From NCBI RefSeq assembly GCF_037042905.1, contig NC_087253.1, forward strand, positions 24,366,001 through 24,430,000: a stretch of DNA of 64,000 nt, in the 5' to 3' direction. The position numbers were made by a program, and so were the translations under genes. This DNA comes from Lytechinus pictus. Lineage: Eukaryota. Below the pieces are notes generated by a model. It ran no database searches. It saw nothing but the letters and a program-made list of their open reading frames with translations, and was not told the origin of the DNA. This document shows positions 1 through 64,000 of the stretch, piece by piece. Each line of letters starts with the position of its first letter. Positions within the stretch are counted from its first letter, which is position 1.

Positions 1-37
1 CGTGTGTTACCATGGTCTTGTGGCATTAGGCTGTCCT

Positions 38-2329
38 TTAATGGAATGGAGATGGTGGGGGTGGGGATCTGTGATCGGATCGGGGATTCCCCATCTCCTC
101 CGATCCCTGTCCATTTCCCTCCTTCTCGAAGGTGACAGCCCTCAGTTGTCTGTTCCGAGCAGGCGATCGCCCTCTGGGGCAGGCCCTACTGAAATGGCCT
201 TCTTCCCCACAGTTGAAACAGCCTGCGAAGTTTCGCTGCCGATCGGTTGTTGGAAGGCCCGAAGATGGTCTTCTGCCTCCTTCTGACCGATCCGGCGTTC
301 TATTAGAGGTATACCTCGGCCTGTCTGATGTACCTGGAGCTCGGCCGGAGGTATATTTTGGTCTTTCAGGTGTGACAGGGGCACGGCCGGAGGAGTAACT
401 CGGCTGGCCTCTTGACACCGACAAAAGTTCTTTAGTACTCCGAGACAGATCCGTGATTGCAGCAACCATCGAATCCATCTTGGAGGCCCACATTGCATTC
501 TGAGCCTCCAGAGCACTGATTCTAGCCTCGAGGCTAGAATTTCCTTTGGTGGCAGCTTCCGGAGGAGACGACTCTGGTACCCTGAGGTCATTCTTATCTT
601 CTCCTACAGAGAGCTGCCTTACTTCGTTTCTCAGCCTAGGGCCATGCTTCTGCATGGTCTTCTGGGTAAACTGAAACCATTTGTACTTGGTCATGGCTTC
701 ATCTAGTGTCCCAGGCCGAGAAGTCAGGACATGATGCCCTGCATCTTTGTCTTGGGCACCTTGGCAGAACCTTGCCACTACAAGTTCTTGGACGAACTTG
801 TCAGGTAGGCCTACGAAGGCCTGACCTGCAAGGGTCATAAGCCTATCTGCCCACTTGATGATGTCTTCATCCGAGCGTTGAAAAGCCGATTGAAATTGCA
901 TCCGAGTAACTTCCGGCTCCTCCTGGAGAGCGAACCGCTTCTCCAACTTGGTAACCAAGTCAGAGAAGGCGATATTTGGATTGCTCTCCTGGATGAGGGC
1001 CATGAACTTACTGGCTTCGGCCTCCAACGCCAGACACAGCTGATATTTCTTGTCTGCATCAGACATGCCATGTCTTTCGCTGTAAAGTTGGAACTTTGAA
1101 TAGAAGGCCGCCCAACTTCCTTTGCCGTCAAACGAAATAGTCTTCGGCAAAGAGGTTGGTCTAGAAGGGGGCCTTCTGTCGTCATACTCCGGTACCACAG
1201 GTCTTGAGGCCGAAGTAAGTCTGGTGACGCGGGGCGGCTGATTTCTTGTTGGCAGCCCCAAGTATCCAGGACTTACTGATGGCCTTGTGGTGTTTCTATT
1301 TTCACTGTATACTGGGCCTCCATGTCCATCTCTGTGGGGTCCAGCGCCTTGATACACAGGGTTGCTACCCCCATGTTGCAAGTCACATGGTCCTTGGGGA
1401 GAGGTTTGCGGGGCCACAGTGTTAGGGTAGTGTGGCGGATATCTGCCTCCAGCCCATGGTGGGCAATATCCACCGTAGGCGGCAGCAGGGTTGCAGTATG
1501 GAGGAGCTGGTTGTCCAATTCCTCCGAATGGCATCATCTGCATCATCCTAAACATCACGCCATACATTTCATCATACTGTGCTTGCGTGAAGTTTGGAGC
1601 GGCCTGTGGAAAGCTATGTGGAGGTGTCTGGGTTGTTTGATTGAACATTGCTGGTCGGCCACCCTGAGTACCGGGAGCCTGACCATGCAAATCCACTTGG
1701 GCATGAGGACCAAATTGGAACTGGGGTCCTGGTGGGGTAGCTACCTGGGCACGAGGACCACATTGGAACTGGGGTCCTGGTGGGGTAACTTGGTGGGGAC
1801 CCTGTGGTGGGAACAGGCCATCGTTCCATCCTGAAAACCCAAATTGATTAGCCCAGAGGGACTTAGCCCTATCTTCTGGAGAGGCCGAAGGCTGCTGAGT
1901 AAAAGCGCCACCTGGCCTCCCCCCTGTGAAAAATAAGGGGGCCTCCCCGTCCTGTGTCTGAGAAGACTGGCCTACAGCACCCCGAGTGCTATGTGCACGG
2001 GTGTGCTGTGGCCAAGCCTCAAACGCCTGGCTCACGGGGGGCTCCTTTGATGGAATCATTGGAACGCTCGTAGAAGGCTCGTCTCCTTCAGAGCGCACTT
2101 CTCTGCGGTCCACATTATGAGCCGTTGTTGTTGGCTCATAGTCAAAGGCGTAAACTAATAGTTCCGCCTTCGGTATATGAGGTATCGACAAGAATGTATC
2201 CGGAGTAAGGTCGGCCGCCTCCCTCGCATGTAGAATGCGGTTGGCGGTGGCCATACCCACTCCGGGCAGACTCATCAATTCCTCAGACGAACACAAGTTG
2301 ATTTTGATTCTTGGTATGTTGCTCGCCAT
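38..2329 (-). CDS. gag: Gag polyprotein (763 aa from ATG 2329): N-terminal HhH domain, Pro/Gln-rich linker, retrotransposon capsid-like domain, coiled coil, CCHC zinc knuckle
   Basis: KINLCSSEELMSLPGVGMATANRILHAR matches the HhH pattern (LPGhG). LPKTISFDGKGSWAAF...RFCQG resembles Gypsy capsid. LEARISALEAQN is coiled-coil-like. CFNCGEEGHFSRAC is a CX2CX4HX4C knuckle. Confidence 0.88.
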   Translation of the reverse strand: MASNIPRIKINLCSSEELMSLPGVGMATANRILHAREAADLTPDTFLSIPHIPKAELLVYAFDYEPTTTAHNVDRREVRSEGDEPSTSVPMIPSKEPPVSQAFEAWPQHTRAHSTRGAVGQSSQTQDGEAPLFFTGGRPGGAFTQQPSASPEDRAKSLWANQFGFSGWNDGLFPPQGPHQVTPPGPQFQCGPRAQVATPPGPQFQFGPHAQVDLHGQAPGTQGGRPAMFNQTTQTPPHSFPQAAPNFTQAQYDEMYGVMFRMMQMMPFGGIGQPAPPYCNPAAAYGGYCPPWAGGRYPPHYPNTVAPQTSPQGPCDLQHGGSNPVYQGAGPHRDGHGGPVYSENRNTTRPSVSPGYLGLPTRNQPPRVTRLTSASRPVVPEYDDRRPPSRPTSLPKTISFDGKGSWAAFYSKFQLYSERHGMSDADKKYQLCLALEAEASKFMALIQESNPNIAFSDLVTKLEKRFALQEEPEVTRMQFQSAFQRSDEDIIKWADRLMTLAGQAFVGLPDKFVQELVVARFCQGAQDKDAGHHVLTSRPGTLDEAMTKYKWFQFTQKTMQKHGPRLRNEVRQLSVGEDKNDLRVPESSPPEAATKGNSSLEARISALEAQNAMWASKMDSMVAAITDLSRSTKELLSVSRGQPSYSSGRAPVTPERPKYTSGRAPGTSDRPRYTSNRTPDRSEGGRRPSSGLPTTDRQRNFAGCFNCGEEGHFSRACPRGRSPARNRQLRAVTFEKEGNGQGSEEMGNPRSDHRSPPPPSPFH
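48..119 (-). promoter_or_regulatory. Putative -1 programmed ribosomal frameshift signal (gag-pol)
   Basis: Heptamer G_GGA_AAT in gag phase at 119-113, then a 6-nt spacer, then GGATCGG/CCGATCC and GGAGATGG/CCATCTCC complementary pairs. The -1 frame (GKWTGIGGDGESPIRSQ...DHGNT) has no stop to the window edge. Confidence 0.7.
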
Positions 2330-2809
2330 CTTGATGTAGAAATTAATCAGTAACAAAAATTAAATTCCAAAATTGAACTGTAATTAACCAAAAATTATCC
2401 TGCAGACTACTTTGTCTTGCGGATAAAATCAAAATAAATCTGGGACAAAATTCACTTTTTGAAAAAAAATTGAAAGAGAATTAACAGAACTAACCTCACA
2501 ATATCCTGAGAATGTAATCAAATTAAAATCCAGAGGCTACCTTGCCTAAAAAATAAAATTCCTGTATGATTTAATTCTTAGGAAAGAAAAGAAAAAATGC
2601 AAACAATCGAACGCTCACTTGTTCAAAGAAAGATATGAAAAATATATAGAAATAATTTCAAATAAATAAATTCTTATTATTTATTTATTTTTTTTTCCGT
2701 TTTTTGAACAAAAGTTAATATTTACAAGTACAATTTATCTAAATATATACAAAATTTATTTAATTATACAATTTATAATTAATTGATTGAATATGAATTT
2801 AATACAAAT

Positions 2810-3118
2810 GTCAGCAGCAGCAACAATTCAATTACACAACGGCAGCAGCAATAAAACAACAAAATATTTAATACAGCAGCAGCAGCAACAATACAACAGC
2901 ACAGCAACAGCAGCAAAATATTCAATACAGCAGCAGCAGCAACAACAAAATAATTAATACAAGACTGAATTTCCTTATCTCCTGAGACGTGACCAAAAAT
3001 AATAAATTCCTAATAATTAACAGCAGCAGCAGCAGCAGCAAATTTCTGGTGTTTTCTCCAAAAAACACCCAGAAATATAATTACAAAAAAATACTAACAG
3101 CAGCAGCAGCAGCGCGGC
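2810..3118. repeat. Interrupted (CAG)n/(CTG)n tracts in the retroelement 5' UTR
   Basis: Several cagcagcagca runs separated by AT-rich spacers. Confidence 0.8.
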
Positions 3119-3649
3119 GGTCAAAGGAGAAAAGCAAATTCAGGCTTGTAATAAAATAATCAACTCACAACATCAATAATATTCCGCAATCCATTCACAC
3201 CACATCAGTAAACACAGTCAAACGCATTCAAAATTTCATCAAAGTTAATCACACTCGGTGGCCACAAAAATATATCCTAACAAGGGAAGATTTAAATATA
3301 TGGTCAACAAAATGAGTGGATATTTACCCTAAATAGTACAACGTATAATGTTTTGTCCAAAAAAATCCGATTAGCTCCTGTCTAGCTAGCCGCTGAATTC
3401 CTTCAAGGCCAGCACGGCAGTGCCGATCGGTAAAAAAAATAGAGTATATTTACGGAACTAAAAATCAAACTTTTTCCACCAAAAAATAAAATCTCAAACT
3501 AAAATAATATGTTACTTTTTGTTTTATTTAATATTATGGACGAAACAGAGTCAAACAGCTCAAATTAATAAAAAGCCTAAAATTTTCAAGATGGCGGCGG
3601 CTTTTTTATATTCGGCCACGGCCAACGCAGATTCTGCAACGGCGTTGGC

Positions 3650-4030
3650 TGTGGCGAAGTAAAGAAAATGTTTTGCCGAAAATAAAATAAAAATCGCTTT
3701 AATCCTCGTCGCCAGTAAAGAGGTGGGCCGATAACATAAATAATAATACACTCGCTATACACATATAAACTTCACACCGGGAGAAAGCCTTACCTTATTC
3801 TTGTATTCTATCCAGGCACTCTTATATTATAACAGGTCCGCTACGACCGGGGGTTGGGTATGGAATGATGAATGGCGTGTGTAGTGTGTGTGCCGGGTAT
3901 GTGTGTTGTACAGCTGACTGGTCTTGTGTTTGTTCCTCCCGCCGATGGGTCATGTGATGTTGTGTGCTTAATTACGAGTACTACTAATCCCCTAACACCA
4001 TACTGGTTTAATTAAAGACAAGTCACCACA
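3650..4030 (-). repeat. Putative 5' LTR (internal boundary uncertain: 3650 or about 3715)
   Basis: Starts TGTGGTGA at 4030. TCGCCACA ending at 3650 is a 7/8 inverted match. TATA-like TATAATATAAGAG near 3831-3819. The second LTR is outside the window. Confidence 0.55.
3702..3714 (-). promoter_or_regulatory. Primer-binding site complementary to the tRNA-Ser(GCT) 3' end
   Basis: Minus strand TGGCGACGAGGAT, complementary to ...ATCCTCGTCGCCA-3', the metazoan tRNA-Ser(GCT) acceptor end as recalled. Confidence 0.75.
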
Positions 4031-4359
4031 CCAGTCCAGCATTTCATTTTTTTCTTTTTTTCCTGGAGTGTTAATTTTTCTTTTCTTTTTTTCTTTTCTT
4101 TTCATTTTTTTTCCTGCTCTTTGTTTTTTTCTTTCTTCATTTCTTTTTCTTTTGTTTTATTTCACTTTTTCTTTATTTTTTTTGTTTTCTATTTGTATAT
4201 ATTTTTTTAAAATATGTTTGTTTCCCCCTTTTTTATGAAAAAAAAAAAAAAAACTGGATTTGGGGAAAAGGAAAAGAAATAATATTGTTCTGTATCTGAG
4301 TTTGTTTGTTATGCATAATTTATATTTTTACCATTATGAGTGTACTATTAATTTATTCT

Positions 4360-4970
4360 CTTTTATATAACTCAAACGAAGATTCTTGCCATCTGATTGG
4401 TTGAAAGGTGTTCAATATTTGGTCCATTCTTTACTGCGTGCATTTTGTAATTTTCCATTGCACGGTGACCATGCATTTTTTATTTTTCCAATGCACGGTA
4501 CGCGCGCTAGCGCTTCCTCAGTATAATCATGTGTATGTCTACTTACCTTTTTGTGTATGTGTGTGTTTGCGCGCATGAAGTTAGCGCTAAAAACTGACTG
4601 TGCGCTCGACTCAGATCCATGAAGCAATGCGCGTCACAAACATGAAAGCAAAGCCAAAGGGCTGATGAGCTGTCGATACATGGTGTAATCCACCGACTAG
4701 CAATTATCAGAGAAAAGGAGTTGCGGGAAATAGGCCAACCTAATTTTTATCTTTTTTATTCCTTTTTTACATTTTTAAAAACTTTGTAACTTATATGAGT
4801 TATATAAAACAAATAATGAATGTAAATATTTGTGCAATGGAAAGAATATTTACATTCGATGAAAGATTAAAAGTTCCATTCAACTCGGCTAACGCCTCGT
4901 TGAATGGAACGTTACATCTTTCATCTCATGAAAATATTCTTCCCATTGCACGCATACACATTCAATGTTT
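4360..4970. mobile_element. Non-autonomous element with a short inverted repeat and a long terminal hairpin (class uncertain)
   Basis: ttttatataactca (about 4361) inverts with tgagttatataaaa (about 4796). An imperfect palindrome of about 150 bp spans 4814-4966, centred on gttccattcaac...gttgaatggaac. Confidence 0.5.
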
Positions 4971-5684
4971 TTCTTTATATTTTTTTCGGGCCACCAAACT
5001 TTAATATCGGGCCACCAAAAAATAACATATGACGATTTTGGTGGCCCGAATGGGCCACCACCAAAAAAAATTAATGTGGAGCCTTGACTAATTAGACAAA
5101 AAATTTTGGCAATAGAAGAAAGCTCCGTACTTCGTCAACGAGAATAAAATCAGCACTTAAATGACACTAATTGAGGGATATTCATGATACTGGGGGATTT
5201 GACTTCACATTGTGTAGTAGATGTCTATTTTGTACTATTTTCATCAAGATCTGAAAGTGAAAAAAATCAGACAGATTGATGAAGTGGTTTGTAAGGTAAA
5301 AATAATCTTGCGGTCTCCTAGACATCTGGCACTGGCAGCCGTCTGTTTCAAGGAGTTTTTAAACATTTTTTTTTTTTTTTTTTTTCTCCTGGTACAGAGA
5401 CGGCTCGCGATTGTGCAGCCGCCATTAGGGGGTTTGCAATGCAAAAAACACTCGGCAGGGATCTTTGAATTTTTAGCTAATAAAAAACATTTAGATAAAA
5501 TTACTGCACCAATAGTAGTAGTAATATTCTGTTTTGGTCTGAAGTGCACCAAAATGGGGGAAAAAATAAACTCACGGTAAAAGGAAAAAAAACATTGACT
5601 TACTTTGGCTGTCGCGCAACTCCAGTTCTATGAATTCCCTAGTATAATACACAAACATACAGCCGTTGGAAAAACTTCTGGGTC

Positions 5685-5860
5685 GAAACCATTGGCCAAT
5701 CAGATCATCCCTTCTATATCGGGTTGGATGGCTTGTTGATCGTACGCAAGCGACAAACGTTCAACTCACGGAAATATCCGGGCACTGTAAGTGACGTAAG
5801 GGTCAAGGGGTGGAGTCTGTCGTCACTTTCATTAATATTCAGAACCAAGATGGCAGCTTA
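5685..5860 (+). promoter_or_regulatory. Probable promoter/TSS region of the SR-protein gene
   Basis: ATTGGCCAAT at 5691-5700, CRE-like TGACGTAA at 5792-5799, GC-box-like GGGGTGGAG and YY1-like CAAGATGGC at 5846-5854 cluster in a locally CpG-richer stretch. Confidence 0.45.
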
Positions 5861-5969
5861 CAGATTCCAACGAACGATTGGAATCTCATGAAGAAATTAA
5901 TCATAAACCAGTTTTAAGGCGGGAAAATAGGGTAAAAATTAGTCCAAAGGTATATCATGGCGCTCTTAA

Positions 5970-6466
5970 AGGGGAAGTTCACCCTGAAGAAAACTTTGTT
6001 GTAAAAATAGCAGAAAAAATAATAAAAAATATTGGTGAAGGTTTGAGGAAAATCCGTTAAAGAGTAAGAAAGTTATTAGAGTTCAAAGTTTTGGATTTGT
6101 GACGTCATAAACGAGCAGCTGCCTCATGTGTTGTGTAATATAAAATGCATGAATTTCAAAATGTGTATGGTTCCTGATGACTTAATTTTGTTTTCTATTC
6201 ATGATCGGGTGTGAAATGATTTGTCTATTGATATACAAAAGGTACAGTGAAAACTATTTTCAATTTTCTGAGAAAATGATATTTCATTGATTTTTTACCA
6301 TTCGCTATGTAGGAATGCTGCTCGCATATGACGTCACAAATCAAATAATTGAAATTCTAATAACTTTTTAATTATTTTATGAATTTTTTTCAAACCTTCG
6401 GCAATATTTTTTATTATTTTTTCTGCTATTTTTACAATAAACTTTTTGTCAGGGTGAACTTCCCCT
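5970..6466. mobile_element. Kolobok/T2-type MITE
   Basis: TTAA|AGGGGAAGTTCACCCTGA ... TCAGGGTGAACTTCCCCT|TTAA: perfect TIRs with a TTAA target duplication. Confidence 0.85.
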
Positions 6467-6703
6467 TTAATAGGTTATGTACTTTGGTATTAAAATAATA
6501 ATGAGATTAACATTGTTTTTTCAGGGTTTAAAAAAAATACTTTTATGCCATTGAGTCCCTGTACTGAACAAGTTAGAACTTCAGTCTCTGTACTTGGTGA
6601 GTGGAGCCAACAGAGTTCAGCGGAACAACCAATATAACAGATACCCAAGCTTTTGGTCTAGCGATCTCCGTAATATTAATAAATGTGATTTCCCTAATAT
6701 AAA

Positions 6704-7301
6704 AGGGGAATCCAACCCAAATAAAAAAATGTTTTTATAAGGAAAAGAAAATTCAGACAAGCAGATAGGTGAAAGTTTGAACAATATTGGACAAACAACA
6801 AGAAAGTTATGAATTTTTAAAAGTTGTAAATATTGGTAATCACTGTACCCATGGAGACTTCAAATTGGCTGCATATGGGATGTCATAGTGATGTAAGACA
6901 AGGACTACTCTTCCATGTACTCCAATTCATTTTATGGCGAAAATGTGATTTTTTCCCCAAAAGTTTTATTTCAAATTAATATTTTTCTTTCATGAGGACA
7001 TAAAACAATATACTACCTGGGTTATATTTAGATTACTGCCCCAGGGGAATGGGTACTTAGGAGAAAACCACTAATCCCTGATAATAAAGTACATGGCCTA
7101 TGGGAAAGTTGTCCTTGCCCCTTGTCATAATTTACTTATCCAGTTGCCAATTTGAAATCTACATAGTATTAGTGATCTCAATTTTAAAGCAGCTATAACT
7201 TTCTTATTGCTTGTCCGATTTCTTTCAAACTTTCACCATTCTGTTTAATTTATTTTTCTCCTTCCCAACACAACATTTAATGGCCAAGGCTGGATTCCCC
7301 T
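6704..7301. mobile_element. Kolobok/T2-type MITE (same family as 58818-59411, inverted)
   Basis: AGGGGAATCCA...TGGATTCCCCT|TTAA. The interior is a near-identical reverse complement of 58818-59411. Confidence 0.85.
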
Positions 7302-7527
7302 TTAATAAATGTGATTTCTACGGCACCGAATCCATTTTATGCTCAAGGAGCAAAGGTGAAAATAGAGAAACAAACAGTTCAAATTTATATGCAGAGTTAA
7401 ATACAAGAAATTCTTCAGTGTTACTTTAAATAATTTGTTTTAACTTCCCTCTTTTCCGAAGTTTTCAGTGGCAGAATAGGAGCAGATCTCCAGCTACCAT
7501 CTGTAGAAGCAGCGACATAACACTAGC

Positions 7528-10500
7528 ATGGCGTCCCATTACAGAGACAAGGGTCCCCTTGATTGCAAGGTCTATGTCGGTGACCTGGGGAGCTCGGCTG
7601 CAAAGCACGAGATTGAAGAGGCCTTTGGGAAGTACGGCCATATCACCAATGTCTGGATCGCCAGGAACCCGCCTGGTTTCGCTTTCGTGGAGTTTCTTGA
7701 TGACAGGGATGCAAATGACGCTGCAAAGTGCATGGATGGAAAGTAAGTTCAATGATTTACAAATGTGTGTGTTTCATATTAGGTGCGTGCACCCTATACA
7801 GCTGACATCTGTCTGTTCGGAGGAGTCTTTAAACTATTTTACTTTTTAGGTTTCCATGGAGGAGGTGTTGTGAAGCAAGACTTGGTCAGTGGAACAACCA
7901 AGGAAACAGAGACTGAAGATATCAGTCTAGTTGCGCCCCTATCTTGACATGACTCCTTCCTGATCATCTTGAGAGATTGATCTACCACGGTGTAAATGAC
8001 TGGTTTATTTTCAATTGGTCTAATGCCAAGTTATAGACCAATTACCATCTCGTCTACTATCATTTGGTCTACCATCAGTTCGTCCACTATCCACATGATC
8101 TACATGTAATTAGCATTCTCTCCACTCTCCATTTCGTCTTATAACCAGTTGGTCCAATTGGCATTTAGTCAAATACCATTTGGTCTAATTCGACTAAGTA
8201 TTAATTGGAGAAATGAATGAAAATGATATGGGCAAGAGACTAACTGATTATGAGACGAAATGGTCATTGAAAAACTGGTGATTAGACAAAGTGATGATTT
8301 ATCCAAAAGGTTATTGGACCGAATGGTGTTGTTGGATGAAGTGTTGATGGACGAAATGGAATTGAAATAAATGAAGAAAGACAATATGATGAGTGGACGA
8401 ATTGGCAATAGATGAATTGACAATTCACCCATGCACTCAACACCATGCATTTTGCATTTATCACTAATTTTCTCTTTCCATTACCAACCTCATTCAAATA
8501 AGTACATGTACTATGACACAGTTCTCATACTTCAGTTTAATAAACTGGTTTACTAGAAACCGGTTCAGGAAACCAGTTTGGAAGATCACTTTTCTAGCGT
8601 TCCCATTCAATCACCAGAAAGTGGTTTTAAAAACCACTTCATGTAAAGTGGTCTTATTGCTATGGAAACACTCTCAGCGGAGTGACATGTTTTGCGCGAA
8701 ATTTGAAACCGCAGCGTAGGCATTCCACATACAGTGTGTGGAGCGGCGCGATTAAAATGTGCGAAGAATGGTTGTGTCCTCACTTACGCTAAAACCATTT
8801 TAACGAGGCAAAGAGATCTTCAAAACTACATCGCGAGGTGGTTTTCTGAACCGGTTTGGTTGATCACTTTCAAGACCGCTTTGACCGTTCTTACTACAAG
8901 TTAAAGGAGAATGAAACCAGCTGAATCCATATCAAAGAGAAAAATCAAAGAAACATATTGTTGAAAGTTTGAGGAAGATTGAATGAATAATAAGAAAGTT
9001 ATGAGCATTTGAATATTGAGATCACTAATGCCATGTAGTTCCTCCCATTGGCAATGCGACCAAGATCAGTGATGTCACACACGTACAACTCCCTCATTAC
9101 TTTAGTACTTATTTCACTTATATTCTCACTTTTATAGAGTCTATCACAAGGTGAGGTGTTCTCTTTATGAGAGGACAAGTACAGAGGTTTCACAACATTA
9201 TATCATTGATGAATCGTTTGTCATATGATTAGAACGAGCAAAAAGAGATGTTTTGGGGTATATTTTCAGTGTCCAAAAGGGGAGAGTTGTTCATCTGTGA
9301 CATCATAGATCTTGGTCGCATTGCCAATTGGAGGATCTCCATAGCATTAGTGATCTCGACATTCAAATGCTCATAACTCCTCTATTGCTAGTCCTATTCT
9401 ACTCAAACTTTTGTTGATCTTATTCTCTGATTTTTCTGCTTTGACAAAAGCTAACTTGCTCCAAGAGTTTCATTCTCCTTTAAACTAGTTTCCAGTAAAC
9501 TTCTTTTAGGATGGTAGTGAGAATGGTGTCAATGTTCCTGGAATCTTACTAGTCTCCTTTGCAAACCCTTATAATCTGGAGTTACATTTACATGTACAGT
9601 GGTGTTTAAAAGTTAGTGAACCCCACTCAGAAAATGCACTCCTTCATGCTGTGTGTTCGAAGTAGACAACAACGCTACGTACAGTGTTTGGCGAGCCCAG
9701 AGAAACAAACTATATTGAATGTAATATTTTATCACCTGACTTCATAATTAAAGATGGCATTATTGGAACACATTTTGAATACTGTATGTTTATTTTCTGG
9801 TGGGGTTCACTAACATTTTAGCACCACTGTACATGTAAAGTGGTCTGAATGGGCAGGCTAAAATGACTTGTGCCCCAAAACATTACGTTTTATATAGCGT
9901 GTCTACTAGTGTAAAGATCAATTGTGTTATCAAATTTCAATCTTGGCATTGACTGGTCAGTTAAATATCTATTTATTATATTGTGAAGAAAAATTGTTGA
10001 CCTACATGTACAAGACAGATGAGCCTTCATGGTAACAAACACCAAGCAGGGAAAAAAATTGCACCGGGGCTCGATGAGCTATATGAACCGGAGCCCCGAA
10101 ATGCTCAAAAGACTAAGAGCCCTGGAAATTTTGTTTAAAAGGCCAGAAAATGTTGATTCTTTGCAATGTGACAACCTATCCAGTGTAGCATGTTAAGGCA
10201 CTAGGTTGCAAAAATTAGCCCCTGAAAATATATGTACATATTTTTTCCTGCATTGGCGTTGCATGTACATATACTGTATACACAAATTGTATGTTACAAT
10301 TAGTGTATGCCTCACTAAAATCTTTTATTAAAGGAAACCAAAACTTAAGAAGAGAAGCAATCTTATTGGAAAGAGTAAAATGAGAGGAACAATTTAAAAC
10401 AAGTTTCATCAAAATCGGTTATGAAATGAGCAAGTTATGGACGTTTAAAAGTCTTGTACTTTTAATGGGGATCCTCAAATTGGCAAACGTGCCTCAAAAT

Positions 10501-13500
10501 AGCTGATTTTGGGGACAACTCTCCATTTGTTTTGTACACAAATTTTCAGATTTTCCCCTTTATTTTACATATTTCACGTTATCTCCTTATCTTGACATAT
10601 AATGTGGTGTGAATTATATTTTCCCATGACATGTTGTTTTGCTCAGAAGGAGGCAAGATGCATTTGAAAGATAATGAGGTAAATCTGAAAATTTGTGTAC
10701 AAAACAAATGGAGAGCATTATTCTTTCTGATAGGATAGATTTTCTCCAAAGGTTGTATTTTGGTTTCCTTTAAGCAATGAATAGAAGTAGGGCAGATACG
10801 TGTGCTTTCATATTGGCGGATGATGGATCATACAGTTCTTGCATAATCTTATGGACAACATATTTCAAATCAAACCTGTACATGCATTTTACCTTCTCTC
10901 TCTATCAGGTATCTCTGTGGAAAGCGCGTCCGCGTCGAGATGTCCAGCGGCAGATCCAGGCGTCCCAGAGTTCGTGACCGTGAATACCCGCGGTCCAACT
11001 GGGGTGGGGGCGGTGGTGGCGGCGGCGGTGGCGGTGGAGGGGGATACCCATCCGGCCGATACGGTGGATACAGCGGCGGCGGCTGGAACAGATCGAGGTA
11101 CGATTTATCTTTGGCAAATTATTTTTAGGTCAGTTTATGAAGATCAGTATCTACTTTATCAGTTAACCCATTGACAACTTAAATCTGTGAATCACATACA
11201 CTCTACACGGTCTATCCACTGGCAGGATCGAACTGGTTAATACTTCAGCCATATTTGCCCGCATTCACAAAGGTGGTTTTGAAAACCGTCGTTTGAACCC
11301 ATGGTTTATCCAGATTTTATGTTTAAATTATGCTGAATTTACCGCGAATAAAATGTACCAATGCTGCTACACACTTTTGTCACATTGTGCTAAATGGATG
11401 CTTTTTGTTATGGTTGAGCACGCTATTTTATGCAAGTCTACTGTTGTGAATTAATGACTCAACTGTCTTGAACAGTGGACTCATAAATAAAGTAGCATGC
11501 TGAACTATGGCAACAGGCATCAATTTAGCGCATTGTGACAAAAATGCTCATCAGCATTGGACACTATTCAATCTGAAATCTGTATAAATCATGGGTTCAA
11601 GCGATTTTGCAAAGCCTCTGCCTAATTTTTAGGATTTCCTTCACTTTGGAGTTGGTGGACAAGAAATTTACCTCAAATATGAAGTATAATACTTGGCATG
11701 CAGTGTAATAAATCTATTAAGTACAGGTCTTCGCCAGGGATTGGATTTACCTACTATCCAGTGCCATACATTGATACCATTTGTCCCTCTAATTGACTTT
11801 GGTGATTCAAACTCGAGTTTTCTTTGCAAAGAAGTTGCAACATTGTTATCACCAAAGCAGCAGTAATGCTTTTAAAGAAACCACTCTCACGAGGCATTTA
11901 TTTTGTATTTTTTGTTTTATTAAATATTTTGAATGTCACCCAGATTTTTCATGTACAGGGCAGCATGTGTCGCATCCAACCATCTTCTTTTCACACGTTT
12001 ACAATTAGGCCCGTTTCGGGTACACGTGTACACGCACGGTCAAGTCAGTGCACGTGTACTAAATTCCATCACCGTGTACACGGTAGCATCTGCAAAAAGC
12101 TTGCATGGGACTGTAAAGTCAGTGAACAAGCTCACAGCCTCACATTAATTCTTAGTTCTCAGACACTGCACATGTTTTAATATGTCAATATATTTCAATT
12201 AACCTAGAATGAGTTTACTTCCGAAATCGCCGATTTAATCCACATTCATTCTGGAGACTCAAGTTTTTGTACCATGAAATGGGTCTGCTCCGGTCTCGAA
12301 AGCTCGAAAGCGTTGCTCAATCACACTCAGAGCCAATTTGAGAATCACCAATTGCGACAGCGATCATTGCTACAGTTACGTGTTATACGCTCGTACACAT
12401 GTGCTACAAGCCTACGAACAAATGCTCCTCAAATTGGCAATAAAATAATGAAAGTCAATCGATAACTTCAGTTACACTTAATTCTGCAGCGATCTGTGCA
12501 TGCACGTACGGTACAGTATGCAAAATGCGCATCCAACGAACGTCGGCGCTAGCTAGGGCCCTACATTGATTTTCTTTCGCATTCTTTATTAATTTAATGC
12601 GCTGCTAAGCCGAGTAAACTTTTTAATCGCACCAATTTTTGTGGATTGATACTTCTAACTTCTCAGGTAAGCTCTAAAACCGTGACTTAGGCTGTATAGA
12701 CCCCCTTTTATGTTACATTGACATGTTGATGCGGGTCCGTGTTGACATGTCAGAAACACTGAAAACATAACTCGCTCTCAGTGTTTACAACGTGTACCCG
12801 ACCAAAAAAAACACGCCGTGTACACGTGCATCGAAAATGGACTTACAAACGGGCCTATTAACAATCAATACCGTTTCTTTAAAAATAAAGCAGTTGGTTT
12901 CTGCAGTTTGCTTCACACTGCACATACATAACTGCATTTTCCTGCAGTTAATGTGCACAATGTCCTTTGTATAAATATGCTTTTTTTATATAAATATGTT
13001 TTATGCAGACAGTTGGTAAATATTAAACAAACTTGAATGGTGGAAACCTGACAACTTATGGGACCCGTTTCATAAAGACAAGTTTGCAACTATGGTAGCT
13101 TTGCCATTATTGTAAGTGTCATGGAAATCTTGATTCTGATTGGCTTCTGAGCCCTGTTACCAACCTTACCATAATTAATAGCAAAGTTACAACGGTTGTA
13201 ACTCTAAAATAACTTTGAAAGTTTGTGGATCTAGTTCATGAAGCTTGGACACAAGAGCAATCAAGTATAACTGAACATCCTTTGTGAGTTTTATGAACCA
13301 TGACCAAGGTCAAAGGTCATTTAAACAGGGTCAACAGACTTGGCCATTTTTTTTTTTGGGGGGGGGTTGTTGAATTGCCATCATAAATGTAAAACTTTGA
13401 AAGTTTATTGATCTAGTTATGAAACTTAGACCCAAGAGTCATCAAGTATCATTGAACATCCTGCATAAGTTTCAGGTCATATGACCGAGGTTTAAGGTCA

Positions 13501-16500
13501 TATAAGGTCAATGAACTTTGGCTACGTTGGGGGTATTTGTTGAATTGCCATCATAACATAAGTTTATAGATCTAGTTCATGAAACGTGGACAAATGGGTA
13601 ATCGACTATCACTTATCGTTTTGCATAAGTCGTACATGCTCAAGGTCATTACGGTCAATGAACATATTTTATTATCATACAGGTATGGATGGTATTTTTT
13701 GTGAATAATTATTCACTAGTTATTTTCAAAGTCAGCACTGCTGCTGTATTTAATCTTGTAATGCAGACGAGACTGCCAGAGGCATTCCACTTGTTTATCT
13801 ATCTATTTATTTAGTTGGGATGCAAATATTCTCATTTGATATCTTTCAGGAACTTATTTTGAATTTGCTTCATTATTTGCAAGAAATAACTGCAATCAAT
13901 TTTAATTTGAACTGTGAATTGCAAATGATTGGTCATAGAGAGTCAGTACTCTTTGTAAGAAGAAGCATTCTAAAAATCGCTTGCAAGTAATTTCACACTT
14001 ATGGTAGATTTGTATGTTACACCCCTTGAAGTGGGGGTTGTTTATAAATGCATCTTTCTCCAGCTCAAGAAGTTTGAATTCAACTCAAGTTTCTGAGCCA
14101 TTTTGGTCTCTGACTGACTTCATAATACCGTTTTTGCTGCCACTTATTTCAGGCTTTGTCTCCTCAACACCACCATCATCATCAACCTTCCTCATCACCA
14201 CCACTACCTCCACGACTCATCGATCACATGATCACATCTGCCCAATCAACCCTCTGGTTTTTTCTTCCTGAAGGCTATCAACACATCCAAAACAACAACA
14301 GCACCTTCTGTCTGCCATTCCCTGTTCCTGATAAAAAAAGTGAAAAGTTGGTTATAGATCTTGCCCTTCGTAGGAACAATGTTATAGATTTAGACTGGAA
14401 ATAGGGAGATAAAACAGATATCAAAGTTTCAGCCTGACTGAGACAACTAGATCTTCAAAGTTTTAATCATCCTGGCTTGAACAACCTCATCTAGCCCAGC
14501 ATCGATATGTAGTCTAGAATAAACACATCTGGCCCAATTACCTGGTTCTAAACAACTGCAGTATAGTGGGTCCAAACGCCACATCTGACCCAAATATCAG
14601 ATCCAACATCTGGCCCGGTCACCTGGTCCAAACATCTGGCCTAAATGCGTGGTTCAAACAACCACATGTGGCCCAAACACCTGGTCCAAACAACCTTATC
14701 TGGCCCAAACATCTGGTCCAAACACCTGGTCCAAACAACCTTATCTGGCCCAAACATCTGGGTCAATCACCTGGTCTAAACAACCACATCTGGGTCAATC
14801 ACCTGGCCTAAACAACCACATCTGGCCCAAACATCAGATCCAACATCTGGTCCAAACAACAGATCCAACATCTGGCCCAAACACCTGGTCCAAACAACCA
14901 CATCTGGTCCAAACATCAGATCCAACATCTGGCCCAAACACCTGGTCCAAACAACCACATCTGGCCCAAACATCAGATCCAACATCTGGCCCAAACACCT
15001 GGTCCAAACAACCACATCTGGTCCAATCACCTGGTCCAATCAACCACATCTGGTCCAAACATCAGATCCAACATCTGGCCCAAACACCAGGTCTAAACAA
15101 CCACATCTGGCCCAAACAACTTCTTCTGGCTTTAACATCCAGCCTAAACAACTGGCCTGACTCTTCTCCATCCTTCACAACCATCCAACTTCCAGTCTTC
15201 CAAATCAAAGGTTCCTGGCTGTTTTATTGCCAACTTTATTTTGTTTATTTATTCTTCTATGTCGAGGGAGAAGAAGTGGAGGAGTTGAGATTCTCCCAAT
15301 TCATATTGGAATTGAATCAAATTTACACACTGCCAAGCTACATTGCATTGGATTCATGAATTTACAGCAACCTGTGTTCGGTCAATTTGTAAATTGCTAT
15401 AATGCCTGATTAGGAAGTGAAAGACAGCTTTGACATTATATGAAGCAATTGCATTTGATACCTTACTTAACCTGCTGTAAAAGAAAATCACTGCTTCCGA
15501 AATATCAGTGAAGACACATTTGCAGATTTTTCATTTTAATAGTGACTTGCGCTGCCATTTTGGAAATAATTTGTGACTTTTGAAAATTGCTAAATTGAAC
15601 AGTCAATTCCGGGATGCTGTGAATTCAGAATCAATCTATGGTACAGCATTTGAGAGCACTTGGAAAAGCATAATTACTTGGATTATTTTGATGTGTGACC
15701 ACAATACAAGGTCTTCAGTTTGACGTCCCAATTAATATAATTATATGATCACTGATTGTGCAAAGAAGTGTTAACAGAAAAATGAACGTATATTTCATCA
15801 TATTTATTCTTTGAATGCCCATTGGATGCAAGACGAAATAAAATCAAATAATTAATGGGAACCTATGCTTTATTCTCCCTCTACGATTTGATTTTGTTGG
15901 AGTTCCCACTTTTAAAATGAAGATAACAAAACATTCACAATGGTGACAAATTTCTTTAGTTATTCGGGCAGACAAATTTGTTGTGAATTTCTAGGTTTTG
16001 AAATGAGTTGGTGAGGGAATCAGTTAAATGTAGGAATATATTTTGGTGATATCCATCCAGCTTTTTAATTATTTTATGTTATTTTCTTGCAGATACAGCC
16101 GGAGCAAGAGTCGAAGCAGGTGAGATAAGCTCTGATTCTTGACTGTAAAAACTTTATAAAAACGTTTCTGGTACGGTGCTAAAAATGATTTTGTTTATGT
16201 AAGGGGTTCTTACGCTAAACATTTTACTTCAAAACTTTTAAGTGCCTGTTACTGTAGTTGCAGCAAACAATCATTTTATGAGGAAGTCTTTAAAATCAAG
16301 GCTAATCGTCACTGTATTATGGTAGATCTAGATCAGGGAGGTGTTTCACAAAGATTTAGTATGACTTAGAGTCAGACTTAAATGGTGAGTGGCGTGCGGT
16401 ATAAAAGGCATGACCGCATTGGTTAGATCATGTGAATGATGATGCGCACGAGAGATTGCGCATTGCATATCACATATGCTTCAACATTTACATGTAAGTG

Positions 16501-19088
16501 CAACTCTAAGTCATGCTTCAATCTTTGTGAAAAACCCCCCTGATTTGTTTACCCAAACCTAACTCTGTGAAATCGTGAAATCCACACTGACGGTTACCAA
16601 CACAGATAGGTACATGTGGGACAGTCATGATTATAATTGCTTGAAAAACACCTCAATATCTGGCTGGTATGCTTTTCTTATTTTGTCCTTTTTTCAGCAA
16701 TAACACATTTTCTACCAGAATGATATAATAATGATAATAGCCAATTTTTATATAGCACTTTTCCCAGAATGGCTCAAAGCGCTTTACAGTATATTATTAC
16801 CCCGGTCATTGGATTCATTTCAATCCCACACGAAAAGTGCACAATTTCCACTCCCTAGGAAGCATTCATCGCAGCCTCATTATGGCGCTGGCAAATTCAA
16901 ACAATATCTTTCGCATCCTACCGGGTACCGGATATGATACATATTTTTGTATACACTGCATATATAAACACTTGGGTGGTAATTTTATTGGATTCTGTTT
17001 GAACTCATTTCTAAATTTTTATCACACGCAACTGGCATTCATGTTAAAGACATACATGTAAGACATGGAAATTGGTTGTTTGTTTATTTTCTGCTTTTTG
17101 TGTGTCTGGCTCGCCCAGAACAAAAAAAAAACTCTGGGAAGCTTTGAAATTATCTTTGCGTGAACTAAAGAAAATATATGAAAAAATGAAAAATAACAAT
17201 TTAGTAAAGCAGCTTTCATTTGAAAGTGGGAACTCAACAAGTCATAATATTAGATCTATAGAAGTATTGGTATGTTTTGCTATTTTGTAATCCATCTGAC
17301 TGTAAAAAAAATAATCTGAAGTTATGTTCTGAATTCAATTTGAATATTCAACTATGAATTGCATATCTCATTTCATGTTATCAACACTTGTATATTTCTG
17401 TATCCATTTTCTATTTATTCAAAGTTTGTAATCGGTGTGTAAAAAGTGTATATGTTTGCATTAACATGTAAATAAAATAAATATCCACCATGGACAAAAA
17501 AATATTGAATTGAATTAAAATTTGTAATACTGAATAATATATTTTTTTTAATGTATCAATTACAATGTTCTTATATGCTTCAATTTCTAGATCTCCTAGG
17601 CGCTACCGATCTCGCAGCAGATCACCACGCCGTCGATCGCCAAGTAGATCACCACGCCGTCGATCGCCAAGCAAATCTCCACGCCGTCGATCACCTGTCT
17701 TTAAAAGGTAATAGCTCTCTCTATTGCACGGGAACTGTTCATATTTCTCTTTATGTAGGAAGGTAATGTTTCTTTTGAATGTGTGTTGAGCGTGAACATA
17801 ATTATACAGGACTCTTTTACAGCTTACATGATGTGGGCCATTTACTTATCTTTAGAGGTGACTGATTTTTTGCCTTAAAATGTTTTTGCTGGGATCTCAA
17901 AAACTGTGTCTCTTCAAGTAGCCAATGAAACAAATTTACTAGTAATTCAAGTGTAACACGCGGAAACTGATGTAGAAAGATGACACACGACACCATTCCT
18001 TGTGTTTCGGTTCGTTTAATATCGATGGATCGTTACATACAAAATTCCAAGTACAAGAACAAAAGATAGAAAAAAACCCTGGCAATCTGGCCTAGAGGAC
18101 CTTATTTCCTCTGGTGAGAGCCTCACCCGCTACACGAATGTCATGTCAAATACCTATAATTCTGACCCGAAAATGAAGAAGCCTCTCTGCCTGCCCCATG
18201 AATGGGGTGCAGTGCAGGAGTGAATTGGAGTAAAATCCTCTCTCCCTTTTATGCAGTTATCACTCTCTATTCACAGATGCTTAGCCTTGACCATAATTAT
18301 CTACGTCATACAAGCTCATAGCTCTGGAATGTGATGTTTTGACCCAAAGACCATTCAGCATCACTCTTACCCAGAAAGAGTGTGAATCATACTTCTTAAA
18401 AAGCATGAAGAATGTTAAACATTTCTACTTTCTACTACTTCCTGTGCACTTCCTGTGAAGGCATCTATTACTTACAGACAAATAATTAAGAGTAATGAAA
18501 ATATATGAATTTTCCTTAAACAGTTCACTTTGACCTGTTACACAAGTTTCATTTTTTTTGCCTGAAGTGATTAGGTAAAATATACATAAAATAGAAAATG
18601 TACATGTATAACAATGGACATCTAATTAATTATTGGAAATGAGGAAGGTATTGGCTGAAAAGGAAGAAACCTTGTATAAGGTCAAACTACTCATCATTTT
18701 ATTGTAATATTATTTTATTCTGCCAGTTATGAAAGAGATATATGTTCCTCAGTACCTCAATTGACCTGTTTTTTCATGGTTTCAACTTTTTTCTGTAACC
18801 AGGAGCAGATCCCATTCTCGTGACCGATCGCGTGGAAAATCCCGGGAGGGTTCCCGATCTCACGAACGCTCCAAGGGGCGGTCCCGATCCCACGACCGCT
18901 CCAGAGGGCGGTCCAGATCCCGCGACCGCTCCAAGGGCCGCTACCGATCTCGGTCCAAGAGCCCCCGCTACGAGAAGTCCCGCTCCCGAACCCGTTCGCG
19001 TTCCCGCACTCCCGAAGATAACAAGGATCATCATTCCTTCAACGAGGATAACTCTCCCAGTCACCAGCAAGAAAACGACGGGGACTAA
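7528..19088 (+). CDS. SRSF3: Serine/arginine-rich splicing factor, SRSF3/SRp20-like (RRM + Gly linker + RS domain, no zinc knuckle), 277 aa
   Basis: Coding exons 7528-7742, 10909-11097, 16093-16119, 17591-17707, 18803-19088; all GT-AG, all phase 2, 834 nt in total. RRM: CKVYVGDLG...[21 protein letters not shown]...[20 protein letters not shown] repeats follow. The SRSF7-type CCHC knuckle is absent. Confidence 0.92.
8002..8429. mobile_element. MITE-like interspersed repeat (second copy at 63543-63940)
   Basis: Both copies begin gtttattttcaattggtctaatgccaa and end gaattg(a/g)caatt(c/t)acc, with loosely inverted halves. Confidence 0.7.
8905..9479. mobile_element. Kolobok/T2-type MITE nested in an older TIR element (about 8522-9522)
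   Basis: TTAA|AGGAGAATGAAAC...GTTTCATTCTCCT|TTAA. The flanks ttctca...gtttactagaaac and gtttccagtaaac...tgagaa are inverted matches. A partial copy lies near 61950-62150. Confidence 0.8.
9597..9829. mobile_element. Tc1/mariner-type MITE
   Basis: TA|CAGTGGTG..AAAAGTTAGTGAACCCC ... GGGGTTCACTAAC..CACCACTG|TA. Confidence 0.8.
10332..10769. mobile_element. Kolobok/T2-type MITE
   Basis: TTAA|AGGAAACCAAAA ... TTTTGGTTTCCT|TTAA. Confidence 0.8.
12007..12856. mobile_element. Non-autonomous TIR DNA transposon
   Basis: taggcccgttt...aaacgggccta termini, with subterminal gtacacgtg repeats at both ends. Confidence 0.6.
13205..13795 (+). mobile_element. Helentron/HINE-like non-autonomous element with internal ~150-190 bp tandem units
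   Basis: Three units of gatctagtt(c)atgaa.c.t.gac....ag...aaggtcat...ggtcaa, ending in a short GC-rich segment plus cttgtt. Class assignment is an inference from structure. Confidence 0.55.
14153..14231 (+). other. Candidate poison/alternative exon start in the SR gene (PTC at 14229-14231)
   Basis: Branch-like CTGACTGAC at 14110-14118 and ttatttcAG at 14152. In frame after exon 10909-11097 it reads [26 protein letters not shown]. Very C/A-rich. Confidence 0.5.
14524..15156 (+). repeat. Intronic minisatellite (57-bp higher-order unit built from catctggcccaaa/cacctggtccaaa subunits)
   Basis: Unit tctggcccaaacacctggtccaaacaaccacatctggtccaaacatcagatccaaca repeats directly. Confidence 0.9.
16725..16980 (-). 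mobile_element. SINE 3' fragment
   Basis: The minus strand ends ...gtaaagcgctttgag...aagtgctatataaa...(tta)n, an L2-partner-type SINE tail. Confidence 0.5.
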
Positions 19089-20624
19089 ATGACAAAGTTT
19101 GGTGTAAACCAGTCACCTGCTGGACTATTAGTATTATTAGCTCTGCACAGGCCCCGGTAACACAAAACTTTTCAATTGATCATGGAGCTGATTTTACAAT
19201 TGATCATACACAATAATCAGTGCAATCAATCAGAGAAATCAGTCAGATGTTCAATTGCCAAGCTTTGTGTTACAGACCCCAGGAATCATCCGGTTCCAGT
19301 AGGCAATGAGATAAATATCCCAAGGAGGGTTTATGCCTTTTTCAGAGTTTTAAAAATCATTTAATAACAATATAAGGACTTCTTCAAAGCTGTTATCAAT
19401 TTGGGATTTTATGTGTTCATGATTGGATGAAAAATTTAAACAATCAAGGTGCACTTTGAGACAACTTATTTCTTTGACGAGGTACATTGCATGTACATGT
19501 AATTGATTTTAATCGTCATTCACAAGGCATGCTGATCGGCACTCAGTAATGCACTCGTCATGCATGGAACATGAGCTACCTACATACCTGCATATTTTAA
19601 AAATATTTTCCCCTATTGACTCGCCTTTTTTTTTTTGGGGGGGGGCCTTTTTTAATGACCTCTTGAATTTTTTTCAATTAGGAAACATAAATGGTATACA
19701 TGTTTGTATTCGAAAAATATATTTTGTCCGTTTGTAATGTTGACATAATGTAATCACAAATCCTGAATATTCAATCCATATCTTGTATAACAACTTCATA
19801 ACCCGTTCTCTTGCGTATATTTACTCTGTTACAAAGAGCCTATCCTTATGCACATTGAACACTTACTGATCTGTTCCCTTTTTTAATTCCTTTGAGATAT
19901 GTATACACAATACAAAATATACACTCCCTTGTATAGATGATGTCATTGGACAGGAGGGCTTAATAGCATGGTTACTCCTGTTCTATTAATATGTATTTTT
20001 CAGTTCTTTGAAAAACAAAAACTTGGTTATAGTGTTTTACTTGTATCCTGGTAAATAGTTTTCATGATCACTCCTGTAAGGATTTTGAAATGAGAATAAC
20101 TACTTCATGTCAAATCATCTATGGATTTATATTTTTTCTTTCATGGAATAGCTCAGATTCTGTTTTGCATTAGATTTAGCATAATTAGCAAATCAACTCA
20201 CCATTGTTGAATATGCTGAAATTGACAATATGCCCATCTTTTTGATTGGAAGAATTTGGCAAAACATTCCTGGTGCTTGCATGTACCAAAGATTTTTTTA
20301 ACAACATTCAAGAGCTATCTGAAACAAAGAAACGTCAAAACTCTGACCAAGATTTACCCATATGTAATGATGCCCTGAATCACTTTTGTACATCCTTTTT
20401 GCTTTATATTTCCTCCTGCAATTATGTTCATCATTTTGTGAGCATTTGGGGGGGGGGGGGGGTGAGGAACCAAATAGAAGACTTATTGGTAAGCTCCAAT
20501 TAAAAGGACCGTTTCATTTCTCCTTTATAAAAAGAAAGAAAGAATATGTCTTGTGTACATATTACACATTTCTATTGCCAAATATTGCTTATCTGTCATT
20601 CATGTTTTAATCTATATTTGCATA

Positions 20625-20859
20625 CACTGCAAAATTCCAGTGTTGATTTAACACCAGCCTGGAATCTATATATGTCCACACCGGAGAAGTATTGCAACAC
20701 GAGTTTGGAATCAAACCAATGCTGTTTTAATACTAATTGGTGTTGTATAAACACCTATCTGGTGTTAGACCAAAACAAAACTGGTGTTTAACACTTCTCT
20801 GGTGTGGACATATATGGAATTCGGGCTGGTGTTAAATCAACACTAGAGTTTTTGCAGTG
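20625..20859. mobile_element. CACTG-ended MITE (EnSpm/CACTA-like)
   Basis: CACTGCAAAA..CAGTGTTGATTTAACACCAGCC ... GGCTGGTGTTAAATCAACACT..TTTTGCAGTG: long TIRs. Confidence 0.75.
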
Positions 20860-21012
20860 AACATTCATTCACCAGTCAAACTTTCCATTTTACTTGCATG
20901 CTTGGTGTAGAAAGAGAAATAATGCATCATTAGAGAGAGAAAAAAGGTATTAATATTTGTACTCGCCATTGTTTATCATGAGTGAAAAACTTATTTGCTG
21001 CAATAAACAAGT

Positions 21013-21431
21013 ATTTTTGTTACATGTACATGTAGTAAATTGATTTGGATACTTCATTTTTACATAGAACAAGTTAGTGTGAAGATTTTGTTATGTAGGC
21101 CACAAGAACAAAATCTGTTAGCCTCTTTTAGGAAAAGGGAGAAAAAAAAAGAAATTGTTTTTAATCAATTAAATTTAATGGCATATTTTCATGAGGTGTT
21201 TGTTAAAATAAATACCACTATTTTGTTACATGTACATGTAGTAAATTGATTTGGATAATTCATTTTTACATAGAACAAGTTAGTGTGAAGATTTTGTTAT
21301 GTAGACCACAAGAACAAAATCTGTTAGCCTCTTTTAGGAAAAGGGAGAAAAAAAAAGAAATTGTTTTTAATCAATTAAATTTAATGGCATATTTTCATGA
21401 GGTGTTTGTTAAAATAAATACCACTATTTTG
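21013..21431. repeat. Near-perfect 206-bp tandem duplication
   Basis: ORF-track entries 21040 and 21246 are almost identical; only about two substitutions are seen. Confidence 0.9.
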
Positions 21432-24400
21432 GGGTCTTTCCCTTGAAGACATCTTTCTGTTTCTTTTTCTTTCTTTTTTTTTTTTACTATTATTATTATT
21501 ACAACCACAATGGCAAGAGACATTTCACCCCGAATTTTTGGGGTTCACCATTGAATTCTATTGTTTGAAACTTTATTGTAGGTGTTTCTTTAAGGCCTCG
21601 TTATCTGCTCAAATTGGTATTACAGCTCACTTGTTTACCTGCATGCATATTTTCAATTTTCCGCTGGTGGATACACACATGCATATATAAACCATTTGTT
21701 ACAAATTTGTTACATCATTTAGATATATTACATGAATATGTCATTGTTTCATCGTTGTTTTTTCTTCATTTACGAATGAAATATGTATTTTAGCATTACT
21801 TTTTAATTTTGAATTGAAATTGAGTATTCATGTCCCTAATGTACGTCTCCTTGATGAATTGATTGTTGTCACTTCCCTCTTACATCTGTCAAGGCTCCAC
21901 ACTGACTCTTTTTCTTGGTGGCCTGGTCGGTCCTCTGAAATCATTAATTTTACATTCTTGGTGGCCTGCCAAGCAAACTTGGTGGCCCTAAAACAATAGA
22001 AAACATTACAAAACTTTGGTAGCCCAACTGGACCACCAAGTGTAGGCTTATGCAGGATACTCTCATTTTTGGTTGCCCTGGGCCACCCGGCCACTGCTAA
22101 TGTAGAGTCCTGCATTTGTGTTTGACAGAACTAGCGTTTTCATATCATGTATGTATGTACCTATTTCAACATGTGACTGTTAATTCTTATTCAGATTATC
22201 CAGTTACAATGTAGTATATTTCATGTGCTTTGTTCCTAGTACATTCACATGAAGTGATTGAGGTAAGTGCTGACAGCTGAAGGGATTTAGGTTATTTTGT
22301 GGGGTAAAAAATTGGAAAATCCTTCTTTTTTTTATTACTAAAATATGCATTCAGATTTTCTTTCTTAGATAAGCTCAGTCATTCAAGATAAAGAGGTTTT
22401 AAAGTTTTGGTTTGTTTTTGAGATATATTTCAGTAAAAAAAAAACAGTATTCAAAACAATAAAAAAAAAACATTTGTAATGTACCTATCTATTTCCCAAG
22501 AAATGGATATTAAAACATAACAGTGTTGTCTTGCATGGATTTAAGCGCTTGGATTGTATGTAGTTAGTTAAAGTTCAGTTTAGTAAACACTTGAATTATT
22601 GGCATGGAACTGATTAAAAATAGTCTCACATTGTCCATGAAAATATCCATCTGAGAGAGCTGTACTAAAAATTACATCAAAGATTTATAATCTGTAACTT
22701 GTTTTAGTAAGAAGGAAATTATCATTGCCAAAATACTTGCACCCTGTTACATTCAATAGTATACAAACATACATGGATCAATCAGATTACAGAACATTCT
22801 TGGGAGTTGTATAATGAGCAACAATTTGTGAGACAATGCTCGTAAGAATTTTAAAATCTTTGTCATCATTCATAAATGTATGAATTATTTGATATTCTGA
22901 ATTTGTTATTCCTTTTTTTTTTTTGGGAGGGGGGAGTGATAATATTTTAACAAATAAGGATAATTCATGTACTTGTAGTAATTATTTTAAATTTCCTTTT
23001 TACTGTTTTTATTATGTGGGGGGGGGGTGTTCATGTAAAATCATTTCTATTTGTGATCACTAATGATTTCAACTCTTAATTTCTTAGTCATACATGATTC
23101 CAATTTGTTTTTATGTGTTTTTTTTGTGTGTGCATGTATATCCTGAAGAATATTGGTATATACTTTGGATATTTTTAATCCTTCAAAGTAATAAGAAAAT
23201 ATGAGAAAAGAATAACTGTAATTTCAGTTCCTTGTAAGCATAAGGCCTATCCCTGCCGTTAATTTCATTCAAATTTTAAGATCACTTTTTTATGCCAAGT
23301 TATGCGAGTTACAATGGTAGTTGGCATTATTTTTTTATTCAGGGGTGTGAGATTTCAGATTTTTTTGGTTTTGATTTTCAGCTTAATTTCAGCTTATTTT
23401 TGGCTTTCCTCTGTACAAAATGTATGGGAGCTCTTTCTATTTCAGACTTTTTCAACACATTTCAGCTTTTTTCAGATCTTTTTATTTGTGACCACTCACA
23501 CCCCTGTTGATTGTAATTTGTTTTAATTTCTTTTATGATCACTTTATTGTCTTTTTCTCTTAAATCGTACCTGTGTATGTAGTGTGTGTTGCCTGACTTC
23601 ATTCAATTTTATGTTTATAGATTGTATCTTTGCACTGTATGCATGGTTTAAAGGAACTTGATCATAACTTTAAGATCCTGTTGCATTGTGGGTCATTGTA
23701 ATCCACAAGATGTACGTGAACCTGATAGAGATGTGTTTTAATGTGATTTCAAGATATCCATGTTTTAAGTAGGTTAACACTGAATGAACACTTTGTGAAA
23801 GATCCCCCCGGTGTTACATGTAGTTGACACCAAGATTGATTTAGTGTTCAGTGTCAAGGATACAATAGTGGCAATGACTGTATCAGTTCTGAGCTTGGTG
23901 TTGGTTTACACCAAGATTGATTTAGTGTTCAGTGTCAAGTATACAATAATAGCAATGTATCATATAATCAACACCACTCCTAACACCAAATGAAAGGGCA
24001 TTGATGGATGCCTTATTTTTGTGTTGCTATGAATGTACACTTTTTTTTAGAAACCAATCTACTTTTGATGCCAAAACTTTTATTTTTTACTGGTGTATGA
24101 AGGGGACTCTTTGACACAAAAATATACAATCAATATTACAATTAATTATAACTATTTGTTTCTGGCTTGTCATTGATGAATAGTTATGTTTGATTGTATG
24201 ATTGATTGTATCCTGTGTGTGTAACAGGGTCCTGATAACCTCATTGATATATTAAGCACTGTAAACGATGCCATCTTCACAAAACACTGGATTGCATCTG
24301 GCTATTCATTCAGTTGTAACCATTATGTAATGTATGTGCCAATTTAAATGTATAACAAGGGTTCATTCATGTATAGGCTTGTTTCATTTTTAAAAGGGTG

Positions 24401-24666
24401 TTGACTGTATTTTTTTGTGACTTTTTTTCTTGCAATAGTGGAGGTGGATTGGTGGAATAAAGTATTTTACACGTAATTGTGTTGTATATTGCAATTTATT
24501 TTTTGTTGCATTTTTTTTGTAAGCCATGTCACATATTGCCTTCTAGCGAAGCCTTCGTGTAAAGAAGTGCATACTTTTAATGTATGTAGATTTTTTTATT
24601 TGTGAAATTTGATTTATAAGCAAAACTTAAATTGAATTTGTGTCCACACAGAATTGTGGACAAGAA

Positions 24667-25126
24667 AAGGGGCAGTCAAATATATTGCTGTACACATGCG
24701 TGACCCCCCAAAAAACGCGTTTAAAGGGTGTTTTTTTTTCTTCAGTTTTGGACGCGGGCCGCGCGTGCACTCGTTAAGGGTGTCAAAAACACCGATTTTC
24801 AAGAAAAGGGGTGGTTTTGAAAGACTGGTCATTCGCGCGGGGTCAAACGTATTTAGGATAGGCCCTATGGTTTTTTTTTCTCAATTTTTTTTTTTAAAGA
24901 CTAGCCAAGCGTGTTAGGGTATGTATTTTCCCAAAGCTTTTTCCCGGAGGTCATATTCTGGCGACAACTTGTTTAGCGGCCAAATTGTGTAAATAAAGCG
25001 CGCGAAAAACTTGTTAAGGGGGTTATTTTGCACAAAGAGAAAAAAACTCGTTTAGGGGGTGTTTGGAAATAATTTGGTCACGCATGTGTACAGCAATACA
25101 TTTGACTGCCCCCCCCCCCCCCCGGG
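24667..25126. mobile_element. TIR MITE with poly-G/C ends
   Basis: ggggcagtcaaatatattgctgtacacatgcgtgacc ... ggtcacgcatgtgtacagcaatacatttgactgccccc. Confidence 0.75.
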
Positions 25127-26553
25127 AAGCCAATGTGTGTCAGGACCTGGGAGTTCCTGTACTATACATGTAAATTTGAAGAAAAAGAAAAATCTAGTGG
25201 ATTTTAAACAAAACACTGGACATTTCATCATGATTATCAACTCTAAGCAGGGGGGTACCCCTCCCCTTTGATATTTCAAGTTGTGAAGAAAAAAGAACAG
25301 AAAGGGAGTAAAATACAGGTACATTCGTGCAGAGAGAGGATGAGAAGAGAAAGCGGGTACGAGTCGTGTAACTTTATACTGCCCTTGTATTTAATTGAGG
25401 GAGAACAAAAATTACATCATTTTCAGACCATCTTGTCCCCTCTACAGGGGTTGTTCCAGGGTGTTTTGTGGGGGGGGGGGGGGGGATGCGTTGGCGGAAA
25501 GACAATCTACTTGTATTCATAGATATGATAAGGTTTTTTTCGTGATTGTTATTGGGCGATATAGAAATACAGATCCAGGTGGGTGTTTCATCAAGCTGTT
25601 CGTAGGTTAAAAGCAACTTTAAGAACGACTGGTGATCCTTTCTTTTGGTAAATGCTATACACCATTGGCGATGGTTTAGCGCGTAAGAAAGGTTCACCAG
25701 TCGTTCTTAAAGTCGCTCTTAAATTACGATCAGCTTAATGAAACGGTCCCCAGGCCTCTTTTATGTCTATATTTGTGCCGATCTTTCTTCTCTTTTATTC
25801 AACCTTTCCTTCTTTATATCCACTTTTTTTCTTTATCTTCTGTTTTCATCACTAAAAAACTCGATAGGGCATGAGTCCGCCTGCGCCCCCCCCCCCACCT
25901 CACTATCTCTATGAAAATACCCTGTACCGCGAAATGTCACTGCGAAATTTGATGAATAGGATTGTTTCAGTAGGCATATGATGTAAGAATGACAATTTGT
26001 TATCCAATTTCATTTATTAATGAAAGTAATATCTTGTCAGACATGCTTAATAAACAGAGTAGGCAAAAACTTTACGGAGCAAAATGCTGAAAATTTCATC
26101 AAAATGTGATAACGAGGAACTAAGATATGAATTTAAAGTTTAGTAAATATGTGCACGTTCCCTTTTCTAAATGTTATTACATGGAATCATATATTATTTC
26201 ATATTTTCATAATAAGTGTGTCTGATATGTCTTCCTTACAGTGAAATTAATTGCAGTAATGAATATCTAATTGATGGAATCAGTTGCCAATCCATTTGTT
26301 TTTAAATTCTTGAAGGTTCAAATTAGAATAAACATTATTTCATATAATCAAATACAAAAGTGGGGATATGACATCATCAACTTGCTCGTTGAATATTCAT
26401 GAGGGCATGCATAGAACTGATTCACCAAAATAATGCAAATCTTTAAAGTGTCATGATTTCATTATTCCTTGTCTGATTTTGATCAAATTTGGCAGTGTTT
26501 TGTTTGTCTCATTTTTCTTTATCTGTTCAAAATCATGTGGTTCTTAGCCTATA

Positions 26554-27571
26554 GTAGGGGAAGGCGGGGTAAGTTGTGACACTTTTTTGCATGATAGAAT
26601 TGATATGACTAATAATATTGTTGAAATAAGTACCTTGCCTTTGAATATGATTCTTGGGAAATCTTTTTCACCTATATACAACGTTCTACCCCCACACTGA
26701 AAGTCGTTGTGACCTTTGAAAAAAACGATGTCAAGTGGCACAACTTGCCCCATCTGTGGGGTAAGTTGTGCCACCTTCTAGGGTAAGTTGAGCCACAAAA
26801 ACTATGTACAAAATGTATGCGGTAAGAACCAGCATGTCAATTTTTAATTTGAAGTTTTTTCACTTGCTAATTCTCTATAAATACTAACATTCTCTAAAAG
26901 TAAAAGAACTGTCATGTGAATTTGCTCTTTTCTGCCTGCATATCGATGGCTTTTTAAGGTTTGATTGTTTTTTATTTACATTACCATAATAATTACCATG
27001 GCTCAACTTGCCCCATGTTGGCTGGCTCAACTTACCCCAGTCCCAACTTAATGAGATAATTTCGCATCCACACATTTCTTATGCATCCATCATGTAAAAT
27101 ACTGTGACAAGAATGAAGATCCATACCAGGGGGGCGTTTCATGAAAGGACTTGTCGGACGTTTTATCCGACAAGTCCCATTTTATCCGACAGTTACCATA
27201 GTAACAGTACCTCTCAGCCAATCAACATCAGAGAAAGATGTCAGATCTGACAACTTGTCGGATGAAAATGTTGATGAAACACTCCCCTGGACTGACAATG
27301 TTGTTCTTATGTCTTTTTATATGTAAAGATGTGTGTGTGTGTAAAAAACACTTATCTATTTCACACCCTTTTTACTTTTTTGGCTGAAATTTGTATTTTT
27401 CCCTCTAAAAAGTACTTTTTGTTTCAAAGTTGAAGACAATGTGGTGGGGTTAAGGGTTATGTAACGGGTCATCAATACATGACACCGCCATAATGTCTGA
27501 CTCATTCATTATTGGCCTGGGGGCGGTGGCTCAACTTGCCCCTATGCTCAACTTACCCCGCCTTCCCCTAC
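26554..27571. mobile_element. pogo/Tc1-like MITE with a small nested MITE (27128-27290)
   Basis: gtaggggaaggcggggtaagttg ... caacttaccccgccttcccctac. The internal ccaggggggcgtttcat...atgaaacactcccctgg element has related copies near 37380-37500 and 47030-47170. Confidence 0.8.
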
Positions 27572-28374
27572 CCATTTAATGGTATGGAACCGCGCCTGCC
27601 TGACAATATACTGTAGTCGTCTCCTCACCAAAGATCAAAAATAAAGACTCACAAGAATCTTGCTGCAAATGTATTTATTAAACTTCAACGGGGAATATTT
27701 TGCCAACTATAAATTGAATTGAATAAGATGTTTTTTTTATGAAAACAAAAAGAAACTGAACTTCAACATCCTTGCATTTAATTTGCTCAGACCAAATTAC
27801 TCCGTGAAAATTACTATTTTCTTAATAAAAAGACACTCATTCGATTCGTTTGCATTTTTGCGAATGCCTTAGGTCAGCAAACCTGGATTTTGATCTTGTA
27901 TATTGTTCAGATCTCGGATTGAGAAACCCCAGACCACGTTGACCAACAATGATTCCATATGGCTGTGCTTCTGTGTATCAACGAATACAGTCATTGATCT
28001 TTTCATCAATATCTCCGAAGAGATTCTTCTGATCATCATGATAAACAAAAATGTCCATGATCGATTTAGGATTTGCCAACAATCCTCAATCAATGGTCAA
28101 AATATATTTTGATGAGGACCTAATCATTCCTTTGTTGCAAAATTGTATTTTCCTGACGATATGCTCATCGGTTGTAGGCCCAAGGCATTAGTTGCCGGGC
28201 AATTTTACTTCGTCAGAAACAATATCAGGACCTAATTGACCTAATTGAAGCAACCGATGTCAAGATTTGCAAGTGGGTGGCATTTTGTCATTGCCTGCAG
28301 GTTGTTCAGCAAGTATTTCCCAACGAACTTAGAGGGCGTCAACACTGGTTGGTAAAAAGTTATTTCCTTATCTG

Positions 28375-28489
28375 TTTAGTACCAATCAATGGTGAAATTC
28401 CAAGGAAACGGCTTTTGTCTGTTCATCATATACTGATATTCACTTTCACTATGTATTCCATGATTTTGCTCTCCAACATTTGCATGTAA
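28375..28489 (-). pseudogene. Diverged, frameshifted copy of the last ~115 nt of the WSCD-C coding sequence
   Basis: Aligns to 28567-28681, with a 1-nt deletion and mostly synonymous substitutions. Confidence 0.75.
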
Positions 28490-28567
28490 CGACTGTCGGT
28501 CATGACTGTAAACCCTTTGGCGATGCCATATCTCTTAAACCCTAAAAATGTTTATTTTGTTGTTGGT

Positions 28568-31500
28568 TTAGTACCAATCAAGAGTGAAGTTCCATGGAAA
28601 CGGCTTCTGTCTGTTCATCATAAGACTGATATTCACATCCACGACATACTCCATGATTGTACTCTCCAACATCTGCGTGTAAGGAATCTCGGTCAGGTAT
28701 TCCCTTTGACGGTGCAATCTCTCTGTTCTTTCTTCCCCCGTCAGCAACGGCGGATACTGGGTGAGGGTGCACTCCAGCCGGTCCTGCCGAACCGGGATGT
28801 TCAGATACCGGACCAGTTGCTCGAGGGTTTGATTCGGGTTCGACATCAGATCCGAATAGTGTATGACGTAGGTGCTCCTGGCAAGTTCCAGCCACCTGAG
28901 GGCGATGTTTCTCCAGCGTAAACTTTCACCCTGGACAAAGACCCTGAATCCTGTTTTTGAGACACAACAGTATAAATAATAATTTCCGTTTTTACTTAGA
29001 CTTAAACGAGGAGGGGATCACTCGTCGAATACGAGTCATTCTGAGTAGCTTATAAGAAGGGGAGGTTAGAAGTCAAGGTTACTAGCTTGTCTAGATTGGC
29101 TCCTAACTGACCAGACTCCATTTGGGGATGACAACCCTAGCTTGCAGAACGGGAGCAAGCGGCTACGGCCCTGGCTATATATTTGATTTGGGTTGAGTGC
29201 TCATTCCATCTAATTACTGTTGCACATTATTTGATTATGTGGCAGTCATGGGCCACTTTTCGTCATTATGATGGCAGCATCAGGCCCAAAGAACAATCTT
29301 AAAAAAATGGTAAAATGCAATGGCGTGCTCCCCCATTCCCCTCTCCTTCTCCTCCCACACCCCCATATAGGAAAAAAAAGACTGTCTTACTATGGCTCTT
29401 GAGTGCAGTATCCCTTTCTATTTCGGTCATCGTCGGCTTTAAGATGTGCTGTCGGTAAGCTTCGGAAAGGATCGACTGGAAAGGATGACGTAATAATAAA
29501 ATGGCAGCTTCGAATTCCCGGATGTGTCTCGGTTCGTACCGGTGGGTCTTAACGCAGATAAGCCGACCTGACCGGTAATCTACTTTATTCCCTGGAAAAT
29601 CTGGAATTCATTATATAAATGGAGACAATTAATCATTATCAACTATAATTACTAATTGCATTGTTATAACAGTGTTCCAGTATTATAATCATTAATTAGA
29701 ATTAATGAAATTGCATCGAATAAAAAATGCTAATTTCTTTAAGACTTGTATTCCTAACTTTGGCAATTTGAAGAAAAATGCACTTCGTTGCAGCCATTTT
29801 TTCAGGGAAATTGTGTTAAATACCAACTTCGTTCGATTGATGGTGGAAGGGACTTTTTAACCACGAAAGTCCACTATTCGACTGACTTTTACTGACATCA
29901 TTTTAACTTAGACTTTTTTAATCCAAGTATCAGGCTTTGTTTTGTCACTTACTTCATGTACTTGCACTTGATAAGGCATTGGCATTTATGCTTATACTTG
30001 ATCGGTGGATCCTAACAAATACATATTTTACATTTTATGTATCAATATTATAGGTGCCACAAAAGAGGAGCCTACTTTTCTCATTCAAAATTCTGACAAG
30101 ACGAAAAAAGGAGTCAAGACTCCAATCAACCACCCCCCCCCCCCGACGCGAGGCAGGGGGTCGGGAAGGGTGGGGGATCCGCCGCTGTTTCTACTTACGT
30201 TTTGATGTTTTGGCGTTGTTCTTTTCCGAACTATATGTAGTTCCTGTATAGATTCCTGTAGCTTTCTCAATCAGATGCCTTGTCCAAGCATTGCCCGACT
30301 GTGGATAGCTGACCAGAGCCACCGAGGTTAAAGACTGAAAGGGCCGGAAAATAATCTTGTCGCACGCTGAATCAAAATGGGGGGGGGGGGGGTCAAATAA
30401 GAATATAAAAATGATAAACACGGCGTCGATGATGGTTAGACAAGGATAAAACCAAATATATAGGCCTAGATATAATTATCCAAATGGGTGTTTCGTAAAG
30501 TTACGAACGGCTGGAACATGATCTTGGGTACTAATTACTCAATTACATAGGGATATCACACAGCACAAGAAAGGATCACCAGTAGTGTGGAAAGTCATTC
30601 GTATCTTACGAACAGCTTTACGAAACACCCACCAGGTGTACAAAGAAATTTATATATCATTCTATATGACAGAAAGGATTCTTTAGAAATTCTGTAAAAG
30701 TGCTCTCGGATATAGATAGCCGGACATTGCAATCCTGTCTACCAATAATATTATAAAACTATAGGTCGAGAACCGATATTCTATCAATACGGAATGAAAG
30801 CGTAGTGGATGGAAATTTTATATTTGCAAAGGAAGACTATATTTGACACGAATTAACTTGATAGCACAAAACAATAATGTAATGTAATAATTGCCGATGA
30901 TTATAATACATGAACTTATTTATTTATATGAAAGGAATACAATAACTTGACAACGACAAATTAATACCATGAACATCATAAATAATTACATAAAGTGGAA
31001 TGAAATCCAGATGTCATAGTGGTTGAGTTTTATTTGCCATAAATAATTATATTAAAATAGCAACACAGGTTGGTAGGAATGACCAAATGATAAAAAATTA
31101 AATATCACTCGAGCATAAAAATTGAGAGATGAAGGTTGGTAGCAGTTGCCCCCCCCCCCCCTGATAAAATAATGCCATGTCCGCAAGAAAAAAAGGAAAG
31201 GAAGGGAAATAGTGAGTTTTTAAAGTGTTTTTTCTGTTCTTCTGTTTTATGGTAACTCCCGAAGGAGCTCGACAGGATAGTTTTTTGCTGGTAAACGCCA
31301 AGCTGGTATATAACCAATTACCTAGGAAACATGTTACGTCTAGGTTGATCAGTCCATGGACCCTACCACAAGATCAGTCACAGTGGCTGACCTTATAGAC
31401 GACAGGTATTATTCTCGGGCCTTAATTTTAATCAAAATGGAGACAATGGCAGATTTGAGATTCGAATTCACAACCTTTCGATTATGATTCTAATGCTCTA

Positions 31501-32338
31501 ACCACTGGACCACATGACCCATGGATCCATAGCAGCAACCAGATTATTTTTCAGGGGGGGGGGATTAAGACGCACAAACAATTATTATGAAAACAAAACA
31601 TCAACAGAGGGAGGGAAACGACCGAGCTTATATCTTGGGGCACTTTTGCATTTCTTGAAATAATATCAAAGGCGTTTGAGCACACTTTTGGTGAATTTGT
31701 GAAAAGTTTCAGTAAACAAAAAAGTGGATAGATAACTGAGTAATGTTTTACCAGAGACAGGTTTTGGACTGGTGGGCTCGGGGGCTTTCATCCACCTCGT
31801 CATCCTCCCACTTAGCTCGACACCCAACGGTAGCTTAGCCACGATCAGCAGACCGAAGAGGACTTCGACGACCACCATGATGACGACGCCGAGTGGTATC
31901 CATACCTTGAGACATATTCTGGAAGATGAAGATGAGGAGGAGGAGGATGATAATGACGATGGTGATGATGAGATATATCATGAATTATGTTAATGAAGAT
32001 GATGGTGATGATGACAACGACGACGATGATGTTGTTGTTGATGATGATGATGATGACGATGATGTTGTTAATGATGATGATGATCATCATCATTAAGATT
32101 TAAGACAAAATTAGATTTAAAAAGATTTTTTTAAATAATTAACCATGCATAGCAATAATGCATCTTTATCAGTTTTGCACATATTAAAGAATACCACAGT
32201 AATATAAATATGTAAATTTCGAAAATGCAGTTTCCTGGCCCCGAACATGACAAAGGTACGATCTGACATAGTGACTTACATTCGCTCTCTCGTCATCGCC
32301 GTAGACGACGTCGACTTCTCCCTACTCGTTTCAATCAT
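28568..32338 (-). CDS. WSCD: WSCD-family sulfotransferase paralog C, type II membrane protein lacking the WSC domain, 328 aa
   Basis: Exons 32338-32280, 31918-31752, 30366-30199, 29600-29391, 28950-28568; all GT-AG, phases 2/1/1/1, 987 nt. Signal anchor WIPLGVVIMVVVEVLFGLLIVA. 5'-[29 protein letters not shown]; ICVKTH; AILLLRHPFQSILSE; YSDLMSNPNQTLEQLVRYL. Confidence 0.88.
31925..32093. repeat. (GAT)n microsatellite
   Basis: Visible gat/gac/gag triplet runs in a WSCD-C intron. Confidence 0.9.
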
Positions 32339-35300
32339 GTCGATATTAATATCTCTGTCTTTGTAACCTCAATGTCAAGCTCCTGCAGTCCTGAAATTAT
32401 TCAATTAACGTACTAGGATAAGCCCGCACTTTACAGATCCATCTTTGTGTATTCGAATCCGCTTTTCCAAGATCACTTGTACTTAATGAAAGTGACACTG
32501 CTATACTAAGGCGGGAAGCAGGTTTTTAACAATCATTGCAGAGATGCGAAAATTCTCGAAATGGGTCTGATAAGAATAAAAATGCAAAGGAAGTAACGTG
32601 CTTCACTGTTTTAAAGTCAAACCTTTACAAAATATTGCCGCCATAAACATCTGAACGTGTAATACAACCCACAGCTGCGGTACGGTGGACCGTGTACAAA
32701 AGATTACCTGGTAGGAAGACGTTTAGACCTTAAGATAGAATATCGATTTGAAGGATGGTTAAGAAAAGAACGAAGTATTGATTAGTGTCGGTGTAAGATT
32801 AAGGGTTTTCCCTCATTGATAATGTTGGTGACTGTGGATGCTCTTACAAGTGTCCGCGTAGATGTGAGTTGTGTATGTGTGTGTGCGGGAGAGGGTGGGG
32901 AGGCACCAGGGCCAGTATTTTGATATGATGGTGGGGGGGGGGGGACCAGGCAGGACGACCTGGATGCCATCATAATAATTATATAGGGGTAAAAAAAGAG
33001 TTAAATTAAGGATTTTCAAACTAGTGGGGCAAAAGAAAATTTTAGCTGGCAAAGGCGGACACATTTTTTCTGTTTCACTAAATCGAGCGCAAAGCGCGAG
33101 CTATGTATTTTAAAGGTAGTCCCTACTGACTTTTAAGGGGATCTGTTCAGGACTGTTTGCAGGGACTCATTAAAGTGATATCTCTGTTTCAATATTCTGA
33201 GATGAAAACTGGACGTTTAAGAATACATTTTGTAACCATTGAAAAAAATATCAACAACAACAACAACAAAAATGATGAGAGCGCGTAGCGCGAGCTGATT
33301 TTTTTTAATATTCAGCCCTTTTTTGTAATTATGAACATGCCGGATGCGTATCTCTCTAAAACATAAAATTAAAAAGATAATATATTCATCTCTATCAACA
33401 GCCGCTGTGAGCGCAAAGCGCGATCGAAATTTTGAATGTTGTATAATGGCCTGAAAGATTTACGTTGGTGACTAATATTGTTGAGAGCTAACAGTGAATG
33501 GGTGAGAAAAATTTCACAATTTGAAGAGAGAAAGATGTTGTTTTGGGGCACTTTAAAGCTTGAGTACGATGCTCATGATAGCATTCACTCTACATTTTTT
33601 TCCAGCAAAATTTCTGGGGGGGGGGGGGGCAAATTCCCCCGTGCCCACCCCTTGATGCCGCCACTGTTTGCCCAACTCTTCTTTCCTGACATTAAAGTAT
33701 GCCTCACTCGGGTTATTGCTGTCCATTATTGCTAAATGACAATTTTATCAAATGGATAGAGTAGACGAACTAGGATAAGCATAGTCTGCAGGCACAGACC
33801 CTTGGTTTTCGCAATTTGTGCATAATTCAGAGTCTGAAGTAGTGAGACCAGATTCACTATGAATTGTGGCTGGCTCTTATATTTGACACAGGCAGTGTTT
33901 GGCATTTAGTCTTCACGCTCAGTAGACATGGTATAATCGGTTAAAGTGTCAAATATGAGTCTGAATGCAGACTAGGATTAGACCATTTGGGATGAGACAA
34001 AACGGAAAGTAGACCAAGTGGGTCTAGACCAAGTGGCAATTTACCAAATACATCACCTCAATTACCCGCCCCCATTCGTATCCCCCAATGCCTCCTTGCT
34101 ATATATACAATACCCTTACGAAATATACCACCCCCCCCCACCTTCACGCTGTCCCCATGCCTTTATGAAATACACCCCCTTCTACTCCGCCCCCATACAT
34201 GCCATACGTATCCCCCAATGCATCCACGTTGTCACATGCCCTTACAAAATACACCACTTCCACTCCGCGCCCCCATACGTATCGTCCCCCCCCCCCCACC
34301 ACCACCCCGGCCCATGCCTCCACGTTGTCCCCATGCCCTTACAAAATCAATAGCCAGCATCTACCTCATTTGCATATCAATGAATAAATACAAGAACAAC
34401 CGATTATACTCCTTGGCATGCTAGCAAGAGGTAAATAGGGTCTGTATTTGGATAAAAACCGCTCTGTAATTGACAAACATGGGACGTTTATCAAACTATC
34501 GAGTCTCCTCAAAGTTTGTGTATCTTCCACTTAATTCGAGAATACATTCTGGAAAGGGCAACGTTAAGGATCTTTCGACGAAGTAGATCGGGTGTGCTAC
34601 AAACGTGGCAAAAACATCCTATATACCGCCTTTGGATTGCACGCGCATATTTGGGGGATAGTAATTTATATCGCACTTATGGTAAGTGAAGTAATCTTTT
34701 TAATTTGTTCCTGAAACATGTTATAATCATTATATCCACCGTTAAATTCAAATTGATATTAAGTAAAATGTATATTTCACGAGAGGTGTAGAGATGAGCA
34801 ACCACCGGCCTAGCTCACTGATGTTCTTTGTTATCAATGTTGTGAAAACATTGAAAATGTATTGATGTGGCCTAGGATATATTTTTTCAACCATGGACCT
34901 ACTAGGTCCATGTTTCAACAAAAAAAAAAAGACGAAAAGAAATTTGATAACTCATTCACTATCTCTTTTTTCAGACCTTTAGTTTGCTTCGAGTATACTT
35001 TCATATCTTACCATTATGACATAATTTTATTAAGTCTAATATTATGCTGCTTCCATAATTCTTCTTTCCTCTCAGACAAAAAACAATAACATCAACGAAT
35101 TATGAAAAACAAATTTTTGAACTAAATCTGTAAGATAAAAAAACCGACATCAAAATGATTGCATAGGTTTGTTCACTTTTGTGCAACTTTTCAGAAATCG
35201 TACCCTGTTATAAAAACCCGAGTCCTCTCAAAGTTTTTGCTCTTGCTAATACGTTTACTAAGTTTTCATATTGTCACATGGTGTTATTTTTAGTTGCACT

Positions 35301-35833
35301 CTACTATGGGGGAGGGGGGGGGGGGGGGGGCTCACCCGATTTCATGTTGATTTTAATTTAAAAAATAAAAATATACAAGAAACATATTTATAAAGGTTTG
35401 GTTTGGTAAAAATCCGTCAAAGAATTATCAAGTAGTGGAACTTCGAAGTTTTGATTTTGTGACGTCGCATGCAAGCAGCTTCCTAAAAGTTACATAAAAC
35501 AACATTACAACATGAAAAAGTTTTTCTTGTGTGTTGAATACAATTATCAGACTTATCATGCCATGACGTGCTAAGAACTATTAGGAAAATGGTTTTAGTC
35601 ATAGATAAACATTGAAAATGTTATCCAATGAAAAAAAACGGAGCAGCTGCTAGCACGTGACGTCACAATATGAATGAAAAGTACATGACTTTTTTATTCT
35701 TTGATATGCATTTTACTCTAATCGTCGCCAATATATCTTTACATTTTTAAAGATTTCATCTGTTATTAAAACCAACTTATATATCGTCAGAGTGAACTTT
35801 CGTACAGACTATCCGACAAGGACGCACTTTTTA

Positions 35834-50400: not shown

Positions 50401-52116
50401 ATTCGTATTCGTATTCCCATTCTCATTCTCATTCCTATTATCATCCCTGTTCCCATTGCCATTTCCATTCCCCATCCCCATTCCTATTCCTATTCTCATT
50501 TCCATTCTAATTCATATTTATATCATCCCTTTTCGCATTCTATTTCCATTCCTATTCCCATTCTCATTCATATTCACATTACCATCCCTATTTCCATTCC
50601 CATTTTTATTCCCATTTCCATTCTCATTCCTACTATGATCCCTGTTCCAATTCCTATTCCCATTCCCATCCTATTCACATTACCATTCTCATTCCCATTC
50701 ATATTCGCATTCCAATTTCTATTCCCATTTCCATTCTCATTTCCATTCTCCTTCCTATTATCATCCCTCTTCCCCTTCTCATTCCTATTCCTGTCCCTAT
50801 TCCTATCTCATTCCTTTTCACAGTCCCATTTCCGTTCCCATTCCCTTCCCTATTCCCAAACCCACCCAAGCGCATTTTCATATGCCATCCCCGTCCCCGT
50901 GATAAAATTCATTTCATTTTCATTCTCATCAAATTTGGATAGGCCTATAATTCGATAATTTGGTTGTCATCTGAATGGTGTATTACTCATTCCCCCTTCT
51001 AATTACAAAGTGCTTCTTATCATTCCGTTTTTATTCAAATGTTGTATCAATTTATTTATTTTTGCTTCATCAAATTTAAATGCAGAGTTCTTGGGAGGAA
51101 TCGTAGACTACAAAAACAAGGACACAATCTGCGTCAAGACCCATAAGTTTGACAGGGACAAGTTTGCGGGTGCCATCATGCTTATTCGGAATCCTTACCG
51201 ATCGATCGTTTCCGAAGTTTTCCGAAGACAAATGTTCGTCTCAGGAGCCACGCGTGAGCAAGTTGTCAAATATTTCACATCAAAAGGTTTGATTTGTTCC
51301 ATAGTTTATTATGGTTTCATTAGGAAAGCTCAATCTAAGAACTGTGATTCGCAGAGTACCCATACGTTTTCGAAAGTTTTTTGTTAGTTATTTGTGTGTG
51401 GAGGATGTCTTGTTGATATATACTGTACAGAATTAATATTTGTAAATTTTGTTGTATTTATCTTGACTTTATGTATATCATCTGAATGAAATCCTTAATG
51501 AAAACATGTTGGAAAAAAGTGTCTTCAGTAGACCTGTCACTGTACAAGTAGACTAAGCCGTACTAATGAAGATATAAACAAAATGTTTGTAACGCTGTAA
51601 CACCGTACGGTAAAGAAAAGTTGTCAAACGTCAGACCGTTGTTGCAGAGACCCAGCTATCTCATTGCAAACATAACGTCTTCAATTTAGTTTTCATTTCC
51701 TTTTAAATTGTGCTTTCTCTACAGAGTGGAAAAGATATGTTGATGAAGAAATCAAGAACTGGAAATTAATGAATCTGCACTGGATACAGAGTCGGAAACC
51801 ATTTCTTCCGATCTTTTACGAAGATCTCGAAGCCGAGACCGTCCGAAAGTTGACGGAGATGGTCGAGTTTCTCAATCGACCGGTGGAACTCGAACGGATC
51901 GTCTGCGCAACTCAAGATCGCCCATCCTCCTTGGCAACAAGCCCCTCCCTTGGTAAAGACGGCAGGAAGATGCGCGTTTATCTCACCGAGGACCCTTTCA
52001 CATCTGAAATGCATCAGAAAATTGATCAAAGTATACAACTCGTCAACAGAACTCTTTTTAAATTCCACAGGAAAGTTTTACCCACGGAATACCTGAAGAA
52101 AACCGATATATTCTAA
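47438..52116 (+). CDS. WSCD: WSC domain-containing sulfotransferase (WSCD1/2-like) paralog B, 445 aa
   Basis: Exons 47438-47651, 48344-48519, 49062-49239, 49678-49854, 51086-51286, 51725-52116 (1338 nt). Exons 2-6 have the same lengths and phases as paralog [28 protein letters not shown]; CVKTH; LIRNPYRSIVSE. Confidence 0.93.
49930..50860. repeat. Degenerate (ATTCCC)n hexamer repeat in WSCD-B intron 4
   Basis: Runs of attccc/attcct/attctc. Confidence 0.92.
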
Positions 52117-53287
52117 AAGCTATCAGGGTTATGTTGTTTTCAAATTAAGTCTGCATGATTTGACCTTCGAGTCAGAGGAATCTTTCAGACCTTGGGGTGT
52201 TTCTGAAAGAACGATGCCAGGTTTTGTTTAAATTCTGGTTTAAAGTTGTGATTTAACTATGGATAGCCAATAGTGGCATAAATATCTTACAGTGGAATTT
52301 CAATGTATCAGCTTATTTCTCTCTCAAATCATTCTTTTTTCGTAAGGATAAAAAAGATAGCTTTTTCCATCAATCACGAATTAGGAAAGAGCACAGTAAA
52401 CATAAGAAACATACAATGCATACAAATTTTGACATTTTCTGCTTTCCATAATCATTTTAGCACAGAGTTGGACCATGGCCACGGTATCTAACCCGTGCGC
52501 CCTCTGAGCATGATAATAGAAACGGACAAGCAGAAATTGTCTGGATGGAAGACAATAACATTCCCGCTCACTCACGTATAACGAATTCAAAATTTTATGA
52601 AATATTCATAATAAGATCAACATTTTGATGGTATATCTTGACCCGGGAGCTTAATGAGAGTCCTCATTTTGATAGAATCAGCGCCACCTAGCGGCCTCAT
52701 TCTGCCATTGTTAAATGGATGCTCCAGTCTGAAGATATTTATATCTCAATAAACATAGTAAAAATCACAGAGCAAAATGTTGAAAATTTTATCAAAATCG
52801 GATAACAAATAACGAGGTTAATTTTAAAGAATTGCATCATTCCAGTGAAACAGTTCTAGGCATGTCTTCATGAATATTCATTAGCTAGGCTGATTATGTC
52901 ATATCACCAGTTGTTCTTTTTTATTATTTAAAATTAGGTTTATCATAAAATTTCTACCAAGAACTAAAATAATTGGATTGACAACTGATTAAGTGCGTTA
53001 GTTATTTATTGCTGCAACTTATTTCATCATAATGGAGACACATCATTTACACATTTCTGAAAAAATGAAGCAATTATGATGTCATGTAATAACATAAGAA
53101 AAAGGAAAGTGGGGATGTGACATCATCAGCCCACCTAATGAATATTCATGAAGACATGCCTAAAACTGTTTCACCGGAATAATGCAAATGTTTAAAATTC
53201 GATAACTTCGTTATTTGTTATCCGATTTTGATCAACTTTTCAGCATTTTACTTTTCTTTTTTTTTTGAGGGGGGAGGGCGCTTTGTC

Positions 53288-53834
53288 TAGTCACACTAAC
53301 AAACCTGACTCCAGACTGATCTAAGCTATTACGTTATTTGGTCGGCTTGGAGTCGGTTTCGGTTACAGTCACACCAACGAAACCGACTCCAGACCGATCA
53401 AAGCTATTACGTTATTACCAATGACATACCATTGGTCGGTTTGGAGTCGGTTTCGGTTACAGTCACACCAACGAAACCGACTCCAGACCGATCAAATACC
53501 TTATTTCAAATGGCATAACATCGGATTGGAGTCGGTTTCGGTTACAGTAACACCAATGAAACCGACTCCAGACCGATCATATCTATTACGCTATTACTAG
53601 TGACATACCATCGGTCGGTTTGGAGTCGGTTTCGGTTACAGTCACACCAACGAAACCGACTCCAGACCGATCATATATATTACGTTATTACCAATGACAT
53701 ACCATCGGTCGGTTTTGAGTCGGTTTCGGTTACAGTCACACCAACGAAACCGACTCCAGACCGATCCAATACTTAGTACCTTATTTCAAATGGCATGTCA
53801 TCGGTCGGTTTGGAGTCCGGTTTCAATGGTGTAA
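53288..53834. repeat. Six-unit tandem array of a palindromic ~80-100 bp monomer (MITE-derived satellite)
   Basis: Units start at about 53291, 53369, 53463, 53548, 53642 and 53736. Each has aaaccgactccagaccga / tcggtttggagtcggttt arms around a variable loop. Confidence 0.9.
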
Positions 53835-54629
53835 AGAATACGGGTCTTCCTGGAGCGATTGATGGGCCCTCCACCCCCCCCCCCCCGGAAATCAGAGATT
53901 CAAATTTTCAACCCAGTTATCCATTAGTCTGCTATGGAGACTCTGACTGGCTCGTGAGGTGGGATCCAGCGCGCTGCTGGTTTGCGAAGCAAAAAAAGGG
54001 CGAGCGAAGCGAACCATCCACATCTGCAGCCACAGTAGACCTAGTCTGCATAACTCATTTAATCAGCTATGGTACACACACTGGGTCTACATATTTATAG
54101 ACTAGTTATCCATTATGAATGGCTGAGACTAGTTCCATTTGAGAGCAACATTACCAGTATACGATTTTGAAGGGGTCATTAGTCACGTTAGTAACTACTG
54201 TTGCATCAACAAAGTTTGGCGAAAGTCACCTGCCCCCAAAACTCTTCATTCTGTGAAAGATGTCCCATAAATAATCAGTGAATAAAGATTTTGTTTTTAG
54301 TTCTTAAGTGAAGAACCTGTAGACAATGCCTGATCACAGGGGACCAAGGGGGCCTGTGCTGGAGCCCCTAATTAATTTTAACTTTTTTGGGGGGAGGTGG
54401 CAATTGCTGCCATGACGGTGTCCTTTTACTATTTAGATCGAAAGAAAAATTGTGTTTGCCACTGCCCCATGTAATTTTTTTTTCTCATGAAAAATGCAAA
54501 GATATATAAAATGAAGAGATATATAAAATGTTTAAACCATGAAATACATGAATAAAATGAATATCTGAATCAATGTAGTCCGCCAATCAGTGTAAACAAT
54601 GAATTGGAAAGACAAGTCTCGGAAATTAA

Positions 54630-55232
54630 AGGTCAAGTCCACCCCAGAAAAATGTTGATTTGAATGAATAAAGAAAAATCAAACAAGCATTATGCTGAAA
54701 ATTTCATCAAAATCGGATGTAAAATAAGAAAGTTATGACATTTTAAAGTTTCGCTTATTTTTCACAAAACAGTGATATGCACAACTCAGTGACATGCAAA
54801 TGAGACAGTCGATGATCTCACTCACTCACTATTTCTTTTGTTTTTTATTGTTTGAATTATACAATATTTCATTTTTTTACAGGTTTGACATAAGGACCAA
54901 CTTGATTAAACCATATAGTATTAAACAATGCTAATTGCAAATGTTCAGGGAAGAATTAATCATTGTTTCACACGACAACAGGGAGAAAATTGGAATATTT
55001 CATATTTCACATAATAAAATACAAAAGAAATAGTGAGTGAGTGATGTCATCAGTCTCCTCATTTGCATACCGACAAGGATGTTAATAGAACTGTTTTGTG
55101 AAATTAAGCGAAACTTTAAAATGTCATAACTTCCTTAATTTACATCCGATTTGGATGAAATTTTCAGTGTTATGCTTGTTGGATTTTTCTCTTTTTATTC
55201 AAATCAACTTTTTGTTGGGGTGAACTTGTCCT
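54630..55232. mobile_element. Kolobok/T2-type MITE
   Basis: TTAA|AGGTCAAGTCCACCCCA ... TGGGGTGAACTTGTCCT|TTAA. Confidence 0.85.
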
Positions 55233-55794
55233 TTAAGGGCGAGAGAGCAAACAGAGGGACTGGTATTGTTTTATCAAAAGAGGTCCACGTAAATGGTACA
55301 GTAAAAAAAAGGTCCCAAGTAAAATATGTCAGATCTATTTGAAATGGAATAATAACGGGAGAAAGAGAACACAAAGGAAAAAAAACTGCAAGTCCATCCC
55401 TAAAAAGTTTATTTGAATAAGCAGAATATAATTTTTTTATCTTAACGCGGATGTAAAGTAAGATTTTATATTACTTTTGAAGAGGGAGACTTGATTAAAT
55501 CTTTATAAACGGAAAAAAATCCTAGATTATTATTGGAATAAATGAAATCGGCATATTTTCTTTGAGATTGCAAGATTTTTGTAATCTGGACAAGAAACAG
55601 TATGACGTTAATTTTGTCATGGAAATTCTATCAAGTGCCCCCTACCAGACACTGAATAACAGATAGGGAGGGGCTTGGGGGCTCTGGTCCCCTCAAGATT
55701 AACGTGAACAAGATTTAAAAAAAAAGATACACATTTTCAATGTTGAAGTTTTTTTCCTCATTTATAAACTAAATAGTGTTGGGTTCGAGTCAAG

Positions 55795-56363
55795 CCCGGG
55801 GGGGGGGGGGGCACTTCCATTGACGAGTGGATACCATGCGCGACCATGGGGTCTCGAAAAGCACCCTAAACAAGTATATTCCATATTCTGAAAATGCACC
55901 CCTTAACATGTTTTGACGTGTGAAACCCTACCCTTAATAAGTATTGGAAACAAAACGATACCCTTGGCAAGTATTCCCTGAATTGAACCCCTAAACAAGT
56001 ACAGCGATATTGTCACGGACGTCGGTTTTTACCTTTACCTACATGTACATCATTGGGTTTAGTACGGCCCCACCTCCCACACCTCGCGCAAATCGGACTC
56101 TTTAATACGTAGTGTTGAATGTTGGGGCAAAAAATAGGCCTATTTATAAAATATTTTAGTCTTTTTTATACCCTCGCAAATTTGACCCTAAACACGTAGC
56201 TTTCCTAGCGAAATAGTTACCCTTTATTTCATTATTTTAGTGTTTTTGACACCCTTATTACGTTACGTAACGTGCCCTATCTTGAAAAAGACATCCTTTT
56301 TACGTGTTTTTTTGGTCGCGCATGGTATCCACTCGTCAATGTAAGCCCCCCCCCCCCCCCCGG
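55795..56363. mobile_element. TIR MITE with CCCGGGGG...CCCCCGG ends
   Basis: cattgacgagtggataccatgcgcgacca inverts with tggtcgcgcatggtatccactcgtcaatg. Confidence 0.8.
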
Positions 56364-57830
56364 AGTCGAGTCTTGAGTGGGAGAAACCCTGACACAGATG
56401 AGAGAAGAGAAAGAGTGAGATAGAGAGAGAGAGAGAGAGAGAGGGGGGGAGAGAGGGGGTGGAGAAGAGGGAGGGGGACGAAGAGCGCGGGGATTATACT
56501 ATTCTACGCGGGCCGAACGTGGTTCGCTGCACACGGGGGTTTGTTTGTACACCGTATTAATTAAAATATCTCGACGGGGCAGCTCTGGCGTGCCTGAGGG
56601 TTGTTATTCCGTCTGGTCATCCTTCGAGGGGTTTTCCCAGTAATAACCAGATAACGATTGTTTATTACGGTCGATGGCCATTGGCTTTATTTTGGAATCC
56701 AAATTAGACTAGTTTGATTGGTTCGCAAACCCCGATTTGTCAATTTCCAATCCAATATTTTCCTTAGTGACCGGTGGACATAATTGTAATAATAAATCGT
56801 TAGCTTGCTAATTCCTCACGAAGATATGCTGATAAATATTTAACCGAAATAACGCAAAAAGTAAAATGTCAAATTTCACAGTTTTTTTCTGATATACCTT
56901 ATTTTCAACCTCGTTTCATTTTTGCCAAAAACTGTAATTTTTTACTTGTACCAATGGTCATCCTTAGGTTTTAATCAAGGTTTATGCTTGCAGACTACCA
57001 ANNNNNNNNNNNNNNNNNNNNNNNNNNNNNNNNNNNNNNNNNNNNNNNNNNNNNNNNNNNNNNNNNNNNNNNNNNNNNNNNNNNNNNNNNNNNNNNNNNN
57101 NNNNNNNNNNNNNNNNNNNNNNNNNNNNNNNNNNNNNNNNNNNNNNNNNNNNNNNNNNNNNNNNNNNNNNNNNNNNNNNNNNNNNNNNNNNNNNNNNNNN
57201 NNNNNNNNNNNNNNNNNNNNNNNNNNNNNNNNNNNNNNNNNNNNNNNNNNNNNNNNNNTTGTAATATTGGCGAAATGCTGATGGTGATTACGAATTTACT
57301 AATTCATCGATCGTCAACAATCTGAGGATGATTATCATTATTTAAAAAAGATTAGAATCTCCTTGTCATTATCAAAACCATGGATCAAAAGAGGAGGTCA
57401 AGACTGGGGGTCAAGTAAACGATATATGTTCAACCATGGAGGAAAAAAAGGGGGGAAAATAAAGTAACGGTAATTAATCAACAGCGTCTGATTGTTTAGA
57501 CAATATCAAGAGAGAACTCTCCTCACTAATATCATACCTATTACGTAATTGGATCACCGCGCATCCCAAACCCCATTTCGAAAACACCCGTTCACCGCGA
57601 CTTTTTTTCTCTTACACTTTTCTTGTAAAAGCAATATAGGCCTATTCTTTTCAGTAACATGCATTACTCATGTGTGATGGAGTCGTGCTGTTAATTATTA
57701 TTCTAGAAGAGAGGTGATAGGGTAAAAATTCAAGACTGAATGCTTTATTCCAGTTCTCGACGAGTTTCATGTTTGAAGAGATGACAGTGTTTTTACAAGT
57801 TAAAGTTTTTTAAGTGCTGGAACCAGAACG

Positions 57831-60800
57831 ATGATGGAAGCAGGTAGCTACGGAGAAGTTTGGGGGCACGTCGAAGGAGAGGAAGGTGTATACCAACCAC
57901 GTGTTACGTGAGTACAGGGGGAACGTATTCAAGTGGTGGCTGAAGTTCAGGTGGTTGTTGTGATGATGGCCCGGGGTAATGTTGATGTCGATGATGATCA
58001 TCATCATGATTATGACCATCAGCATCATGATCGGGTAATATTGGTGATAGTGAGGGTGACGATTATGAGGATGATGCATGGTGGTGGTGGTGATGATAAT
58101 AAAGATCAATGTAAGTATTGATAGCAATGAGGATAATGATGATAATGGTGGAGTTGGTGGTGTGGTGCTATTGGTGGTGGTGATGATGATGGTGGTGGTG
58201 GTATATAGTGGTGATGATGATGTTGATGATGATGATGATAATGATGATGATTATTGATGATGATGATGGTGGTGGTCGTGGTGCTGCTGCTGCTGCATTG
58301 GTGATGGTGATGATGATGGTGGTGGTGGTGGTAGTGGTGGTGATGATGGTGATGTTGATGATGATGGTGGTGNNNNNNNNNNNNNNNNNNNNNNNNNNNN
58401 NNNNNNNNNNNNNNNNNNNNNNNNNNNNNNNNNNNNNNNNNNNNNNNNNNNNNNNNNNNNNNNNNNNNNNNNNNNNNNNNNNNNNNNNNNNNNNNNNNNN
58501 NNNNNNNNNNNNNNNNNNNNNNNNNNNNNNNNNNNNNNNNNNNNNNNNNNNNNNNNNNNNNNNNNNNNNNNNNNNNNNNNNNNNNNNNNNNNNNNNNNNN
58601 NNNNNNNNNNNNNNNNNNNNNNNNNNNNNNNNNNNNNNNNNNNNNNNNNNNNNGTGGTGGTGATTATGGTGATTTTGATGATGAAGATCAATTAAACTGT
58701 TGATAGTGATGATCATGATGACCAAGAGTAGGATAGTGATGACTGTGATAATGATGATGCTGATATTGGATTTGTGATGATTGATGGTGATGATGATGAT
58801 ATACTGTTGTTGATTAAAGGTGAATCCAGCCTTGGCCATTAAATGTTGCGTTGGGAAGGAGAAAAATAAATTAAACAGAATGGTGAAAGTTTGAAAGAAA
58901 TCGGACTAGCAATAAGAAAGTTATAGCTGCTTTAAAATTGAGATCACTAATACTATGTAGATTTCAAATTGGCAACTGGGTAAGTAAATTATGACAAGGG
59001 GCAAGGACAACTTTCCCATAGGCCATGTACTTTATTATCAGGGATTTGTCGTTTTCTCCTAAGTACCCATTCCCCTGGGGCAGTAATCTACATATAACCC
59101 AGGAAGTATATTGTTTTTTGTCCTCATGAAAGAAAAATATAATTTAAAATAAGACTTTTGGGAAAAATGACATTTTAGCCATAATATGTATTGGAGTACA
59201 TGGAAGAGTAGTCCTTGCCTTACATCAATATGACATCCCATATGCGGCCAATTTGAAGTCTCCGTTGGTATAGTGATTACCAATATTTACAACTTTTAAA
59301 AATTCATAACTTTCTTGTTGTTTGTCCAATATTGTTCAAACTTTCACCAAAAACTTGTCTGATTTTTCTTTTCCTTATAAAAACAAGTTTTCATTTGGGT
59401 TGGATTCCCCTTTAATGGTAATGATACTCTTAATGGTGAAGATGATGGTGGTGATAATGTTGACAATGATAGTGGTGGTGATTGTATTTTACTGTTGATG
59501 AATGATGATGAATTGGTGATGGTCTTGAATGATCATGATGTTGCTGCTGTTAAACACGATATTAACTAATGACCATGGCAGTGGTGGCGCGTCATGTTCG
59601 CGCCGATTGTGTGACGATGACGACGACGACGATGATGATGATGATGATAATGATGGTACTTATTGCTTACGGTGGTGATGGTGAATTATGATGATGATAT
59701 AGGATGGCCACATGGTAATGCTGATTGTCGATAGCTAATGAATCGATTTGATTGTTGATTATGATCATGGTGAAGATGATCAAAATGATGATTAATAATT
59801 ATTTGCGGCAAACCTACGAGCCTATCCGTCGACCAGTTCTTATAAGCAATATATGATCATTACTGTTTGCCCTCTTTGAACTTTGAAGGAGGCTCCTTCA
59901 CAAAACTAATAATGATGCTTTTTTGTATAATTATCTCTCTTACAGTCTGTACTCATCGTCATCAAGTAGTTCCTCGCCCAGTCAGGGGTCCCTTTTCGAA
60001 CCTTGTGATGGTATTACAATACTTCCGAACATTGATAATGACGAGATGAAACTTTTCGCTGGTCCCTGGGAGCCTGACACACTCGCTTTGGTACCAGTCA
60101 CCACAGGGTACAGCGAACAGAGGTACATACCAATCTCCGCGGAGGTACCCTCGGATAGTCACGTGAGTTCATATAAATGCAATACAGGAAGTTATGGAGT
60201 ACCTGTAGGGAGCAAAGCTGCACCGCCAGTGAGTTCTGGTGAACTGCTTGTAAATGAAGGTGTATCGGAGGTGCCATCACATGTATCTTTGACGACGCAG
60301 CATGCTGCTTACACGTATGAAACCAAAGACAGCTTCCGGTTTACAGGTGATGATAGATGGATCAATGGTATACCTCAATATAGTCGTGCTGCGTTTAGTG
60401 GTACTGTCGGAACACGTGGAACCATGATACACAGTCGTGGTGGCCACTGTCGTGAACCTGGTAAAAGGCCACAAGGTCATACTAAACATTGCTTTAACGG
60501 TAAGAATGCTGAGGCCTATCGTTCGACAGCTGGTGGCACACCTAATACCAATGCTTCTCGCATGGCCGTGACTTACAAATATCTTCCGCGTGGAGCCAAG
60601 CGGTGCCTGGAAGGTGCCTTTGACAATTGCACCAACACTGCAATGTACTCTCATCCTTCTGATTTCAACCTCTTTGATTTCTACTGTAATGGTAATTATC
60701 CCCAACAGAGGCAAGGAGGAATCCGCCTGTACCACCCATGGAATAGTACCACTCATGGAACGCACCAGGATATGGTTTCTTTGGATACCTCTCGATTCGA

Positions 60801-61168
60801 TGTACCATCTGAACCTTGTAGAAGACCATTGTTGCCTTTAGAGAAAGGTTTCAGAGAGATAGTCCATCCGCATGTGCACCCTACACTAGCCAACGGGTGC
60901 ATGTTGGCACCTGAGGTACACAGTGTCCACCAAAGGTGTCTACCAAAACAGTTTCAAAGGCACCCTTTGAACCAAGGATCAAGGACAGCATACTGGTTGA
61001 ACAACTACCGTTTCCCTAATAAAGACGTGCGAAACCTCACAAGTGATCAAGAAGAGTCCAACGAGTCATTGAGTTCTGTACAGAGGGACGACTGTTCACC
61101 GCAGAGGGCGGGACATACAATCTGTGACGAGGTCGAGATCCTCGACGGTAATCCTACAGGCAAAAGTG
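57831..61168 (+). CDS. 5' part of an uncharacterised protein-coding gene (continues downstream)
   Basis: Exon 57831-57907 (MMEAGSYGEVWGHVEGEEGVYQPRV, GTGAGT donor, phase 2) joins in frame to a 1223-nt exon 59946-61168 (ctctcttacAG acceptor, GTAAGC donor, phase 1). Coding-like composition; no domain recognised. Confidence 0.65.
57935..58800. repeat. (GAT/GGT)n triplet-rich low-complexity tract with an N gap
   Basis: Visible triplet runs; a similar tract lies at 59420-59790. Confidence 0.9.
58818..59411. mobile_element. Kolobok/T2-type MITE
   Basis: TTAA|AGGTGAATCCA ... TGGATTCCCCT|TTAA; inverted copy of 6704-7301. Confidence 0.85.
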
Positions 61169-62767
61169 GTAAGCATATTAGTTTATAGTAAGAATGATCT
61201 GGATGAAAATGACTAGAGCCTCATGTTACTTAATAAAAAATATCCGAAAAGCATCCTCCTAAAAAAGAAAAACATGGAGATGACTTCCGGTCTTATTATT
61301 CGAAATTGACAATGTGTAATGAATTCCCGTTAAAATGAATTCTAAATTTTACCAAAATGTTTGGTTAAAAAGTACTGAAGAAAGACTTTAAAGTATCGTA
61401 ATTTTGTTATTTCATATCCGATTTTCATGCAATGTTCAGCGTAATGCTTGCTTGTTTTTCCCTAGTCAATCAAATCCAATTTTCTGTTGGGGCGGACTTG
61501 ACCTTTAAACCTCATCTTCTTTCTTAAACGCAATGTGATCGGAGGGGGTTGATGAGACGGACGGCCTAGACGAAGCGGAGGATGAATCGCAGCTTCATCA
61601 ACAGTTGGTCGTCCTCCTCTATTCCTAATGTCAACAGACCAGCCCTTGATCGCCTCCAATTATCCTTCGTTATCTCACGTTATTAAACAATTTCATTTCG
61701 TTTGCGCTTCCATCGCCTTAGGGACAGGGGGCTTGGTTGCGTTGCATGGTTTGCGCCATGGAAATATAATATGGAATATGGAATAGAGTTTGCGTGTAAC
61801 CCCCACCCCCCCCCCCCCCCGGCATTAGTTCCCTCTGATAGACTATAAAATACCCCAAAAATGTCTCTTTTTGCTTTTTCTTATGGTGATACAAACTCTT
61901 TATCCATGATGTATTCTTTATAAATCTGTATTACATGCCCTCCTATAGAAAGAACACATGATCTACTGAACATCACACATCTTTGCCGCATTGCCAATGT
62001 GAGGATCACCATAGCATTAGTGATCGCAATATTCAAATGCTCTTAACTTTCTCATTATTTGTCCGAATTTTCTCAAACTTTGGTTGATCTGTTTCTTTGA
62101 TTTTTCTGTTTTCACAAAAGCAATCTTGATCCAAAGGTTTTATTCTCCTTTAACCATTAACTATTTAACTATCTATCTAATCAACTCTTCAAAACTAATG
62201 CCACATTCACTGACAAAACCTACTCTAGATTGATCAAACCTATTTCCATTATTCCAATGTTATTACCAATGACATACCATTGGTCGGTTTGGAGTTGGTA
62301 TCTTCGGTGTGACTGTAGTATAGCGGCGTTGGTACAGATGTACAGCATCTGGGCACTTCTTTGGGATGACCCACTCTCTGTAGGGGTACAAATAGAACCG
62401 ATTAAGGGGTATCAAAGTGCACCCCTCTGACTATGTCGCTCCTTTGTTGAACTTTATCTGCAGCAGAGCATTTAAATAGATGTTTTGCATACCATCAAGA
62501 TAATCTGACATGTAGACAGAATTTAATTGATTGATAATAAAAAGAGAAATAAATTTATTAGCGGTGCTTCGCTATACTAAATTTGGTGAATGATGTTACT
62601 GCGATTATTAAAGTTATCTACCCACCTGTTGAAAAAATCTTATTTTGCTGCATCGAATTAAAGAAAAAGGGTAAACACACAAGACAAGAGCATTAGGAAA
62701 AAAAATGATAAGAACAGGGTGAAGGGAGATCATAATAATTCCTATTTACCACAGGGTAGCCACTTAA

Positions 62768-63138
62768 AGTGATTGGTTAACATTGGTTTGACTTTGACTT
62801 TAACAAAATCTGAGCTAGAAGGTCACACTTGTCACCTGTGTCTGTGATACGTTACAAAAATGAAGCCCAGAAAAAATAGCGTTCGAAAAAAGTTATTTAG
62901 TGCTTCAAAAATTGAAATATAAAGTGACCGAAAACACGATCTTATTTTCATCCCATACACTTATATGTACTATAGACGCCTATTTACAAAATCGGGGTTT
63001 GCCTTGTAGTTTTAGCTTTTCATTCTCAATAATGGTTGTTTTCAGGGTTTATTAGTTCTAATACATGCACTTGTACACATGTTTTATCTTGGTTTGAGAA
63101 TTTTTTTAATCGGCTGCTCACAAAGTTAAACAATACCT
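62768..63138. mobile_element. TTAA-flanked MITE inserted into a minus-strand tRNA-derived SINE
   Basis: TTAA|AGTGATTGGTTAACATTG ... CAAAGTTAAACAATACCT|TTAA splits the SINE tail. A B-box-like GGTTCGAATC lies on the minus strand near 63272-63281. Confidence 0.65.
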
Positions 63139-63542
63139 TTAAGCTCTTATGAACTGTTCTCTCAGCGGGCCTTGCATATTGAAATGATTTATTCCATTCT
63201 CATTCGTCAAGTTCCTGATAAGAAAGCAGAAAGACCCGGGATTTTTTCAGTCTTTGGTATAACTCAGTAGAGATTCGAACCCATGACATTTCGTTCATTG
63301 GGGCGGGCACTATTCCACTGGCTCCCAGACCCAAGAATGTCCATGTAGTCTTTCCTATTTTTTTTGTTCAATTGGTCTAACTCCGATTCGTCCAATTACC
63401 AAATCGACTTGGTCTTCCTTCCTTGCTTGTATGATTATATGCGAAATATATTTCAGCTTCAGATTTATACCAATTTGAGTATATTACATTCCATTCGTAA
63501 AAGGAGTCTCCCCCTTTATAGTGAATTCTTGGACCATTGGAC

Positions 63543-63940
63543 AGTTTATTTTCAATTGGTCTAATGCCAATTCGTCAAATTACCATTTTGTCCACTATCA
63601 TTACATTTTGGTCTGCCATCAGTTCGTCCACTGTCCACGTGGTCTAATTGCCATTTCGCCAAAATCCTATTTCGTCTAATAACCGGTTGGGCCAATAGCC
63701 AATTTATTCATATACCATTCGATATAACTGGACAAAGTGTTACTTGGCCTAAATGAATGAAAATAAATGGATAGCAGACAAACTAATTATGAGACGAAAT
63801 GGTCATAGGCGAACTTAGACGAAGTGATGATAGGAGCGAATGGTTGTTAGACGAAATTTTGATGGACGGAATGGCAATAAACTAAATGAAGACCATGTGG
63901 TGAGTGGACGAGATGGCAGAAGACGAATTGGCAATTTACC
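63543..63940. mobile_element. MITE-like repeat (family of 8002-8429)
   Basis: Direct similarity along the whole length to 8002-8429. Confidence 0.7.
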
Positions 63941-64000
63941 TTTCCTAAAATCAGCACAAAAAAACACCATCATGAAACGAACACACATTATACAAACATG

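Follow-up and report, generated by a model that had tools for sequence, protein, structure and literature searches.

An A/C-rich tandem array in or beside a candidate poison exon in an SRSF3-like gene of the sea urchin Lytechinus pictus

SR proteins keep their own levels steady by means of poison exons, and the evolution of the binding-site content of these regions is largely uncharted. A 64,000-nucleotide stretch of the Lytechinus pictus genome (assembly GCF_037042905.1, contig NC_087253.1, positions 24,366,001 to 24,430,000 of the forward strand; hereafter the window) poses the question in a concrete form, as a large intron of a predicted SRSF3-like gene houses a long tandem array whose units carry words resembling SRSF3-type motifs. 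Is this array a set of sites amplified for autoregulation, as suggested in a first-pass annotation of the sequence, or a minisatellite whose likeness to such sites follows from its composition? The reading that we develop here, and to which we assign about an even chance of being correct, is that of a young, locus-specific minisatellite grown by slippage from an old A/C-rich poison-exon region of an SRSF3-like gene.

The host gene and its candidate poison exon

The gene model, searched exon by exon (Table 1), bears out the first-pass placement of the array on the sense strand in an intron of an SRSF3-type gene; the array lies between exons 2 and 3. Among solved structures, the RRM of SRSF3 is the best match to that of the host (2I38/2I2Y, E 1e-25), followed by the RRM of SRSF7 (2HVZ, E 7.5e-21), and the Diadema orthologue and relatives carry SRSF3/7-like names. 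The RRM_1 domain, the similarity to SRSF3 structures and the presence of RS exons identify the predicted product as an SRSF3-type SR protein of the SRSF3/7 family. The RRM encoded by exon 1 is 71% identical to its best outside relatives in a word search, and an exhaustive representative search with the RRM exon returned no match above about 76% identity. A Logan contig (L060), also with 71% RRM identity, represents the compact gene of a distant animal and is uninformative. The host protein contains no CCHC zinc knuckle in the part encoded by exon 2, so that a CNYC-type binding preference is plausible for this SRSF3-type gene, and its RS exons encode no hydrophobic stretch like the oligomerisation module of SRSF7.

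Table 1. Positions in the window of the host gene, the candidate poison exon and associated features
Feature	Position	Strand	Evidence
Exon 1, coding part: start codon and most of the RRM; donor AAA/GTAAGT	7528-7742	+	Stop-free frame; Pfam RRM_1, E 4e-15
Exon 2: end of the RRM, Arg-rich linker, Gly run; donor GAG/GTACGA	10909-11097	+	Sequence; aligns to Diadema P0265 and a hemichordate protein
Intron 2 (6,493 nt), from the RRM/linker exon to the first RS exon; houses the alternative region and the array	11098-17590	+	Splice sites in sequence
Dispersed interspersed repeat of ~300 bp, SINE- or MITE-like, separate from the array	13500-13800	.	Genome search
Candidate poison-exon conserved core, after acceptor ttatttcag/G	14153-14260	+	blastn to Diadema
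A/C-rich, G-poor alternative region (A32 C32 G14 T22)	14153-15212	+	Composition profiles
Alternative candidate donor AAA/GTGAAA	14339-14344	+	Sequence only
57-nt higher-order unit, youngest part of the array	14843-15026	+	Tandem Repeats Finder; 3.2 copies, 97% identical
Candidate weak donor AAG/GTTCCT, end of the A/C-rich region	15213-15218	+	Sequence; starfish donor position
Exon 3, first RS exon	17591-17707	+	Sequence
Last coding exon: RS-rich tail, TAA stop	18803-19088	+	Sequence; aligns to Diadema last exon

When the gene is compared with its Diadema counterpart by blastn, the only intronic match is the core of the candidate poison exon, where 14171-14257 aligns to positions 22901-22981 of the Diadema contig L061 with 78% identity over 87 nt (E 1.8e-12). 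The Diadema alignment of the core takes in the polypyrimidine tract and the AG, and the core is conserved well above the surrounding intron. Its best-conserved stretch, CGATCACATGATC, includes a TGA (14229-14231) that is in frame with exon 2 and likewise in frame in Diadema; the premature stop codon suspected beside the array is thus kept in a relative together with the exon core that surrounds it. The location in the intron between the RRM/linker and RS exons, the predicted acceptor between 14152 and 14153 and the in-frame premature stop correspond to the position of an exon of the SRSF3 exon-4 type.

Where this putative exon ends bears directly on the status of the array, which occupies the 3' half of the A/C-rich alternative region. 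To judge from its composition and from a starfish isoform, the region is probably a long poison cassette exon, although an internal exon of 1,060 nt is unusually long; between a single long cassette, which would make the array exonic, and a short exon ending near 14338, we see the balance as roughly level. The candidate donor at the end of the region has counterparts in Diadema (AAG/GTTGCT), Patiria (GTG/GTTAGT) and amphioxus (TAG/GTTATC), of which the Patiria type is used by an annotated starfish isoform; the local similarity to Diadema at this right boundary is marginal (P about 0.07). In the starfish Acanthaster, an annotated isoform reads across the homologous domain as far as the donor of that domain, and since the domain is exonic in that isoform, the array may lie inside an alternative exon in the sea urchin as well. 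Use of the donor at 14339, on the other hand, would give a poison exon of 186 nt, with some 185 nt of downstream intron ahead of the array. A further possible donor is found at 14369, and the segment 14330-14420, in which both of these donors fall, is not C-rich, so that the array may be intronic. The first-pass description of the array as lying inside an intron may accordingly be imprecise: the array is within intron 2, but its homology to the starfish cassette exon would allow it to sit in the alternative exon itself.

Structure, uniqueness and motif content of the array

The array extends over positions 14524-15156 of the sense strand (630-633 nt) and is tiled by 41 units of 12, 13 or 19 nt, with the consensus CTGGYCCAAACAY (+AACCAC). 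Segmentation by hand resolves 14529-15151 into 41 contiguous units, comprising 21 of 13 nt, 12 of 19 nt, six of 12 nt and two decayed units of greater length (24 and 26 nt). Tandem Repeats Finder places the array at 14569-15121 and gives 13, 25, 32, 57, 77 and 89 nt as its nested periods. The repetition is far above chance expectation, and the edges are decayed while the core is homogeneous and young, so that a gradient of divergence runs through the head-to-tail copies. With head-to-tail units in the 10-100-nt range and such a gradient, the array is a minisatellite. These data agree with the original description of a minisatellite of about 600 bp on the sense strand, and its distance from the candidate stop, estimated at ~300 nt, measures 293 nt from the TGA; the statement that almost every subunit carries ACAUC, ACACC or CAAC is roughly right (34 of 41 units). 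The array has an A+C content of 67% and is predicted to fold into many small hairpins (z -4.7 versus shuffles). Stop-free frames cross it because T and G are low, and a search for coding potential yielded a sub-threshold match to DUF7608 as the sole profile hit. No Rfam family matched positions 7000-20000 of the window.

Whole-array BLAST and two scans of the 812-Mb genome place the unit at this locus and nowhere else. A 32-mer of the unit, allowing up to 3 mismatches, has seven matches, all within the array, and none on the reverse strand, and a degenerate 24-mer finds the array only, save for one unrelated word at 3 mismatches. As the flanks (13800-14523 and 15157-16200) are also single copy in the genome, the array is not a dispersed satellite, and a transposon origin is ruled out by the same lack of unit or flank copies elsewhere. 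The nearby repeat at 13500-13800 is of a different kind: a genome search gave at least 3,941 candidates, of which 40 copies were scored, with identities of 76-82% and alignments confined to the initial ~300 nt of the query. This genome has eight further SRSF3/7-like RRM genes (seven on C3 and one on C7), and in none of them is there the array, the conserved core or a long A/C-rich domain.

The match of the array to SRSF3-type motifs depends on the motif that is counted. Compared with dinucleotide shuffles, WCWWC (39 versus 16 +/- 4) and ACATC (23 versus 3) are above expectation, whereas CNYC, at 36 versus 44 +/- 5, is present only at the level set by base composition; the excess of WCWWC and ACATC arises because one pentamer sits in the repeated unit. 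Nor are the proposed motifs the conserved part of the unit: information content is highest at CTGG (1.35-1.69 bits) and lowest at the middle base of ACAYC (0.25 bits). YB-1, which stimulates exon inclusion, also binds CAUC and CACC (PMC3458536), and this overlap, together with the composition-level count of CNYC and the better preservation of CTGG, weakens the case for SRSF3 motifs in particular. Candidate sites occur at about one per 16 nt, and in motif densities and composition the array equals the non-repeated rest of the A/C-rich domain. The word CCAATCA, a Y-box/CCAAT core, forms sense-strand clusters in the domain of each of the four species, an observation made post hoc; most array units have CCAAACA in its place. 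Minisatellites of at least 200 bp are common in the sampled sequence (16 arrays in 263 kb, or about 1 per 16 kb). Three of the 16 reach at least 4 WCWWC per 100 nt on one strand, and on the minus strand of the same window an array at 43434-45114, unconnected with any SR gene, is three times as dense in CNYC.

Origin of the array and competing interpretations

Comparison of the orthologous introns separates the age of the domain from that of the array. An A/C-rich domain occupies the same intron in Diadema setosum (507 nt), Patiria (416 nt) and amphioxus (about 700 nt), so that A/C-rich, G-poor content at this place is common to four deuterostome lineages, with the exact sequence differing; a large array at this site is absent from all three orthologues, and the expansion is therefore lineage-specific. 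Slippage products at this place in the other lineages are small: Diadema has 2.3 copies of a 32-nt unit, and Patiria a (CAAC)n run of about 30 nt. Compared with shuffles, the likeness of the array unit to the proto-repeat of Diadema falls short of significance (z 1.3), so that a conserved motif is only suggested as the ancestor of the unit. Patches alignable to Diadema reach the start of the array, and past it the A/C-rich domain and the GGTT boundary resume in collinear order. The intron of the starfish contains three unrelated minisatellite arrays. At greater distance, the shark SRSF3 locus has no detectable similarity to the echinoderm domain, and a metagenome scan with the conserved core gave no matches. 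Overall, the A/C-rich parent region shared by four lineages supports the suggestion that the array originated by local expansion.

On the best reading of these observations, an enhancer-like domain that was already present would have grown by slippage and gained more sites of its own kind. The 3' half of the conserved A/C-rich, G-poor alternative region would have expanded through replication slippage or unequal exchange, and because the array keeps the composition and the CAUC, CACC and CAAC words of the parent domain, it would add about 35-40 sites of the same kind for a C-preferring RNA-binding protein, the foremost candidate being the product of the gene itself. The likeliest effect would be a redundant lengthening of a splicing-enhancer or sensor domain that, at high levels of the protein, may favour inclusion of the exon with the stop. 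Such an expansion need not be adaptive, and was probably tolerated because the kind of sequence did not change. An equally possible meaning of the kept A/C-rich content is that the additional copies are in use, and adaptive.

If they are, ~40 closely spaced C-rich sites may have been selected to sharpen the response of the poison exon to its own protein and to fix the set-point of the circuit. The array does lie within, or less than 200 nt from, a conserved stop-bearing exon of an SRSF3-type gene; ACAUC, ACACC or CAAC is retained in 34 of the 41 units, the A/C-rich content has outlasted sequence turnover in four deuterostome lineages, as for a cluster of binding sites, and the host protein lacks the zinc knuckle that moves SRSF7 off CNYC. 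We nevertheless regard this adaptive sensor as unlikely, given that CNYC does not exceed the composition-matched expectation, that CTGG is the best-kept part of the unit, that three orthologues are without the array and that the base rate of minisatellites is high enough to account for it without selection. A copy-number-variable cluster maintained by selection, whose ~40 sites would allow the gene's own product, or a Y-box partner, to influence exon inclusion or nuclear retention in a cooperative way while slippage served as a fast evolutionary dial of the autoregulatory set-point, seems to us less likely again. To our knowledge, selected tandem amplification of sites in its own poison exon is undescribed for any SR gene. 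The opposite extreme is an inert passenger: a short poison exon would stop near 14338, and an ordinary intronic minisatellite, bound by no protein that matters, would owe its resemblance to SR motifs to base composition. This would fit the possible donors at 14339 and 14369, the segment 14330-14420 that is not C-rich, the CNYC-dense minus-strand array of the window, the three of 16 sampled arrays that are dense in WCWWC and the unrelated arrays of the starfish intron. It accounts poorly for the Diadema-collinear patches that lead up to the array, for the A/C-rich domain and GGTT boundary that follow it and for the exonic status of the whole homologous domain in an annotated starfish isoform, and we consider it improbable.

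Proteins other than the host product might also read the region. The hnRNP L-like proteins bind CA, and poly(C)-binding proteins are further candidate readers of A/C-rich sequence, so that the array could be an enhancer platform for one of these or for a Y-box protein, in a form of cross-regulation. The units contain the YB-1 words CAUC and CACC (PMC3458536) within a sequence of 67% A+C, and CCAATCA clusters recur in all four species, but the motifs are as unspecific here as they are for SRSF3, the clusters were noticed post hoc and the CCAAACA variant prevails in the array itself; such a platform is a shade more doubtful than the passenger. The first-pass idea of a sponge, in which partly spliced transcripts bearing the array would hold the SR protein in nuclear bodies as architectural RNA, as reported for mouse SRSF7, draws on how densely candidate sites are packed (about one per 16 nt) and on a parallel with SRSF7 autoregulation (PMC7948361). 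According to the same source, however, SRSF7 bodies need a 27-residue hydrophobic stretch in the RS region, of which the RS exons of the host have no equivalent. The hairpins would hide part of the sites, the array is missing from the Diadema, starfish and amphioxus orthologues, and a sponge function is accordingly rated as very improbable.

Implications and comparison with known systems

Slippage growth of the poison-exon region, if correct, would make this locus an old deuterostome poison-exon region that retains its A/C-rich content through turnover of the exact sequence, and that slippage has enlarged 2.5-fold in one sea urchin lineage. If the protein reads the extra copies, they constitute a natural experiment in binding-site valency, directly testable in a classic embryo system; if the copies are unread, the locus is a clean case of a functional low-complexity region seeding a neutral minisatellite. 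It also carries a warning, in that any C-rich repeat will be 'decorated' with SR motifs, short and degenerate as these are.

The closest known system is exon 4 of SRSF3 (SRp20), an autoregulatory poison cassette exon of vertebrates (reviewed in PMC10321290) that belongs to the same gene family and occupies the same position between the RRM/linker and RS exons. Like the predicted urchin exon, it has an early in-frame stop, C-rich content of the type preferred by the protein and a strongly conserved core, and it measures several hundred nucleotides, compared with about 400-700 nt in the relatives of the urchin region. The two differ in that the putative urchin exon has no detected similarity to the shark SRSF3 locus, and in the 633-nt tandem expansion, present in no examined relative. 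The sister gene SRSF7 produces unproductive transcripts in which many sites for the SRSF7 protein surround the poison exon, and its autoregulation proceeds by way of intron retention, Split-ORFs and nuclear bodies (Konigs et al. 2020, cited in PMC7948361); PMC7948361 also attributes its binding of GAY to the zinc knuckle and its oligomerisation to the 27-residue hydrophobic stretch. The urchin protein has neither of these elements, and its candidate sites form a true tandem array, whereas those of SRSF7 are dispersed.

With the A/C-rich exonic splicing enhancers recognized by YB-1, the array shares a 67% A+C content and repeated CAUC, CACC and CAAC words, as well as a probable location inside or beside a weak alternative exon. 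Known enhancers of this type are short single elements, in contrast to the ~40 units of the urchin array, whose exonic location and binding are putative. In its nested periods, decayed edges, homogeneous core, locus-specificity and lack of coding capacity, the array resembles ordinary intronic minisatellites; it differs from them in having been seeded in what appears to be a deeply conserved regulatory region, whose strand-specific composition it has kept.

Host gene and anatomy of the array

In the SRSF3-type host gene, whose exons were searched one by one rather than as a joined protein model, no zinc knuckle was found in exon 2, and the solved structures nearest to the RRM are those of the SRSF3 RRM (2I38/2I2Y, E 1e-25), with SRSF7 behind. 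Because exons 2 and 3 flank the array on the plus strand, it is sense-oriented within the 6.5-kb intron 2. The tandem array is genuine: Tandem Repeats Finder reports nested periods of 13, 25, 32, 57, 77 and 89 nt, including a 57-nt higher-order repeat (3.2 copies, 97% identity). Cutting at the CTGG anchor delimits 41 contiguous units in 14529-15151, namely the 13-nt unit CTGGYCCAAACAY (21 of 41), a 19-nt unit consisting of CTGGYCCAAACAY plus AACCAC (12), the 12-nt unit CAGATCCAACAT (6) and two longer, decayed units (24 and 26 nt). Across the array, base composition comes to A32 C35 G14 T19. A lone AATAAA hexamer adjoining the first unit may have arisen by chance or may be a signal for intronic polyadenylation. 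About 55 nt past the end of the A/C-rich region, the purine-rich stretch GAGGGAGAAGAAGTGGAGGAGTTGAG resembles a GAR-type enhancer.

Coordinates of features at the array locus and in related genes (window positions unless a locus is named: L061, Diadema setosum; L062, Patiria miniata; L064, amphioxus; C3 and C7, L. pictus contigs)
Feature	Position	Strand	Remark
Exon 1	7528-7742	+	Most of RRM; Pfam RRM_1, E 4e-15
Exon 2	10909-11097	+	RRM end, Arg-rich linker, Gly run
Exon 3	17591-17707	+	RS exon
Last exon	18803-19088	+	
Interspersed repeat	13500-13800		About 300 bp
Conserved stretch of the candidate poison exon	14153-14260; L061 22880-22985		
A/C-rich region	14153-15212		
AATAAA	14518-14523		
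Array	14524-15156		TRF span 14569-15121
57-nt repeat	14843-15026		
Purine-rich stretch	15266-15292		
Second array	43434-45114		1.7 kb
A/C-rich domains of relatives	L061 22880-23386; L062 5788-6203		
CCAATCA sites	14242, 15023, 15036; L061 22966, 23234, 23266; L062 5810, 5851; L064 7718, 7760, 7835		Sense
Patiria minisatellites	L062 4465-5136, 7661-8000, 8359-8958		
SRSF3/7-like paralogues	C3:2.327-2.390 Mb (3); C3:12.788-12.851 Mb (4); C7:6.068 Mb		
Array of paralogue P4	10612-10908 of C3:2308000-2327999 (reverse complement)		Sense coordinates

A dispersed satellite, the origin against which the first-pass annotation had set its proposal, was rejected, as the unit is confined to one locus of the L. 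pictus genome and each of its flanks (13800-14523; 15157-16200) is present there in a single copy. At up to 3 mismatches, the 32-nt consensus has seven matches across the 812-Mb genome, always within the array and never on the reverse strand, and a degenerate 24-mer representing two basic units is likewise confined to the array, except for an unrelated word at three mismatches. The only multi-copy part nearby is the interspersed repeat, for which a first look put the number of genomic candidates at 3,941 or more, the scored copies being 76-82% identical. The array was sought in eight other SRSF3/7-like RRM genes of the same genome and found in none. These paralogues, two tandem clusters and a single copy that has a Gly/Arg-rich tail and an open frame of 232 aa, are all more divergent than the window gene, and none carries the conserved poison-exon core; one of them, P4 on C3, has a 300-nt (TCT)n/CT-rich, G-free array downstream of its RRM exon.

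Candidate poison-exon core and A/C-rich domain in relatives

The best outside matches to the RRM exon are 71-76% identical, and a profile search recovered the orthologue of a distant urchin, Diadema setosum (protein P0265; gene with introns, L061). The sole non-exonic blastn match between the two genes (14171-14257 against L061 22901-22981; 78%, E 1.8e-12) spans the polypyrimidine tract, the AG acceptor and the block CGATCACATGATC with its in-frame TGA, and this conservation supports the candidate poison exon. A metagenome scan gave no match to the core. In Diadema the core opens an A/C-rich, G-poor domain of 507 nt (A28 C39 G13 T20), and A/C-rich domains are also present in the same intron of the starfish Patiria miniata (416 nt) and in amphioxus (about 700 nt). 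Since the NCBI-annotated Acanthaster isoform P0008 covers the homologue of the Patiria domain and stops exactly at the Patiria donor (GTG/GTTAGT), the domain is used in starfish as a cassette exon. Each of the four domains ends at a G/GTT (AAG/GTTCCT at 15213 in L. pictus, AAG/GTTGCT in Diadema, TAG/GTTATC in amphioxus), these boundaries having been picked by eye, with marginal L. pictus/Diadema similarity there (P about 0.07). As a post hoc observation, CCAATCA (often RCCAATCAGC, a CCAAT/Y-box core) clusters in the domain of all four species, with 0.06-0.15 sites expected per domain, whereas few copies occur elsewhere in these genes.

Of the 1,060 nt of the L. pictus A/C-rich region, 633 belong to the array; the remainder is like the relatives' domains in length and composition, and patches alignable to Diadema reach up to the array start. 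The corresponding site holds no more than 2.3 copies of a 32-nt A/C-rich repeat in Diadema and about 30 nt of (CAAC)n in Patiria, and the amphioxus domain contains no tandem array. In the comparison of orthologous introns suggested by the first-pass annotation, the domain is thus present in all three relatives and the large array in none; the array is therefore lineage-specific and most likely grew within an older conserved domain. The similarity of its unit to the Diadema repeat (z 1.3 against shuffles) does not establish descent. The Patiria intron also holds three unrelated minisatellites, one of which (20 nt x 34) begins immediately downstream of the donor of exon 2.

Splicing from the donor at 15213 would place the array 3' of the stop within a poison exon of 1,060 nt, a reading to which the starfish homology points and with about an even chance of being correct. 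A donor near 14339 would instead give a 186-nt exon, and the following intron would contain the array from about its 185th nucleotide on. C-richness is lacking in the stretch 14330-14420, as is a good Diadema counterpart, which leaves room for this shorter exon, and here too the chances look about even.

Motif content and explanations of the array

The claim that almost every subunit carries ACATC, ACACC or CAAC is roughly borne out (34 of 41 units). Compared with dinucleotide-preserving shuffles of the array, WCWWC (39 vs 16 +/- 4) and ACATC (23 vs 3) are in excess, because one pentamer sits in the repeated unit, but CNYC is not enriched (36 vs 44 +/- 5). CNYC is the motif of SRSF3 and GAY that of SRSF7, and inactivating the zinc knuckle of SRSF7 redirects it to CNYC (PMC7948361). 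The best conserved part of the unit is CTGG (1.35-1.69 bits) and the least conserved the middle base of ACAYC (0.25 bits), and YB-1, too, binds CAUC and CACC with high affinity (PMC3458536). The motifs are therefore compatible with SRSF3-type binding, as far as sequence can indicate, and not specific to SRSF3. Elsewhere in the window, the second array, (GATGGATGGGTG)n, reads (CAUCCAUCCACC)-like on the minus strand, with 18.8 CNYC per 100 nt, three times the density of the intron 2 array.

The explanation to which we give about half of our confidence is that slippage expanded a pre-existing A/C-rich enhancer/sensor domain and that the growth was tolerated. Sites of the same type would have been multiplied about 2.5-fold, and the array would be at most a redundant extension of an element promoting inclusion of the stop-bearing exon. 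That the array was selected as a multivalent sensor seems unlikely. It is rather improbable that it is an inert intronic passenger. Minisatellites are common in the sampled DNA (16 arrays of at least 200 bp in 263 kb, about 1 per 16 kb), and on one of their strands 3 of these 16 have a WCWWC density of at least 4 per 100 nt. That the array is a platform for some other protein, for instance of the Y-box type, is quite doubtful, and its units mostly carry CCAAACA, a variant of CCAATCA. Least supported, and very improbable, is the sponge or architectural RNA of the first-pass annotation: SRSF7 nuclear bodies require a hydrophobic stretch (PMC7948361) of which the urchin protein has no counterpart, and the array RNA, with units CAGAUCCAACAUCUG and similar, is predicted to fold into many hairpins of 5-7 bp (minimum free energy -149 kcal/mol vs -129 +/- 4 in shuffles; z -4.7).

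Relation to known SR-protein genes

A literature search found no SR gene described with tandem amplification of a site cluster, and to our knowledge true amplification of this kind is known for none. The closest parallel is the poison exon (exon 4) of vertebrate SRSF3, which lies in the same intron; the urchin region is like it in gene family, position, in-frame stop and C-rich content, as well as in conservation and length among relatives, with SRSF3-like inclusion and NMD putative here, but it shows no sequence similarity to the shark SRSF3 locus. If the copies are used, the tandem site cluster would be a novel form of the known SRSF3-type poison exon; if they are not, it would be an ordinary minisatellite at an interesting place.
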